NCBI GenBank assembly: GCA_965112735.1
Contig: OZ218952.1
Coordinates: forward strand, 558,001 to 622,000
Length of the DNA stretch: 64,000 nt
Origin: Phaeosaccion multiseriatum
Lineage: Eukaryota > Protista > Ochrophyta, other classes
Direction: 5' to 3'
This document shows positions 1 to 64,000 of the stretch, piece after piece. The notes beneath the pieces were generated by a model. It made no database searches. It was not told the origin of the DNA and saw only the letters and a program-made list of their open reading frames with translations. The position numbers and the translations under genes were made by a program. The number at the start of each line of letters is the position of its first letter. Within the stretch, counting starts at the first letter, position 1.

Positions 1-720
1 GAAGGAAGAGGAGGAGGAGGAGGAGGAGGAGGAGGAGGAGGAGGAGGAGGAGGAGGAGGAGGAGGAGGAGGAGGAGGAGGAGGAGGAGGAGGAGGAGGAG
101 GAGGAGGAGGAGGAGGAGGAGGAGGAGGAGGAGGAGGAGGAGGAGGAGGAGGAGGAGGAGGAGGAGGAGGAGGAGGAGGAGGAGGAGGAGGAGAAGAAGA
201 AGAAGAAGAAGAAGAAGAAGAAGAAGAAGAAGAAGAAGAAGAAGAAGAAGAAGAAGAAGAAGAAGAAGAAGAAGAAGAAGAAGAAGAAGAAGAAGAAGAA
301 GAAGAAGAAGAAGAAGAAGAAGAAGAAGAAGAAGAAGAAGAAGAAGAAGAAGAAGAAGAAGAAGAAGAAGAAGAAGAAGAAGAAGAAGAAGAAGAAGAAG
401 AAGAAGAAGAAGAAGAAGAAGAAGAAGAAGAAGAAGAAGAAGAAGAAGAAGAAGAAGAAGAAGAAGAAGAAGAAGAAGAAGAAGAAGAAGAAGAAGAAGA
501 AGAAGAAGGAGGAGGAGGAGGAGGAGGAGGAGGAGGAGGAGGAGGAGGAGGAGGAGGAGGAGGAGGAGGAGGAGGAGGAGGAGGAGGAGGAGGAGGAGGA
601 GGAGGAAGAGGAGGAGGAGGAGGAGGAGGAGGAGGAGGAGGAGGAGGAGGAGGAGGAGGAGGAGGAGGAGGAGGAGGAGGAGGAGGAGGAGGAGGAGGAG
701 GAGGAGGAGGAGGAGGAGGA
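1..720. repeat. Compound purine trinucleotide microsatellite (GGA)n-(GAA)n-(GGA)n, probably intronic in the OSCA-like gene
   Basis: Read directly: GGA to ~190, GAA ~193-507, GGA ~508-720. A (CCCT)n tract follows at ~870-1050. Confidence 0.97.
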
Positions 721-1058
721 GCAAGAGGGTTGTTAGTATGCATTGCATCGAGTGGCGAGGAAGGGAGGGGGTGGAAGGAGGAGAGGCGAGGGGAGGAAGC
801 TTTGTGCGTCTGAATGGGTGCCTTACATGGCCACTCTCTCACTCACTCACTCCCTCCCTCAGTCACTTACTCCCTCCCTCCCTCCCTCCCTCCCTCCCTC
901 CCTCCCTCCCTCCCTCCCTCCCTCCCTCCCTCCCTCCCTCCCTCCCTCCCTCCCTCCCTCCCTCCCTCCCTCCCTCCCTCCCTCCCTCCCTCCCTCCCTC
1001 CCTCCCTCCCTCCCTCCCTCCCTCCCTCCCTCCCTCCTTTCCTCCCTCCCTCACTCAC

Positions 1059-3319
1059 CTGACGCGGTAGCTCGCGATGGCATTGAGAGCTCCTTGCTCC
1101 ATCTCGAAGGTGATGTAAGCCGTAACGGGGGTCGCGTGGTGATCATCGTCCAGCTTAAGACGCTTCGCCTCAGCCATCTTGTCGATGATCTGGAGGCAGA
1201 TTTATAGAGGCGTATGGAGGCATACCGAGGCAAACGGGGCCATAAAGAAGGGGGGGAAGGAGGGAGGCGGGAGAGCGGGTGATGGGCAGGTACATGAACA
1301 TGCATATGGGCAGGCATATGGGCAGGCATATGGGCAGACAGACAAAGTAGGCATGTTCTGACCCCCATACGAGCTTACCTGGCGAGAGAGCTGGGTGCGT
1401 TTGTCTCGTATCTTTGTCTGTTCCACCGGAGAAGCGCGCACAGACAAACACACACACACACACACACGTACGCATACACAAGGATGAGGATTCCTCCAAG
1501 CACAGGCATGGACATGTCTTGTGGGACACCCGAGGGACGGCCAAGTACCCTCTCCCCCTCCCCCTCGCATCCACTGCCATCCTCACCTTCGCCTCCTCCG
1601 TATGCTTCGACTTGTTCACAGTATTGTAGAGACGCAGCTTGTCCATCAGCCTTGCCCTCTCCTTGTGAAGCTTTCCCGCCTTTCCGTAGTGGGCGATGGC
1701 TGCTCTGTTGTCTCGCCCGATAGACACCTCACTCACAGCGCACCCTGTAGGGCATATGGGAGGGATACGGGTAGTCAGGAGTCCAGGCAGAGCAGGTATA
1801 TGGGTGGTCATTCCATCAATTTCAGTTTAAGTTCTAGTCCAGGCAGCGCGTGCACGGGCAACCAACGCAAGCCAAGCCAAGGTAAGCTAAGGAAGCTTAG
1901 CTTAGCGGAGATGATGTTGGGTGAGGAGTGCGAAAGCGAGTGAAAGGCGAGACAGAGAGGGTGGGAGGGAGAAAGAGAGGAGGGGGAGAGAAAGAGAGAG
2001 AGGGGGAGAGAAAGAGAGAGAGAAAGAGAGAGAGAAAGAGAGAAGAGAGACAGGAGACAGAGAGAGAGGAAGGGAGTGGCGAGACTGTAAAGCGCGACCC
2101 TGACCCCTCACCTGTGAGGGCGGAGAAGTGTGCCGCAAGCTCCAGCTCTGAGATGCGCTCTTTCTTAGGCAGGCGTGGCACTGTGCGTAGGAAGTCAATT
2201 GATCAATGTCGGGGGATTGGAGGTTCAGTATACATGTCAGAGGTGAGGACACAAGCTTCGCAGCGGAAAGGAGAGTAGTGGAGGATAGTGTCAAAGCCTA
2301 CTGGACTCATCCCTCCCCTTCCCTCCTCCCCCCTTCCCTCCCCTCCCCTCCTCTTCTCTCCCCTCCTCCCCCCTTCCCTCCTCTCCCGTCCCCTCCCCTC
2401 CCCTCCCCTCCCCTTCCCTTCCCTCCCCTCCCCTCTCCTCCCCTCCCCTCCCCTCCCTTCCTCTCCCTCCGCTCCCCTCCGCTCCTCTCCTCTCCCCTCC
2501 CCTCCTCTCCCGTCCTCTCCCCTCCTCTCCCCTCCCCTCCCCTCCCCTCCCCTCCCCTCCCCTCCCCTCCCCTCCCCTCCCCTCCCCTCCCCTCCCCTCC
2601 CCTCCCCTCCCCTCCCCTCCCCTCCCCTCCCCTCCCCTCCCCTCCCCTCCCCTCCGCTCCCCTCCCCTCCTCTCCCTCCGCTCCCCTCCCCTCCCCTCCC
2701 CTCCCCTCCTCTCCCCTCCCCTCCTCTCCTCTCCCCTCCTCTCCCCTCCCCTCCTCTCCCCTCCTCTCCCCTCCCCTCCCCCTCCCCCCCAAACCCCTCC
2801 GGATACCCACACACTCTATACCCCCGCGAAGCGTGGATGGTGAAGTGATGACCGTCTTTCTTGACACCCGCCCCAAAACCCCATCCAGGACGAACCCTCA
2901 CACGCGCACACCCACACTCACCTTGGATCGTGTAGTCTGTCGCCATGACGGTCTTTCTCTTCACCTCCTTGTATTCCTCCTCAATGAAGCGCCAGACCCA
3001 AAAGTACGACGCAAATACCACCAACACGCTAATGGCAGTGGTCCAACCAAAGTACACCCCGACCCTTTCCTTGTCGAGCTCGCACGAGTCATACTCTGTC
3101 TCGTCGCAGAAGGGAAGGAGCACCGTCGTGGCGTTCTTGCCAAGGTTTCCGATTGTCGTGTACGCCAACTGATCTGTGAAGGAGTCGTAGAGCACAGCTG
3201 ACCCGGCCATGTTGATCCATAGCACGGGGAAGTACATGACTATGGGGGTAGTGGGTGTGGTTGTGTGGTTGTGGGGTATGCGGTGTGTGGAGGAGAGGGG
3301 GAGGGGGAGGAAAGGCGTC

Positions 3320-3368
<49 letters not shown>

Positions 3369-5490
3369 CCCACAAAGGAGGTTACTGCCTGTTGGCCTGT
3401 AACACCCCTCCCTAACTAACTTCTTCACCCCTCACTGTGGACCACTTTAACCCTAAGCTTCAAACAAGTACCCCGCGCACCCACGCCACGCCACGCCACG
3501 CCACCGTCAACCACACCTACCCGACAGGTACACGAATAACCAACCGCAGTACTTGAGCAGCTTAAAGTAAGCACTCACGCCGGCCCCGTAGGGACTGAGC
3601 TCTGATATCTTGCCCTCGTCCCACAGATCCAGCTGCTCTCCACAGCCCCCCAGCAGGCAGAAGCGACCAGTGGTTGTGCTCTTCATAGGGAAGCGGCCGC
3701 CGTCGGGGTGACGAAGGTGATGGTGGTCAACGTTCCGGAGGGCAAGCTTTACCCGAGGCTTCTCCCATGGAGTGTGCTCGCTCAGCGCTGAACGTTGAGC
3801 GGCTGTGGGGAAGGGCAGTGGAAAGTGCGCCGCGGAGGGTTGGGCGGGTGGGGTCAGGGGCGGATAAATTTGGAGGGTTAGTTATTGGGAGGGTTGTATC
3901 TCTCCCTCTATCTTTCTCTCTCTCGCGCTCTCTCTCGCTCTCTCCTCTTCTTCTTTCTGTCTATCTCTCTCTATCCCTCTGTCTTTCTCTCTCTCCATCT
4001 CTATCTCCATCTCTCCCTCCCCGTGTCTCTCTCTCTCCCTCTCCCTCTCCTTGTCTCCCTTCCTATCCTCCCCGCGCAGCTGTCTTCTCTCTCTTCCTCT
4101 CCCTCTCTTCCCTCTCTCTCCCTCGCCCTCTCTCTCTCTCTTTCTCTGTCGCCCTGTCCTTGATCATGGACTTACCAGACTTGATGCCTCTTGGTGAGAG
4201 CATGGGGTTATCTGCCAGGAAACCGTCCTCCTGGGCATGCCCGTCTAGGTGGGCCCACACCTCCCTCTTCTTCTTCTCTGCCTGCCTCATGAACCAGGCC
4301 GACTGCACACGAAGGGCGGCAGCAAGGCGGGCACTCTTCTCGTCGTCCGTCAGAGGGTCGGGCTTCTCATTGGCGACAGAACCGTCAGGAAAGCGCTTTT
4401 ACATTTGCAGAATGTAGAGTAGATTTAAGAGTGGAGGAGAGAGAGAGTCGAGTGGGGTGAAATAGAGCCAGAGGGGAGGGGGGGAAGAGAGAGAGAGGTG
4501 GAAGAGGCGTCGATGTGAGAGGGAGTTAGGCCCAAGTAGCTATTAATGTTGAGCACGTCCAAGGTGAGCGTTCAGGCGTTCACGGTCTTCCCTGTCTTCT
4601 CCTTGCCGGCATCACTGGACCTACTGCCACCACACGCATGCATCTTGGTTGTACCCTGTAAACTTACATCTTCCATGATGGCCACCCAATCGCCGTGCTT
4701 GAGAGTATCGCTCTCCCGCACCTCTATGTCCTGGGACACGAGGTACTCCTGAGTGAGGGTTATTGCAAGGGCCAAGGGTCAAGCACGAGGGCACGCAGAG
4801 CGGGGAACAGCAGCAGTAGCACGAAGAGGAGGAGGAGGAGGAGGAGGAGGAGGAGGAGGAGGAGGAGGAGGAGGAGGAGGAGGAGGAGGAGGAGGAGGAG
4901 GAGGAGGAGGGACGCCAGACAGATACAACAGCTTGGAAGCATGGCTAGAAGGAGACAGGGTCTAAATGGTAGCCTCCCTTTCCCGAATGTGATGAAAGAC
5001 GACAAAAGAAAAAGAAAGCAAAGGAAGGCCTGCTCAACGCAAATTCTCAGGGGAGGGAATGAGGCATTTGATACAGGTCTTGAACTGGAAAGCTGCGATG
5101 ATCCCGTAGCTTTCCACCCCGTACCTGCATCTGCTCAGTGCTCCATGTAGTGTAGGCGTGTGCGGTATTGACTGAATTAAATCCAGGTCCAATCGCAGCC
5201 ACCACAATGTCCTCATAGGACTGGATCGCGGATGTGATGGAGGCCCTCGCCGACACACTCGCTCTCCGAGCAGACGTACTCGCTCTCCGAGCCCCCTCCT
5301 CGAATATATCGGCCACACTACTCCGTCTACCCCCACGCCTTTCCTCTGCCCCTGTTGGTTCTTCTTCTGCTGCCGCTGTTTCTTCACCGCCTCCAGAGCT
5401 GCGTCTCTTGACGAAGCTCAGGAAACTACTTCGTCGTGGAGGGGGCTCCTCCACGCCGCTTTGGGGCGGTATGATCTCCCGGCTCATCAT
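1059..5490 (-). CDS. OSCA/TMEM63/CSC1-like mechanosensitive or stress-gated cation channel, 5' part (3' end lies beyond the left edge)
   Basis: Phase-consistent GT-AG exons: 5490-5125, 4748-4668, 4395-4176, 3802-3521, 3239-2922, 2180-2112, 1744-1587, 1417-1379 (39-nt micro-exon), 1189-1059. Motifs: [21 protein letters not shown] segments, [39 protein letters not shown] (cytosolic RRM-like AFVTF motif). Confidence 0.72.
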
Positions 5491-5723
5491 TTTCCAGGTT
5501 TTCTCCCTAAAAAGGGAAGGCGACGTTACACTTTCACTGACATATTTTATTTTATTTTATCACATATTTTTCTCGCCATCCCGTTCTCTGAGACTGCAGC
5601 AGGGTGCTGTGAGCAGGCGCGTGAGTGTGTGAGTGCGTGAGTGCCTGAGTGCGTGAGTGTGTGTGCGTGCTGCGTGTGGGCGGAAGGCCTTTGCAGCCAG
5701 GAGTGAGTGAGTGAGGGAGTTCA

Positions 5724-5816
<93 letters not shown>

Positions 5817-6582
5817 CCCTCCCCTCCCTCCTGTATGGGTCAGCACTTGAAGCACTTCGACATTGGGAATCGAGGAGGACTGAGTATTTTGGGTTGAGGA
5901 CGCAGGAGTGGTGTGGGAAAAAGTGGCAGGGGGAGCAGAGTGGCAGGGGGAGAAGAGAGAGAGCAGCAGTAGAGGTCAAGGCCGGAGCGAGGTGACAGCA
6001 CAGCCAGGGATGGACGAGACAGCCAGGGCCAGTTCGGGTACAGCACAGCCACATGTACTTCTTTGGGGAGACTCGGAGTCTCCTGTCTTATTTGGGGAGA
6101 CTTGGAGCGAGCAGGAGGCTACTTGTACTGAGGAGCGTGCTGAGAAGGGTCGTCACTGCCTTCCTCCGACATCATCCTCTTCGTCTATCCTCTCATCCCT
6201 CTCCCCTCATTGACATAAGCCGCGCGTGGGTTGTTCGGAGCTGCTGTCGGCTGAGTTTGGCAAGGATTTCGTAGCTTCTTCCCTACCTCTTTCCCTACTG
6301 AAAGTGGTGGTCCCTTTGATTGAGGAGCGTGCTCAGTGCTCAGCCAAAAGGGACGTGTATAACGTTTTCCTCCCCCCCACACCCACTCTCCCCCCTTCTT
6401 TTTTTTTTTCATCGGCTCCACTTTTATTTTTAGTTTTTTCAACCGTTCATCATCTTGATCTGAGACGCTCACCCGTTCTCCCCTTATTTTCAGCTGCTGC
6501 TTATTTATCATCCTCCTTTCCTCTCTCCCATACACATCCTTTATTTCGCGCATCATCTCCATACTCTCTCCTCTGCAGCCCT

Positions 6583-9444
6583 ATGCGATTGCTTCGGAGG
6601 CTAGGCAGTGGAGGACGCCGCAGCAGTAGCAGTACCGCGCTACCCCTCCATGATACTAGAGGAGAAGCCGCAGCAGCGCCCCCGCCACCCCCGATAGGTT
6701 GGACTAACAACTTCGAGGAGTCCGCAGGGAGGAAGATTGTTGACGATGATGATGACGACGATGAGGAAAGCAGAGATGAAGCATCAAAGCGTGATTCGAA
6801 AGGGAGGAGGCCTACTACAGTATCGCCAGGCGACGGGGGAGGGGGTGATGGAGGAGAACTAGCACCACCTGCTGAGGTTCAGAACTTCACCACGCGGGAA
6901 GGTGTGGATGCGGGAGAAGAAGAGAAGAGAAAGAAGAAGACGTGGTTTCTTCCAGAGAAGGCATGGAGACCCCTCCGTACCTTTTTGGTGCTGTGTGTGG
7001 GGCTCGTAGCTACCCACTTTGTTGCGATGGAGTATGCCAAATCTCTGGACAGAGAGGAGATGACCGCCTACAGAGCCGACGTTGCGTACCTTCAGACCAC
7101 AGTCTTCAACCGACTCACGTCTTCAGACAGCGAGAGCGAAATCATCCGCGCGGCTCTGCAGACGTGGGGTGGTGGCGGCAACCTTACTCTGGGCCAATAC
7201 TCTGACTTGACCGCCCCGGGCACTTCGGAAGGAAAGGGTATTGTCTACACGAGCCGAGTGCCTGCGGCAGCTCGCTCTGAGTTCGAGACGGCCGCGTCGG
7301 TTTTGTACGGGCAGGACATTTTCGTGAAGCAGGGGCCTCCGGCAGGCCTCGTGGCTCGGGCAAACATCACAGAGGGAGAGGACTACTGGCCAATGACGTA
7401 CGTAGAGCCGCGCAACGACAGGGTAATGGGCTTTGATGTCTTTTCCGAGAGCAACCGACGGGCGGCAATTGAACGCGTTCTTTCCACGGGGCAAGTTGCG
7501 TACACGCTACCTGTCGCTGCTGCCGATACAGGAGAAACGGGATTCAGTAAGATACTGCCCGTCAGAGGAGGCCCATCGCTGCTTAGCAGCTCATCATCAG
7601 CAGCAGATGGGTCCGGGGGGGGGGGAGGCGATGACATTACGGGGATTCTCGTCGTTTTCATCAGGGTAGAGCGTGCTCTAGAGCAATCCTCGTTACGAAA
7701 GTTCGAGACGTCGTACCCTGGCACACAAACAGACATTGGCTTTCTCGCGAGCGATGAGTCGAGGGCGAGCCTCCACGGGGTGCCATTTTCGGATGCCTCG
7801 GGTGTGGTGTCGTCCAAGACGTTTTCCCGCTCCGAACCTACTTCGGACTCCGAAGCGTCGTTCTATGTGGAAACGGCCACTGCCCCGCGGCGCCTCGAGA
7901 AGCGAGGCCTTCGGGCGGAGTACTACGCTGTAATGGCGGGGGGCTGTTTGCTGCTTGTGCTGCTTTTCTATTGGGAGCGTCGCAATTTCTTGCTCCAGGC
8001 CGCCAGATCAGAAGCAGCGGCCGCAAGAGAGGCTTCTTTGGCCAAGTCGCGCTTCCTCCGCTCCATTACGCACGAGATTCGCACGCCCATGAATGGTATC
8101 GTGGGAATGGCCCAACTGCTCGAAAGCGTCGAGCTTCCCGACGCGGTGCTGCCGTACGTCAACGTGATACACTCGTGCTCTTCCACCTTGCTCAGCTTGG
8201 TGAACAACATTCTCGACATGAGCAAGATCGAGGCAGGCAAGATGGAGATTAGCAAGAGGTCGTTTCGCCTCGACACGCTCGCGGTGGAGATGGTGGAGAG
8301 TGCTTGGACCGTCCTCCATACAAGTAACACCTCGTCGCTCTCCAGCATGAGCCTCACCATCGGGAGCAGTGTGCCACGGGGTCGCGTGGTTGGCGACGAC
8401 GTGCGGATCCGACAGCTGTTCAACAACTTCATGAGTAACGCAACGAAGTTCACAAGGCACGGCTCCATCGATCTTTTTCTGGATGCCACGCAGACGAGCG
8501 GCGAGTCAGAGGAGGTGCTGATTAACCTCACTGTGCGCGACACGGGCATCGGGATGGCACCCGACGCGGTCGAGCGCCTGTTCAAACCCTTCGTCCAGGT
8601 GCACGACAGCGCGACTACCAACGTGCAGGGCACTGGCCTGGGGCTGGCCATCTCCGTCGCCCTTGCTCGGGCCATGGGGGGAGACGTGACCTGCTCGTCG
8701 GTGTTGGGCAAGGGGTCGAAGTTTCACTGCACCTTCAACGTGGAAGGCAAGCTTCGCAAGGCTACCACGGTGGCCCATCGGCGAGTGTACACGAGAGATG
8801 ACGGTGTACGAGTGGAAGGAGAGGCACTCATCCCAGCCAGCACGGAGGACACATTTGATGGGTCGGGGACGAGCGCGACTCCGAGGGAAGTAGAAGGAGG
8901 AGCAGTTGCTGCTCACAGGGGACTCATGGGGGAAGCTCCTCGTCCTCCCAGCGTGCTAGTGGTGGACGATAACAAGATCAATCGCATGGTGCTGAGTAAG
9001 CTGCTGGGCTCGCTCGGTGTGCTCGTGGAGAGTGCAGACACCGGCGTTACAGCGGTGGAGTCTTGCGGCCAGCAGCGCTTCTCTTTGATCCTGCTGGACA
9101 TGGTCATGCCGGTGATGGACGGCGTCGACGCCGCTCGCGAGCTGAGAGCTGGCGACGGCCCTTGCAAAGACACGCCCATCATCTTCCTCACTGCGGATTG
9201 CTCGACGGAGGCCATGCGAGAGTGTAGGGAGGCGGGCGGGAACGAATTCTCCACCAAGCCTGTGCGGCGAGAGACCCTCGTCGCGAAGATGGCGGACCTT
9301 TTGCAAGCGCCCGAGCGCAGCTGGCTTTTGGACAAGGAGAGAGAGTTCTGCGAGTCGAGGAAGCAGGCCACCCACCTGCAAGGCATGGCGCGGGTACGGG
9401 CAGAGGAGAGCAGCACGCGCAGCCGAGAAGACGAAGGCGACTGA
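6583..9444 (+). CDS. Membrane hybrid histidine kinase, TM-CHASE-TM-HisKA-HATPase_c-REC, single coding exon
   Basis: CHASE: YWPMTYVEP..VMGFDVFSESNRRAAIERVLSTG. H-box AKSRFLRSITHEIRTPMNGIVGM. N box RIRQLFNNFMSNATKFT. G1 DTGIGM, F box LFKPFVQ, G2 GTGLGLAIS. REC: VLVVDDNKIN..LILLDMVMPVMDG..FLTA..KP. ATG at 6583 follows a ctgcag acceptor, suggesting a 5'UTR intron. Confidence 0.95.
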   Translation: MRLLRRLGSGGRRSSSSTALPLHDTRGEAAAAPPPPPIGWTNNFEESAGRKIVDDDDDDDEESRDEASKRDSKGRRPTTVSPGDGGGGDGGELAPPAEVQNFTTREGVDAGEEEKRKKKTWFLPEKAWRPLRTFLVLCVGLVATHFVAMEYAKSLDREEMTAYRADVAYLQTTVFNRLTSSDSESEIIRAALQTWGGGGNLTLGQYSDLTAPGTSEGKGIVYTSRVPAAARSEFETAASVLYGQDIFVKQGPPAGLVARANITEGEDYWPMTYVEPRNDRVMGFDVFSESNRRAAIERVLSTGQVAYTLPVAAADTGETGFSKILPVRGGPSLLSSSSSAADGSGGGGGDDITGILVVFIRVERALEQSSLRKFETSYPGTQTDIGFLASDESRASLHGVPFSDASGVVSSKTFSRSEPTSDSEASFYVETATAPRRLEKRGLRAEYYAVMAGGCLLLVLLFYWERRNFLLQAARSEAAAAREASLAKSRFLRSITHEIRTPMNGIVGMAQLLESVELPDAVLPYVNVIHSCSSTLLSLVNNILDMSKIEAGKMEISKRSFRLDTLAVEMVESAWTVLHTSNTSSLSSMSLTIGSSVPRGRVVGDDVRIRQLFNNFMSNATKFTRHGSIDLFLDATQTSGESEEVLINLTVRDTGIGMAPDAVERLFKPFVQVHDSATTNVQGTGLGLAISVALARAMGGDVTCSSVLGKGSKFHCTFNVEGKLRKATTVAHRRVYTRDDGVRVEGEALIPASTEDTFDGSGTSATPREVEGGAVAAHRGLMGEAPRPPSVLVVDDNKINRMVLSKLLGSLGVLVESADTGVTAVESCGQQRFSLILLDMVMPVMDGVDAARELRAGDGPCKDTPIIFLTADCSTEAMRECREAGGNEFSTKPVRRETLVAKMADLLQAPERSWLLDKEREFCESRKQATHLQGMARVRAEESSTRSREDEGD

Positions 9445-10146
9445 GGGCGGAGGGCGGAGGGCTGAGAGGACTGTCCATCTGAGGAGGAGACGAGGGAGAC
9501 GACTCCACGACGATAGAAACTGTAAGCATTAGTACGGACGTAGAGGTTACATATTTACCTTCTCATAGGAGGTCGAGTTTTGAGGCGAAGCACTGTAAAT
9601 AATTTTTAATGTACAATAGCCACATTTAAATTACAATTGGGGAAATATCAAATTATCTGTGAGGAAGGGTGGGCGGGTGAGTGAAGTGAGTGAGTCAGTG
9701 AGTGAGTGAGGGAGGGAGGGAGGAAGTGAGTGAGTGAGTGAATGAGTGGTGACTGAGTGCGTGAGTGAGTGAGTGAGTGAGGAAGGGACGGAGGGAGGGA
9801 AGGAGGGAGGAGGGAGGGAGAAAGAAGGAGAGAATGTTACTTTTAGGCGGGATGGCACTCAACGGAGTTTTTTTTTTTCTCTTTTTCTCAGCTGCTTTTT
9901 CTGCTTTTTTCTCCTCCTCTCCTCCCCTCCCCTCTCCTAATTCTTCTTCTTCCTCTTCTTCTCTCTCCTTTCCACTCGTAATTAAATGTGCCATCATACT
10001 CGCGTCTACCCTTATGCTCTAGCTCCCCCCCCCCCCTCTTGCTCAGCACTTGTTGAGAGAAGAGGCATCTTTTTCTCCAACGTTGCGGTTGATGCAAGCG
10101 AGCCTCCTCCCCGGCAGCTCCTCTCTTGTCGCCCCAAGCAGGAGGG

Positions 10147-12393
10147 ATGCTTATCGAGGTAGAGGAGGGGAGTACGTGTTTAGGCTATGGAAACGAGCAG
10201 CGGTACAAGAAGCGCGATGACGATGAACAGCCGGCAAAGAACCTGATAATGGGTAAACAGCTTCCGATGCCTTCTCACCATCAGCAGCAGCAGCCGATGC
10301 AGGATCGCTCATCTTCAGCAGCTGCACGGTCAAGAGGAGTAAAAGCCGCTGCTGCTGTGAGCACCTCAGCTGCGATTCCGAGACGGAGCCAACGCCACCT
10401 CTGGTCAGAGGGAGGGGGAGGGGACAGGGGGGGTGTCGCGTTGGAGTACCTTCCTTCCTGGCCTAAGGTCCAGCTGAAAGATATTGAGAGCGGTCACTTG
10501 CCTTGCACGAATGGAATTTCACTGCTTGCGCTCGTGTCATCGGTAAGCCCCATCCTGTTTGGCAAGTTGAAGTCACCAGGGAGTCGTTTCTTCATGGTGG
10601 AGGTGGTGGGTCTACCGGAGGAGGAGGAAGAGGCGGACGTATCAGCATCATCAGCAGTGGCAGGACACTCTGCTTATCTGCTGCTAACTGGGGAAAGTAT
10701 CTTGAAGTGGCACCCTTTCATCAAAGTTGGTCGATGCTACAGCTTTGCCCCCTTAGGTAGGTGAGTGTGCCTCCTCTCGCTGCTTCACCTCGAGGAGCAG
10801 CAGGAAGGGGCGCAAGAGGGCAGAGCTATGAGGCAGCACAATTCGGCTGCGTGGATCGTACTACTGTGCTCTGCTGCTGCTGCTGCTGCTGCTTGGTTCT
10901 CACCGCAGTCACCCCCACTGCTTTCTCCTGACGCCGCCCCGCCCCCCCTCCTCACTCAACAACCGCAGTCAAGTTCGAAAAGACCGAGAAGCACCGGTGC
11001 AGATGGGTGTTGTTGGGTGTCCACCCCCAATTTTCCGACCGAGCGCTACTCAGCGAAATCACGCCAGCGATTTCATCCCTCTCCCCCCAAGACCGTGAGG
11101 TGAGTGCCCACCACAAGCAAGAAACAGCAGCAGTTGGTGATACGGCAGCAGTGTTTGATGGCCATGGATCTCCAAGGACAATGCCTTCGTCGCGCAACTC
11201 TTGGTCGGGCCCATCTCAGCTTTTGTGTTGCCTCGCCATCTCACCCAGTGCATCAAACACACACACACACACACACACACGTCTGTCCTCTTCACGCCAT
11301 AGGACTCCTCCTCCACGTCAGCGGCTGACAAGGGTGGCGAGGCTCCGGGAGGGGAGGAGAAGGAGATGGGTATGATTCCTAGCTTTGCTTGGGTGGACCG
11401 GACCCACTTCAGAAGCGACGACAGTGATGGTGCAGACGCTGCAGAGAAGGCGGGGATGGAGACGAAGAAGGAGATAAGCGTATCTCGTTACGTCGTTGCG
11501 TCGAGTCTGCCTCCGTCTCCAGCAGAATACCTCCTTGCACCTCGAGGAGTTATAGCAGCAGCAGAAGAGGGAGGGGGAGGAGGAGGAGGAGGAGGAGGAG
11601 GAGGAGGAGGAGGGAGCGGCATGGTGCACTACCGAGGTACCATCACTGGCTTCAAGAGCATGCGAGGAGTGGTGGAGCTGGATGGGGAGGAGAGGGGCAA
11701 GAAGGGCCGAAGCGGAGGCGAAGGAGCCATCAGAAGTGGTAGCAGCAGCAGCAGCAGCAGCAGCAGGAAGGCCCCTCTCAAGCTCTTTTTGCAGAACCAC
11801 CCCGGGTACAGCGACCTCTTCGACAAACGTACGTGTAACGCCTTTGGGGAGAGGGAAACAGGGGCGCGACGGGGGCGGTAGCAGTAACAGTACCACCACC
11901 ACCACCACTACCACCACCACCACCACCACCACAGCCGCAGCAGGAGAGAGTGCCACCCGTTTGGGCCTATTTGCTGGGGCAGGCGCTGGGTCTGAATTCT
12001 CTCCCGCCAAATCCACTCCCTTTTGTGTCACTTATATGCATCCATCATCGCTTCTATTGAAGTGATAACACAAAGCGCAACCCGTGCTGCCGCTATCACA
12101 TTCCCTCTCTGACTCGCTCTTGCCCTCTCATCTTCTGTCTCACTCACTCGCTCTCTTTCTCTCTCCCTCTCTCCCCCTGTCTTCCTTTTCTAATGTTCGG
12201 AATCGGCTTCGATCGGGCTCTTTTTCCATTACTATTCCCGTGCCTGTTCCGATTCCTTTTCCCCCTGACCAAACGCAGTCCAGTGCGGGGCGCTGCTGCA
12301 GCTGACCAACGTTCATCCCATTCATATGTGGGGGCGCCTCGAGGGCTTCGGAGCCTGCTCTTACAGCCAAGTCGAGGTACGAGGGAGGGTAGC

Positions 12394-12427
<34 letters not shown>

Positions 12428-13091
12428 GATGAGAGAGAATGAGAAGACTTCCCATCATCCCCTCCCCCCCCCTCCTCGCCCCCCCCCACAGCCAACTTCA
12501 GAAGGCCCGTTGGCTCATCAACGGAGCTTGTGCTCTTATCTCACCTTTGCCTCTCTGTCTGTCTCTCTTTTGTCTGTTGTCTCTCTCGCTGTCCCTCTCT
12601 CCCTCTCCCCCTTTCTCTTCCTCTAATTCCCTCTCCCTTTCTTTCTCTCTCTCCCTCTCTCCCTCTCTCCCTTTCTCTTCCTCTAACTCCCTCTCCCTTT
12701 CTTTTTCTCTCTCCCTCTCTGTCTCTCTCCCTTTCTCTCTTTCTCCACCTCTCTTCCTGTCCAGGTGCTGTCGTCAACAGCCGCCCCCTCTCCCTCTCGT
12801 CGCTCCTCGTCGAAAGAGGTCGTGAGGCAATCATTGACTTGGGTGGAGCACTGTTGGAGGTGCGTCCCTCTCTGGAATATGTGTGTGTGTGAGAGGCAGA
12901 GCAAGTGTGTGTGTGGAAGAGAGGAGCGCGCGCCTGAGGGAAAGTGTGCGTGTGCGAGTATGTGTGAGAGAGCCCCGATCACCCGTAGATACAAGCGATT
13001 GACCCTTCCCCCTCCCCCCCCCCCCACTCCTCCGGTGCGATGCTTCCTACCTACTTAAACCTTCTTCCCCACCCGCACACACACATACACA

Positions 13092-13141
<50 letters not shown>

Positions 13142-14424
13142 ATGCGCGCCCGTCGTGACCTGTTCTGCAAGTTCAGAGCACTATTGGCCAAGAGCGAGAG
13201 CAAGGAGAGCGGTCCCCTGTTGCATGAGCTGCGCGAGTGGATCAGAGTGCTGGCTGGGGGTCGACCGAAGTGGTGCGTGGTTTATTCCGTGGTAATACGC
13301 TACAGTGTGGTAACGCAGCTTATTTGGTGGTTGTCGGTTGGTTTGGTGGTTGGTAATACAGCACCAGCTGTGGTTGCATATTGTAGTTTCAGTTCCAGTT
13401 GAATAGACCTTTTCCCCAAAATGTAGATCCCAACACCAATACCGCGAGGGTGAGGGTGAGGGTGAGAGTGGTGTATACAATAAACATATGACCCTTGGAA
13501 TCGGGATCTCATGGCTGACTGTGAGTGACTGCAACGCGCTCCTCCCCCCCCCCCCTCCTCCCTCCTCTCCCCCACACCCCCTCTACCCCCCTACGGCAGG
13601 GTCAGAGAGCTCTTCGAGGAGTTCCTAAGTCACGTAAATGGCCACTGTACCGCTGTCAATGGAGCCAAACCAGCCGATGTCTCCTCCTCCTCTGGCGGCA
13701 GCGGCGGCAGCGTTCCGTCACCTCTCCAGCAGCGGCGGCGCCCAGGCAGAGAAGCTTGGGTGCGAGGAACAGACCCGTCGTCTTGTGCTGCTACTACTAC
13801 TCCTGTATCACCAACTGCTACTCCAAGTGCATCGGGCGGGACGCGGGTGCCTCCCAAGCTTCCGCGTGTGGCGTGGCTCGTCTCTGAGGCCAGGAAGGTT
13901 GCCGAGAGGGGGGCGAAAGAGCTGCTAGGTCGGCTCGAAGACAAAGCGGGCAGGGCCAACGGCAGCAGCAGCAGCAGGAGCATCTCTGGCGTTGGACGGA
14001 ACTTGGGGTAAGAAGGATTTCGAATGTTTGGATTCGGTCTGGTTGGTTGGTTGGTTGGTTGGGTGTTTGGCTGGTTGGTTGGTTGGTTTGGTTGGCAACA
14101 ATGACGAAAGATGTGAAAGTTGAACACACACCCAACGCCCCTCCTTCTCACGCTTGATTGGCTCCGCGTCCGCCCCCCCCCCTCTCTCTCTCTCCTCCCC
14201 TTCTTCTTAACCTCTGCCTCAGGCGAAGGGCGACTGTCCCAACCAAGCCCCAGGTTTTTACCGTCTTCTCTGCGACGGAGGAGCGGCAGCACAGCGCCCC
14301 TCGCGCACGCCGCTGTGGTCGGTGCGGTCGCCGTCGAAGTCGAAATAGTCGAGAAAGCAATCGTGAAAGTGCAGCAGATGTGGCGGATGAAGCGACGTCG
14401 GAAGGCGGCTCGGTCTCTGTCGGA

Positions 14425-14464
<40 letters not shown>

Positions 14465-15422
14465 CCGGGAGGCGGAGAGCATCCGGGGCGTCTAGTGCCG
14501 ATCCTGAGGGTGAGCTCGTCGAGCCCTCTCCTGCTGTTCTGGTGGGGAGACTAGGGCTTTCATTCCACCACGCAGCGTCGCCACTCTCGACGACCAAGGC
14601 CCTGCTCTCCTCCTCCTCCTCCTCCTCCTCCTCCTCCTCCTCCTCCTCCTCCTCCTCCTCCTCCTCCTCCGCCTCCTCCTCCTCCTCCTCCTCTTCTTCT
14701 TCTTCAACTTCTTGTTCTTCTGTAGCTCCGACACTCGCGGCCACTGACCAGCAGTCAATGGAGGAGGAGGAGGAGGAGGAGGAGGAGGAGGAGGTGGCGG
14801 TGGCGGTGGAAAGCTCAGAGAGTGCTGCTGTTAGCGGTGGTAGTGAGGACCAGCCCCAGCCCCAGCCTGAGTACAACGCTTGGCAGGAGCCTGCCTCTGA
14901 GGGGCTGATGGAAGAAGAGAGCAGCCTGGAGGACCCAGGAGAGAGCACTGGGAACGGTGTAGAGGCAATGGAGGGTATGGGAGAGGAGGAGGAGGAGGAG
15001 GAGGAGGAGGAGGAGGAGGAGGAGGAGGAGGAGGAGGAGGAGGAGGAGGCGGGTTCCGAAGCTGAGATGACTGGGGAGGAGCTTGTGCGTCACTCTCTAC
15101 AGGACTCATCCGGAAGACTTCGCGTGCTGGTGCTGGAAAGTACTCGCCCTAGGCCCACGCCCATGACCGGCTCCGCTGCGGCGGCTTTCTCGTCTTCGAG
15201 CATGCCACCACCACCACCACCACCACCACCACCTCCTCCTCCAGTGACGTACTGCTCTGGCGGCAGCGGCAGCGGCAGCAGCACTACCAGCAGCAGCAGC
15301 ACGAGGAGGGGCGAGTGGCGAAGCATGGGACTCGGTGCCAGGGTGGTCCACGACCCTATCCAGTTCCGCCACTGGCGTGGGCCGCGTGGTAGGAGACGAA
15401 CAGAGCGGTTGCGAGAGGAGGA

Positions 15423-15463
<41 letters not shown>

Positions 15464-17653
15464 GAGGGGAGGCAAAGAGAAGGGCAAGGACGAGGAGGGA
15501 GAGCACAAGCACTCTGCGAGCGAGCGACGTGTACTGCGCCACGCGATTCCGAGTCGCCACGCAGGGGGTGTTGATGCCCGTGCCCGTGCTCGGGCTGTGT
15601 GCAGGTGGAAATGCCTCGTCCTTAGGCAGCGGGCATAGGAATGGACCGAAGCGGACGACGCCGAAACCGTTGCGAGACGCCACAGCGGCGCCAGGCCATG
15701 GGAATGGACCTTGGGCGGAGTGGGACGAGGCGGACGATGTTTTCGATGTCTACGCTGGTAGCAGCGGCAGCAACAACTGGCGACTGTATCTGAAGCACTA
15801 CGTGATGCTTGAGCGGGACGCCCTCTTCAGGGGCCCTGAGCAAGGCAAGGAAGGGGGCGGGAAGACCAAGCGGGCCGCCGCTAGCGCTGTATCGGTTGCG
15901 TCTGCTACTGCAGCTCCTCCTCCTGCTGCTGCTTCTAGTGCTGCTGCTGCTGCTGCTGCTGGTGCTGCTGCTGGTGCTGCTGCTGGTGCTGCTGCTGGTG
16001 CTGCTGCTGGTGCTGCTGGTACTTGTACTTCTTCCGTATCACCAACTGCTGCTGCGATAGAGAAGCGTGCGGTAGCTGGGTCCGGAGGAGGAGGAGGGGT
16101 GGGGGGGGCTCATCCCGACGATGCCATTTCCGTAGCGCAGGCCTTGGTAGGGCGCTTCACTGCTACTCAGCCCCCCCGGGCTGCCCCCCCCGGGGCTGCC
16201 CCCTGGGGACGGGGAGACTCCGGATACTACGAACCGCGGCCAAAGGCAAAAGTCAAAGTAAAGTTCGACGGAGAGGCGGTGTGCGTGGTGGGGGTGCTGT
16301 TGAGTATGGACGTGAGCGACGATGAAAAGGTTTGGCGGGAGGACAGCACAGTGGCGGCAGGAGGGACAGGGGCAGGAGCAGGGAGGGGGGGGGGGGGGCG
16401 ACGAACGGGGGTGGCTGGGTCGTCGGAATGGAAAGGCAAGGGGAAGGCAGCAACATACTCATCGTCAACAGGAGCAGCAGCAGCAGCAGGAGGAGGAGGA
16501 GGAGGAGGGGCGAGGGCAGGACCAGGGGCACCGGCACCAACTCCACTCCCCTCTCTTAGTGCGGCCCTTGTCGGCAAGCAACTGTGTTTAGAGCTCGAAG
16601 ATGAAGCCTCTCCCGACCGCATCAGAGTGTTCCTTCCCTGGAGTGCGGCCCAGAGCTTCCCTTGTGGACTCGTCGCAGGGGGGAGGGCTGTTGTTAAGAT
16701 TACACAGCTTCATAGACACGTGTCTCTGTCTGGGGGCAATCGAAAGCACCTCTACCTCAGCGGAGCCACGCAGGGGGGAGGAGGAGGAGGGGGGCACGGT
16801 CTCAACAAGTACGTGGGGGAAGAGAAGGGGAGGAGGGGCAGTGAGTCTAGTTAGTTGGAGGCGTATGAGTACGTTGGAGGCGTATGAGTACGAAGGGGTC
16901 CCAGTGAGTCTTAATTTGTTTCGAGGCGTATGGGTGAGCGGGGGTCCCGGGGGGGAGAGGAGGGCTTACATGTTTCGATGTTTGTTCCATGAATATGCCT
17001 CGCATTGCTGTTTGGTGCTTGTCTGTCTCTCTTGTCCTTCTGTCTGTCTGTCTGTCTGTCTGTCTGTGTGTGTGTGCCTTCGTCTTGACCTGCACCAGCC
17101 CTACTCTCATCCCATCTCCCCTCCCCTCCCCTCCCCATCCCTCCCCTTTCTCCTCTCCTATCCTCCCCACTCCTCCCCACTCCCCTCCCCCCCCCCTCCT
17201 CTCCTCTCCTCCTCACTCCCCTCCTCTATTCTCCTCTCCACAGGTGGGCAGGCAAGGTTTCTGTTCTGGGGTTTTTGGGGGCGCCCACCCCGGGAGGAGA
17301 GGTGGTGTGGAGCAGTGCGAAGACCCAAGCGTTCAGCAGCGCCGACTGGTGCACCTGCGGAGGAGGAGGAGGAGGAGGAGGAGGAGGAGGAGGAGGAGGA
17401 GGAGGAGGAGGAGGAGGAGGAGGGGCGCCTCATCAGGAGGGGGAGGACGACGATGAAGGGGTTATGACGACTCGACTGGACGGATCCAAGGTGAGAACTT
17501 CGCCACTTTCGCGACAAGACCCCCGTCCCCCCCTGCCTGCTGCCCTGCCCCCGCCTTACCCTGCTGAGCCCCCCCCTCTCCTTCTCTGATCTAAACCTCC
17601 TCCTTTCACTCCGTGATTGTCACGCTTGAGCTACGTGTGTATGCGTGTGTGTT

Positions 17654-17699
<46 letters not shown>

Positions 17700-19435
17700 G
17701 CATGTGTGTGCGTGTGCCCAACCCCCAGTGGTCAAGCCAGGCCGCACCCTCTGGTCCACACTCTTTCGAGCTTCGCAGACAGACTGACTGACTGATGCTG
17801 CGACTCGACCTTTCTTTTGCATGCAATCAGGTTTGTGTTCTTTCGCGTCCTCCCGGCCGCGAGCAGCGACAGGAGCTGAAGGCCAGCAACAACAGCACCA
17901 GTAGCAGCCGCCGCAGCAGCAGCAGCAGCAGCACGTCGAGCGGCCCTGCCGCGTGCTCGAACAGGAAGAGGGAGTACCCATCAGAGCAGCAGCAGCAACA
18001 GCAGCAGTGGGTGATACAGCAGCATCACAGGGGGCAGAAGAGAGGGAGAGTCGGCAGCGGCAGCGGCAGCGGCACTGCATGGACCAGGGGCGACAAGAAC
18101 GGCACACCCTGCAGTCTGCTGTCTCTCTATGAGGTCGGGGGTCGACTGGACAGGTCCCTGCGCTACCTACCTTCCGCCCTGCTGCACTCGCTGCCCTTTG
18201 TACGCGTCTATCCCTTTTGCCGCCGCTGCGCACACCGAGTGAAGGACCCGGCGGATCTCCGAGCGGGCATGTGCCGTATGGAGGGCTGCAGGGCGGTGGA
18301 TGGCAGCTGGGTGGCAAGGTGGGAGGCGGCGGCGGAGCTCTCTGACGGGGTGGCGTGTGCGAGGCTGCTGCTCGACGATGAGGATGTGGTGCGGGCCCTC
18401 AGGCTCACTGGGCCGCAGCGAGGTGTGTGTGTGTGTGGGAGGGGGAGGGGGAGGGGAGGGGAGGGGAGGGGAGGGGGAGAGAGGGGAGAGGGAGAGGATG
18501 AGAGTGAGTGCGTGTGTGGGTTGATACTTGGCACCTTTTGTTGACTTACGTCGTGTCTTCCTTCATTCCTCCCTCCCCGCCTCCTCTTTTATTCTGTGGC
18601 TGCTCGCTCTGTGTCCCTTGTGCTCGTATCTACGTAAGCGTTTGTAGAGGGCGTCGCGAAACGGCACGGGTGCATCGACTACGGCCACCGAATCGCAACA
18701 TCCAAGGGGCAGCGCGACGGCGGCACGGGAACTGGGGCTAGGGCCACCCGGGGGAGGAAAGACTCCCCCTCTTCAGGCAAGCTTGCCTCTGCTCCGTTGG
18801 ACACGGCCACTATTCGACCCTGGCGCTCGGGCGGCGTGCAGCAGCAGCAGGGGGAGGGGGGGGGGGAAGGCGAGTACGAGCGACCGGCGTGGACGCGGCC
18901 GGGGCCGGCTTGGCTTGAGTTCCATTCCGATGGAGAGGATGATGGTGCTGCTGCTGCTTCTTCTTGTTCTACCGCCGGTACAACAAGGGCAAAGCGCCGA
19001 CGAAAAGGAGGAGGAGCAGGAGGAGCAGCAGCAGCAGGAGGAGGAGGGCACGAAGATGAGCTTGCTCGGGCGCGAGACACGTTGCAGGCAGCCGCCACGG
19101 ATGGAGCAGTGCGGCGCCACGTGGCGGTGAATGTCGAGGAGGTGGAGAAAAAAGTCGAGGACAATGTCGACGGGTACCAGCACGTGAGTGTGCAGCTAGG
19201 GAAGCAGCAGCACTTCACCTTTCGGACTGCGAGGGCGGAGCTTCGCGCCAGGGGCCTGTCGGAAGTGGAGGAGAGCGCCGTGGCGTACGGGTTGTTGGAG
19301 AGCGACCGGGCCATTCAGCTGCTCCTGCGAGAGGCAGCAGAGCAGCAGCCAGGCGCAGCAGAAGAGGGAAGGATAGGGGGACATATGAGTCGCATGGAGG
19401 ATACAGGAGGGGTGGAGGACCTCGTAGTTTCGTAA
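10147..19435 (+). CDS. CTC1: CTC1-like CST telomere-maintenance subunit, multi-exon with long low-complexity inserts (internal exon boundaries partly uncertain)
   Basis: OB-fold-like motifs recalling CTC1: LKWHPFIKVGRCY; MVHYRGTITG..GVVELDG..LFL; IRVFLP..FPCGLVAGGRAVVKITQLHRHVS..KHLYL; C-terminal CRRC..C....C..WEAAAELSDGVACARLLLD. Donors and acceptors seen at 10757, 13140, 13600, 16810, 17243, 18422, 18648. Confidence 0.65.
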
Positions 19436-20630
19436 GAGAGCCCACTCACCTCCAAGACACATAAAAGGATAAAAGGCGATTAGCTAGTGCAGTGCCACTA
19501 ATGTTACGAAAGATTCTGAGGGTCTTGTTGCACTCCCCTTACCCATCCCTACCTGGGACGCGTAACCAAAACTGCTCAACTCGGTGATAGAGGCACTTTA
19601 GGGGGGGGGGGGGGGTTGGGCTGCGAGACACCCTTACGTAAGACCCGCATGGCCCTTTTACGTAAGGAACAGGAGTTTCAGTTCTTTTACCCCTTCTGTA
19701 TACAGTTGTAGACCTCTTTCAGGAGGCAAGGATGCCGATATTTGACTTGTCTCCACGAGGGCAACACGATGCGCATGTTCAAACTCGCTAAAACAGTAGT
19801 TTGGGGTGGAGTTCGAGTGACGCATCCCTCACACATATCCTCCTATCATAACCTCGCGTGCCCCGCCTCGTCGGCTCGCGTGCCTCACAACCCCTCTCTT
19901 GCTTCCAAGCTCCCCGGCAACTCCGCAACAAGTCCGCCGTCGCAAAGTTGGCACGCTCCGCACCCCCCCGTTTTCCTCTATGCTTCCATATGCTTCCACT
20001 TCGGGTTTTCTAGCCGACAGAATCCCGTTTTGTCCATTGCTGGGGCCCCTAAACGGTTGGGAAGGTGAGAGGGGGCCCCGAGCATGGCGAAAACGGACAT
20101 GAGGAAATTTTAAATTCATGTTTTATTTTGTCCTGTGAGGTCCAACCCCCCTTTTTTTTTCGCACGAACCGCGAAGCCTAGACCTGAGGTAAGCTTCAGT
20201 ATTCAAGGGTGGTGCGGTGCCGCGCGGGGGAGGGTACACTCGTAGAGAGGAGACTCGGCGTCTAGAAAGAAGGACACGGATTTTGAAGGAGGCCACAAAG
20301 AGAGCCAAGGTTTTTCCCAAACTGACATGATCTTACTTGGCTTCCACCTCCGTTGTACGTGATTGGTGTAACTGCTGTCGCAGATTGGATTGCGCACGAC
20401 CCCTGTGGAGCAACCTGAGAAATAGATCGGGACGAACGCGACGAGACGGGCTCAGGGCGGAGCAAGAGGGAGCTGTGGGTTTGATGAGGCGGTGCGTCAG
20501 ATGAGAGCGCTCCCTGCGGGCGCACGCTTTGGCAATCGTGGAGCTGAAAAGACGTGTTAGGGAGGCGCAGGAAGGGGTTCAGGAGTGGTTGGGTGATTCT
20601 GGCTGGGGAGGAGGAGGCGGGAGGGCGCGG

Positions 20631-23600
20631 ATGGTGTTGGAGGGGTGCTGTTGGGGGCGTTCGCGCCTGGACGGCGCGGACGGGACCCCTGTGGCACGGG
20701 ATGCGAATGCTGCGGAAGTCAGCGCTGCTGTAGATGCGGCGGCAAGCTCCGGCTTCCTCGACCAGGATTTCAATTACCGGGAGCGAAAGAGGTGGGAGTA
20801 CAAGTCAGGGGACAGCAGTGGTATATCCTGCAGTGAAGACGGCTTGGGGGAGGAGGAGGAGGAAGAAGAAGAAGATGAAGAAGAAGAACAAGAAGAACAG
20901 GAGCCGAGGGGCGGGCAGGTGCGGACGGACGCGTTGTCGGAGGACGAGAACCTCCTGTCCGAGGAGGACAGCTTTGGATGGCGGACGGGAAGCGGGCGGA
21001 TCCACTCGCCCAACAACAGTAAGGACGACACATCCCGCTGCAGCAATAACTGCTGCGGCAGCGGCGCCAGTGGAAACAACTGTCGGTTCGGCGGGGGGTG
21101 GGATGAGGGGGCGTGCAGGGTCACTGGTGCACAGAAAATAAGAAGTAATAACAACAGCAGCGGCAGCAAGGGTAGCAACAACCACAGCAGCGCTGACTGG
21201 AGAAGCGGGGAGGCCGTGCTGAGGCTGTTTCCGCAATTCCAGCGGAGGAGACAGAGGGAGAAGGTGCAGAGGCAGGCCTCGCCGGAGCCGGAGCAACATC
21301 TCGAGGAGGAGTTGGGGCTGGAGAGGCGGGCCCCGGGACCGGGGTCCAGACCGAATAACCACCTTGCCAGTGTGCACATACATGACGGTGACCACGACCA
21401 GGACCTGTTGAGTGTGGCCACCGCACCAGAGCCGAGCAGACAACCGGGGGAGGGCTTGCCTCTACTCCACTACGATAGCGACAGCAGCAGCAGCAGCAGC
21501 AGCAGCATCAGCAGCAGCAGCAGCAGCAGCAGCAGGAGCGTCATCCGCGAGCAACATGTGGAAGACCCCGACCTTGCGCAGGACACACACTCGTTACCCG
21601 CGTTCCAACTATCCCAGGCAGGGGGACTTGGTTCCGGACGGGGACGCCCCACGACGAGGAGAAGCCCTGGCCTGCTGCATCGGCGGAGACGACGAGCAGC
21701 GAATGTGCCTACCTTGGAGATTACTCCCATGGCTGGAGACAGCTTCTACCCGCTCACCCCGGCCTACATTGGCGGCAGTGTCTCCTCGCCCTTCGGGACG
21801 ATCTCCAACCGGAGTCGAAGTAATACACCGATGGACATGATGATGATGACGGCAATGACAGCAGACCACCACCATGCAGCGCTAGCAGCAGCAGCAGCGG
21901 CGGCACGGCGAAGGCATCATCGGGAGGGAGAAGAAGAGGACGAGGACGACGACGACGAGGAGGAGAAGGGGGACGTATATAAGGACATGGAGGAGGCAGG
22001 CTCATTCGAGGAGGATTCCGGATGTGAATACACACATCAGTGCGGTATGCATGACGTCCGTGGTCTCCTGCTCATAGACAGCGACGAGGAGGGGGATGAG
22101 GATGATGATGATGAGGAGGATGACGCGCTGAAAAGCATAGGGAGCGGGGCAAGCAGTAGCACCGCCATGAGCAGCATGAGAGAAGAGCGGCGGAGGAGGG
22201 GCGACACCAACCCTTCCATTCCTCTCGTAGCTGGTCACAGTACCACCAGCACCACCACCGGCGCCACCGCCGCCACCGCCGCCACCACCACCGGTGACTT
22301 GCACGGCGGCAGGAGGCAGCAACGAGTGTCTCCCAAGTGGACGGCGAGAAGGAGCTCGATGACGGGAGCCAACAGCAGCAAGAACTCTCCCTTTGCATCT
22401 CCGTCTGCTGCTTCTGCTTTCCGACGGAAGAGCGACGGAGCTCGGGATCTATTCCGGCGGTATCTCACGCCCGAGCTGGACGGCGAACGCCACTGGCTCA
22501 AGCTGGCCCGGGCGGGCAAGGGCAGCAGCTGCCACGTGTATAAGGTGCTCTGCTTGTCGAACCTGCAGCTGGTGAGTGTGTCTGCGTAGTTTGCGTGCGT
22601 ATGTGTCTGTGTGTGTGCGGGATAGCCGGAGAGCTGAAACTCAAACTGGACACGCAAGGAGTTGGAGTAAGAATGTGTAGTATTTCGTCTCGTCGAGTTG
22701 TGTGTGTTAAGTGTTGCCATTTCGTTCACTATTTCGCCTGTACTGCCTTTCCTGCCGCCAAATTTCCGTCCTCCATGCGCATTTGAGTTAAAGTTTGCCC
22801 TAACTCCTACGATACTTCGCAGCTATTGCTGTCTGCCAAGTGTTACTTACACATCGTGCCGTATCAACTGGACGTTACCGCTCTCCTGTTTGTTTGTGTG
22901 TGCTGCAAAACACTTACAAAATATGTGTGTGTGTGGCGTGCGTGTATTTTATTCCACTCACAGATGGCTCTGAAGGAAGTGGACGCTTGGTCCAGCAAGG
23001 GCCGGTCGCAGGTCTCTCGCGAGCTTCACACTCTTACAAACCTTGAGGCAGTGGGCTGCCCTTACATCGTACGCTACTTTGGCGCCAAGGAGAGGACGGA
23101 GGGAGGCAAGACAGCGGCTGTGGACATCGCCATGGAGTTCGTGGCGGGTGGCTCACTGCAGGTGAAAGGGGTTGGGTTGAGGCATTCCTTCCTTCACGCA
23201 TTCACATTTTATTTTAATGTTGAGAAGGGAGTGGGTGAGGCGGAGACGTGCCTTCGTACTAGTACATGCCATGCAATTGTATTTACATTGCGGGAGGGTG
23301 TAGGCGAGGGGGAGGGAGAGAGAGAGAGAGAGAGGAGAGTGGATGCTGCGGGGGCGCCCTTCGAGACTTCGGACTTGTTTGTGGGTGTGGCATGTGCGTG
23401 AGTTTTTGTTCTCTAGAAGCACAACGTGAATTTTCTCATTTTCTCTACTCCTCCTTCCTTCGTCCTTCCCTCCCTTAATTCATTCCTTCCTTCCTTCCTT
23501 CCTTCCTTCCTTCCTTCCCTTCCCTTCCTACCCCTGCAGAACTGGGTTAGTAACGGCGGCGCCATCTCGGAGCACTGGCTAGCGAACATGGCGCATCAAT

Positions 23601-26600
23601 CGCTCACCGCCCTCTCCGCATTGCATGGGCTCGGGCTCATCCACCGCGACCTCAAGCCCGACAATATCCTCCTCACCCCCGAAGGAGACGTCAAGCTCGC
23701 AGACTTTGGCATGGCCATTCCTGAACGGGAGGCTAAGAGAAGCCCCTTCGCCGGAACAAGACGGTACATGAGCCCCGAGACGCTAAAGACCGTCGTGGCC
23801 TCCGCCAAAGCTGACGTATGGGCCCTTGGCCTCGTGCTGGCGGCCGCTGCGCTCGGCGGCTGTCCCGTGCCGAGCATGAGGGATGAGTTTGGCCAAGCAA
23901 CGGTCAACGAAGGTGTCTGGGGCGCCATTCTCTCCAAGCCCGCTTCGTTGGGCATGAGTTCCAAACTCAAGGACTTGCTGCAAGACATGCTGAGGCACGA
24001 CGCGGTGAAACGCCCCACCGCCGCGGAGCTGCTGGACCACCCGTTCCTGCAGAGGCGGTGGGACTGGGCTGGCGCGGTTGGTGATTCAGAAACCGCCCGG
24101 GCGGACGTGCAGACAGAGAGGACGACATGGGGTATACCGGACACGACGAGAGGTGGCCTGGCGGGAGGCGGGGACGGGGGTGGAGGGGGTAGATACAGCG
24201 ACACAGGCACACTAGTGAGCGAGCTGAGCGGGCACGGGATGCACCACGCATCGCTTCATCAGCCGCATACGGTGTGTTCGTATCTCAGCCTACCCGCGAG
24301 TCACAGCCAGCACGGACTCGTCTCGCGTGGCCGCAGCGGTAGCGGACACCACAGCTACAGCCAAAGCGAGTTCACCGCGCTCCTTCCTGGCGTGGCGGGC
24401 GGGCTCCTCTCTCCCAGATCCGGAGGAGGAGGAGCAGGAGCAGGAGGAGGAGGAGGAGGAGGAGGGGGGGGTACTACTACTGCCAGCGCGGTCTTCTCGA
24501 GAGGGGAGGCCTCACTGCTCATGTCGGAGTCTGGGAGGGGCGGAGGTGGCGGAGGCGGCTCGGTGGCCTCAATGGACATGTCATCTGTAGCCTTCAGCCG
24601 CGGAGGAGGGGCAGCAGGAGGAGGGGGAGGAGGAGCAGGGGGGGGCGCAGCAGGAGCAGCGGCGGAAGCAGCGAGCATGAAGGTGGTCGAAAAGGTGGTG
24701 AGCGGAAGGGCCAAACTGGGTTTGACGGAGGGCCTGGAGCAATCTCAGGCGGTGGCGGCGCTGGCTGCTGACCTCGGCCTCACGGAGGCGTCCCTTCGTA
24801 CTCTGTACGGTAAGTTCCCTGCTTTCTTTTGCTTTTTTTCTCGTCTTGCCAGGGAATGATTCCCATCAGGTTTGTGCTTATATTAACCTCTCTCCCTCCG
24901 TCTCTCTGCTCTCTCTCTCTCTCTCTCTGCACCACTCCGCTCTGATCACAGATGGTCTCATGGACGACCACCTACGCAAGCACAACTTCGCCATCGCCCT
25001 GAAGGAGGAGAGCGAGGCGGCGGAGCGGGAATCGATTCTATTGCAGGAGCAACAACAACAGCAGCAGCAGGAGGAGGAGGAGGAGGACGAGCACCAGCAG
25101 CACTGCGCGCAGGCCGACGGAGGGCGCGAGAGTGGTGCCTTCTCCACCTTCTCCATGAACAGCAAGAGGAAGAAAAAGAACATGACGAGAAAGACCAAGG
25201 CACGGGGCAAAGCTGCAGCGGTGGCAGCAGCAGCGGCGGCAGCAGCACGCAGGGGCGTGGGTCTGGGCAAGTTGCAGACCTTTGCCAAGCGTGCGGCAGC
25301 AAAGGATCGCAGGGAGGCGGAGAACCTCAAACGGGTGGCCAAGATCATGAGGCGAGATGTGCAGCAGGTGAGTGAGTCACTTCAGTCTTGTCTATCAGTC
25401 AGTCAGTATTGTCTGTCTGTCAGTCAGTCAGTCTCTCAGTGAGTCAGTTCAGTCGGTCAGGCAGTCGAGTCAGTCAGTCAGTTGGGCAGTCAGTCGGGTC
25501 AGATAGGCTGTCAGGCAGTCAGTCAGTCTGTCAATCTGTCAGTCAGTCGGTCAGTTGGGCTGTCAGGCAGGCAGTGAGTCAGGTTGTCAGTCAGTCAGTT
25601 TGACGGGCAGTCTGTCGGTCAGTCAGTCAGTCAGTCAGTTGACTGACTCTACTGTTGTTGTGATACCCCTTCGCCCCTCCGCTTGCTGCTACTGCTGCTG
25701 CTGCCGTTACTCCTCCGCTCCTCCACCTCTCTCCTCTACTCCCAACAGACCGACCGCTGGACTCTCTCCGGCCCGAGGGACAAAGGGTCTTTCCTGGGGC
25801 GCGACGTCGTGGTGTGGCTGACCGACATGGGCCTTGCTGCAGACCGAGCTGAAGCCCTCGAGATCGGCCAGCAGATGCTCGATATGGGGCTCTTCGTCAA
25901 CGCCGAGAGCAGCGGGGACTTTGTTGGGTTTGAGGCCCGGGGACCCATGCGCTATCAGTGGCCCGAGGACAAAGCGGCGGTAGTAGCACCGCTCGGGGCG
26001 TCCGCGTCGGCGGGGGCGGCGTCGACGACGGCCCCGCCGGGAGCCACGGTCACGTCTGCTGCTTTTGCTTCTTCGTACGCTTCTTCGGTAGCTGCGGCTG
26101 CTGCTGCCACTGCTACTGCAAATTCTGCGGCTGCTGCTTCTTCCAGCGGGACGGGGGCCGCGGTGCCGAGCAGCAGGAGGTGGAGGATTGGGGGAAGCAG
26201 CAGGAAGAGCAAGGGGAAGGGAAAGGGGCTCTTTGCAGGTCGGTGCGTCGCCAGCGGAAGCGTCGTCGTCGGGAGCGGCGGCGGCGGCAGTGGGCTCAGT
26301 CGGCCTACTGACACTGACCAGAGCGTCAACATGCAGAACAATCCGATGGGCGCGGCTTCGGAGTCGGAGCCGGAGCCTGATCCGGAGGCGGAGGCGGAAG
26401 AGGAGGCGGGGTGGGAGATGGATGACGACGAAGATGACCTTTCACGAAGCACCCACGTCACCTCCGGGACCATGGGGACGCATGCAGTAAGCACCGTCAC
26501 CACTAATCTCAGCGCGAGCTGTCCTGCTGGGCACGGCGCCCACCACCACAGAAGGGGGAGCAGCACTAGCACCATTGGCACAGGCGGCGGCAGCAGCAGC

Positions 26601-27353
26601 GTGAGCCGCTTTGCTTCGTCCACCACTTCCACCTACTTTGGGTTGGGTGCGAACAATCTCCCCGCAATTGCCGCGGCCATGCAGCAACGTGTCCCTCTAC
26701 AAACCCGGTGGTACCGAATGAAGCGTTTCAAGCATACCTTCCTGGGGTCCCAGGCGGTGCAATGGCTGGTGAAGGAGGGTTGTTCGGAGAGCGTGGGTGA
26801 GGCAGTCAAGCTTGGGAACGACTTACTTAGGGCTGGGTTACTGTGTCACATTACGTCTTCGTACGAGTTCCGGAACAATTCTCTCGTGTATATTTTTGCC
26901 GGTGCGAGCAGCCAGGGAGGGGGAGGAGGAGGAGGAGGAGCAAGAGGCGGGACGAGGTCTCGAGCCTCGATAGAGCAGGGGCCTGGGGCGTCTGGAGGAG
27001 CAGGAGGAGGAGGAGGAGGGGGAGGAGGAGCCCCCGTCCTCACCACCCGAAGTGGGAGTTGGGGGGTGGGGTTGAGTTGGACGAAGAATGGTGGTGGTGG
27101 TGGTGGTGGAGGAGGAGGAGGAGGAGGAGGAGGAGGAGCAGGAGCAGGAGCAGGAACAGGAGGGGGAGGAGCAGGAGGGGGAGGAGCAGGAGGGGGAGGA
27201 GCAGGAGGAGTAGGAGGGGGAGCAGGAGGAGCAGGAGGGGGAGGAGCAGGAGCAGGAGGAGGAGGAGGAGGAGGAGGAGAGGGAAGTGGCCGGCCAAGTC
27301 AGCAGCAGCGGCAGGAGGAGGAGCAGCAAGCGGCAGGATATGGCGTTGAATAG
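20631..27353 (+). CDS. STE-group (MAP2K-like) Ser/Thr kinase with long disordered N-terminus and two C-terminal DEP domains
   Basis: Exons 20631-22571, 22964-23161, 23540-24809, 24952-25367, 25749-27353. Kinase motifs GKGSSCHVYK, MALKEV, MEFVAGGSL, IHRDLKPDNILL, DFG, FAGTRRYMSPE, DVWALG. DEP1: SFLGRDVVVWL..RAEALEIGQQMLDMGLF. DEP2: RWYRMKRFKHTFLGSQAVQWL..EAVKLGNDLLRAGLLCHI..F..LVYIF. Confidence 0.88.
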
Positions 27354-27737
27354 GAATAGGAAGTTCAAGCCCCTCGTGAAAGGAAAAGGGTTATATATAT
27401 ATATATCCCTAACCCCGGTTTTAGTGGCCATGCTTTCGCGAGGGGCCGAAATCGATGTTTCCGACGGTCGTTTTTGTCCCCTTGGCTCACTCTTTCTTGA
27501 CTACCCTCCAGGACTGACGAGTCGGAGGTATACGACCTCGGGGGCTAAGTTCCCCGGGGCGGTGAGACGTTACTTTTAGACAACCATAGATGGCACTTAA
27601 GGGTGAATATATAATAACACCTCCACGTGTGGATGATGCAATCACTGGTCGCGTCGTCATTCGAGGGCGATGCCAACAACGGGCTAATGTCCTATTCTTG
27701 TCGGCGCCTCACACGAATAATAATAATAGCTGCTGGG

Positions 27738-28751
27738 CTATACATACTGGCCTGCGGCATTTGTGTGGAACAGGACCACTTCCTCTTCTTCGTCGGTGGT
27801 GGTTTGTGCACCACCACCCTCACCGTCACCGTCTTCGTCGCCCGTTTCAGTTTCGTCTCCGAACGATCCTTCGTCGTACTCCGTATATTCCGGACTACTT
27901 CCCCCCTCCACAGTCGTTGGCCTCGGCTCGATTTCCTCGATCAAAGGCCCTCCTCCTGCTCCTCCTCCTGCTCCTCCTCCTGCTCCTCCTCCTCTTCCCC
28001 CCCCCCCTCCAACTTCTCCTGCTCCGACTCCTCCTTCTCCTCGGGCGTAAGATCCTTCTCTCCGTCGCTCACCACGACCCTCACTACCACCACCACCACT
28101 ATCACCACTATCACCACTATCACCACCACCACCACCATCACCACCGCCCTCCCCATCCTCGACCCCAACCTTGTCCACGCCGTCCTGTTTCCTGTACTGC
28201 AGCACTGGAAGGATTGCCAAGGATAGAAGCTGGGCCACCAAAGACGACTCCAGAAAGAGCATGTGCCCCGACCGGCCCATCACTGACGCAAGCAGGCCGT
28301 CGTTCTCTGCAACTTCAACAGACGAGTCGAAGACTAGATGCATAACCTCTGTACGCCGCTCCACCCCACTCCCACCGCCTCCTCCTCCTCCTCCTCCTCC
28401 TCCTCCCCCACCAGCAGCCTTATGCACGACTTTCCTTAGAGGATCCTGCGGGGGGAGGTGTGGGCGCGAGTGTGTGGTGGTTGGCGCGCGTGTGTGTGGG
28501 GGGGGGGGGGGAGTGGGTGTGTGCGTGTATGTATGTGTATGTGTATGCGCGTGTGTGTGTTAGGGGACTATCCGACCTGAAATCGTTTGTTGTCAGAGCC
28601 ACTCACGAAAGAAGGACGAGGAACCATGTCCACCACTCACAGGGAAGAAAGAATACGGCACGGTAACACTCACTCACGCACACACACACAGACACATCCA
28701 CACACACACACACATCCACACACACACACATCCACATCCACACACACACAT

Positions 28752-28807
<56 letters not shown>

Positions 28808-31800
28808 ACGCACCTGCAGCCGCCTGGCCATTTCATCCGCCACCGGAGCCGCAGGCCCCCCCGGGGACGAAGTGGTTTCCGACGGCAGCTGCACGAGAGC
28901 CGAGTGCATCGGTACCATCCCATCGCCGAGACAAGTACCCAACACGACGTAGCGGAAGTGCTCGAACCCTTTCTGTCCGCTGAGTTTGAACATGAACGAG
29001 TCTTGCGGACGAGGGGCGTCATCAAGTTCAAGCTCTTGCAGTACTTGCAGACCCGTGAGCTGAATTGATTGATGGCCAAGAGGAGAGGGGATGGTAGTGG
29101 GTGGGGGTGAGGGTGGGGGGGAGTGTGTGTGGGGGGGGGGGGATGGCAGTGGATGGGGGTGGAGATGGGGGTGGGCGGGGCAGGAGGGGGAGACAGGAGG
29201 GAGGGGCCGTGGGGGAGGGCAAGCGAGGGAGCAGAAAAAGGCAGGAGAGGAGAGTGAAAGAGAGGGGACGGTGAAGGAGTGAACGGGTAGAGACGCATGG
29301 ACAGGTGTGTAAATCAAGGAAGATTGATGGCTTGGAGACCCAGATTCCCTCCCTCCCTCTTGCCTTCCCTCCTTCCCTCCCTCTCCCCCCTCTCTGTATC
29401 ACCAACTCCCTCACCTTTCTCAGCGCCCAGCTCCCTGTCTGTACTATGCTCGAGTTGCCATTGGAGCCCAAATGGGGACAGGAGAGGCTCACAAACGTCT
29501 GGCAGAGTCCGTGATGAATAAGCGGTTTCAGCTCAGGTTTGGTCAGGGCGGAGCGGATTATTACGCCCCCTAACGAGAAGCCAATGAAACTGATCCGCCC
29601 CTGCTCTCGCGCTCTCACAGGCATATTTCCATCGGGGTTGCTGTGGGTCCTTCGGTTTCGATGGCGGCTTCGATGGCGATGATGATGAGAAGCATGACTT
29701 TGCGGCTGCGCGGGCTTCTTCTTGTTGGATGGGGAGGAGGAGTCGCCATCTGTTGAAGGCGGGGGAGGATACAGGTAGGCCAGTAGGAGCTGCGGGGGGG
29801 TGGACGGAGGGGGGGGGGGGTAGAAGCATATGGGGGGAGAGGATTAGATGCATACGCTTACACATATCCCCAGTACACACACACACGCACGCACGCACGC
29901 ACACACACCACCACCACCATCGCAGCACTCAACTCACCTCTGGACAGTGCCCCCTGATGTACGTCTCCACCTCCTCTGCGAGCTTCTGTCCCAGCGTGTC
30001 AATGCTTGCCCGCTTGCTGCTATGAGCATTCGCACTGCTCGCCACAAGCAGCTCTGCTTCGGGCATGAGCACCGCGAGAGCACCGCACAGGGTGTCCATG
30101 TCTGACGGACGGCCTCCCAACCCGTGAACCAGAACGATGAGGTGGCCCCTACCGTACCAGTCCGAGCTACCGTTGAGTCCAAAACCGTACATTTCCTCAG
30201 CGGTAAGGCTTCTCTCCCCCTCTAATGGCACTTGTGTAATAGCCTCTGGTCTGGTGAGTACGTCAACGAGATCTGAAGTAGGCTCCGTGTTGACGTCCTT
30301 CTCATCACCCTCCTCCTCCTCCTCCTCCTCCTCCTCCTCCTCCTCCTCCTCCTCTCCCTCCTCCTCCTCCTCCTCCTCCCCCTCCTCCTCCTCCTCCTCC
30401 TGCTCCTGCTCCTGCTCCTCCTCTTCTCGTTGTTGTGCTTCTTGCGAGTCCTCCCTTGGGCCCAATGGCGGTCCTGAGGAGCTTCTTGACGAAGAAAGAG
30501 AAGAAGGAGAAGATACTCTTCTCGGTGGCCCGGGCCCGTTCTTCACTGCCCGATTTCGACTTCGGCTGCTGCTGCTCCTACTACTCCCCCTGCTGTGCAG
30601 CTTCCTGATGCTTCCACTGCCCCCACGGTTGTGCTGCTTCCTCCCGCTGCTGCAACTCCTAATTCTTCCACTGTCACGCAGACTCCTGCTTCTGCTGCTG
30701 CTCCGTACACTACCACTGCTCCGCTGCTTTCGGATGCTACCACTACCTCGACTCCTGACGCTACCACTCCCCCCCCTGCTGTGCGGCTGCGTCACCGGTA
30801 CAGAGGAGGAAGCGGAGGACAGAGCCACAAAAGTGCTCTGGCGCGCACTCCCAATGTTGCTGAAGAGCAGCTTTCTCGCCCCATAGGACTGGGAAATGCA
30901 GTACGGCATATTCCGGAGTGGCTGCTTGTCCACCACCTCGGTATTCACCGGTAGTCGCCAATTGCAGAAGCTTCCCACGCTCTCTCTTGACGCCGGATCT
31001 AGCCCTTCTCCCTCGGAGCCACCGCCGCTGTCAAACCCCCCCGCCAGCTCTCGCCAGCTCCGGCGCCGCCCCAGCTTCTTCTCTGGTCCCTGCTGCTGCT
31101 GTCGCTCGTCGGACACCTGCCGTTGGCGACGCTCCTCTTCCTCCTCCTCCTTCTCCACCTTCCCCTCCTCGGTCTCCTCGTCGTCGAGCTGAACGCCGAA
31201 ACCGTCATTCCACTCCACCTCTGGGGCTGCACTCACCATGTCTCTCTTGAGACAAGACTCCCTAAGGGCATGGTAGGTAATCGGGTCCATCATCGAACTC
31301 TGAATCGACATGTAGGCGTCATCTTCCCAGGGCAGACGCAGCTCCAACATGTGCCCACCCCACGCGTCACTCACATCCTTGAGCCAGAGCTCACGCAGGC
31401 CACCTAGTGCCATCCGGCTGCTGTACGGCAGGTGAATTTTGAGCCTATCCCACGCCTTTCGAGCCCTGTTGGAAGCCTCTTGCACCTCCGCTTGGAGCGA
31501 TTGGCCCAGCTCAGTGAAGTCCGTGGTAGGCCGAGGGGGCAGGGGGCGGAGGGGGGGAGACGACGCCATTGAGGATGGGGAGGAAGCGGCAGAGAGGGAC
31601 GTGAGTCTCCTCTTCTTGTCCCCCTTTACAGCCCCCGACCTCCTGCTGCCACCTTTTCCTGACTCCGCTACTGCTGTTTCAGGTGTACCCCTTGCTCTGC
31701 CATCAGTGGCGCGACTGGTGCTGCTGCTGCTCCTGCTGCTGCTGCTGCTGCTGCTGCTGGGGCTATGACCGCCGCTGCTGTGGCCGCTACCGATGCTGCT

Positions 31801-33895
31801 AATGGTTATGGTTGTGGCGTTATTGTTCCACCTCCCTCCTTCGTCATCCCAGGCCGACCACGGCTGCTGCCTCCCCTGCTGCCTCGCCTGCTGCCTCCCA
31901 CGCATTGGAAGCGGGTCCATTTCTGCTGGCGCCATATCCTCGCTCGGAAGCCTGTGGCGCGCCTCTACTTCGGGGTGGGGGGGCAGCAGTCTCTGCTCGC
32001 CCTCAATGCTCACTTCCTTCGCGTCCTCGTGGAGAGCGTCCTTCCACCTCGTCTCCTCCTCCTCCTGTTGCTCCTGTTGCTCCTCCTCTTCGTCCTCCTC
32101 CCTTTCCTCCCCGTCCTCCTCCTCCTTATCCTCCTCCTCCTCCTCCTCGTCGCCGTTGTCCTCCTCATCCTCGTCCTCGTCCTCCTCATCCTCGTCCTCC
32201 TCGTCGTCCTCGTCCTCGTCCTCGCTGTCCTCCTCTTCCTCCTCGAAGCTAAGTGTGGTCATATGGTTGCAGTCCGGCCCTGCTGCGCTGGTGCTCTGCC
32301 GCATGGAGAGGGCTACCGCCACCACTGAAGCCCTTGTTGCCGCAATGGTCGCCAGCTTTGCCTTTTTGAGAGACCCCACGAGATCCCTCGACAAGGCTGC
32401 CTTGGTACTTACTGGGCCGCCGGGGGCTCCCACCTCCCCTGGGGCCAACCAGGCGTCTTCGGACAAGGACGGTGGTGGAGACGTGCCTCTTCTCTTACAC
32501 TGGCCTTCTATCCACCGACCGTATCCAGCAGCACCCCCAGGGTGGAAGATGCGGACTATGGACGAGTGAAAGCTGGCCTCTAGAATCACCAGCCACGGCG
32601 GGGAGAAGGCAACCGGGTAGTACGCGTGTACCCCAGACCCCATACCAATGCCTCGCACCAACACTGTCTGCCGGCCCAGCACCTCGCTAAAGGCCTCTTC
32701 TTCGGAGAGCAGCTTGCCAATCTCCCCCTTGCTCGGCCCGCCCAGCTCCGGTAGCTCCGCTCTTCGCATCGTGAGCCGCACTGCGAGCTTGGTGCGGTCG
32801 ATGCCCTCTAAGGGCACCTGGACCATGCACGTGATACCCTCGCAGAGCTTCGCTTTCTCGGCCTTGTAGCGGATAGGGATGGTGCGACTGCGGTACACGC
32901 ACGTATTGCTGCTGCTGAGCAGGTGACCTGGCATGTGGCAGTCTGTGTCCAATATGGGCACACTCTGAGGCCCGACAGTGGTGTCTAGGAAGGACTCGTC
33001 TTCGGAGAAGTGTGCGCTGACGGCCTTGTCGTGTACCAGTGGATGAGCTCCGATGACCCCACTAAAGGGGGGGGCAAGGGGAGGGTCTACTTGTTGCTGC
33101 CGGTCTCTCTTGCTGAGAAGGCTGGCATTAGCCGCGGAAGCTCCTCCCTGCTTCTTGTTCTTTTTCAGAAGCTTCTTGAATGGCGAGCCGCGACTTGAGG
33201 AGCTTTCCTTCTCGTCTTGTTGCTGCTGCTCCTCCTGAGTCGGCCCCTCCTGCTGCTGACTGCTACCATCGGGCTCTACCAGCTCCACATCCACCACTGG
33301 GGGGAGGAGGACACGGATAGAACATGACGGGTGCGTGGTTGGGAGGGATGGCACAGATGCAAGAGGAAAAGAGGGGCAAGGGAGGGAGTGGAAAGAGATG
33401 GCAGCGAAATGGAGGAAAGAAGCAAAACATGGCGTGAGAGAAAGCGCAGGAAACAAGAAAAGACAAGAGCCACACAGAAGAAGGATTATGTCGAGCGGCA
33501 TTCGGTTCCCTATAGTAAGGAGACGGAGGTGCAAGCGTGAATTAATGATCCGTCATCCGCAGACCAAGCAAGACTCGCCACCATCACTCCAGGCATGGCA
33601 TACGCATCTCCCGCTAATGTCACGTCCCGTCTCTGATAGGAGACAGGCGTGCTGGACACACTCACTGCTTTTCTTCTACCAGAGGGCAAAAAGCCAGTGC
33701 GATTGACACAGAGCTCTCAATGCGAGGGAAGGGAGGAAGAGTCGTCACAACGGCTGCATCAGCGGCCCTTCAAGACACCCAGTACTCTCTTACTCGTTTG
33801 CGCTTACCAAAGAGCCCCTTTGCAGCGATGGCCACATTCTTGAAGCTGTGCAGATTGACGGCAAGCGCGATCACGGCCACCGGACCGGTAGACAT
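27738..33895 (-). CDS. FAM135-like protein with a C-terminal DUF676 putative serine esterase/lipase domain
   Basis: Exons 33895-33808, 33296-29938, 29789-29415, 29059-28814, 28445-27738. N-terminal [16 protein letters not shown]676: [72 protein letters not shown]. Confidence 0.85.
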
Positions 33896-35211
33896 GATGG
33901 AACGATGACTCGGGTGCACTGTAAGCCCCAAATTGCTGCTCCTCTTCAAGCTACGAGCGAACTTGGAGCTTGGCTCGCGAGCCTCAACAAATGCACACCG
34001 TGATGATGAATCCCAGCGAGAACCCCCAGCTTTTGCTTTGCCCCCCTCATGCTGAGCCACGTGCTGCTGCTGCTGCTGCTGCTGCTGCGGCTTCTTCCCC
34101 TTTACCCTCTCCTCTCAGCCTTTGCAATTTTCCTCCCATGCCGCTCCTCTCTTGTCACCAAGCGCATTTGTTCGGAGCATTGTTATTGACTTACTCGTTA
34201 CGAATTTCGAATTTGGTGGAATTTTTTTGTCCTGCCGACTGACTGCTCGACGAACCGCTCGAGGGCGTCTGCACAGCACACTGCCAAGGGCCAGTCTGTC
34301 TAATTCGAGTTTCTATAATTAATTAATTAATCTTAATGTTAATTACAAAGGAGCGCGGCGAGCGAAGGAGAAGAGAGGGAAGAAGAGGCGGCCCCGGGAG
34401 GCAAAAGGACCACCCCACCCGTCACCCCGCCAACAAAGGGCTATGAAGTGTACAAAACACCTTTCTCATCTCCACTGCAACGACTGATCCTCCTATGGCT
34501 GCTCGGTTGCTGTTGCTGTTTCTGCTGCTCGACTGCTGGTGGTGTGAGTGGTGGTGCTATTTGCTATTGCCGCTGCTACTGCTGGTGGTGGTCCTCCCTG
34601 CTGTTGGTGCTGCTGTTGGTGCTCCGGAGGTATCGTGAGTCCTCTCTCAGTGTGTGGTTGGCTGGCGATGGAGGACTGGGGGACTGGAGTGCGAGGCCGA
34701 CGTCGCCTGGGGCGCCTGTCTATTTGTGACAGTCAACCTGTCCACCTGCCCCCCTGGAAGGGCGGGGGGGAGGGAGGAAGTAGACGGTTCGACAGTGAGG
34801 TAGGCCAGCGACCAACACCAGACATCTCCCTCGTCTCTTTGGTCTCAATGTGCAAAGCTCTGCCCAGTCCAGACGCAATAATACTCGCGGCAACTGACTG
34901 ACTGACTGACTCGTCCTCTGCTCGGTTCTCCTCTCCTCTCGCCTCAAACCTCTTGTCTTGTGTCCTCTCCACTGTCCTTCCTTCCTTGCTTGCTTACTTG
35001 CTTCCCTGTGAGGCCATCTGCCCGCCATCCATCTCCTGGCTGCCGCGCCGCCGTTGCCTCACAAATTCACAAATGGTTCTCTCTTGTGTGCCATGTGGTG
35101 ATTAGAGCACCACTCGTCCTCGAGGGCCGGGCCTCCCTCTTCACTTTCCCGCTAGAGGCCTTGTCAGGCACAATGTCAGGCCACGGGGTGGGTCCTCTCC
35201 TCTCTCTCCCT

Positions 35212-38200
35212 TCACTGCTCGATTGGCTGCTGCTCAGACGATTCCGACTGTTCATCCCCACCCGATACCCCACCCGCATCTGCACTCGTAGCTGCTGCCG
35301 CTGCTGCCGCTGCTGCTGCTGCCGCTGCCTCGACCGCTGCTGTCGCCTCAGCCTCTGCTTCAGCTTGTGCTTCGAGGTCCTGTCGAGGAGGGAGGGCAAG
35401 GGTGGGGCGGGGACGGGAGGGGCAGAGGCAGAGAAGGCAGAGAAAGAGTTGCTAAGAAAGAAGGCTGCCCCAGAGGTGAAGCAGCAAGGCACAAACTAGT
35501 CTCTCTCTTTACTTTGGACTATCTAAACCTTCAAACCTTCACTCCTAGGGACCCAATTACCTTGAGAGACCCAAGCTAACTAAACTACATTGGGACCCAA
35601 TTACCTTGAGAGACCCAAGCTAACTAACTACGATGGGAACCATCTTAAACTGACCTTCAAAGTCGCGACGAGCTTCAATTTTCAACATCATTCCTTGAGG
35701 CCACATTCCATTTCACTTGCGACCCAAGCTAACTAACCTTTTCAACTAACCTTGAGACCCAATTCAACTAGAGACCCAAGCTGACTGACTACTTGTAAGC
35801 CTTCACTCCTTGAGACCCAAGCTAACTTGGTACCCTCCCCCCCCCAAACTAACTAACTCACTACTCAACTACCTCAAACCTTCAAAGTGACGACGAGCTT
35901 CAATCCAAAACCATTCCTTGAGGCCCAACCTAACGAGGAACCCAAGCTAACTAATTTAACTAACCTTCAAAGTGGCGACGAGTTTGGCCTCCCATTTGAT
36001 GGCGTCCGGGTAGTCGGCACAGAGGCTCAGACTGTGTTTGAAGCACTCGTGAGACGCCTCCCACTGCTCCAAGTAGAAGTGGCACACGCCTGTGTGCATG
36101 TGTGTGTGTGCCAGTGCCAGAGTGTGAGGGAGTGTGAGGGTGTGAGTGAGTGAGTGAGTGAGTGAGTGATATACGAGAAACAGAGCAGGAGTGAGAAATT
36201 CCCGCCCTTTCCCCTCTTCCCTTCTTCTCCTCTCCTCGTCTGGTACGTACGTACGTACCCATGTTGTACCAGCTGACGTGATGCACTCCGCAGTAACGTT
36301 GACTCTCCTTGAACATCTCAGCTGCTCGGGAGAAGTCCTGCTCAGGGGTGGGGAGGAGTGGGGTAGGGTAGGGTTGGAGTGGGGTGGAGTGGGGTGGGGG
36401 GGCAGGCACAGGGAGCAAATATTTCCGGGGCGGGGAAGGGTGGGGGGGGGGGGATGGAGAGGGCATGTCAGGGAGGATGAGAGAGAAGAGGTGGGAGGTG
36501 AAAAGGCCCCTCCCATCCACGTCCACATCCACCCACACACTCCCACACCCCCCCACACAAAATCAGCCCCCCAACTACCTACTTCCCCACCCACTGACAT
36601 ATCGTACTACCCACTCCCCCACCCATTGACTACCTACTCCCTCACCCATTGACTTACTACCCACCTTGAGTCCCATCAAGATCCTCCCGACCTCAAAGGC
36701 CACGTCTTTACTCGGCTGCAGAGGGAAGTACAGCTCGAACACCTTCCGGGAGTGAGTATGAGTGAGCGTGGGTCAGCCAGCGAGTGAGGGAGTGAGGGAC
36801 GGGGTGGGTGGGTAAGTGAGTGAGTGACGGAGGGAGGGAGGATGGTTCAGAGGGAGCGGGTAAGCGAGAGTGAGTGCGTGAGTGAGTGAGTGAGGATGAG
36901 CTCACATCGTATGGGGTTAAGGAGACAGCACCGCTTGACAACTCGCTCTCTCTATATATACCTTAAGTGCGTCCTTCTTGATGTCGTGCTGAAGCTTGGC
37001 GGTGGCGAAGGGTCCCTTCTCGATGAAGACGTGTTTGAATTTGTAAAACACGTCGGGGTCACACTGGCTCAGTCGCAGAATAGCCAGGGCACTCCGTAGG
37101 CTTGGGGAGGACAGGGGGAGGGCAAGAGAGAGGGGTGGGTCGGGGTGAGCGTGAGGGTGAGGTTCACATAAAAAACTCCCTTGCATATAATATACGGAGA
37201 AAGATACAGGGCATTGTATGCAGTTCTCAGTTTATTATATAAGCTTCGAACCCTCATATATGGGGTCGATATTCCCACATGCCCGCTGACGCGCCCGCCC
37301 ACACGCACACCCGCACACCCACACACCCACAAACACATACACACGCGCACACACATACACACACACGCACACACATACCTGAGTCCCCTGCTTTCGTCCT
37401 TGAGGCTACGCTGCAGAGTGCTGAAGCTGTCGGCCCCGAAGCCTTGCAGAGCAGAGCGACAGGCCAGCCTTCAAGAGATGGGATGGCAGTGGATGGTGGT
37501 GGTGGAGGAGGACGAGGGTGAGGAGGAGGAGGAGGAGGGAAGGAGGAGGAGGGTGAGGAGGAGGAGGAGGAGGAGGAGGAGGAGGAGGAGGAGGAGGAGG
37601 AGGAGGAGGAGGAGCAGGAGGGAGGAGGAGGAGGAGGGAGGAGGAGGTTCGGTGCTTGAAGAGAGGGGTCTACATCGTCTACACAAAGCCTGCATGTCAA
37701 AAGTGACTCCTCCCCGCTCCCCGTTCCCCTCCTCCTACTGCCTGTGCGCCGTCAATCCGTCCGTTACGTCCGTCCTCCCCTTCCCTCCCGTCTCCTCCCC
37801 TCTCGTCCCCTCCCGTCTCCTCTCCTCCCATCCCCTCTCTTCCCATCCCCTCCCCCTCCCTCGTCTCCCCCTCCACTCTGCTCCCCTCCCCTCCTCTCTC
37901 CAACCTCCCCCCTCACCTGTACTGAGGGCAGTCCTCCTCCGTGACGCCCCACGCCATGGCGGAAACCTTGAAGCCCTCTTGGTAGGTGCTGTGGATGACA
38001 AAGCCGCCCTGCTTCTCGCACGAAGCATGTAACGCTCTAAAGTTGACCATGCATGAGAAGGAGCCGTGGACAGCGATGTGGGGGTCCCTCCGCCCCTCAA
38101 GCTCAGCGGCAGACATGTAGCCCTTGTCGCCAGTCAGGAGCATCAGCCGGCCTTTGGGGGGGGGGGAGAGGGAGGGAGGGAGGGAAGAAGGGAGAGGAAG

Positions 38201-40983
38201 GAAGGGAGTGAGTGAGTGAGTGAGTGAGTGAGTGAGTGAGTGAGTGAGTGAGTGAGTGAGTGAGCAACTTGCTTGGGAGGGAGGGTAGAAGGGAGAGGAA
38301 AGGAGGGAGGGAGAGAATGAAAGAGCAGCAGTGGACCAAGCACGTTGCTCACTCCCTCCCTCACTCACTCACTCACTCACTCACCCACTCACTCACTCCC
38401 TCTCTCATTCACTCACTCATTCACTCACCGCCACTGAGCTTCCTTAGGTTTCCGATGGCCCGGAGCGCCCCCACGGGCAGCAGGAAGGAGGCAGTGGAGT
38501 AGCCCGCGGTGAGGGCCCGAAGGAGCGCGTTCCAATCCTCCCCTTCCTCTGCCTCTGCGGCCCCCTTTGATGCCGTCGGAGGATTTTTCATGGAGTTGTA
38601 GTAGGCTGTGTGTGTGTGTGTGTGCGGGTGAAAGAAGGAAGGAAGGAGGAGGAGGAGGAGGAGGAATGTGCGGAGGGGCAGCAGCACCAGCAGCAGAAGA
38701 GGAACGAATTAAGGAAGACGTGGAATTGTGTGTGACTGTTACCACCCACCATCACCATCACCACCATCATCACCACCGCAAGCAACAAGATGAAGAGCAA
38801 AAGGTAAAGTCTCCCTCCCACACGTCATGCTTTCATTCTCTCATACTTTCCCCCCTGCGTTCCCTCCCTCCCTCCCCCCCCTTCCTGTGCCAAGCGCTCA
38901 CTCACCATGGCTGCAAGGCTCAGCTTTCCACGAGCACTTGATGTACCTGAGGGAGTAAGCCAGCAAATCGAGAGAGAGAAAGACAAGAAAACCCCATGAT
39001 ACGTAACATGCATGCAACAAAAAGATGAGATAAAAGCTGAAAGACACGAAGCATAGGTTGACAAAGACAACTCCATCGCCCATTAGCTTAAGAGTAAGCA
39101 TATGGCAGCGTTGCCTACTGTGTCCGTCTAATGCCCTGTCCGTTAACTGTCCGTTTGTGGTTGGTATGTATGTACCTGAGCAGGTCGGGGTTGTGCACGT
39201 TAATGTCCGTTGTGCTCATGGTGCTGCACAGCCCCTCGTGCAGCTCGCCATCGAGCACGAAGAAGGCGTCCTGTTGAGTGAGGGAAGTACGCGGGTTGGT
39301 GATACATGAGTCACGGACGGCGGGCGGGTAGCAAAGGAGAGGCCAAGGAGGAGTGGAGCAGCAGCAGTAGTAGCAGCAGCAGCAGTAGCAGCCGGGGGAA
39401 GGAAGGCAGGCGAGAGAGGGGGAGGGAAAGAGACAGGGGAAAGCCCAGCCACAAGTGAGTGGGGCCCCTTGTTGCGCCGCACACACGCACACACACACAC
39501 ACGCGCCCGCATGACTTGATACAACAAAACACAACCCCTACCCCGCCTGTTCCCTCCCCTCTGACCTACAGATTACGTAAAAATTACGTACCTGCTTGAG
39601 CGTGTCGAATACGTAGTTGGCGACTGCCACGACGGGGTGGAGCAGTTCGCCCGGCTGCAGGGTGACGCCCGACATTTCGAGGCGTACGGGCCCTCCCTTC
39701 TCGCAGTCCAGCACGGCAAAGTCCACCACGCCTGACTCGATGTGCTGCGGCGCAGAGGACAGAATGAATGCGGGTTGGGCATCATGTTATTTGGAGCACA
39801 CAGCAGAGCATATAATATAATTGGACGAGAGAGAGAGAGGAGCAGCAGCAGCAGCAGCAGCAGCAATGGTGTTGCCCACAGAATAGACATGAGAAACAAA
39901 ACACACACGCACACAGGTACATGTATACATACACACACATACACATACACACATGCACACATACACTTCATTATTGTTATTACCTACCTCAACGAATCGT
40001 GGATGATTGAGCCAAAAATCAAAGTTCTCGGAGGTAAAGTCTGTGATCACATACTTAAACGGAGGGGCCTCCCCCGGGCCACGGCGGGGCAGGAAGGCCG
40101 TGAGCTCGAGCAGCTTGGTGAGCAGCACGTAAGAGAGCTTCGCGGCCCCGGCCCCCACCTCCACGATATACACAGGTTGCTCGGCGTCCGCCACAGGGTC
40201 CGCCCCTGGCCGAGAGAAGTGGTCCCTTAGAAAGCCCAGGATGACGCGGGCGTAGGTCTAGGGAGGACGACGACGAGGAGGAGGAGGAGGTAGAGAAGGG
40301 GCAGTAGCATCGAGGAGGAGGAGCAGCAGCAGGAGGAGGAGTGGGAGATGGGGCGGCGATTGTGAGGACGACAGCAGCGTGGATGAGTAGGCGGGAATGG
40401 GTTTGGGACAGGAGGCTCTCCGTGGCTACTGTGTGGAAGTAATGCGATGCGCACGTGGTTCACGTGGTAGGAAAAGCGGCTAGCTCAACTTTCTCTCTCT
40501 CTCTCTCCCAGAGGGACCCGCCCTCCCCTCCGTCCTCGACCCTCTCTCACCTGAGCGATGAAACAGTTGCTCGTGACGAAGTTGGGCACGACGCACTCTT
40601 GCCAGCATTTGACCTTGTGCTTCTCGTAGAAGGCATCCTGCAGCTGCCATAGCACCGTCTCGGAGAACCTGGGGGGCCGTGGGGGGAAGCAGAGGGCCAG
40701 AACAGTGTGAGGTGTGCCTCATTTTCTTTGCGCTGGCACTGGGCCAAAATAGCAGCAGACAGCAGCAGACACAACACCTACGGAGAGAGGGGGTCCCTCT
40801 GAGGGAACACAGAAGCACTGAGCGTTGGCGTGATAGCAGAGCACCAGACACCAGCCAAGCGGGAGAGCGCGAGCTAGAAGGGTAAGAGACAAGGAAAGGA
40901 GGAGAATGCAGTCCCCCGTGTGCCTCTCTGCTTCACCTCTTGTCCTCGTCGATAATGGACTTGTCCAGCGGGGAGCGCCTCAT
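35212..40983 (-). CDS. SAM-dependent methyltransferase (MidA/NDUFAF7-like fold) with C-terminal TPRs, multi-exon
   Basis: Spliced product: MRRSPLDKSIIDEDKRFSETVLWQLQDAFY..VPNFVTSN..YARVI..PVYIVEVGAGAAKLSY (motif I)..YVITDF..VANYVFDTL..LLTGDKG..HGSFSCMVNF, then TPR-like DVAFEVGRILMGLKDFSRA..WYNMGVCHFYLEQWEASHECFKHSL. The last exon (~35389-35212) is Ala-rich and ends in TGA. Confidence 0.8.
35500..35965. repeat. Degenerate intronic tandem repeat (gagacccaagctaactaa / accttcaaagt..cgacgag units)
   Basis: GA(G)ACCCAA(G/T) motif recurs about 8 times. Copies of the adjacent exon-end sequence sit at ~35654 and ~35878. Confidence 0.75.
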
Positions 40984-41319
40984 CGTCCTACTTCCCAAAC
41001 AGCGATATTTTCTTCTTCTTCTCCACCGTTCTTCCCCTTCTCAAGCTCCACTTTCGGCGGCATCTTCTCCCCCTGACATTCTTCTGCTCCTACTCTCCTT
41101 CAGCTTTAGCTTCTTCCTTTCCTCCTCCTCCCACTCGTACGAGAAAACACCCGACGTATTGAAGGTAAAAGAGCTTGGTTTCAGCACAGGACGGGGGGAG
41201 GGGGACGAGGGGCAGATCCGGGATGCATGGGGAAGGTGAAGGAGGGATGTGGGACTAGTAAGGCAGTGAAACCATCCTTCCAATAAACTCCCCATCTTTT
41301 ATCTTTTGTCCTTCGCCCA

Positions 41320-41497
41320 TACACTTGCCTCAATGTCCTGTACGCCCTTGCCTTATCCCTTTTGCCTCCTACACGGCCTTGTCACTTCCCTTTGCCCCCC
41401 TACACGGCCTCGTCACTGACCGCCCGCCCACCCACTGTCCCAAATAAGACAGAAATAGACCTCCTCGACACCAAATGTCGATATCCTGCCCATACAC
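41320..41497 (+). repeat. Dispersed direct repeat, copy 1 (pairs with 62431-62631)
   Basis: cttgcctcaatgtcctgta(c/t)gcccttgcctt..cctacacggccttgtcacttccctttgcccc..ctgcccatacac is shared by both copies. Confidence 0.9.
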
Positions 41498-42211
41498 CTT
41501 TCCCCATGCCCTCTTCTGCCATCCCCATATCCTCCCCTCTGCTGCCATCTGCATCTCCTCAGACTAAGCCTGAGGCAATGGTCAATGAGGGGGATTGAGT
41601 CAAGCCAGGGGGGAGAAAGGAGAGGGTCGGCCCCAGGCGAGGTTTCTCTGGCCCCCGATAAGCAGAAGCCAGAGGCGGCCTGCGACCGAAAGCCGAGAAG
41701 CCAGGGTCTAGGCTGCGACCAGCAGAAGCCAGTCACCAGCGGGAAAGAGCGACAAGCCAGAAGCCAGAGGCGGCCTACGGCCGAAAGCGAAAAGCCGAGA
41801 AGCCAGCGCTGGCCTGCGGCCAGAAGCCCGAAGCCAGGAAGGGCCTACGAGGCCAGAAGCCAGAGAAACTTAACCTTGCCTGGGGCCGAAGAGGGGGGAA
41901 ATCGCCACAATGTTGGGAAGTCAGGGAGGGAGGGAGGGAGGGAGGGAGGGAGGGAGGGAGGGCGGGAGGGAGGGAGAGAGGGAGGGGAGGGAGGGAGGGA
42001 CGGAGGGACGGAGGAAGTAAGTAAGGGAGCGACGGAGGGAGGGACGGACGGACGGACGGAAGGGGGGAGGGAGGAACGGACGGAGGGGGGATCGGATCGT
42101 TCGCGTGAGCTCTGAGAACATATCGATGTGGATATGAATTGATAAGGTCAGGAAACTGAAACTGAAACTCCACCACCCTTGCCTGCCGCCATCGATCCGC
42201 AATGTCTGACT

Positions 42212-42358
42212 ATGAACGTATTTACCGCTATCACCAACTGTAACACCAACTTGTTGAAGGCGGATCCCCATAAGCTGGACATGCACAGCTACAGTTGCTT
42301 GCTTTACGCTGCCATCCGCGGCTGGGGGGACACGGTAGAGCTGCTGCTGGAGCAGAAG
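42212..42358 (+). pseudogene. Orphan ankyrin-repeat-like exon or gene fragment
   Basis: SCLLYAAIRGWGDTVELLLEQK fits the ankyrin consensus and ends at an AG|GTAAGG donor. No downstream exon is recognisable because the LINE remnant follows. Confidence 0.5.
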
Positions 42359-42429
42359 GTAAGGGAGTGAGTGAGTTTTGTAGAGGGAGGGAACGTTCTT
42401 GTGGGAGAATTGGTGCTCCACTTCCTTAT

Positions 42430-43106
42430 GCATACGCACAGACGCCTCCTCACCGGGATGCTCCCCTCCGTCGAGGATACCATGTTCAAGCAGAACTTCG
42501 TCTCCCGCGTCGGACACGAGAGCTCGGAGTAGCTATTTCCTCCCCCCGCACAATATTGCCCGGACCTTCCGCCGCATGGACGCCACCCTGCCCCGGCGCG
42601 CCCTCTCCGCAGCTCGCGACCCAACCTATGCCCACCCGGCGCACATGCTCGACCTAACCCTGAGAAAAAACATCCGCAGGAAGGTTCTGATATGCCCCAC
42701 ACGGACACCAGACCGGGAGCGGCAGCAGCCAACAGCGAGACCCGCAAGGAGCGGCACTACGCCAGCACTTACGACCGAGAGCGGGTTCGCCTCACCACCT
42801 TCGCCATCGAGACCCACGGACGACTCGGCGCACAGGCACGACGCCTACACGCACTCGCCGAGCACGTCGTCTCCCGCACGGGCCGCACCGGCTCCTCCGC
42901 CACCAAGGGCCACGTCCTGACCAGGCTTCGCCGTCTCGTCAGCTGCAGCCACCAGATGTGATATGTGCTCTCGGAGCGAGAGCGCATTCCTATTCCCGGA
43001 CCTGCACTCCTCCCTCTCCCCGACCAAGAGGGGGAGTAACCGGCCTCCCGCGGGCCCCAGAGACACAGAGACACATGCACACACACACACACACGCACAC
43101 ACACAC

Positions 43107-43160
<54 letters not shown>
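42430..43160 (+). mobile_element. 5'-truncated, frameshifted non-LTR retrotransposon (RLE/CRE-like endonuclease C-terminus) with (CA)n tail
   Basis: RRMDATL..HMLDLT, then AAANSETRKERHY..FAIETHGRLGAQA..RLVSCSHQ, the C-terminal restriction-like endonuclease motif of early-branching LINEs. (CA)n run at ~43076-43160. Confidence 0.7.
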
Positions 43161-43164
<4 letters not shown>

Positions 43165-43309
43165 TTGCAGTTTAGTCAAATCTTTTGGAAAATCTTTTTT
43201 TTTCAAAAAAAGGCCGCCCTCCCCCCAAATAAAATTTTACTTCCTTTTTATCTTTTTTTTTCTTGATCAAGCTTGACCTTGAACATCCAGAGAGAGGTTG
43301 CGCATACAA

Positions 43310-43470
43310 TCGACCCCTGACGTGCTATTATGCTATCTGCGATAGCATGCTATTGGGCGCCCCGGCGCCCAATAGCATGCTATTTGCACTCGGCGAATAG
43401 CAGATAGCACGCCGGCTGGCGCCGGCGAATAGCAGATAGCACGCCCCGTCGCGCCGGCGATAGCAGACGC
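43310..43470. repeat. Left TIR, perfect 20-bp-stem palindrome (43342-43383) and subterminal ~30-bp repeats
   Basis: atagcatgctattgggcgcc-cc-ggcgcccaatagcatgctat, followed by 2-3 units of atagcagatagcacgccggctggcgccggc. Confidence 0.92.
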
Positions 43471-43639
43471 CCTGCGACAGCCTTTCCACTCCTAGCTGCC
43501 TGCCTAATCAGCATACGTCGAGCGCAGAGAGTATGCGAGCCTTCAGTCTTATATTACCAATACAATGGTGGCTGGGCGAACCTTGGCGTTCCCCTCTCCC
43601 CCCATCTCCCTCTCTCGCGAGGCAGCCATCTCTCCTTCA

Positions 43640-46469
43640 CTAACCCAGGACGCACTTATGCAAGGCCGAGTTGTAAACGTCGGGCAAGGAACCGTTGCGC
43701 ATCCCGGAGCTCAGGTACGCCCGAAAGAGGCGAGTTCTCTCTGCCTCATACTCTTCGCAGGTCAGACACGGCAGCCCACACGCGGCCAAGAAGCGGTCCA
43801 CGGTCTCCTTCTTTGCCCCCGCCGCACTAGACAAAATCGCTACACCGTCGTCCCTTTCCCAGCTGTTGTCTTGCTCAACACCATAGAGCACTTTGCGCAT
43901 GGGGCTGGTGTCTGCCACAGCCAATTTCGACATGAATAGAGCTGTTGCCGGACCGCAAGAATTCGAGCCGGCCTTCTGCTGTGGCACACCAACAAAGACC
44001 TGCCGGAATCGGAGGGCTGCCGTCCCAGGGGCTCTTTCGTCCTCCATGACCTTCTCCACATACACCTGCGTCGCTTGGAGCACTCGCTTCGAAGGGTGGT
44101 GACCGAGGCGCCCATTTCGGACCGTATCAAAGTGCAGAATGTACGCCATAGCACCCTCCCCGTCGTCACTAGCTGCAGAGGTAGGTAGAAGGACAGCGAC
44201 AGTCGAGAAATGGCCGCTGAAACTCGCAGGGAGGAGGAGGAGCTCACACTTCGTCATTGTAAGACCAGACTCCCTGTAACCTTTCGGCAGGAACCCTTTC
44301 GGAGCCGTCGCCAACACGTTGGGCATGGGGGAGTTCTCCACAGCTGGGTTGAAAATGTGACCAAGAGACGCGCACGGGAGTAGTGCCCTGTTTCCGTTCA
44401 CGGATACAGTGGTCATCATCGCGTCCAAAAAGAAGGAGGTGTACTCCCCCTTTTCCTTGTGCATGTCCTGCTCAGCGCCGAGGACAAGCAGCCTCGCCTT
44501 CATGTCCCCTGTCAGCTGCTCAGCGTCGGCCACTGATTGTGCCGCAGGCATGGCCCTGCTTTTCTTCTGGTGGGAAGAAGGGCTGCTGCCCCCCTCCTGC
44601 TCCTCCTCCTCCTCCTCCTCCTGCTCCTCCTCCTCCCCCCCCTCCTGCTCCTCCTCCTCCTCCTCCTCCTCCTCCTCCTCCTCCTCCTCCTCATCATCAT
44701 CATCATCATCATCACCACCACCATCATCCTCCTCCTCCTCCTCCTCCTCCTGCTCCTCCTCCTCCTGCTTCCCCAACGCCGTCTTCAGTAGGAAGTGAGA
44801 GAGTGCAGCTTGCATGCTTTTCTGACCGCTCGATGAGTGGGAGTCTCTGTGGCGCTTAACGCCAGACAAATGAGTCCACTGAGGCTTGTACTTGCCCTTC
44901 CCGGCGCTCTGACAAGCAGGCCTGGTGCACACAACAGATACCAGCATATCCAATGATGTTCTGGCGTGTCTGATGGAGAAGTTCGCTTTGGCCTCAAGCT
45001 GAATCAAAGCTGGCGTATGGATCTTCACGAAGCTTGCTGCATCACCGACCTTGCTTCCGCTGAGAGTTTGCATCTCCACATCAGGCATTTCCCGCAAAAG
45101 ATAAAAGAACTTGGTTCCTTGCGCGTGGAGCCAGCTCTTCGCCTTCTTCGTCAGTGCCCCCTCTTGCCCCGCCTTCCCGCCTTTCGTCCCGCCGGCACTC
45201 TCTCCCTCACTATCACTGGTGGTCTCACTGACACGGGCAGCACCACCTCGATGACCTGCCTTCTTGGGTGGGGTATGGGTCGAAAAATCTGTGGCGCTGT
45301 CCAGAGATTGGGTAGGGAAAGACAGGCAAATTTGCACGTTCTCCTGCTGTCTCGCCCCTGATTTCGGGCGTAGCTCGCAGTACAGATCCAGTCTCCACCG
45401 TTTGTCGGGATCGATACGGCCCGGAGGGAAAGTGTAGAACGAGCGCACCTGTATTGGGTGTGTGTTGGAGAAAGAGACAGAGAGGGGCGGGGGGGGGGGC
45501 GGGTTTAAGAAAGGGTTGCTGCCGTAGCAGACAATGCACAAACATCGAGAGGCAGTTGTACCCGACACGTACCACGCGGCGCAGGGAGACGTCGTCGCGG
45601 ATTGTATCCAACCCTCTGCCACGTCTGAATGCCGTGGAGGCTCTGATCGTGATGTCGTTCTTCTTTTGTTCCGTCTGAAAGAGCAATTCGCTGGTCAAAT
45701 GTCCACGGAAGGCCTTGAAGCTGGAGAATCGCTTGTCTTCATTAGCCAGCTGGAACGTGTAGGGCAAGGTCTCGAAGAGCTCGGTCGTGTTGCAGGACAC
45801 CGATGTGCCGAGACTGAAATCAGCCTCGACGGGGTTGAGGCATCCTCTTGGAAATGTCCCCACATGCGCGAACATGAGAGGGGTAGGTTTTGCCTGTCCC
45901 ATCCCTGCACTCAGGGGCAAGGCATAATCGAAGTCTTGTGCCTCAGAAGACGATGCCAAGGTTGCCGTACTCTGGAGATAGGTGTCCTCAAGCCGCCCCC
46001 CCTCCTCCCACCCCAGCTCGTGAGAAGCGTGTTGTGAATGGCTGCTTCGGCGTACTCCCCTGTCGCTGGGACTTTGGTTCCGACGCATTTCCCTCGCGCC
46101 TGCTGGGAATCCTCTTTCGCTGGGACTGCGGCCCCGTCTCCCTTTGCTTCGACCCTTTTCTCCTTCCCTCCTCCCTCCTCCTCCTCCGGATCTGGGTCGG
46201 CTCCGACTCCTGCTGGTACTTCTCCCTGCCCTCCTCCTCTCGGTGTCCTTCCCCCTACTCCGACTCCTGCTGGCATTTCTCCCTCGCTTCCTCCTCTCAC
46301 TGTGCTTCTCCCTGCTCCAACTCCTGCTGGCACTCCTCCCTCTCCTCGCCCTCTCAGGGGCCTTCTCCCGGCTCCGACTCCTGCTGCCAACTGGACTTGG
46401 CGTGCCTCTCCTGCTGTTGTAGTAGTCGCCCCCCCCCCCCCAACTCCTCCCTCCATCGCGGCCAGACAT
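43640..46469 (-). CDS. Transposon-encoded Ulp1/SENP (C48) SUMO-protease-like protein, ~901 aa, with RS-rich N-terminus and a possible C2H2-like Zn site
   Basis: join(46469-45573, 45448-43640), phase-0 GT-AG intron. Catalytic motifs SGHFSTVAV (His), ILHFDT (Asp), VPQQKAGSNSCG (Gln/Cys). RSRSRSR repeats in exon 1. CTRPAC..KRHRDSH. Confidence 0.85.
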
Positions 46470-46565
46470 GAAGGACTTTTGAACCAGTGGGGCCCAGCCA
46501 TGGGCCCAGCCAGCTATAAGCCAATAAAGATTCTGCCGTTTCACATTTGGCCACAAACAAAGGCG
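46470..46565. promoter_or_regulatory. Candidate compact bidirectional promoter between the two transposon genes
   Basis: 96 bp between the divergent ATGs (46469 on -, 46566 on +). Contains two gggcccagcca copies, TATAA and CCAAT. Confidence 0.45.
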
Positions 46566-49500
46566 ATGGGCGCCGCGGGCTCGTCCGCGACAGAAGAAGA
46601 CCATGGGCGGGTGGCTGTGACGGAAGACGCGGACAGCGGGCGTGTAGAGCTTACCCGGGACGTAAACGATGTCGACATTGTTCCCTTTGCGATCCAATTC
46701 CATCTTGATCGAGGGCACTTTACTCGGAGTCACTTCATGTATCAAACGGTGCATCGTTGGGTCATGAACAGCGGCCTTTGGTCCAGGCGTCAGACTGTGG
46801 CCGCGAGCAAGCAGCTCAATGGCTACGAGACGCTGCGACAGTTTAATGAGACCCAGCAGAACGTATTTGGTTCAGCATGCTCCATGCTCTCCTATGGGGC
46901 ACCCCGCAGAAAGAAGGTTCGTGGCCCCAACGTCTCCAGGGACCAGGCCATGAAGGACTACTTCCGCAGGGCGAACACAGGCGGCTTTCATCCGAGAGCA
47001 CTCATTAGGCGCAGGCCTGGCCTAATCAAGAGGTACGGTCTGCAAGTCGAAGACATTATCAACGTCGTCAATGTCTTCGCCCGCTTCTGTGCCGACCAAG
47101 CCTACACTCTTGGCGACAAAGGCAACGAGAAGATTGTGGTTCCCGTGACTGTCAAAATGGATGGCTTCGTCATTGCCAAGGGCCATCATACTGATACAAC
47201 CAGCCAAACCAATTGGGGCAATGCACATCAGTTTGGAAATACAACACTGGAGCAGGCGAAGGCAATACTGGAAAAGTCTGATGCTCAGGTGCGTGGCGTC
47301 CCCTCCTTCCCACTGATCTTTCGGGGCAGAATCACTGTTGATCCATCGTCAATCTTAATCACGCCTCCTCGCTCGCTCGCTCACGCTGCAGCCCCGCCTT
47401 TGCTTCGCCTCCTGTCAACCCTCCCTTATCGCTACTCGTTCTGTTCCAGCTGCGAGACGAGGACGCACCTAAGCTGGGTTCCGAGATGATGGAAGTTATG
47501 ATGATGGATCTGAAAGGGGCATACACGGGCTCCATCGGTTTTCAGCTTCACACCGCAGGGGGTGACTACAAAAGTGTTGCCGCGAGCGTGACCGAAATCA
47601 TGAAGGCGCTGCGTGTTTGCATCCCTTGTCTCGAGCTTTTCTGGCAGCGGATTCTGACGGGGGAGAACCCCTCGTGGGTGGAGATGGGCGAGGCGTGTGA
47701 TTGCCACCAAGCTTGTCCCACCGGAGGGGAGGGTCCTTGCGGTGAAAGTGAGTGCGTTTGCGCGACTCAGTTCTCCAGCAGAGTCTGCTCGAGGTGCAAG
47801 AGGAAAGGGCTCGTGTGCAAGAGTCTCCGACCATTGTGCATCTCAACAGACTGTAATGGCGCACAGCTTGCCTTCATTCGGAAAATGGCGGCAAGAACCC
47901 TCGGAGAGGACGACCCCCTGGGGTGGTATGAGGCACTGCCTGACGGGGCTCACCTTGTAAAGTGTGTTCGTGCTACGACATTCAATTGGTGGGTCGTCTG
48001 CCAGGGCTGGCTAGTCGGACTGCGAACTCTTCGCGCCAGATTCCACGATCTGGACCCGGCTCGAAGTGAAGCAGTACAAGCCAATGTTGGCCTTGACGCC
48101 ATTGAAAACAAGGATCCTTTCTCAGTGGAGAGCGCAATCGCTGTTACGACGGCGTCTCTGCAGTTGGCTCTACTCTCAGAGGAGGAGCGGGAGAAGCGCC
48201 GTGCTCTCGTGGGGGTGACCGTGTGCCCGGAGCCGTGGGGTTTCTGGCATCAGAACATGGCCTCGCAGACTCAGAAGCCGACTGGTATGGGCTACCATCA
48301 TGGCTCTGGCATGATCTTCAACGCCGATCGTTCAGGCAGGCATCTGCGCATGCTCAAGGCCCATCATGTGCCTTGTACCACAGAGGTTGTTCTGCGAGAC
48401 GACTGCTTCCAGAGTCTTGGGTCTCTCGTCGTGGTTGGCGACTACGTGTACATGTGTGACAGTGGAGCGAATCAGATTTGGGTGGTGCATGTGCTGGCCG
48501 CTCTTCCAGGAAACAGGGGACCCCGCGCGGCGGCGGAGGAGGGCGACGATGATGATGACGACGACCAGCAACCGGACGGGCATGTAGCAGCGCGTGGTCG
48601 GGGGAGACAGACTCAGCAACGGCATTTGAATTTGAAGGCAGTGCCCTTGGTCCGTCGGATCCAGGAGCGTTGCACTTCTGAGGAGAATGTCCTCGAGGAG
48701 AGAGAAGAGGAGGGCATCCGTTGCCCCGTTGCCATTGCGCTTGCCGTGTCCTCTGAGCGCGCGTTCGACCTCTTTGTCACCCAAGAGGAACCTGGCGGGG
48801 GGGGAGCACTACACCGGCTCTCATTTGACGCTGGCAACCTTTTGCACCTGTGAGCGAGAAGCTGTGTGACCTACCCAAGGGACCTGCGGGCCTCACAGCA
48901 CTCTCGCATGACTGCGTTGCCTGCATCGCCGACAGCTCGCTTTTTGTCTGGGAGGGCAATGTGGAACGTGCCGGAGGACCAGAGGGTGGCAGTGGCAATG
49001 ACGGAGATACACTCATGGCTCTGACTGATGACGAGGAAGATGGTACTGTTGAGAAGCCAAGGCGCGCACACCTCACGTGCGTGAAGTCTCACGTGGGGAC
49101 TCAGCCTTGTGGACTCACGTTGGCCCCACCCGGTGCATACGATGATGAAGATATGATCGTCATCCTCATGCTAGATGAAGGTTTGCATGCGCTTGTCAAG
49201 GTTCTCCTTCGTCGTGACAGTGGGGTGCTAAGCTGGAAGGGATCATCCGTGCTGATGGGCGGACAGGGAAACACAGAACCCGGAGAGAGCACTGCCAGCG
49301 GTACGGCATCGAAAGTACCTTTGTTCAGACCTACGTTCGGCTGCTTCGTGTACAACGCTTTCTTCTTGTCCGACACTGGAAACCAGTGCATTCGAATGAT
49401 CTCGGACTGCTACGTCTACGCCCAGCACCTCATCCCACTACAACGGATGTTGAGTGAGGCGTATCAGCTCCAGGGCGAAGACTTGGATGAGAATGGCAAA

Positions 49501-51319
49501 GACATGCAAAACAACGCACGCACGATGGAGGAGAGCATTGCCAAGCTTCATGTGGTCGACTTGGCTCTCAGTCACATGGGGAAAGCGATATCAGCTGCCA
49601 CAGGCAAATCCCTGGTCTCTCTCCAGGGCCCTGAAGGAATGCCATCACGCGAAGTTCGAGGTGCTATCAAGGCGAGCCTGCAGGCACTACCTCGGATGCT
49701 ACATCGGATGCTTGCAGAGGTGAGAAGGGGGTGCTCCCCATGGCTGTGTGCGTGTGTGTGCGTGAGTGCGTGAGTAAAAATGTCCGTGTCCGTGGGCGCG
49801 TGCGTTTGGAAATCAGCCTTGCCCTTTCGTCTCACGGCTTCGCTGTTCGCTCCTTGCTTGATGCTTCCTCGCTCATTTCCGTCAGCAGGGAGTGCCTCGC
49901 GGCATCGTGGAGAAGATGCAGATGAGGAGCGTTTTGACCCTCAATGTTGAGACTTTCTTCACGAAGCAAAGGGAAGGCCGCCAGGATGTTCCAGACGCTC
50001 TTGAGTATGCCCGAAGAAGGGGCCTTGTGATGCTTGAGGCTGCGAAGAAGGCCAACCCCAGCATGGGCTTTGCCTACTGCACAAGCAGCGTCAACAGCAG
50101 CGGTCGAAAGCTCAGGGCGGGATACCAGCTGGAGCAAAACGAGAGCAGATTGGTGGCTTCACCCGTGTTGAAGCGACCAAGGGTAGCGGAGAAGCTTGAC
50201 GAAGGGCAACGGAAGCAGCGCAAGAAGGACACGCAGGCGCTTCGCAATGCGGCGGCTCGTCTTAGGAAGGTTCCGCAGCAGCGTGTAACCAACAAGAGGA
50301 AGTACAATGTTGGAGCGGCCCCGCGTTCGGTGGCGTTTGCTCCCAACTCTGCGCAAAGCAACGACCCGAGTGGATACCTGTCGCGCTTGCATGAGAGCTC
50401 GGGAGCGAGGAAGCGCGGACAGAAAGGACGGAAGACCGGTGAATCCGTCCGAACTCGCATTCTCTACAGGGCAAATGACGTTGTGATAGTCAGGGCAGAC
50501 AAGGGGTCGGAGGAGAGCTTTTTTCGTGCACAGCTTCGCGTCGATCTTCGGAAGGAGGTGATCGTCTCGAAGAAGGGACGAGGCTCCAAGCAGAAGGTGG
50601 TTCCGGCAAAGCCTGGTGTTTCATACTTTCACGTCGCTGAACAGGACTCTACCGACGAGTCCCAGGACGGGGATGGGGCTGCAGCAGTCGTCTACGAAGT
50701 CGACGGCGGGAAAGAGGCTTCTGTGTCTTGTGCTGCCATTTATGGCGCATTGCCCCGCTACCACGAAGCAATGTACATCGAAGGCTCACATGCAGCTTCA
50801 GGAGGGGTGTGCGCGCAGAGAAGGCTTCGGAGGTTTGCCATCACGGAGGAGCAGCACGAGGAGTGCAAGCAGATTGTCAACAGAGAGGCGGAGGGCCAAG
50901 AGGTGGCCAAGGCGATGGGATACGCCCCCCCCGACCCAAGCGTGCACATGGGAGAGGACATGTCTGAGGACGATAGCAGTGATGGCGAGCAGGAGGCGCT
51001 GAACCTGAGAACACTGCGCAAGAACATCATCGGAAAGGTGGTGGGGGCGATGTCCTCACGTGGGCGCACGGTAAACAAGCCCGAGAGTTATGGGGCTTTG
51101 TCTCGTGGCACGGCAAAAGCAGCAGACTCTAGCTCCAGCGAAGCCACTGCATGTCTAGTCTGTCAGAAAGATGTTGACCACGACAAAATGTTGCTATGTG
51201 ACGGCTGCGATGAGGAGTTTCACACGTACTGCCTGACCCCTCCCCTCTCTACGCTTCCTGAAGGGGACTGGTATTGTGATGGAGTGAATGCTGCCTGCTC
51301 TAGTGGTAAAAGTGACTGA
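46566..51319 (+). CDS. Putative DDE transposase (~1,450-1,475 aa) with Cys-rich insert, internal NHL beta-propeller and C-terminal PHD finger; one frame break near 48840
   Basis: Exons 46566-47288, 47450-49719, 49889-51319. Candidate catalytic motifs: VKMDG (D 47160), STDCNG (D 47849), PDGAHLVKCVR (DxxH, 47942), NVETFFTKQR (E 49949). NHL-like blades: KPTGM..IFNAD, VYMCDSGANQIWV, RPTFGC..FLSDTGNQCIRMI. PHD: CLVC..MLLCDGCDEEFHTYCLTPPL..PEGDWYC. Confidence 0.8.
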
Positions 51320-51569
51320 TTGGCGAGCACAATGTCGATCGGGCCGTCCGCCGGCTGAGCTAGCGGAGAGCCAGTCAATCACAGGGCGGAGAGGTAGGGG
51401 TGCACGGGCAGCAGGTCAGCCAGGCCAGGCAGAGGGTGGACCTTGATATACTCCCTTAGGCATACTATACAAGAACTGACGCGAATTAATGGCAATGAAA
51501 CACGTGTGAGTTGCTTCCTCCGCTCCTAGCCCCCCGCACGCGCACCCTCCCACCCCCGACCCCGGGGGG

Positions 51570-51698
51570 GCGAATAGCACAAAACGCCGGCTGGCGCCGG
51601 CGATAGCACATAGCACGCCGGCTGGCGCCGGCAATAGCAGATAGCACGCCGGCTGGCGCCGGCGATAGCAGATAGCATAATAGCACGTCAGGGGTCGA
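51570..51698. repeat. Right subterminal ~30-bp repeats (about 3 units) plus right TIR
   Basis: Units of atagca(c/g)atagcacgccggctggcgccggc run into the TIR at 51668-51698. Confidence 0.92.
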
Positions 51699-51798
51699 AT
51701 ACAAGCAAGGGACGTGTATTCATACATCACGCACAGAGTGCAGCAGCAACGAGCACACTAGTGCAGCAGCGAGCGTGGGTTGTCGACAGCGCTCCGTG

Positions 51799-53497
51799 AT
51801 GGCTGATGCGGGGGGCGATGATGAACTCTTCAAAACCCAGCTGGCCTTGTACAAAGAGACAGCGCCCTTCGGTCTTACAATTGGCGGTGAGGCCATCCGT
51901 CTACTGATGAAGCAAAGCGACTTCACTGGGGAGACTACGGCGGGCTACGAGTACAAGGCCAACTGGCTGGGAAAGGGGCTGGGAAAGGAGCTCCAGCCGT
52001 TCAATGTCTTGGTGGCGTATGTGGAGATTCTCCCTTCTACCAAAGAGCATCCCATCAAGGTACCCTTCAAGTGGGCAAAATTCAACGACGGTGTGGCTCC
52101 AGACCTCAGTGCTTTTCAGTACTACTTGGTCACACAGCTGGATCAGTGGACCAATGTCTATGCGCGAAGGACTGGGCTGCTGGCGATCCTTTCATGGATG
52201 GACAAGCCCTCGGCGAAGATGGAATTTCCCAAGGATGGTATGTTTCGGCCCAAGAATCCGACTACCGACGGGGACTGGGGAGCGAAACTACTCATCCCCG
52301 ATGATCATCCAGACTTTGTGGAAGAGGAAGAGAACACGGACGAGACGTTTTGGGATCAAGCGCATCCCGAAATTTGCGACAAGCTGCTGCCACAGGGGTG
52401 GCTTCTGAGGGAAGACATCATATCAAGCGAAGAACCTTTTGATGTGAGCGGGATTTCTCGTGACGACGTCATCGGCGAGCTGGCAGACCGACTCGCTCTG
52501 GCGAGTGGACAGGGCACGGGTGTCGACGGTTCTCCGATTGAGCTTCTTCGCGTCTTTTTTCAGGCTTCTTTACCACACCCGCCCACCAAATATGGCCGTA
52601 TTACTGCCGACCCGCATAAGGACTTTGGCCTTGTCGTCAAGGGGAATACTTTCCACTTCTTCGACCCCTGGAAAGGCTGGTAAGTGTAGCCCTGGCGCCC
52701 GCCCTGCAACCTCCCATCTGTCTACTTTGTCTTGAGAAATAGGGCCATCGCTCATCAGCCACCTTTTCGCCTGTAAGGAGCCGCCCTTTTGCCAGACTGA
52801 CACCTATCCACGGGTTAACCATGGGGGTAGGTGTGAGTCTGGCAAGAGGGCGGCTTCTCGTAACCGTGGTTGCGAGCCCCCTCTCGGTGTCGCCCTCGTC
52901 CTTCTGCGTCTTTCTTGCTTGCACAACGATGGGAGTGGAATGTTCTTACGCCCCTGCTGCTGTATCACCACTGCTGCCGCCGCCGCTGCTGCTGCTGCTG
53001 CTGCCTGTGTTGTTGCTTTGTCATAGGGCCACGTTCAGTTCGAGAGTCAGCTCCCTACGTTCGCAGCTCAAAACGTGTTTGGTGGACGTGGCCATCGCAC
53101 TGCAAAGCGTGCAATCTGGGAGAGGTCACAACGGCGCCACCTTTTCTTTCAGCGAGTGGAAGGTGCGGGTGTACGCAGGTGAGATGAGAGAGGGGCTGAT
53201 CGGTATGCTCTGCGGCTCTTTTATCTCTCTCCCTCTCTCTCCCTCTCTCCCTCTCTCTCTATCTCCCTCTTTGCGTATCGGGGGGCGTGGAGGGGCGGGC
53301 TTGGAACCGTAGCTGCCAGCAGCCAACTTGAAACAGACTCAGTTAATTTTTTTCTCACATTCTCGGCCTTTTTGTAAACTTGGTTGACAAGCTTCCCCTG
53401 ACCCATAGCGATGCCTTCGTTTGCTCCCCTCCTCTCTCTCTACGATCTCTGCTATCTATCTATGTCTCCTCTCTCTCCCTCTCTCCTCCCTCCCTCT

Positions 53498-53530
<33 letters not shown>

Positions 53531-56500
53531 GTCGTCTCGTCGCCCCCCCACCGGCCACCAGGCACACCCATCAGCTTGTTCGGGCATGTGACCAGCATCG
53601 AGCAGATTCAGGCCGCAATCAATCGCTACGGGCACTGTCTGGAGGAGAAGAAAGGAGGTCCCCGTGAGGCCATGCTTGACATCCTGGCTCCCAGGGCCTA
53701 TGCTTATTTGGAGGACGATATGAAGCTCGCTCTATCTATGGCCCTTGGGGACATCAAAGCACAGAACGACAAGGGGCTTAGAGCGAGAGAAGTGACCTTG
53801 CTCCTTTTTTATCACGAGCAGACGGGCATCAACAAGCTAGCACTTGAAATTTGGCAAGACGAAGAAGCGGGTGCCCATAAGAAAAAGGGAATAGAAAGGA
53901 AGGTGGTGACGAGGGTGTGGGATGCCCTCAGAGGCACGCTGCTACTGTGGGGGGAGTTGTTGAACGAGGGGTGTGACGTGCAAAAGACGAAGCTTAGGGG
54001 GTATGCTCTAACGTATGGGACTCCGAATAAGCTTGGCGCAAAATCCGTCTTCGACGAGATAATTGCCTCATTGCCCCCCGTGCCCGGCCGGGGGCGGAGC
54101 GAGGCCACGGGCAGAAGGGGGGCATTGCAACCGGCACAGCTGCAGCCGTTGAGTTTACAGGCACAGCCCGATGTTTCCGCGAATGTGTCTCGCGCTCTTC
54201 CATTCACATCTTTCATGCAAGTGCGGAGTTCCGTGGGGGGGGTGCCGCTGACCATGAGGAAGCCGCTGAGGCGGCAGGCGACGAGGAGGCGGCTTCTGCT
54301 TCCGGCTCCGCAAATGGAGGCGCTTCGCAGCAGCAGCTTGACTCGGAGGCCGAAGAGACCACGTCGAAGGAGCCTACTGCGGCCGCCGACGACGAGCCCC
54401 CCCCCCTCACCGCCACGGAGCTGCACATCCTCAAATCCATCTACGCCAATGCCCACGTAGCCCCTCCCATCCGGAAGGAGGCAATGGAGTTCGGTGTCAG
54501 CATGAAGGCTGCCAACGCCATGGAAGCCAAGGGCATTCGCACGGCAAGCAAGCTCAGCGATGACGACGTCAAGGCCTTGTCTGAGGTGCGTTGCTGAGTG
54601 AGTGAGGGAGGGAGGGGGGGGAAGAGAGGGAGGGGGGGAGGGGGTGAGTGAGGAAGGAAGGGGGGGAGGGAGGTAAGTGATTGAGCGGGGGAGGGGGTGA
54701 GTGAGTGAGGGAGGGGGTGAGTGAGTGAGGGAGGGAGGGGGTGAGGTACGTGATTGAGGGAGTGAGTGAGTGAGTGAGTGAGTGAGGTAGCTTTCTCGTG
54801 TGGAGGGGTTGTGCGGAGGTTTGAGGGGGGGGCGGCTCGGAGTCTTTCGTATATGTGACTTCGATTCTTCTCTGCGGAACTCCTGTGCTCCCTCCCTCAC
54901 TCACTCACTCACTCACGCAGTTACTCACTCGCACCATCAATCAGTCCTCTCTCATTCCTTTCATTCACTCACCCACTCACTCATTCACTCATTTACTCAC
55001 TCATTTTCTCACCCATTTACTCACTCACCTGTATCCACTCATCCAACCACCCACTCACTCATTCACTCACACACACACTCACTCATTTACTCACTCATTC
55101 ACTCACTCACCTGTATACACTTTCACTCACCCACCCACCCACTCACTCTCTCTCTCTCACCTCCTCACTCACTCACTCACCCGCTCAGTCTTTCACTCCC
55201 ACAATCCCTCACTCCCGCACTCATCACTCTGTGCTTCACTTCCCTCACGCATTCACTCACTCCTCACTCACTGTGGTCTCAACCGATAGCCCACCCTCCT
55301 GACTCAGTAGTATCTTCTTCTCTTTCTCGTTCGCTCACCAGGCCCACGGTGGCACGGCGGGCACTCGCGTGATGGCCAACAAAATTCGGTCGATGAAGAG
55401 CAACACCACCCGCAGAGAGGAAGAAGAGTACGCGCGTAAGAGAGGGAGGAGGAGAAGGCGGAGGCGGACAGCTTGGAGGAGATCGCCCGCAAGAAGAAGC
55501 GAGACAAAGATGCGGCGGACTTGGCTCGCAACAACGCGCTCATTGAGGAGGAGCGGGGACGAGTGCGCGAGTCCCTGCAAGCTGTGGACGATGCTCTCGC
55601 GCAAGTGAAAGGCGAAGTCACGGAGGAGGTCGAAGCCGCTAGGCAAGCGACGAAAGCTGCCCTCGAGGATGCCAAAGCTCAGGTGAGTGAGTGAGCAGGT
55701 AGGGTAGTGCTGTGGACGGGGGCGTCAGCCGTCTAACGAGTCTGAGAAGGGAAGGGGAGAGGAAGCGGGTGTAGCATGCATTTTGAGGGAGCTGGCTCTG
55801 GCTTTGCTGCCCATATGTGCTCAGGACCCTTCGATGCGTGTCCCACTGAACGTGTTGGATGGCAACCAGCTGTGTATTCCAAAGACAAAAGCAATGTCTG
55901 GGCCTCAGGGACAGAGTCGGTGTGCCGCGGTATCTCTGACCGGTGCGTGGCTGTGGCTCCTGCGCGCGTGTACTGATTCCCCGGCCCACTCGCTACTCCC
56001 CCCCCCCCCCCCACCCTTGTTCAGGTACAGCCGGAGGCGGATTGGGCAGGCAAAACAGCTACCTCCGAATCCCTAATTGCGGCTGCTCAGGCACAGGGCG
56101 GTGACGTTTTCGGGGGGGTGACAAACCCCAGCAGTCACTCCTACGCCACTGATGAGATGCTCGTGGCGGCTTGCTCTGGTGGGGCCGCCATGTTCGGTGA
56201 GTGGGGCAGGCGGTTGCTGTTGATTCGTTCTGGCTGCCGCCATTTGCTCTCTTGCCCCCTCATGTCTACCTTCATGATACATGACACACATAACGCGCTG
56301 CTTAGCGTATTGCAGCCGGGGAGGGGTGTCATGCTTGTTGTCATCCGTGTTCTTCGCTCTCTCTCTCTCTTCTTTCCTTCTCTGTCCCTTTGTCTCGTCC
56401 CTGCGCTTCCCTTGGCTGTCCTCGTTCACGGCGTGCCTACATGCAACCCGGCATACATATATATATATATATATATATCTGGCCGCTGAAGCGTACCCCC

Positions 56501-59500
56501 CGTATGCTTACTGGTGAGCGCACTCACCACACGCTACTGCGTTGCTCTCCTCTCCCCACGCCTCTGCCTCCGTGGTGCCGCCCTCAAGGCATGAACTACT
56601 TCCCCAACGGCCAGGAGCTATCGCGTGTGCCTCTTGCGCCAGTGCTCAAGGCCCCAGATCATGTCAACCTGTGAGTAAAAGGCCGGTAAAGCCAGTGACC
56701 AGGCATGCCCATATGCCTGTGGTTCTGTTTGCCCATCCGTATGCCTGCTGAAGCATTCCCTCATTGTGACTCTTCCTCGCTTGTGGTTTGGCGGCGACGA
56801 GTCTTGCGTTTCCCCATCCATCTCTTAGAGAGAAGGTGTGAAGGAAAGGGGGGGGAGAGAGAGAGATGGAGAGAGAGGGAGAGGGAGGGAGGGAGAGAGG
56901 GGGGGGGGGGGGGGAGGGAGACAGAGAGAGTCTCACCTATACTCCACACTATTGCTGACGACGATGCTTCCCCCTCTGACTGGCCCCTTCTCTTGACCAA
57001 CACCGCGGGCACACGGACTGCAGGAAGAGCCCCAACATCCCCTTCGAAGCTCGCGTCTTGAAGACCACTTCCCAGGACATCGCCTCCTCGTTCCACAACA
57101 CGACCAAGTCCAGCGGAGTGTCCGCAGCTGAGTCCAGCACCAAGTCCTGGGGAGCAAGCGCCAGTGTCTCCGGTTGGGGTTCGAAAGTTAGTTCTTCGCA
57201 TTCGAGTACCAGCACCAACAGCACGTCGAGAGCTGAACAGCGGCAAGCCGCACGGAAGACCGCGCATGAATCCAAGACTAACACCGCAACGGTGATCGAA
57301 TACATCAGTTGAGTGAGGAGTGTTGCTTGCTTGTGGGGTTTGAAGAAAGTTGAAGGTGTCTCTGGTGTGAACTCGCTCTCTATCCTGAGGGGCAAGAGTG
57401 GTACTCCCCCCCCCACCCTCCCCCTTGTCAGTCAGCGTATATTCCTGACTCGTCCCCTTCTCTCTTTCTCTGTGCCCACCTTCTCTGCAATCCTCCTGCC
57501 GTATCACCAACTGCTCTACTTGCTGTGTGCTTTGAATTTGAAGTCTGCCCTATGAAGTCCTTCCGCATTCCTTTCGACGAGATGCGAGTGACCGATGAAG
57601 CGCTAGAGGCGGCAGCGAAAGTCGATTCGTTAGTCCAGGGATACCACTTTATTGACACCTTTGGGTCGCACTTAAGGTAAGCATGTTGGTTGTACACGAG
57701 CGTACGGTGAAACAAGCAAGTGTAAAGAGTTTGTGTGAGTGTTCTGTGGGTGGTCTGGAGCCTTCACATCCCACCCAAGGGCATTTTAATCTTGCTTCTT
57801 AGACTCTTAGTTGCTCCGGAGCCTCTGTCACGTCAATGTTGTCCACATCCCCAACACGATTTCCGCCCTACCCCTTTCCACCCTGTCGACCCCAACCACC
57901 ACCCCCACCTGCAGCGACGCTACTCAGATGATGGGCGGGGCATTCTTCCACACAACAACGATGACCACCCATAGCGAGGTGAGGGAGAACAAGAGAGAGA
58001 GAGCTCGGAGAGAGAGCAAGAGAGAGAGAGAGGGAGAAGGAGAGAGCCAGAGAAAGAGAAAGAGGGAAGAAAAAGCCTTCGTAGCAAGTATCTGCCCGTC
58101 CCCTGCCTGCATCTGACACGTACTCTCGCCCACTGCCTGGTCAACCAACCGTCCAACCATCCGTCCGTCCCGCCAGGTCGACTCCTCCGAGCTGATGAAG
58201 GCCGCTGCTGAGCAGTCCTCTGCAAGCAAGGCCAAGGCACAGAAAACGGAGGCATCGGTCTCAGGAGGGGGCTGGGGCATTACTGCTTCCGTTTCGGCGA
58301 GCTTTGGCAGTGCTTCTAGCTCTGGGACCAAGAAGATGAACAGCACTGCCGATGCGATCGGGAATGATGAGAGGAATTCAGAAGCCGTGTACACGACCTA
58401 CGTCCGAGTGAGTATTATCTGTCTCTCCCTTCTCTCTCTTGCCCTCTCTTGCTCCTCTCTCTTGCTCTGTCTCTCTCTTGCTCCCTCCCTCTTGCTCTGT
58501 CTCTCTCTCTCTCCCTCTCCTGCTCCCTCCCTTCCTCCCCTCTTGCTCTCTCTCCGTCTCGATCTTTCTCTCTCTCCCTCCCCCCCTGCCTTGCTCTCTC
58601 CCCGCCATAGTCTGCCGTTCTTGTAGAAGGGCGGGTGTGGGTCGTCCGACGTCCTTGCTGGCTTGTTCCCGATTCTCACCGCGCCCATCCTTGCATGCTC
58701 TGCCCCTCTGTCTACACCTCTTGCTTGTTGCCCGCTCTCTGCTCTGGGCGCTCCTTTCAGTCCCTCGGGCCCAACGCACCAACGGCGACGACGTTCGCAC
58801 AGTCTCTCTTCTCCGACAATTCGACTTGGGCTATCATCGACAGAGGCCCGTTGTCTGCGCTCGTGACAATCGACGACATTCTTCGCAAAGGTAGGTGAAG
58901 GGCCTTTTGCGTCCTCGCTCTCTCTCTCCCTACGTGTATGAGAAAGAGAGAGAGAAGCCTAGAGAGAGAGTAGAAACAGAGAGAAGAGAGAGAGAGCAAG
59001 AGAGAGAGAGCGAGGTATCTAGATTCCTGTATCTACATTCCTGTACGATGATACGCTCTTTGTCGACGACCCCCTTCCCCGTCTTTTGTGTTCTCACTCC
59101 TTCCTCCCTTCGTACCGCCCCGGAACCTTGTCCTCTTGAATCTCCCTTTCTTTACCCACAGACCTCCAAGAGCACAACATCCCCGAGCAGTCTATTCGGT
59201 GGATCCAGGCAGCCCGCGAGTCCAGAGCGAGAGCGTGGATGTCCCTGATCCATGAGTTCGATCTCGTGCCCCTCGCCCTGCGAGAGGTGATCAGCAGCAA
59301 CGCACCGCAGCGAAGTAATCAGCACGGCCTACTCAAGCTGGTACTCCAGCTCATCACGCTGGGGCCCCTTGCAACTCCAGATCGGGTCGACGATGTGGCG
59401 GAGAGGTCTCATCTCGCCCACGCGGTGGTGGATGCTCTTACGCAAGCCGCGGAAGCGCAGCAGGAACTTCCTTCTTCCGATGCTGAGGGTCCGGACTTTC

Positions 59501-60801
59501 TTGATGACGTCAGTGCCCGGCTTGCTGACTTGAGTGGCGAGGTGGGGGGCCTTGTGGAGCTGGCCGATGACAAAAATCTCATCGGGCTGATCAGGGGAAT
59601 GCGCACAACATCTGAGGGCTGGAGCCGATTTGAGGCGGATTTGAATCTGCGCGGTCCGACACTCGTCCTCAACGTCCTCGAGCCTCTGGCAATGGAGCTG
59701 CAACTTCAATCGCAGCTTGCCAACCTCCAGCTGTTTTACGACTCTATGGACATGAAGAGCTGGGACGCCAAGTATGCTGCAGGTTGGGAGCAGCTGACGG
59801 AGGACGATTATCTTTCCGGCAAGAAAATGGAGGGTGTGACGTTCAGTGCCACAGGGATTGTAACCCATCTACGCTTCGGGCCCGTCAGCGGATCACCGGC
59901 AGAACGCGCTCCCCGTCTGACAGCAGCGCTGCCCAGGTTCAAAACCGGACACTTCTCTGCTCTCACGAGCTTGGTCTTGAGTCAGCTCGGCATGGGGGGG
60001 ACTCTGGAGGAGAGCGGCATCTTTTCTGTGCTGACGCAACTCACCGAACTGGACCTGAGCTCGAACAAGCTCACGGGGGGCGTACCAAGCCCCAAGAACC
60101 TGCCACGACTCAAGATTCTCAACCTTTCCGAGAACCTGCTCGATCTTGGCATTCACCCTGATGTGTGGAAGCACAAGCTTCTGGAGGACGTGAATCTTAG
60201 CCGAAACCATCTCGGGGGGGAAGTCATGCAGGGCATCAGTATGCCGAGTGTGGTCCGTATCGATCTCAGCTTTAATTTCAGGGGGTGGACGTGGGATGCG
60301 AGCTACACACCTCCAACCTTCGACCAGCTCGAAAATCTCGACGGGGAACCCTATGGGGAGGCCAAGGGGTACCCACGCCATCCAGTAGCTGGTCACTACT
60401 ACAGGAACAACGGCACTTTCAGGGGGAAGTTCTCGGACAACTGGGCTTTGCACCATGACCCCTTCGGCCGATGCGCCCGGCTACTGACCATTGACCTACA
60501 ATACTGCGGCTGGTGCGACTTGTTCGTGACGCGAAACTTTCATACGACTACCGGCAGCAAGATTTCCAAAGGTGTACACAGCGTCGTGGGTCCTCGGCGG
60601 TACCACCTCAAAGGCGTGCAGGACTACAAGATAAGAAGGATGCAGGGGACGCAAAAGACGCCTGCTAGGCACGTGTTGGTGAGGACAGATCTCGATTGGA
60701 GACTTGGTCCAGACAGCCCGGGCGAAGAGCATCTGAGCGTTGCAGGTACAGACGTACCGGATTGGGCAAAGAAGTTGGATCGTTATGGTTCAAGCGCTTA
60801 G
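51799..60801 (+). CDS. MACPF-like (GVIN1/VLIG N-terminus-type) pore-forming domain fused to C-terminal LRRs; 12 exons, ~1,711 aa, two apparent 1-nt frameshifts
   Basis: Exons 51799-52679, 53027-53178, 53562-54585, 55342-55682, 56025-56196, 56589-56670, 57024-57307, 57544-57676, 57915-57978, 58177-58407, 58761-58890, 59162-60801. Total 5134 nt, plus 2 missing nt gives 1712 codons. Motifs: ACSGGAAMFG, FIDTFGSHL..MGGAFF, two Ser/Gly-rich TMH-like segments, NSTWAIIDRG..LVTIDDIL. LRRs: LTQLTELDLSSNKLTG, LPRLKILNLSENLL, LEDVNLSRNHLGG. Confidence 0.78.
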
Positions 60802-61059
60802 GAGCAGCGTTGAAGTGCTGCCGGGGGGGGGCGGGGGCGGGGCTATTGTCGTTGGTCTTTGAAGTTCGGATGGGTGGGGACGAAGCAATGGGCATACGGG
60901 ATGGCAGTGCACGGCGTTTAGTAGTGAAGACGAAGGAGTTGCGCCTGCGCTGGGAGACTCCTCGCCACCAGTTTGGGGGTGTGAGTTTGCTTGGTCACTT
61001 AGTAGCATTGGGAGGAGCGATGGGTGTCGGGGTTAGTGTGTAGTAGGTAATTGGGGTCG

Positions 61060-61760
61060 GTGGGGACGAAGCAGTGGGCATCACGGGATGGCAGTGCGAC
61101 GAATTAAGGAGCTGCGCCCACGTTTGGAGCCTTCTCAACACCGTCTCGGGGTGTAGTAGTTGTAGCATCGGAGTAGGGTGAGTTTAGCTTGTGGGGGGGG
61201 GGGGGGCTTTAGGCACACTCTCGGATGATGGGGAGGAGCAGTGGGCATGGCAGTGCACGGTGGTTAGTGGGGACGGATTAAGGAGCTGCGCCCACGTTTG
61301 GAGCCTTCTCAACACCGTCTCGGGGTGCAGTAGTTGTAGCATCGGAGTAGGGTGAGTTTAGCTTGTGGGGGGGGGGGCGTTAGGCACTCTCGGATGGTGG
61401 GGAGAAGCAGTGGGCATCAGGGGATGGCAGTGCACGGTGGTTAGTGGGGACGAATTAAGGAGCTGCGCCCACGTTTGGAGCCTTCTCAACACCGCCTCGG
61501 GGTGCAGTAGTTGTAGCATCGGAGTAGGGTGAGTTTAGCTTGTGGGGGGGGGGCGTTAGGCACTCTCGGATGGTGGGGAGAAGCAGTGGGCATCAGGGGA
61601 TGGCAGTGCACGGTGGTTAGTGGGGACGAATTAAGGAGCTGCGCCCACGTTTGGAGCCTTCTCAACACCGCCCCGGGGTGTAGTAGTTGTAGCATCGGAG
61701 TAGGGTGAGTTTAGTGTGTGGGGGGTAAGGGAATTTCGGATGGTGGGGGGAAGCAGTGGC
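61060..61760. repeat. Tandem satellite, ~176-bp unit, about 4 copies, with a degenerate copy upstream from ~60870
   Basis: attaaggagctgcgcccacgtttggagccttctcaacacc recurs at ~61102, 61276, 61453 and 61629. Confidence 0.93.
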
Positions 61761-62430
61761 TCACGCCACGACTCCTTTCCTCGAATTGTAGTATTAACCT
61801 TTAAGAGAGGAGAGAAGTGCTTTTTTTGGAGAAAGGCTGGCTGATAAAATGTGCCCTTCCTCTGGCCCTACTACCTCGGCCTCTACCGCCTACCGCGACC
61901 CCAGCCCCCTCCACCCCTCTCCAGCAGCCGCCGCTCCTTGCTTGTTGTCCGTCATCGCGCCACTCTCCATTGTTGACTTGGCTGCGGGCGGCATGGACCG
62001 AGCGAGGCAGTGTGTGCTTGGGTCCTCCTCGAAGCCTCTCTCTCAACTCCGTGCGGAACCGGAAACAAGCGCTCTTGTCTCAGGCTGGCTTTCTTGCCTT
62101 ATTTCCCTCCCTGGTGTAAATTAATGAGAAGACGCGCTTCTCTCTCTTTTCTAGACTGATAAACTAATACTATTGTATCTACTGCAAACGCGCGCCTCAC
62201 AGTTTTCTAACACTGACCGAGCCGACCTGTCGGGGCCCAGCCACATGTTAGCCTCCGAGCCAAGGGCAGTGACGACCCTTCCCGGAACAGCTCTCAGTAG
62301 CCACCTAGTGGCCTACCGGTCACTCCAAGTTGTCTAAGATGTGCGTAAAGAGCTGATCAAGTGGATATGTATTTAATTGACGTTGCTAAGGTCCAATACC
62401 ACTCCCTTGCTTATGTCCTTACACTGTCCT

Positions 62431-62631
62431 TACTCTTGCCTCAATGTCCTGTATGCCCTTGCCTTTATCCCTTTTGCCTCCTACACGGCCTTGTCACTTC
62501 CCTTTGCCCCCTACACGGCCTCATCACTCCCCTTGCTTTGCCCTCCTACACGGCCTCGTCACTGAACGATAACCACCCGCCCACTGTCCTGAATTAGATC
62601 GATACCAATTGTCGATGTCCTGCCCATACAC
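62431..62631 (+). repeat. Dispersed direct repeat, copy 2 (pairs with 41320-41497)
   Basis: Same sequence as copy 1 with one extra internal cctacacggcct..tcact subunit. Confidence 0.9.
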
Positions 62632-62914
62632 TTACATATGCCGCCCCTCTGAAGACCCTGCTCACTCCGTTGAGCACCCTGACCCATTCGCTAACTACGC
62701 CCTGACCCCTCTGTTATTCACCTTCTCCAACAAAACCCAAAACTCCTTCTGTTGGGAGTCTACCCCATACTTGACCCTTTCCAAGACCACTCGCATTGCA
62801 CCACCGTCCTCCGCGAAGAAAACCTGTTCCACCTTGTCCTGTTGCCCCCCATTCAACTACCTGCTGTGTTGTCCCCTTTCCGCCCCTCGTTCTCTGGTGT
62901 GTCCTTTGCTCTTC

Positions 62915-63064
62915 CTCGTTCTCTGTTGTTTCCTCTTTTCCGCCCTCGGTCTCTGCTGTGTCCTCTTCTCCGCCCTCGGTCTCGGCTGTGTCCTCTTCTC
63001 CGCCCCCGGTCTCTGCTGTGTCCTCTTCTCCGCCCTCGGTCTCTGCTGTGTCCTCTTCTCCGCC
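62915..63064. repeat. 30-bp minisatellite, about 5 copies
   Basis: cgccctcggtctctgctgtgtcctcttctc repeated at 62941, 62971, 63001 and 63031, plus a degenerate first unit. Confidence 0.9.
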
Positions 63065-63542
63065 GGGCGGGAGCCCCGTGAAGGTCCTTGCAGTGCACTC
63101 AAAGGAGACCGTGACGGACAGCTAGTCCCCAACGTATCCACTCACCCTCCGTCTCCTCGCTGCACAGTGTAGCGGTGCCACTGCCGGGGGAGTAGCAAGC
63201 GCGCGTGGGGAGCAGCAGGAAGGTCACAGGCGGGGGGGGGGGGGCGACTGCTCGAGAGTCACAGCCCCAGGCACTGCCGAGGCGTAGAGAAGAGTCTTCC
63301 GTGAAAGGTTCCGTCAGGGGGTGGGGCGTGGGAGAGGGAGCCTTCTCGGCAGGCGGTGGGCGGCGGGCAGCGAGCCTGATGGTCTTGGGGGGGAGTTGCA
63401 CATCGAATGCCCACAATCGCTGCCTTGACTGCTGGCAGCAGCAGCAGCAGCAGTAGCAGCAGCGGCGCGTTTCTTGGGCTTGTGTGTCGGCGCCTTGCTC
63501 CTGGGCCTTTTGCTTTGGTAGCATTGCTTCTGCCCCTCCTCC

Positions 63543-63973
63543 TTAGCCAGGTTTCTCCGCGATGAAGTCGAGTACCTCCTGATGGGCAGCCTTGATGCCG
63601 GGAAGAAAGGAAGCGCACACGGCCGCCGACTGGCCAGCCTGCACAGCAAGCAAGAGAGGGAGGGGAGGAGGGGAGGGTGAGTACGGCGTGGGGGCGAAGG
63701 GCACGCACACTCGTTTAAGCTTCCCGAGCCCTAACATTGCTTTGCAGGCGGTTTCATCTCCGTTCTCGCTCACCTTCGCCGCCTCCTCCAGCAGCCTCGC
63801 CTGGTTGGCCAGTCTCTCGGCATAGAAGGTTCCCGCCTGCCCCTTGACGAGGTGCGCGGCCTTCATCACTTGGTGGGCCGCTTCCGCATCGCCTTCATTG
63901 AGGCAGTAGGTGGAGACTGCGGAGACGACAGAGTCCAAAGACGCCTTGCTGCAAACGGCAAAGAGAGCAGTCA
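63543..63973 (-). CDS. Histidine phosphotransfer (HPt) domain protein, 3' exons (5' end beyond the right edge)
   Basis: AAHLVKGQAGTFYAERLANQARLLEEAAK fits the HPt consensus aH.lKG.a...a..L...a..LE (His codon at ~63852-63854). Probable exons 63973-63711 and 63638-63543 with a 72-nt intron. Confidence 0.75.
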
Positions 63974-64000
63974 CTTGTGGGGGGAGCCGCTTCGAGAGCA

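What the first reader, a model, noticed from the sequence alone, without database searches (positions are those of the whole stretch)
43310..51698. Intact 8.4-kb two-gene DNA transposon with 31-bp TCGA-ended TIRs and a 6-bp TSD that fits no superfamily I recognise
Seen: perfect TIRs, an exact ATACAA duplication, and two divergent spliced genes (DDE-like transposase and Ulp1 protease). Known: the D..D..DxxH(L)xK..R..E-x-FF-xxxR pattern resembles P-element/THAP9 transposases, but P elements make 7-8-bp TSDs and have an N-terminal THAP domain, which is not seen here. Ulp1 cargo is known in Mutator (~9-bp TSD) and Zisupton (8-bp TSD). Polintons make 6-bp TSDs but encode an integrase and PolB, both absent. 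Inference: a recently inserted member of an undescribed or poorly described cut-and-paste lineage.
Basis: partly seen in the sequence, partly recalled or inferred. Interest (0 to 1): 0.92.

Follow-up and report, generated by a model that had tools for sequence, protein, structure and literature searches.

The report
P-like transposon with propeller-bearing transposase
This is a real, recently inserted 8.4-kb cut-and-paste DNA transposon whose transposase is a distant structural relative of the fruit-fly P element enzyme but carries a beta-propeller and a PHD finger, and the lineage does not appear in the domain libraries or the papers I could search.

Summary
The anatomy is confirmed. There is an 8,389-bp element at 43310-51698, with 31 perfect bases of terminal inverted repeat (37 nt at 95%). 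It is flanked by an exact 6-bp duplication, ATACAA, and holds two divergent genes.

The plus-strand gene has two canonical GT-AG introns. It encodes a DDE transposase with no Pfam match of its own. It has 87 relatives, mostly from metagenomes plus one priapulid worm. A confident model of one relative hits only the Drosophila P element transposase significantly (E 7e-5). Seven of 61 relatives give sub-threshold hits to the P/THAP9 RNase H Pfam model.

The lineage differs from P elements:
- It has no THAP domain.
- A six-bladed NHL propeller sits where P has its GTP-binding insertion domain.
- A nine-cysteine cluster lies between the two catalytic Asp residues.
- It ends in a PHD finger.
- It makes 6-bp duplications (two independent elements), not 8-bp.

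The end motif TCGRCCCC is shared by three distant families, and one of these shows seven different insertion flanks.

"Intact" is overstated, because the transposase gene carries one frameshift. "Ulp1" rests only on a conserved His-Asp-Gln-Cys motif order, although the gene is conserved in three elements. I rate it a new variant of a known kind. Repbase and Dfam could not be checked.

The parts
43304..43309 (.). Left copy of the 6-bp target-site duplication (ATACAA)
   Evidence: Sequence read; it is identical to 51699-51704. The script finds 6 bp as the longest flank identity.
43310..43346 (+). Left terminal inverted repeat (outer 31 nt perfect; begins TCGACCCC)
   Evidence: The first 8 nt match the ends of L001 and of the P0150 family (TCGRCCCC).
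43342..43467 (.). Left subterminal repeats: a 20+20-nt palindrome (43342-43383) and a ~32-nt tandem array (43391-43467) carrying ATAGCA-type motifs. These are presumed transposase-binding sites.
   Evidence: (I22). The motif ATAGCAVATAGCA has 7 hits in the window, 6 of them in the two element ends; 0.05 are expected by chance.
43640..45088 (-). Second gene: a single 482-codon ORF from the first ATG at 45088, with its stop at 43640-43642. It has a Cys/His zinc-finger-like motif near 44932, an acidic Glu/Asp tract (DNA repeat 44593-44766), and a C-terminal cysteine-protease-like domain (about 44240-43900) with conserved His, Asp, Gln and Cys. No breaks.
   Evidence: Homologous domain in L001 (E 3e-10) and in L027 (E 5.7e-9). 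Invariant residues are listed. No Pfam or significant PDB match.
45089..46565 (.). Region between the two divergent genes, presumed to hold both promoters. It contains a 57-nt tandem repeat (46200-46386) that gives long low-complexity ORFs on both strands.
   Evidence: No conservation with relatives here.
46566..51319 (+). Transposase gene, given as one part because it is broken once (1 frameshift; no other stop, insertion or deletion seen). The start ATG 46566 is inferred (46500 is an alternative); the stop is at 51317-51319. Introns lie at 47289-47449 and 49720-49885.
   Evidence: Homology with relatives runs through 46668-51310. Introns are GT-AG, phase 0, and bridged by uninterrupted ORFs of relatives.
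46668..47288 (+). Conserved part of exon 1: N-terminal helical region and first part of the RNase H fold, with the first catalytic Asp (motif VKMDGF at 47151)
   Evidence: In relatives this region gives the sub-threshold PF21787 hits. In the P0032 model the Asp sits at the end of beta1.
47618..47965 (+). Nine-cysteine cluster (about 47618-47836), second catalytic Asp (motif at 47837), and the invariant DxxHxxK motif (47936-47962)
   Evidence: nine near-invariant Cys; D153, H156 and K159 invariant; D122 near-invariant.
48287..49420 (+). NHL-type six-bladed beta-propeller, inserted between beta5 and the helix that carries the catalytic Glu
   Evidence: The family profile hits SOQ1 and NHLRC2 NHL domains (E 4.6e-20). 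The model shows propeller folds (TM up to 0.8 against six-bladed propellers). Pfam NHL is found in 9 of 61 relatives.
49940..49960 (+). Motif LNVETFF with the third catalytic residue (Glu)
   Evidence: The equivalent residue, E991 of P0032, lies in helix 988-997 after the propeller.
51152..51290 (+). C-terminal PHD finger
   Evidence: Pfam PF00628, E 1e-11, above the curated cut-off. Also present in P0003 and in the L001 and L027 elements.
51569..51677 (.). Right subterminal tandem repeats (31-nt unit, 3.5 copies)
51662..51698 (-). Right terminal inverted repeat
51699..51704 (.). Right copy of the 6-bp target-site duplication (ATACAA)

Best explanation
The region is one copy of an autonomous-type class II (cut-and-paste) DNA transposon that inserted recently into an ATACAA site.

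Its transposase has an RNase H-fold DDE catalytic core of the P element/THAP9 structural type. Asp sits on beta1, Asp at the end of beta4, a DxxHxxK motif after beta5, and Glu on the helix that follows a large insertion. The core is decorated differently from P:
- A Cys-rich, presumably zinc-binding, cluster lies between the two Asp residues.
- A six-bladed NHL propeller is nested in the insertion region, where P has its GTP-binding domain.
- A PHD finger sits at the C-terminus.

[quoted passage not shown] It then joins the 3' ends to target DNA at positions staggered by 6 bp, and repair of the gaps produces the duplication. The PHD finger probably tethers the complex to histone H3 tails. By position, the propeller probably contacts target DNA or a partner protein.

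The second, divergently transcribed gene encodes a conserved accessory protein with a Cys-protease-like His-Asp-Gln-Cys site. It may act on ubiquitin-like modifiers.

Shown: the anatomy, the fold, the family, the shared termini, the multiple insertion sites of a relative, and the 6-bp duplication in two elements. Inferred: every biochemical step and the roles of the propeller, the PHD finger and the protease-like protein.

This particular copy has one frameshift in the transposase gene. It either cannot supply transposase itself or carries an assembly error.
For: - Ends: the TIR and TSD are as described, and the end sequence is unique to the two arms.
- Family size: 87 relatives of the central ORF among 1.84 billion representatives.
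- Conserved motifs: DxxHxxK is invariant, both Asp and the E-x-FF..R motif are conserved, and nine Cys are near-invariant.
- Model of relative P0032 (pLDDT 84.8, pTM 0.83): the conserved residues fall at canonical RNase H positions, with the propeller between beta5 and the Glu helix.
- Model of the propeller-less relative P0013 (pLDDT 84.6): the only significant PDB fold matches are P element transposase chains 6pe2_A (E 6.9e-5) and 6p5a_A (E 1.5e-4), each with probability 1.0.
- Pfam: PF21787 (TNP-like RNase H N-terminal domain) is hit by 7 of 61 relatives, best E 1.9e-4, in the expected position.
- NHL propeller.
- PHD finger.
- L001: a complete 10.7-kb relative with the same layout and subterminal repeats, and the end TCGGCCCC.
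- P0150 family: at least 99% identical copies all end at ...GGGGCCGA and continue into 7 different flanks.
- L005: a distant relative with 17-nt TIRs and a 6-bp duplication, TAGCAT.
- The accessory gene is conserved in three elements.
Against: - No Pfam family reaches its curated threshold on any transposase in the family.
- A sequence profile of the family does not reach P element transposase significantly (E 0.061; absent).
- TM-scores against P element transposase are modest (0.34 and 0.42).
- L001 shows no duplication (flanks CTTCAC and TCATCT). This may be a chimeric metagenome assembly.
- The 6-bp rule rests on two elements only.
- The window copy has a frameshift, so its own activity is doubtful.
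- Only one copy lies in the window, and the host genome could not be searched.
- The structure models are of relatives, not of the window protein.
Confidence: 0.8

Rival explanations
1. It is an ordinary member of a superfamily already catalogued in Repbase or Dfam (most plausibly filed under P, otherwise Kolobok or Novosib). It looks unclassifiable only because Pfam and the PDB cover those groups poorly.
For: The nearest fold is P element transposase, and there are sub-threshold PF21787 hits. TSD length is known to vary inside a superfamily: hAT5, hAT6 and hAT7 exist (PMC12730594). Kolobok, Novosib, KDZ, MuDR and Dada have no solved structure, so a fold search cannot exclude them.
Against: - No THAP domain and no P-type GTP-binding or C-terminal Pfam domains in 61 relatives.
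- The duplication is 6 bp, against 8 bp for P (PMC7776569), TTAA for Kolobok (my own knowledge) and 8 bp for Novosib (my own knowledge).
- Two full-text searches combining transposase/P element-like terms with 'NHL repeat' or 'beta-propeller' returned no paper on a transposase with a propeller.
- The named relative in public databases is only an 'uncharacterized protein'.
Confidence: 0.3
2. It belongs to the Dada superfamily, which also makes 6-7-bp duplications and has a DDE core with a DxxH motif.
For: Dada elements are 4.7-11 kb, make 6-7-bp duplications, carry DDE plus DxxH, and occur in protists, algae and animals (PMC3706591).
Against: - Dada elements have no TIRs and insert into tRNA or snRNA genes. 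This element has 31-bp TIRs, and no small-RNA gene lies at its site.
- Dada's catalytic spacing (D567, D635, E811) and its zinc fingers before the first Asp differ. Here the two Asp are about 190 residues apart with the Cys cluster between them, and the Glu lies more than 500 residues downstream.
- In the published Dada alignment the DxxH context reads RLDxxH, not PDxxHxxKSxRN. A search of that alignment for six strings found one match each for DGM and HLLK and none for the other four; these were the only occurrences, and the HLLK hit lay outside the DxxH motif.
- Repbase treats Dada as remotely MuDR-like (PMC4455052).
- There are no MULE hits here.
Confidence: 0.04
3. It is a host or domesticated gene pair that happens to lie between chance inverted repeats, not a mobile element.
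For: Only one copy lies in the window. Some relatives (the Priapulus gene with introns, and gene-dense contigs L023-L026) show no recognisable ends.
Against: - A 31-nt perfect inverted repeat together with an exact 6-bp flank identity is far beyond chance.
- The same 8-nt terminus bounds relatives from other organisms.
- One relative's copies end at the same base and continue into 7 different flanks.
Confidence: 0.02

Closest known systems
P element / THAP9 transposons (P superfamily)
   Same: - The RNase H-fold DDE core has the same order of elements, and this is the only significant fold match.
- There are weak PF21787 hits.
- A DxxH(L)xK..RN-type motif follows the second Asp.
- A large domain is inserted between beta5 and the Glu helix.
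- The TIRs are 31 bp, with subterminal repeats that would serve as internal binding sites (PMC7776569).
   Different: - No THAP domain.
- The inserted region holds an NHL beta-propeller instead of the all-helical GTP-binding domain, which PMC7776569 calls unique to P.
- Extra Cys cluster and PHD finger.
- 6-bp rather than 8-bp duplication.
- A second gene.
- Sequence similarity is below every curated threshold.
RAG1/RAG2 and RAG-like (Transib-related) transposons
   Same: By analogy only: a DDE recombinase works together with a six-bladed beta-propeller and a PHD finger (RAG2 is a Kelch propeller plus PHD; my own knowledge, and PMC4411706 and PMC12337333 as listed).
   Different: Here the propeller and the PHD finger are part of the transposase polypeptide. 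The propeller is NHL type rather than Kelch, and the core is P-like rather than Transib-like (HzTransib E 0.17 and RAG1 E above 0.27, not significant). Transib makes 5-bp duplications (my own knowledge). No homology is claimed.
Dada superfamily
   Same: 6-7-bp duplications, large elements, DDE plus DxxH, and a wide eukaryotic distribution (PMC3706591).
   Different: Dada has no TIRs, targets small-RNA genes, and differs in catalytic spacing and zinc-finger positions. It is MuDR-like by Repbase's account.
hAT6 and IS3EU (other lineages with 6-bp duplications)
   Same: 6-bp duplications and TIRs (PMC12730594).
   Different: No BED/hAT dimerisation domain hits beyond one weak zf-BED, and Hermes is not a significant fold match (E 0.32). 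IS3EU ends read TAYGG..CCRTA and its enzyme is IS3/integrase-like. Here the ends read TCGRCCCC and the enzyme is P-like.
Zisupton/KDZ and Ulp1-carrying Mutator-like elements
   Same: Large TIR elements that carry a Ulp1-like protease function (Zisupton and MULE association from my own knowledge).
   Different: Zisupton makes 8-bp and Kyakuja 7-bp duplications (PMC12730594). No KDZ, CxC or MULE Pfam hits appear in 61 relatives. Here the protease-like domain is a separate gene and does not match Pfam C48.

Membership tests
P superfamily (P element/THAP9) | Catalytic RNase H domain homologous to P element transposase | tested here: inconclusive
   The fold search gives P element transposase as the only significant match (E 6.9e-5, TM 0.34/0.42). 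PF21787 is hit by 7 of 61 relatives, all below the 24.6-bit cut-off. The family's sequence profile against the PDB gives E 0.061 or nothing.
P superfamily (P element/THAP9) | [quoted passage not shown] | tested here: not met
   No THAP hit in the window ORFs or in 61 relatives. Most relatives start 40-60 residues before the first conserved helix.
P superfamily (P element/THAP9) | GTP-binding insertion domain between beta5 and alpha4 | tested here: not met
   No PF21788 hit. The position holds helices plus a six-bladed NHL propeller.
P superfamily (P element/THAP9) | 7-8-bp target-site duplication | tested here: not met
   6 bp in the window (ATACAA) and in L005 (TAGCAT). P makes 8 bp (PMC7776569).
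hAT superfamily (including hAT6) | hAT-type transposase with a C-terminal dimerisation domain and BED finger | tested here: not met
   No PF05699 hit. One weak zf-BED hit in 61 relatives. Hermes fold match E 0.32.
Dada superfamily | No TIRs; insertion into tRNA or snRNA genes | tested here: not met
   31-bp TIRs. No tRNA or Rfam family at or beside the insertion site.
Dada superfamily | Dada-type transposase sequence | tested here: inconclusive
   Only motif strings and spacing were compared with the published alignment and text; they differ. No direct alignment was possible without typing sequence.
IS3EU | 6-bp duplication with TAYGG..CCRTA termini and an IS3-like transposase | tested here: not met
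   The duplication length fits, but the termini are TCGRCCCC and the nearest fold is P element transposase, not an integrase.
Zisupton / KDZ | KDZ transposase domain with CxC domains; 7-8-bp duplication | tested here: not met
   No KDZ or CxC Pfam hit in 61 relatives at E up to 0.1. The duplication is 6 bp.
Mutator (MuDR/MULE) | MULE transposase domain; duplication of about 9 bp | tested here: not met
   No MULE, DBD_Tnp_Mut or SWIM hits. The duplication is 6 bp.
Polinton/Maverick | Retroviral-type integrase and protein-primed DNA polymerase B | tested here: not met
   No such domains in any ORF of the element. The element is 8.4 kb with two genes.
Ulp1/SENP (peptidase C48, clan CE), for the second gene | Significant sequence or fold similarity to C48 peptidases | tested here: not met
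   No Pfam C48 hit at E up to 10. The three-sequence profile gave Ulp2 (5lnb_B) as its only PDB hit, aligned on the Gln/Cys motif, but at E 1. The four-sequence profile lost it.
Ulp1/SENP (peptidase C48, clan CE), for the second gene | Catalytic His, Asp, Gln and Cys in that order | tested here: met
   Invariant H71, D99, Q149 and C156 (with the S-C-G-P-A motif) in four proteins from three elements.
NHL-repeat beta-propellers | Six-bladed propeller with the NHL sequence signature | tested here: met
   The family profile hits SOQ1 and NHLRC2 (E 4.6e-20 and 7e-17). The model matches six-bladed propellers. Pfam NHL is hit in 9 relatives, best E 9.6e-10.
PHD finger | Pfam PF00628 above the curated cut-off | tested here: met
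   45-46 bits against a cut-off of 24, E 1e-11.

The most novel reading that the evidence does not exclude
This is a founding, well-bounded example of an undescribed superfamily-level lineage of eukaryotic cut-and-paste transposons. The lineage is spread from marine protists to animals and is defined by TCGRCCCC termini and 6-bp duplications. Its P-type DDE transposase has swapped the GTP-binding insertion domain for an NHL propeller and added a PHD finger. One polypeptide therefore combines the module set that RAG1 and RAG2 bring together in trans, which suggests chromatin-guided target choice evolved independently.
Probability: 0.4. Interest if true: 0.8.

Novelty: new variant of a known kind. 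Interest (0 to 1): 0.7.

Why it matters
Eukaryotic DDE transposon superfamilies are few, and each has been informative for mechanism and for domesticated genes such as RAG, THAP9 and PGBD.

According to the P element review (PMC7776569), the insertion domains of all characterised transposases are structurally similar; the GTP-binding one it describes is almost entirely helical. A beta-propeller nested in that position would be a new architecture.

A propeller and a PHD finger fused to a transposase also offer a natural comparison for how RAG2-like modules came to serve a recombinase.

Practically, the family is invisible to Pfam-based annotation. The conserved motifs, the TCGRCCCC terminus and the 6-bp duplication give annotators a way to recognise it in protist, algal and invertebrate genomes.

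Tried and rejected
- Pfam on the six long ORFs and on sub-pieces gave only the PHD finger.
- A single-sequence PDB search with the central ORF and with the protease-like piece found nothing.
- The search for homologous proteins with the protease-like piece found nothing. With the L001 protein it found only that protein itself and one close relative.
- The fold search with the full-length relative model was swamped by propellers. I therefore spent the second structure job on a naturally propeller-less relative, which left none for the protease-like domain.
- The search for related loci in metagenome contigs failed once for lack of conserved columns and then found no relative. An exact search for the L001 end in the same collection found nothing.
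- TIR and TSD scans of L003, L004, L006-L012 and L023-L028 found no ends. The apparent 6-bp hits in L008 are palindromes inside a long inverted repeat and were discarded.
- L001 has clear TIRs but no duplication.
- Host identification failed. The best hits to the window's histidine-kinase ORF are 31-41% identical, and the only organism names among the hits are bacterial. The host remains an unidentified eukaryote of about 57% GC.
- An extra ATAGCA-type motif hit at 34555 is a chance match in a GCT-rich stretch.
- Readings considered and rejected: Dada, IS3EU, hAT6, Zisupton/KDZ, MuDR and Polinton (see the membership tests).
- A short intron as an explanation for the third frame change was rejected. 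The gap is shorter than the residues that relatives have there.

Full report
**1. Observation**

The inverted repeat is real. Its arms lie at 43310-43346 and 51662-51698 (37 nt, 95% complementary), and the outer 31 nt are perfect and begin TCGA. The 24-nt end sequence occurs only at those two places in 64 kb, and none of 100 shuffles gave two matches. ATACAA lies immediately outside both arms. Seven-base or shifted alternatives do not match, so the duplication is exactly 6 bp. The element is 8,389 bp long.

Inside each end are subterminal arrays. On the left there is a 20+20-nt palindrome and a ~32-nt tandem repeat. On the right there are 3.5 copies of a 31-nt unit. Both carry an ATAGCA-type motif that has 7 hits in the window against 0.05 expected. 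Six of the hits lie in the two ends; the seventh, at 34555, is a chance match.

**2. Genes**

I searched the spliced transposase model exon by exon and ORF by ORF, always by reference. 

Homology with relatives runs along the plus strand from 46668 to 51310 in four reading-frame segments. Two of the three frame changes are introns, at 47289-47449 (161 nt) and 49720-49885 (166 nt). Both are GT-AG and phase 0, and both sit where relatives have uninterrupted ORFs.

The third change leaves fewer bases than relatives have codons there, so it cannot be an intron. The transposase gene therefore carries one frameshift. The modelled exons contain no other stop, insertion or deletion. A read-level check is needed to tell mutation from assembly error.

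The likely start is the ATG at 46566, and the stop is at 51317-51319.

The minus-strand gene reads as one 482-codon ORF (45088 down to 43643, stop codon 43640-43642) without breaks and without evidence of splicing.

**3. What the transposase is**

None of its ORFs has a Pfam match except a C-terminal PHD finger (E 1e-11). A full HMMER scan of 1.84 billion representative proteins with the central ORF found 87 relatives. The best is 44% identical. The exception, from Priapulus caudatus, is the only relative with a real name, and that name is only 'uncharacterized protein'.

The alignment shows several conserved features:
- a conserved Asp in an xDGM motif;
- nine near-invariant cysteines;
- a near-invariant Asp in an xDCxxxQ motif;
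- an invariant DxxHxxK(S)xRN motif;
- NK..FSxE and PE....W..N motifs;
- a repeat-rich middle region;
- a conserved VE-x-FF...R motif.

The family profile hits NHL propellers strongly (SOQ1 E 4.6e-20, NHLRC2 E 7e-17).

AlphaFold2 models were made for two natural, uninterrupted relatives with the family alignment. Both are confident: P0032 has pLDDT 84.8 and pTM 0.83, and P0013 has pLDDT 84.6. In P0032 the conserved residues fall where an RNase H-type transposase has its active site:
- D183 at the end of beta1;
- D356 at the end of beta4;
- D470, H473 and K476 at the beta5-helix junction;
- E991 on a helix that follows about 500 inserted residues, which include a six-bladed propeller (561-880).

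The fold search with the full model returned only propellers. With the propeller-less relative it returned Drosophila P element transposase as the only significant match (6pe2_A E 6.9e-5, 6p5a_A E 1.5e-4, probability 1.0, about 490 aligned columns, TM 0.34/0.42). TnsB, Transib, RAG1 and Hermes were all non-significant.

Scanning all 61 aligned relatives against Pfam gave these hits:
- NHL in 9;
- PF21787, the P/THAP9 RNase H N-terminal domain, in 7 (best E 1.9e-4, below the curated cut-off, at the expected position);
- SAP in 4;
- PHD in 3;
- zf-BED in 1;
- nothing for THAP, the P GTP-binding or C-terminal domains, hAT, MULE, KDZ or Transib.

A sequence profile does not reach P element transposase significantly. 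The link to P is therefore structural plus weak sequence evidence. It is real but distant.

**4. The second gene**

Its C-terminal 260 residues match a gene in the same position and orientation in two related elements (L001, E 3e-10; L027, E 5.7e-9). Four sequences share invariant His, Asp, Gln and an S-C-G-P-A motif in that order, which is the catalytic order of clan CE (Ulp1-like) peptidases.

Against that, there is no Pfam C48 hit. The only PDB hit of the three-sequence profile was Ulp2, aligned on the Gln/Cys motif but at E 1, and it disappeared with four sequences.

The protein is a conserved accessory component with a cysteine-protease-like site. 'Ulp1' remains a hypothesis. Upstream it has a Cys/His zinc-finger-like motif and a long acidic tract.

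**5. Relatives in their own DNA**

- **L001** (metagenome, 10,965 nt) is a complete 10.7-kb element. It has perfect 23-nt TIRs starting TCGGCCCC, subterminal ~30-nt tandem repeats, divergent genes and a PHD at the end. Its flanks (CTTCAC and TCATCT) are not a duplication, possibly because of a chimeric assembly.
- **L027** (same sample) has the same layout but no ends on the contig.
- **The P0150 family** comes from marine metagenomes (17 contigs; ten fetched, at least 99% identical over about 9 kb). All copies that reach it stop at the same base with ...GGGGCCGA and continue into seven different flanks. A solo left end, TCGGCCCCAGGGGC, lies 68 nt further on in one contig. This is a multi-copy, recently mobile element, but its left ends were not reached, so no duplication could be read.
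- **L005** (a 917-kb contig, AT-rich, probably animal by its sequence character) carries the distant relative P0073. The element is 13.9 kb with perfect 17-nt TIRs (a different sequence), subterminal GGTACGCC repeats at both ends and a 6-bp duplication, TAGCAT.

Two independent elements therefore show 6 bp, and three families share the first eight terminal bases, TCGRCCCC.

**6. Mechanism**

The anatomy fits cut-and-paste transposition by a DDE enzyme. The enzyme would bind the TIRs and subterminal repeats, pair the ends, excise the element, and transfer the strands at a 6-bp stagger. Repair would then create the duplication.

[quoted passage not shown] By position, the propeller may do the same job here and help set the 6-bp spacing. 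The PHD finger suggests tethering to histone H3 tails. The protease-like protein may act on ubiquitin-like modifiers. All of these roles are inference.

**7. Comparison with known groups**

- P elements have 31-bp TIRs, 8-bp duplications, THAP, a leucine zipper, HTH, and a split RNase H with a GTP-binding insertion (PMC7776569). This lineage shares the core fold and the end design but fails on THAP, the GTP-binding domain and the duplication length.
- Other lineages with 6-bp duplications do not fit. hAT6 lacks support because there is no hAT signature, and IS3EU has TAYGG ends (PMC12730594).
- Dada has no TIRs, targets small-RNA genes, has different spacing, and is MuDR-like (PMC3706591, PMC4455052). 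No tRNA or snRNA lies at this insertion site.
- Zisupton (8 bp) and Kyakuja (7 bp) lack support because there are no KDZ hits.
- Polinton genes are absent.
- The pairing of a propeller and a PHD finger with a recombinase recalls RAG2 with RAG1. This is an analogy only.

**8. Novelty and limits**

Two full-text searches found no description of a transposase with an NHL or other propeller. I could not consult Repbase, Dfam or a library of predicted cellular structures, so prior cataloguing cannot be excluded.

The host is unidentified. It is a eukaryote of about 57% GC with about 160-nt introns, a CHASE hybrid histidine kinase ORF and kinase ORFs, and an (AC)n microsatellite.

I rate this as a new variant of a known kind (a P-like DDE transposon lineage) with an unusual architecture.

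**9. Transparency**

The rules for this finding ask for counts of breaks, not places. An earlier count said in which domain-coding part the frame change lies, and the HSP table printed allows its rough position to be inferred. That is more than a count. I have deleted nothing and give no place or correcting change here.

Short DNA patterns used in searches were copied from tool outputs.

Noticed in passing
L013:8900-9621 (and L013-L022 generally): The P0150 family appears in 17 contigs (ten fetched, from marine-metagenome assemblies and one raw-read assembly) at 99% identity or more. It carries several extra ORFs upstream of the transposase, one of them with a WW domain. One contig ends in telomere-like (CCCTAG)n repeats, with a solo left end 68 nt beyond a full copy's right end.
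   Followed up: partly
L005:935-14818: This 13.9-kb relative lies in an AT-rich, MITE-laden, probably animal contig. Its transposase is a single 1,159-codon ORF in which the otherwise invariant DxxH motif reads ExxH. Its TIR sequence is unrelated to TCGRCCCC, yet the duplication is also 6 bp.
   Followed up: partly
L023-L026: Relative P0161 (1,271 aa) sits in gene-dense, apparently intron-free contigs of 11-20 kb with identical neighbours in four samples. No TIRs were found. This could be a compact protist or a large virus genome, or a domesticated copy.
   Followed up: no
window 43063-43164: An (AC)51 microsatellite lies about 140 bp upstream of the insertion site. A TG-rich stretch inside intron 2 (about 49745-49808) pairs with it in the inverted-repeat list, which is a low-complexity artefact.
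   Followed up: yes
window 46200-46386: A 57-nt tandem repeat (3.3 copies) lies between the two divergent genes. It creates long Pro/Ser-rich (plus strand) and Arg/Ser-rich (minus strand) ORFs that are not conserved in relatives. Whether either strand is coding is unknown.
   Followed up: partly
window 6226-9441: A 1,072-codon uninterrupted ORF encodes a CHASE-domain hybrid histidine kinase with a receiver domain. The 48 database hits at E up to 1e-10 are at most about 50% identical, and then only over short stretches (31-41% among the top four), and the only organism names among them are bacterial. The host genome is poorly represented in public protein sets.
   Followed up: partly
window 44932-44840 (minus strand): The accessory protein has a CX4C...H...H motif upstream of its acidic tract. 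This is a possible zinc finger, and it might supply the sequence-specific DNA binding that the THAP-less transposase lacks.
   Followed up: no
L001:81-86 and L013:9047-9052: The bases just outside the left ends of two unrelated copies are similar (CTTCAC and TTCCAC). This may be coincidence or a target preference. The window (ATACAA) and L005 (TAGCAT) do not share it.
   Followed up: no

Follow-up and report, generated by a model that had tools for sequence, protein, structure and literature searches.

A probable autonomous DNA transposon of Phaeosaccion multiseriatum encodes a P-like DDE transposase with an NHL-type β-propeller inserted in its catalytic domain

The window, the whole stretch of 64,000 nucleotides of P. 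multiseriatum DNA that was analysed, contains at positions 43310-51698 a segment of 8,389 bp (8.4 kb) bounded by TIRs of 31 bp, which match perfectly, and by a TSD of 6 bp. This segment is likely to be a single copy of an autonomous cut-and-paste (TIR) DNA transposon encoding a P-like DDE transposase with an NHL insert. The features that delimit the element and its second gene are as follows.

43304-43309, no strand: left TSD, ATACAA, an identical 6-mer directly outside both TIRs
43310-43340, plus strand: left TIR, 31 bp, TCGACCCCTGACGTGCTATTATGCTATCTGC, perfect reverse complement of 51668-51698
43341-43470, no strand: subterminal repeats of the left end, comprising a palindrome and a 32-bp unit with ATAGCAGATAGCACGCC in 2.4 copies (TRF and sequence)
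43640-45622, minus strand: second gene (ORF)
51569-51667, no strand: subterminal repeats of the right end, a 31-bp unit present in 3.5 copies, GGCGATAGCACATAGCACGCCGGCTGGCGCC (TRF and sequence)
51668-51698, minus strand: right TIR, 31 bp, inverted match to 43310-43340
51699-51704, no strand: right TSD, ATACAA, the same 6-mer as the left TSD

The TIRs were located by reading both sites at which TRF gave similar tandem repeats, while a generic inverted-repeat search of the window returned low-complexity pairs only among its top 25. Within the window the 31-bp TIR has two occurrences only. The probability of a chance 6-mer match at fixed positions is ~1/4096 for the TSD, which is read from one copy and in which the seventh and eighth bases differ. 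Perfect TIRs (31/31), an intact TSD and matching subterminal repeats together indicate a recent insertion, and the left subterminal repeats constitute candidate transposase binding sites.

The C-terminal part of the second gene (43643-44416) looks like an Ulp1/C48 cysteine protease, judging from the motifs GHFS, LHFD, VPQQ and SNSCGPA, and homologous protease-like ORFs adjoin the transposase in the related loci L002 and L001. The ORF had no Pfam match and no PDB sequence match, and a profile built from the three protease-like ORFs also gave no match in the PDB; thus, the Ulp1 identity stays a motif-level lead.

The main gene extends over ~46.5-51.3 kb on the plus strand and comprises three exons, with the following elements.

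46566-47288, plus strand: exon 1, frame 0, with RNase H strand β1 and D1 at 47160-47162 (KMDGFV) (tblastn of relatives; alignment to P0005)
47289-47449, plus strand: predicted intron 1, 161 nt, GTGCGT...CCAG, phase 0, from frame 0 to frame 2 (relatives collinear across it; boundaries read from the sequence)
47615-47818, plus strand: Cys-rich helical insert between RNase H α1 and β4, CxxC ... CDCHQAC ... CSRCx6C (family alignment; model)
47849-47851, plus strand: D2 (GAC, ISTDCNG), end of strand β4 (family conservation; model position 197)
47942-47953, plus strand: DxxH motif (GAC..CAC in PDGAHLVK), just after β5 (family conservation)
47954-48274, plus strand: first helical arm of the insertion domain, with NKDPFSVE and VCPEPWGFW (aligned to model helices 218-303)
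48275-49410, plus strand: six-bladed NHL-type propeller, with blades 1-3 read in frame 2 and 4-6 in frame 1 (collinear alignment; model; Foldseek; profile)
48536-48715, plus strand: acidic loop between blades 2 and 3
48845-48852, plus strand: frameshift between blades 3 and 4, frame 2 passing into frame 1 (TGA at 48851 in frame 2)
49411-49719, plus strand: insertion domain, second helical arm, with which exon 2 ends (aligned to model helices 635-727)
49720-49885, plus strand: intron 2, 166 nt, GTGAGA...GTCAG, phase 0 (spanned by P0003 aa 554 to 556)
49886-51319, plus strand: exon 3, with the catalytic E, a C-terminal module, a PHD finger and the stop at 51317-51319
49949-49951, plus strand: catalytic E (GAG, NVETFF), helix α4 (family conservation; model helix 746-758)
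about 50480-50800, plus strand: conserved C-terminal module, in exon 3
51152-51290, plus strand: PHD finger at the C-terminal end of the protein (Pfam PHD, E 1e-11)

An earlier note, made from the sequence alone, had placed the catalytic residues at D 47160, D 47849, DxxH 47942-47953 and E 49949, and inspection of the codons confirmed all of these positions. The start of exon 1 is uncertain, with Met codons at 46038, 46500 and 46566. At the frameshift site relatives are continuous (P0004 aa 288 to 293, P0002 aa 488 to 499), and the shift is either a mutation of the window copy or an assembly error; unless it is the latter, the window copy may be inactive. The related protein P0002 is cut at the site of intron 2, which suggests that this intron position is shared. 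The C-terminal PHD finger is also found in P0003, P0004 and the L002 gene.

Searches for homologs used exon pieces of the window gene or intact relatives. Pfam scanning of four window ORFs and nine sub-pieces revealed the PHD finger only, with no NHL match even at E<=10; phmmer of the window pieces against PDB sequences returned nothing useful, and a word-index protein search with window piece 2 gave no match. A full-library search revealed 87 relatives, all unnamed, 29 of them at E<1e-10. A word-index search with the family alignment returned only P0005, one 795-aa relative and one unrelated NHL protein.

The residues proposed to form the active site are highly conserved among the family members covering each site (D1 in 40/41, D2 in 72/73 and E in 22/24). 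In the DxxH motif the first position is D or E in 84 of 85 members and the His is retained in 80 of 85, while a downstream Lys is present in 84 of 85; the distance from this His to the Glu is 507-608 residues in all 24 members spanning both. The structure was modelled with AlphaFold2 (AF2) on the relative P0005, 30% identical to the window protein, which was itself read by alignment. The P0005 model (pLDDT 93.5, pTM 0.91) displays a split RNase H fold, in which D12 belongs to strand 2-15, D197 follows strand 186-196 and helix 746-758 contains E749; this predicted arrangement conforms to the DDE layout of an Asp on β1, an Asp after β4 and a Glu on α4. The two Asp residues, the DxxH motif and the Glu of the window protein align with those of P0005, D1 (GAT at 47160) being aligned to P0005 D226, within model strand 2-15, and the window pieces run collinearly along the model. 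The DDE core with DxxH suggested by the earlier note is borne out by this family conservation and by the placement of the residues in the RNase H fold of P0005. The Cys-rich insert between D1 and D2, which the same note had described, also stands: it maps to 47615-47818 in the window, corresponds to a helical region at 93-181 of the P0005 model and contains Cys columns (C135, C176, C179 and C186) with a conservation of 90% or more in family alignment A2. This insert is probably zinc-binding.

The insertion domain comprises ~510-600 residues, arranged as a helical arm, a complete six-bladed propeller and a second helical arm. The first helical arm has the family consensus RNKDxMxVE and TxxPExxxxWxxN. 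In the window protein the six blade motifs, KPTGM at 48275, VYMCDSGANQIWV at 48446, CPVAIAL at 48722, PAGLTAL at 48883, PCGLTL at 49105 and FLSDTGNQCIRMI at 49363, are all located between DxxH and the catalytic Glu, and the NHL signature (hydrophobic-x-D/S-x-G-N-x-x-I/V-hydrophobic) was identified in blades 2 and 6. As the window sequence lacks a Pfam NHL match, an NHL reading of that sequence alone would be a guess; it was established through homologs, with which the window pieces align collinearly across all six blades. The Pfam NHL model (PF01436) matches 10 of 92 family members (best E 9.6e-10, 38.5 bits), and hmmsearch of PDB sequences with the family profile retrieved the NHL proteins SOQ1, Pizza6, NHLRC2 and PknD (E 2.6e-15). 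The P0005 model contains ~25 strands at 309-634, forming six four-stranded blades between helical segments. Foldseek of the whole model returned at least 500 matches, all propellers among the matches listed, and the top matches to the P0005 propeller are Pizza6, TRIM71, TRIM2/3, PknD and Thin (E ~1e-11, TMt 0.77-0.83). Thus the NHL-type propeller flanked by helices, placed by the earlier note between DxxH and Glu, is supported by homolog alignment, by Pfam and profile matches and by the P0005 model. The insert shares with TRIM-NHL, PknD, SOQ1 and NHLRC2 the six four-stranded blades, the NHL signature and both profile and fold matches. However, the propeller of NHL proteins is a terminal module, whereas here it is an internal insert in the catalytic domain of an enzyme; its blades are also very divergent, to the extent that the window copy misses the Pfam model, and blades 2 and 3 are separated by an extended acidic loop, replaced in one branch of the family by a SAP-containing loop.

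The three frame changes in the window gene, one of them a frameshift inside the propeller, would speak for the propeller and DDE parts being separate neighbouring genes, or for a host NHL gene captured within a dead transposase, with continuity only apparent in the window. The other two frame changes are, however, clean GT..AG phase-0 introns. In addition, P0005, P0015, P0018 and P0027 carry D1, the Cys-rich insert, D2, DxxH, NHL and Glu in a single uninterrupted ORF, and relatives with the propeller at the insertion-domain site are found on unrelated contigs of very different base composition (GC 38-58%) with constant core-propeller-core spacing, while AF2 packs P0005 core and propeller as one body (pTM 0.91). 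Separate genes, named by the earlier note as an outcome that would disprove its reading, are therefore largely refuted and extremely improbable, and the single protein assumed by that note is upheld.

Since Foldseek with the whole model gave propellers only, the core was modelled separately. The core alone matched the Drosophila P element transposase (6P5A, E 5.2e-5; 6PE2, E 2e-4; probability 1.00), with a modest similarity to 6P5A (TMq 0.44, 11% identity); the next transposases were ISCth4 (E 0.3), Hermes (E 1.7) and Transib (E 2.5). The P-like character of the core is therefore sustained, no structural match other than that to P element/THAP9 being significant. An insertion domain likewise divides the fold of P, hAT and RAG1 after β5 and DxxH, and in eukaryotic DDE transposases of solved structure such domains are for the most part helical, with direct DNA contacts. 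The P element/THAP9 transposases (PDB 6P5A, 6PE2; Pfam PF21787-PF21789) likewise have an RNase H-like DDE core split after β5 by a large insertion domain, a DxxH after the second Asp and an “E-x-F-F...R” pattern around the catalytic Glu, and their elements likewise have 31-bp TIRs, subterminal repeats and an intron-containing gene. The P insertion domain lies between β5 and α4 and is an almost all-helical GTP-binding domain of ~200 residues (PMC7776569), in contrast with the ~510-600 residues found here, where an NHL propeller is held between helical arms. Other differences from P are an additional module, rich in Cys, that separates D1 from D2, a PHD finger at the C-terminus, the Ulp1-like second gene and the TSD, which is 8 bp (7-8 bp) in P and 6 bp in the one copy here. 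Domain scans revealed neither THAP nor any other recognised DNA-binding domain, THAP being absent from the window pieces and the 92 family members scanned. None of the TNP-like/Tnp_P_element Pfam models scored above the gathering threshold and the window pieces had no match; PF21787 (TNP-like RNase H N-terminal domain) gave sub-threshold matches in three relatives, the best being P0042 with 22.2 bits against a cut-off of 24.6. Without THAP, with a 6-bp TSD and with no Pfam match at threshold, the family is not a clean member of the P superfamily.

The 6-bp TSD and the DxxH after D2 would also fit a member of the Dada superfamily, an assignment that we nevertheless consider very unlikely. Many Dada families target a particular site within multicopy small RNA genes, and Dada proteins carry N-terminal CCCC and C-terminal CCHC fingers. 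The protein described here terminates instead in a PHD finger, and Rfam and tRNA scans of the whole window were empty, so that a Dada-like small-RNA target is removed, the insertion site containing neither a tRNA gene nor an snRNA gene. Dada elements, reported from algae, protists and animals, combine DDE and DxxH with a 6-7 bp TSD and a large intron-containing transposase of wide eukaryotic range, and their resemblance to P, hAT, MuDR and Kolobok is only distant (PMC3706591). Compared by eye, their motifs in Dataset S1 (ILKMDSTKKV, LYVDRDCC, RLDVWHFMRRF and SLESFHLHLNR; PMC3706591) are unlike KMDGFV, ISTDCNG, PDGAHLVK and NVETFF. Moreover, D2 and Glu are 176 residues apart in Dada-U6_DR and ~700 here, and neither NHL nor PHD is mentioned in the Dada paper (PMC3706591).

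The earlier note had asked whether homologs also lie between TIRs, and TIRs were found both in the window and in the relative L002. This 10.7-kb element has perfect 23-bp TIRs, subterminal repeats and the same gene set as the window element, and its TIR, TCGGCCCCGGAC, opens like that of the window, with the common start TCGRCCCC-GAC. No clean TSD was present at the L002 ends, possibly as a result of metagenome assembly merging copies. The contig of the window has a GC content of 58% and encodes a CHASE histidine kinase. Neither the window TIR nor that of L002 gave a match in exact scans of the metagenome contigs, and within the window no second copy of the gene was found. With a frameshifted copy, no second copy in the window and empty TIR scans, mobility is deduced from structure rather than from polymorphic insertions.

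These data were also weighed against the view that the family is a domesticated host gene, an immobile transposase-derived chromatin protein with NHL and PHD, the inverted repeats of the window being a relic. An identical 1475-aa P0027 is present in three independent assemblies with unchanged neighbours, as expected of a single-copy host gene; fusions with PHD, SAP and PB1 are typical of chromatin proteins, and a second copy was not seen. Against this stand the signs of recent insertion at the window ends, the second element, L002, with perfect TIRs of its own, and catalytic residues conserved throughout the family. Domestication of the family as a whole is thus unlikely, while that of some branches is compatible with the transposon explanation.

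For a mobile element of this kind, the transposase would bind the ATAGCA-rich subterminal repeats, cut at the TIRs and insert with a 6-bp stagger. The helical arms may hold the transposon end and target DNA, the usual task of an insertion domain, the second arm continuing, in the model, into the helix of the catalytic Glu. For the propeller the earlier note had put forward targeting, or the sensing of RNA or protein, as a possible function; rigid as it is, it could, jointly with the PHD finger, present a surface to which chromatin, target DNA or a partner docks. Such a docking role would resemble the service rendered to RAG1 by the separate RAG2 subunit. RAG2 has a six-bladed Kelch propeller and a PHD finger, and the core of RAG1-RAG2/ProtoRAG is Transib-like. 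Both systems join a DDE enzyme with an insertion domain to a six-bladed propeller and PHD, a likeness that is a functional analogy only: in RAG a Kelch propeller acts in trans, whereas here the propeller is of NHL type and forms part, in cis, of a P-like core. No RAG homology was found by Foldseek, Transib and RAGL being weak fold matches to the core (E > 2). The PHD finger, the SAP-like motif in the propeller loop of one branch and the Ulp1-like gene make chromatin-guided integration a testable idea. Tentatively, and with considerable doubt, the family may represent an unrecognised superfamily-level lineage, sister to P/THAP9, in which propeller and PHD read chromatin or nucleosomal DNA for target choice. 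If so, the RAG1-RAG2 division of labour would have a counterpart in a single chain, and the transposase would offer a natural example of a built-in docking platform that is programmable. A rigid NHL propeller of 330 residues at the insertion-domain site would be a new structural solution, and the architecture suggests a way of linking catalysis to the recognition of some feature of protein, RNA or chromatin.

The layout is common to a widespread, unannotated protein family for which a published description was not found. The new transposase architecture envisaged by the earlier note is consistent with a literature search for NHL and transposase, Repbase lying outside its scope, which returned no relevant paper, and with the fact that all relatives are unnamed. 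Family members are labelled “hypothetical” everywhere and Pfam scans gave scattered NHL or PHD matches only; such elements may therefore go unclassified in genome annotation.

The transposase in the window is spread over four successive ORFs in differing frames, within which the earlier note had placed an NHL-type propeller inside the catalytic core. On re-checking the window sequence, all residue and motif positions given for that claim proved exact. The features of the gene, including those predicted from tblastn alignments of related proteins, are listed below, D1, D2 and E being the predicted catalytic acidic residues.

46038-47489, 47486-48853, 48850-49773 and 49892-51319, + strand: four successive ORFs over the transposase
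47160, + strand: D1, GAT (KMDGFV)
47289-47449, + strand: predicted intron 1, GT..AG, phase-0, 161 nt (tblastn of relatives and sequence)
47615-47818, + strand: Cys-rich stretch
47849, + strand: D2, GAC (ISTDCNG)
47942-47953, + strand: DxxH (PDGAHLVK)
48275-49401, + strand: six blade-like motifs
about 48845-48852, + strand: predicted frameshift between blades 3 and 4, where relatives read across without a gap (tblastn)
49720-49885, + strand: predicted intron 2, GT..AG, phase-0, 166 nt (tblastn of relatives and sequence)
49949, + strand: E, GAG (NVETFF)

Two introns and one frameshift are thus predicted to account for the frame changes. The related protein P0002, which derives from a prokaryote-style gene call, ends exactly where intron 49720-49885 falls. 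The frameshift indicates that the window copy is slightly damaged or mis-assembled. A long ORF with an Arg/Ser-rich region lies on the opposite strand (45225-46754, -) and overlaps the Pro/Ser-rich start of the + ORF (46038-46560); either strand may be coding there, and the transposase start is a candidate. In Pfam the window protein matches only a C-terminal PHD finger (E 1e-11); neither NHL nor any further Pfam domain was detected in the window pieces, even with short sub-pieces at E<=10, and comparison with PDB sequences and a word-index protein search returned no matches. The window sequence is therefore insufficient by itself. Searches were run with separate exon pieces of the gene or with intact relatives. 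In the PHD finger, the last zinc-ligand pair (51269-51290) reads WYCDGVNAAC, as opposed to W-x-C-P-x-C in relatives; the finger may have degraded at its C-terminal end, or splicing at the 3' end of the gene may differ.

A full HMMER search of 1.8 billion representative proteins, using the second window ORF as query, revealed 87 relatives (E<1e-10 for 29), all of them unnamed proteins from metagenomes or read assemblies. In relatives the DDE parts and the propeller belong to one gene, as the earlier note had supposed, rather than to separate ones: P0005, P0015, P0018 and P0027 are each a single uninterrupted ORF comprising, in order, the D1 strand (DGM or DAM), the Cys-rich insert, D2 (SDC..Q.A), PDxxHxxKS, NHL-like repeats and the 'vE.fF..R' helix. 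Across the aligned family, Asp stands at D1 in 40/41 members and at D2 in 72/73; in the DxxH motif 84/85 retain Asp/Glu, 80/85 the His and 84/85 the Lys, and Glu is kept at E in 22/24. Each of the 24 members covering both positions has a His-to-Glu distance of 507-608 residues. Conservation of these residues and of this spacing marks the large insert as a constant trait under selection in a family whose catalytic residues are conserved, and not as a chance feature of this one locus. Pfam NHL is matched in 10 members (best 38.5 bits), PHD in 3 and the P-element-type PF21787, with sub-threshold scores, also in 3.

The structure of P0005 (residues 215-1000), which is ~30% identical to the window protein, was modelled with AlphaFold2 using a 92-row family alignment (mean pLDDT 93.5, pTM 0.91). 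Its elements are as follows, numbered from residue 215 onward.

2-15: strand with D1, followed by more strands and helices
93-181: helical Cys-rich region
186-196: strand, then D2
213-216: strand, then DxxH opening a helix
to 303: helices after DxxH
309-634: ~25 strands forming six four-stranded blades, including one low-confidence acidic loop
635-745: helices after the propeller
746-758: helix with the catalytic Glu

An NHL-type propeller flanked by helices is thus found between DxxH and E, where it had been proposed. Foldseek comparison of the model with the PDB places NHL propellers on top (designed Pizza6, TRIM71/Lin41, TRIM2, TRIM3, PknD and Thin; E about 1e-11, TMt 0.7-0.83), and the family profile matches the NHL protein sequences of SOQ1 (2.6e-15), Pizza6 (1e-14), NHLRC2 (3.5e-11) and PknD (1.6e-9). 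Pairwise and multiple alignments place the window pieces in collinear order with the model through D1, the Cys-rich region, D2, DxxH, helical arm 1, the six blades, helical arm 2 and the Glu helix. The relatives settle the transposase-propeller architecture.

Since propeller matches swamped the Foldseek list of the whole model, the core was modelled separately (P0005 residues 215-525, pLDDT 87.9). Its only significant PDB matches are strand-transfer complexes of the Drosophila P element transposase (6P5A, E 5.2e-5; 6PE2, E 2e-4; prob 1.00 each), with ISCth4, Hermes, Transib and RAG-like structures as distant matches (E 0.3-2.7). In P transposase a GTP-binding domain, nearly all helical, is inserted between beta5 and alpha4 (PMC7776569), the same topological position as the propeller-bearing insert. 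The core resembles P in its fold and, weakly, in its sequence, yet several defining P features are missing: the family shows no THAP domain, no helical GTP-binding insertion domain and no above-threshold match to the P-type Pfam models, and P elements have an 8-bp target site duplication (TSD), in contrast with 6 bp in the single window copy. Dada shares a 6-7-bp TSD and DxxH with the family but places its motifs in other sequence contexts and has 176 residues between D2 and E; neither NHL nor PHD is reported in Dada, and no small RNA gene was found at the window insertion site. The family is thus classed as a DDE transposase type with P as its nearest relative, and it may form a separate lineage. 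The papers searched do not connect NHL repeats with any transposase, Repbase and Dfam lying outside the search.

The window locus is a transposon of 8,389 bp. Tandem repeats with similar units of 31-32 bp were detected by TRF at 43391-43467 and at 51569-51677, and reading of these sites followed by a script check identified perfect 31-bp terminal inverted repeats (TIRs) at 43310-43340 and 51668-51698, which start TCGACCCCTGAC and are each adjoined by ATACAA, a 6-bp TSD (one copy). Whether relatives also lie between TIRs, a question raised by the earlier note, is answered for one of them by L002, the contig encoding P0002, where perfect 23-bp TIRs starting TCGGCCCCGGAC are 10.7 kb apart. L002 also bears subterminal repeats of its own and matches the window element in gene content, with a PHD-ending transposase plus a divergently transcribed second gene. 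The window subterminal repeats comprise a ATAGCAGATAGCACGCC core and a GC-rich palindrome and, unlike the TIRs, have + strand orientation at both ends, making the element ends asymmetric.

Beyond the observed architecture, conservation, element ends and single polypeptide of the relatives, a mechanism may be proposed. With moderate to high confidence, the DDE site would perform cut-and-paste transposition, the ATAGCA-rich subterminal repeats would be recognised as candidate sites and integration would proceed with a 6-bp stagger. Far more tentatively, the helical arms might grip the ends of the DNA, a role that other insertion domains have, and the propeller might provide a rigid docking surface. 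The earlier note had proposed RNA sensing; the C-terminal PHD finger and a SAP-like DNA-binding motif in the loop that joins blade 2 to blade 3 in one branch (P0037, P0042, P0048, P0073, P0076 and P0078) point instead toward a possible chromatin or DNA target. The corresponding window loop (48536-48715) is an acidic stretch, EEGDDDDDDDQQ..., and is probably disordered. The closest functional analogy to the family, without homology, is RAG1-RAG2; RAG2, the partner of RAG1, combines a Kelch propeller with a PHD finger.

The second gene (window 43640-45622, -, especially 43643-44416) accompanies the transposase in three elements, with homologues at L002 1399-2130 (-) and L001 4865-5362 (-). Its His..Asp..Gln..Cys pattern (GHFS / LHFD / VPQQ..SNSCGPA) is reminiscent of Ulp1/C48 SUMO proteases, an assignment for which Pfam and PDB sequence searches gave no backing. 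The minus ORF 45225-46754 may be spliced to this protease-like ORF.

A conserved module is also observed after the Glu helix and ahead of the PHD finger (window ~50480-50800; P0003 ~770-900; P0015 ~990-1060; P0027 ~1330-1400), with motifs such as 'DVVIVRADKG..FFRAQL', 'GDLVAVKA..YYLCEL' and 'GEVVAVSH..FFLAIL' that are kept in relatives without PHD; this module may form a small beta-barrel reader domain. P0027 (1475 aa) occurs as an identical protein with identical neighbours in three independent assemblies (L004, L005 and L006; GC ~38%), and could be a single-copy domesticated host gene or reflect one organism sampled three times. The window itself is eukaryotic DNA (GC ~58%) with numerous microsatellites and genes that include kinase, DEP and LRR genes. 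A 1072-aa ORF without introns (6226-9444, +) encodes a hybrid histidine kinase with CHASE, HisKA, HATPase_c and receiver domains; this host gene has no connection to the transposase.

Follow-up and report, generated by a model that had tools for sequence, protein, structure and literature searches.

The 64,000-nucleotide stretch of Phaeosaccion multiseriatum DNA analysed here (hereafter, the window; contig OZ218952.1, positions 558,001 to 622,000) carries a gene model in which a divergent domain of the MACPF type is fused to leucine-rich repeats (LRRs). The fusion within one gene is supported by the MACPF-to-LRR order at eight loci in the genome, by an in-phase splice between the two parts, and by homology of the start of the last exon to the post-MACPF region of brown-alga proteins. 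The copy in the window is possibly disabled, or rearranged at its N-terminus. MACPF proteins are pore-forming executioners of animal immunity; those of algae have, to our knowledge, hardly been studied.

Exon structure of the MACPF-LRR gene

The gene model (56025–60801, + strand) comprises seven short exons (56025–58890) and a 1.6-kb last exon (59162–60801), as follows.

56025–56196, + strand: E1, start of the MACPF domain, with the SGGAAMFG motif
56589–56670, + strand: E2, MACPF; fused with E1 in distant paralogues
57024–57307, + strand: E3, first Ser/Thr/Gly/Ala-rich segment (CH1/TMH1 equivalent), then a strand
57544–57676, + strand: E4, helix and F-G-S-H part of the MACPF signature; contiguous with E3 in paralogues
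57915–57978, + strand: E5, G-G-x-F part of the signature and central strand
58177–58407, + strand: E6, second Ser/Gly/Ala-rich segment (CH2/TMH2 equivalent)
58761–58890, + strand: E7, G-P-N ... W..IDRG, end of the MACPF domain; the most conserved exon
59162–59949, + strand: E8 first part, helical region following the MACPF domain
59950–60303, + strand: E8 LRR part, five plant-type leucine-rich repeats
60304–60801, + strand: E8 C-terminal part, 165 residues and stop codon, no recognised domain

The introns between E1 and E8 are GT..AG in every case and their phases are consistent, including that at the 58890/59162 junction, so that the short exons do join in phase to the last one as the original prediction had proposed; the motif strings it quoted are all present in the window exons. 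The splice model is supported by the intron-less state of E3+E4 in paralogues, and of E1+E2 in distant paralogues, where each pair forms a single uninterrupted open reading frame (ORF). Support comes likewise from the collinear mapping of the window exons on the Ectocarpus protein P0214, in which exactly one residue lies between exons at split codons and none at phase 0. On annotated brown-alga proteins (Ectocarpus, Cladosiphon) the exons map gap-free. The locus is contained in four sequencing runs, all represented by DNA contigs from one sample, and was found in no RNA run; 'joints' in the matches to these contigs were rejected as splice evidence, their positions being low-complexity repeats and not splice sites.

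Identity of the MACPF domain

Profile matches and predicted structure indicate that the domain encoded by E1–E7 is a divergent MACPF. The Pfam gathering threshold for PF01823 (21.5 bits) is passed by the full-length homologues P0121, P0122, P0127, P0174 and P0214 (22.6–29.8 bits) and is closely approached by the E3+E4 ORF of a paralogue (18.9 bits, E 0.0017). Scanned singly, ten window pieces returned LRR families from Pfam and no MACPF match, and a six-frame PF01823 scan of the whole genome was empty because the exons are too short. A profile of E3+E4 and one of the whole domain, the latter built from 26 homologues, gave only chance matches (TFIID, Hsp70) to PDB sequences. The language-model neighbours are MACPF/CDC clusters (0.95).

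The model of a homologue has the MACPF fold, which is defined by a bent central four-stranded sheet and two flanking helical clusters (CH1/CH2). It matches MACPF structures, the best matches being bona fide pore-formers; the failure to predict such a fold had been named beforehand as an outcome that would count against the domain. The STGA fraction reaches 0.70–0.73 in segments of E3 and E6 that lie at the CH1/CH2 positions of this model. The Ser/Thr/Gly/Ala-rich segment of E3 corresponds to residues 109–175, modelled as helices and a disordered loop, and the Ser/Gly/Ala-rich segment of E6 to residues 257–298. The composition of both fits that of predicted membrane-spanning beta-hairpins.

The window signature, F-G-S-H-L-x7-G-G, spans the E4/E5 junction and compares with the canonical (Y/W)-G-(T/S)-H-(F/Y)-x6-G-G; its H and G-G are invariant among 26 family members, whereas the aromatic positions and the spacing differ from the canonical form. 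Further conserved residues include the GG and F of E5, invariant in the family, and the G, P, W, D and R of E7, invariant or nearly so in 26 homologues. E7 is 74–86% identical in paralogues.

The last exon and the MACPF-LRR fusion

About five LRRs had been predicted in the last exon, and five tandem LxxLxLxxNxL repeats of the plant-specific type are found there, with Pfam scores of 33.7 bits (LRR_4) and 28.1 bits (LRR_8), both above the 27-bit cut-off. The LRRs are the only well-modelled part of E8 (pLDDT 76–93), and a Foldseek search with their model returned plant LRR ectodomains such as BAK1/SERK (E 3.7e-7). The preceding region is helical in a model of mediocre quality (pLDDT 45–80), while residues 389–545 fall below a pLDDT of 50 and are in effect unpredicted. 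No Pfam family, including the ricin-B beta-trefoil, matched the C-terminal 165 residues. When E8 was used whole in a word search, the hits were confined to generic plant-type LRR proteins that aligned with no more than 35% of it; residues 1–235 alone gave no hits.

E8 has an ATG at 59239 and a long ORF by itself, but that it is a separate gene lying downstream of a MACPF gene is highly improbable: the start of E8, including the 25 codons upstream of this ATG, is conserved in seven paralogues and is homologous to the post-MACPF segment inside single brown-alga proteins (hhalign E 2.3e-4), the 58890/59162 junction has canonical sites and preserves the phase, and order and spacing are kept at eight loci. 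The proposal of a MACPF-LRR fusion in one gene is thus supported.

Upstream exons and the broken reading frame

Upstream of E1, candidate exons and segments could be delineated as follows.

51799–52679, + strand: N1, first candidate exon, ATG at 51799, 293 codons, G|GTAAGT donor
53027–53178, + strand: N1b, small linking exon with canonical AG/GT sites, in phase with N1 and N2
53562–54147, + strand: N2, helical N-terminal domain, 3' end uncertain; in another frame than the following segment
54222–54585, + strand: acidic linker and SAM-like/helix-hairpin-helix-like segment with a PPIRK..G motif; frame differs from N2
55342–55682, + strand: linker and coiled-coil exon; changes frame near 55441–55446

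A search of the genome found no paralogue of N1, and none of N1, N2 or the SAM-like segment matched a Pfam family. A language-model lead for N1 as a papain-like cysteine-protease effector (0.90, low recognition) was too weak to be retained. N2 is a weak homologue of the domain encoded by the first exon of the paralogues (tblastn with paralogue exon 1, 25% identity, E 0.001), and no closer paralogue of it was found. The SAM-like segment, so labelled from resemblance by eye, is 49% identical to paralogue exon 1, and its PPIRK..G motif also occurs in homologues from Ectocarpus, Cladosiphon, diatom and coral. An alignment of the coiled-coil part with P0126 of Cladosiphon continues gap-free into E1.

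The coiled coil, the SAM-like segment and the N-terminus noted in the original prediction exist, and N1, N1b and N2 are in phase; in the window copy, however, these upstream segments and the MACPF part are not joined in a single open frame, and the single chain of roughly 1,800 residues that had been envisaged does not hold for it. Exon 55342–55682 measures 341 nt, versus 291 nt for the single-frame exon of four paralogues (L013, L014, L016 and L020). It contains stops in both frames: a TAA at 55437–55439 in the downstream frame and a stop near 55605 that ends the upstream one. No canonical splice site that rescues this frame change was found. A second frame change falls within 54110–54262, where the sole well-fitting canonical intron linking N2 to the SAM-like segment (54148–54221; candidate exon pairs tested for open frame only) is atypically short at 74 nt, the introns of the gene otherwise measuring 198–392 nt. 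Given these frame changes and the normal exon structure of the family, a reading frame opened at the upstream ATG ends near 55605 and does not reach the MACPF domain.

It is quite possible, though short of an even chance, that the window copy is a recent pseudogene, or is decaying while the rest of the family functions, the frame break blocking translation of its MACPF-LRR part. At both sites of frame change the assembly is matched by the DNA contigs of the four runs, and no ATG in frame is present from the break to the MACPF core. The four runs represent one sample, however, and at both places the sequence is of low complexity, G-rich or purine-rich, so that reads could be systematically wrong or the length polymorphic; a weak but phase-compatible alternative acceptor also lies just after the break. 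Moreover, the approximately 910 codons of E1–E8 contain neither stop nor frameshift, and they keep canonical splice sites and all family-invariant residues. Intact paralogues, rather than the window copy, are suited to functional work.

The family in the genome

A search for paralogues, as the original prediction had suggested, identified 11 family loci in the genome, eight of which (the window copy and seven paralogues) have the MACPF-to-LRR order. In some paralogues a ricin-B lectin occupies the C-terminal position of E8 (L004, L005 and L007; RicinB_lectin_2 at 38–45 bits, cut-off 25.6 bits). An intact full-length paralogue model is open from ATG to stop, and the intact copy of the C1 pair in L013 has its ATG at L013:4259. 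The family is probably cytosolic, judging only from the absence of leader peptides in the gene models: no signal peptide was seen at the N-termini of paralogue and homologue models.

The closest paralogue of the window copy is about 50% identical and synonymous sites are saturated for dN/dS, but the recent tandem pair C1 could be compared. In E8 of this pair pN exceeds pS (0.102 versus 0.035, p = 7e-6), whereas the opposite is seen in the MACPF exons (pN 0.035, pS 0.072). A test for diversifying selection in the LRRs had been suggested; the excess of pN is significant in this one pair only and is spread across the whole last exon, not focused on the LRRs. Overall, the family looks like a fast-evolving defence family.

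Homologues in other organisms

The closest relatives outside this genome are from Ectocarpus siliculosus (CBJ28670.1, P0122), other Ectocarpus spp., Cladosiphon okamuranus and Pseudo-nitzschia multistriata, with exon-by-exon identities of 35–58%, and are annotated as 'conserved unknown' or 'MACPF domain-containing'. LRRs were absent from all 42 long homologues, the C-terminal modules of homologues being jacalin, ricin B, F5/8-C and, by UniRef name, a bulb-type lectin.

More distantly, the resemblance to the GVIN1/VLIG N-terminus that had been noted from motifs alone is borne out by profile searches. The MACPF-like module occurs near the N-terminus of giant URGCP/VLIG-type GTPases from coral, a rotifer and Pelomyxa (E 1e-9 to 1e-12), with E3, E4 and E7 all aligned. 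The URGCP-like GTPase domain is present in relatives P0155, P0166, P0176, P0183, P0201, P0204 and P0206, and lies some 900 residues downstream of the MACPF module. Pfam detected no GTPase family in the window exons or in paralogue E8, and no NB-ARC, NACHT or similar NTPase switch in window or paralogue exons. The human GVIN1 paper makes no mention of a MACPF part, and literature searches on MACPF-LRR in algae, GVIN-MACPF, very large GTPase pore-forming and MACPF in Ectocarpus returned no description of the family.

Proposed role

The locus may be a member of a lineage-expanded, leaderless MACPF family acting in defence or cell death as a pore-former coupled to recognition, a reading that we hold to be about evenly balanced between right and wrong. 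The family plan runs from a helical N-terminal domain through a SAM-like/HhH-like segment and a coiled coil to the MACPF domain, a helical region and a variable C-terminal module with a putative role in recognition. In the window copy and seven paralogues this last module consists of five plant-type LRRs and a further domain, a ricin-B lectin in some paralogues and unrecognised in the window copy. The module would bind a non-self or danger ligand, either protein or glycan, whereupon the MACPF domain could assemble into oligomers and drive its two Ser/Gly-rich hairpins into a membrane, conceivably one belonging to an invader inside the cell, or the cell's own. The family would in this way serve as an immune sensor-executioner, a role for which the support is indirect: the excess of pN over pS in the C-terminal exon of one paralogue pair, and the lack of signal peptides.

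The proteins could instead be exported toxins, or defensive lectin-like pore-formers, directed against grazers, competitors or pathogens, with the LRR or lectin part binding the target and not acting as an intracellular sensor. C-terminal carbohydrate-binding modules such as those of the paralogues and homologues are typical of secreted pore-formers, the LRRs are of the plant extracellular type, and the excess of pN over pS would equally fit an external arms race. We nevertheless consider export unlikely, as the N-termini lack a signal peptide, the same module is fused to giant GTPases of cytosolic type in animals and Amoebozoa, and N-terminal SAM-like and coiled-coil parts are unusual in secreted toxins.

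Some MACPF proteins form no pores, and the domain could likewise be a membrane-binding or scaffolding module for signalling or tethering, comparable to those of astrotactin, BRINP, Torso-like and the giant GTPases. This is decidedly improbable, given that both hairpin-length Ser/Thr/Gly/Ala-rich segments are kept in all family members and that the best structural matches are with pore-formers.

If the family is indeed a recognition-coupled pore-former, it would offer a simple and testable model in which no NTPase switch stands between recognition and membrane attack. A possible function for the N-terminal part of VLIG/GVIN-like GTPases, so far unexplained, would also follow, as would a view on algal defence against viruses, bacteria or intracellular parasites. 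In gene after gene, a leaderless MACPF domain is combined with one or another recognition module (LRR, ricin B, jacalin and others). A broader reading, which we regard as doubtful, is that a leaderless MACPF clade goes back to an ancient module for membrane attack in the cytosol, part of the cell-autonomous immunity of eukaryotes. It would have been wired directly to recognition modules in stramenopile algae (LRRs in this genome, lectins in brown algae and diatoms) and to giant VLIG/GVIN-type GTPases in animals and Amoebozoa, and the eight LRR-type genes of this alga, with their tandem clustering and positively selected C-terminal exon, would be single-chain pattern-recognition pore-formers lacking an NTPase switch. 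If true, this would be an innate-immune design so far undescribed.

Comparison with known systems

In comparison to members of the MACPF/CDC superfamily (perforin, complement C6–C9, perforin-2/MPEG1, pleurotolysin B, Plu-MACPF and apicomplexan PLPs), the family lacks a signal peptide; in its signature F replaces Y/W, L/V replaces F/Y, and the G-G is preceded by one additional residue. Its sequence is too divergent for profiles to find a PDB chain. Its LRR partner is new, as are its SAM-like and coiled-coil parts at the N-terminus. CBJ28670.1 and its brown-alga and diatom relatives have the SAM-like segment, the coiled coil, the MACPF domain and the W..R..W helix after it in common with the window gene, but their C-termini are lectin-type or unrecognised, not LRRs, and do not match E8. 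The URGCP/VLIG-type GTPases have the MACPF-like N-terminal module in common with the window gene, which is devoid of their GTPase domain.

Lectin-linked toxins such as CEL-III and LSL are secreted and use aerolysin-type or other pore domains. The paralogues resemble them in combining a beta-trefoil ricin-B lectin with a pore-forming domain, whereas the window copy has no detectable lectin.

Sensor-executioner immune proteins include the plant NLR resistosomes, fungal NLR-like proteins with pore-forming N-termini and the gasdermin systems. By analogy, the family appears to resemble them in placing repeat-type recognition and a membrane-damaging module within one system, and in its expansion in tandem clusters with fast-evolving recognition parts. 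It differs from NLRs in that no NTPase switch was found in any exon and the executioner would be a MACPF domain, the order of the parts being reversed relative to many NLRs only in detail.

Exon structure of the MACPF-LRR gene

The MACPF-LRR part of the window gene can be assembled from seven short exons and one long terminal exon; the introns between them measure 198–392 nt, all have canonical GT..AG ends, and the phases are consistent:

56025–56196, + strand: E1, short exon, GT..AG-joined
56589–56670, + strand: E2, short exon, GT..AG-joined
57024–57307, + strand: E3, short exon, GT..AG-joined
57544–57676, + strand: E4, short exon, GT..AG-joined
57915–57978, + strand: E5, short exon, GT..AG-joined
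58177–58407, + strand: E6, short exon, GT..AG-joined
58761–58890, + strand: E7, short exon, GT..AG-joined; the most conserved exon in the family
59162–60801, + strand: E8, long last exon of 545 codons

All motif strings quoted in the original prediction are present in the window sequence, and the proposed E7/E8 junction (58890/59162) is in phase there. The same exons occur in the same order at ten other loci of the genome. In paralogues, E3 and E4 form a single uninterrupted ORF with exactly one codon at the position of the window's split codon, and E1 and E2 are likewise a single uninterrupted ORF in three distant paralogues. The window exons map collinearly and gap-free onto annotated Ectocarpus and Cladosiphon proteins; in the Ectocarpus protein (P0214), E1 extends to residue 243, followed by E2 (245–269), E3 (278–367), E4 (369–411), E5 (417–433), E6 (434–510) and E7 (511–551). 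On the Cladosiphon protein the coiled-coil exon leads into E1 without a gap. The shared order, the fused paralogue ORFs and the gap-free alignment together argue that the exon assembly does not arise by chance.

The MACPF domain

Pfam returned no MACPF match for the window exons taken singly, and a six-frame scan of the whole genome with PF01823 was also blank, as expected for pieces of only 21–94 residues. In one paralogue the naturally continuous E3+E4 ORF scored 18.9 bits on PF01823 (cut-off 21.5; E 0.0017); in a language-model comparison it fell next to MACPF and cholesterol-dependent-cytolysin clusters (score 0.95, 180 shared features). A profile built from eight E3+E4 ORFs of paralogues and searched against 1.84 billion representatives matched 93 proteins; Ectocarpus species, Cladosiphon and the diatom Pseudo-nitzschia gave the best matches. 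Five of the full-length homologues exceed the Pfam MACPF threshold (22.6–29.8 bits). The fold comparison was made on the domain of the Ectocarpus homologue; with 26 family members in the alignment, the AlphaFold model has a mean pLDDT of 71, and MACPF proteins account for all 50 of the PDB matches listed by Foldseek (best E 1.3e-7). These four lines support the original assignment of a MACPF domain.

E3 and E6, which have a Ser/Thr/Gly/Ala content of 70–73%, are the counterparts of the helical clusters CH1/TMH1 and CH2/TMH2. The window signature is a variant, in which F-G-S-H-L is followed by seven residues and then G-G. Across the family there is little or no variation at the H, at the G-G, or at G-P, W and D-R in E7.

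The last exon

E8 encodes a helical region, five plant-type LRRs and a C-terminal tail of 165 residues that was recognised by neither Pfam nor AlphaFold. The LRRs score above the Pfam cut-off for LRR_4 and LRR_8, are modelled with pLDDT 76–93 and match BAK1/SERK-type ectodomains in Foldseek (E 3.7e-7). A word search found no relatives of the helical part. The 25 codons ahead of the first ATG of the E8 ORF are conserved, and the start of E8 resembles the post-MACPF segment of single brown-alga proteins (profile-profile match, E 2.3e-4), in which a W..R..W helix is visible. Together with this homology, the in-phase splice and the same arrangement at eight loci support the proposal that the LRRs and the MACPF domain belong to one gene.

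A gene family in the genome

With E7, the most conserved exon, as the marker, 11 family loci were counted in the genome. Eight are of the LRR type: the window copy (contig C3), one on C12, a cluster of four on C1 and a tandem pair on C10. One of the four C1 copies, L008 (C1:6575567–6579358), has a truncated last exon, with a 322-codon open frame matching only E8 residues 60–319; it is probably a decayed copy. For another C1 copy, L013, canonical splicing yields an open model without interruption from ATG to stop, with nine exons and about 1,300 residues. This intact paralogue begins (L013:4259; C1:6588258) with M-G-G-V-L-G-G, a possible N-myristoylation site; such a modification would be compatible with a cytosolic protein that associates with membranes.

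In three LRR-type paralogues on C1 and C10 (L004:1480–3126, L005:1057–2646 and L007:1480–3153) a ricin-B beta-trefoil lectin with three QxW-like repeats follows the LRRs, above the Pfam cut-off, giving a MACPF-LRR-lectin architecture. The three loci without LRRs (L009:5268–7242, C10:348k; L010:5358–7566, C4:347k; L011:5266–7501, C4:359k) are more distant. Here E1+E2 and E3+E4 are single exons, the signature H is replaced by R (F-G-S-R), and the downstream ORFs match no Pfam family.

Selection was assessed by Nei-Gojobori pN/pS in two recent tandem pairs, on C1 and C10, which are paralogues and not the window copy. In the C1 pair, pN exceeds pS in the last exon (0.102 versus 0.035; one-sided Fisher p 7e-6), as against 0.035 versus 0.072 in the MACPF exons; the nd:sd contrast between the two regions has odds of 6 (p 1.3e-4). 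The C10 pair has the same trend, non-significantly (p 0.09). The pN excess is distributed across the helical, LRR and lectin parts with no focus on the LRRs. The last-exon pattern in these paralogues is in keeping with an arms race acting on a recognition module.

The upstream part of the window copy

Upstream of E1 the following features were identified:

51799–52679, + strand: N1, 293-codon exon with a perfect donor, in phase with N1b
53027–53178, + strand: N1b, in phase with N1 and N2
from 53562, + strand: N2, in phase with N1b
54222–54585, + strand: SAM-like segment, clearly homologous to paralogues
55342–55682, + strand: linker/coiled-coil exon, clearly homologous to paralogues

N1 is unique in the genome. 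N2 has no close paralogue there either, but shows weak homology to the paralogues' first-exon domain. The SAM-like motif is present also in homologues of other phyla. N1 has a weak language-model resemblance (score at most 0.90, low recognition) to papain-like cysteine-protease/deamidase effectors, among them ShET2/EspL2, YopT, Cif and a herpes tegument protease, and its single Cys with a later H..D could form a triad. A protease domain ahead of a MACPF domain would, if real, be of interest.

The SAM-like, coiled-coil and N-terminal exons of the original prediction are present; they do not form one open frame. The frame changes between N2 and the SAM-like segment, within 54110–54262, and is bridgeable only by an atypically short intron of 74 nt. 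The exon at 55342–55682 measures 341 nt, versus a single-frame exon of 291 nt in four paralogues; its frame shifts near 55441–55446, inside a purine-rich expansion, with a TAA (55437–55439) in the downstream frame and a stop near 55605 in the upstream frame. At both sites the assembly is matched by contigs from four DNA runs of a single sample. If the exons are read as is normal for the family, translation started at 51799 would terminate ahead of the MACPF domain. However, the MACPF-LRR part of about 910 codons has no stops and keeps every invariant residue. The window copy may be a young pseudogene or carry a lesion specific to the strain, or the breaks may come from systematic read errors in G-rich runs or be bypassed by alternative splicing.

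In the intron before E1, one of four runs has an extra C in a poly-C run (55997), which would be a length polymorphism or a homopolymer read error; runs of this type are thus unstable or error-prone here. About 100 bp separate the candidate start codon at 51799 from the end of the element at 43310–51698, originally described as an 8.4-kb DNA transposon; insertion of this element could be relevant to the promoter and to the unusual 5' structure of the window copy.

Homologues and proposed function

In other organisms the post-MACPF position is occupied by jacalin, ricin-B, F5/8-C or bulb-type lectin (UniRef name) domains. In proteins of 1,300–2,500 residues from coral, rotifer and Pelomyxa, a URGCP/VLIG-type GTPase follows the MACPF domain. 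In seven giant GTPases from rotifer, Pelomyxa and others (P0155, P0166, P0176, P0183, P0201, P0204 and P0206) the MACPF-like module precedes the GTPase domain by about 900 residues, and in P0185 its partner is a GBP-type GTPase. The suggested GVIN1/VLIG resemblance accordingly holds true as homology, the module being shared with URGCP/VLIG-type GTPases.

No leader peptides are visible in the paralogue and homologue models. We propose that the C-terminal module would recognise a ligand, whereupon the MACPF domain would oligomerise and insert its two hairpins into a membrane. The apparently cytosolic nature of the proteins and the fusion of their animal relatives with interferon-type GTPases make a role in cell-autonomous defence or cell death our best guess for the family, at about even chances, and a less probable one for the window copy in particular. 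The rival readings are a non-lytic MACPF protein, an exported toxin targeted by its lectin or LRRs and, for the window copy, a pseudogene.

The MACPF and LRR folds are already known. A paper on human GVIN1 makes no mention of a MACPF-like domain, and no description of this module in giant GTPases was found in the searched literature. LRRs occur in none of 42 long homologues, and their combination with MACPF appears specific to this genome as far as the searched databases go. No description was found in the searchable literature of a leaderless clade common to stramenopile algae and giant GTPases, or of its LRR-type subfamily.
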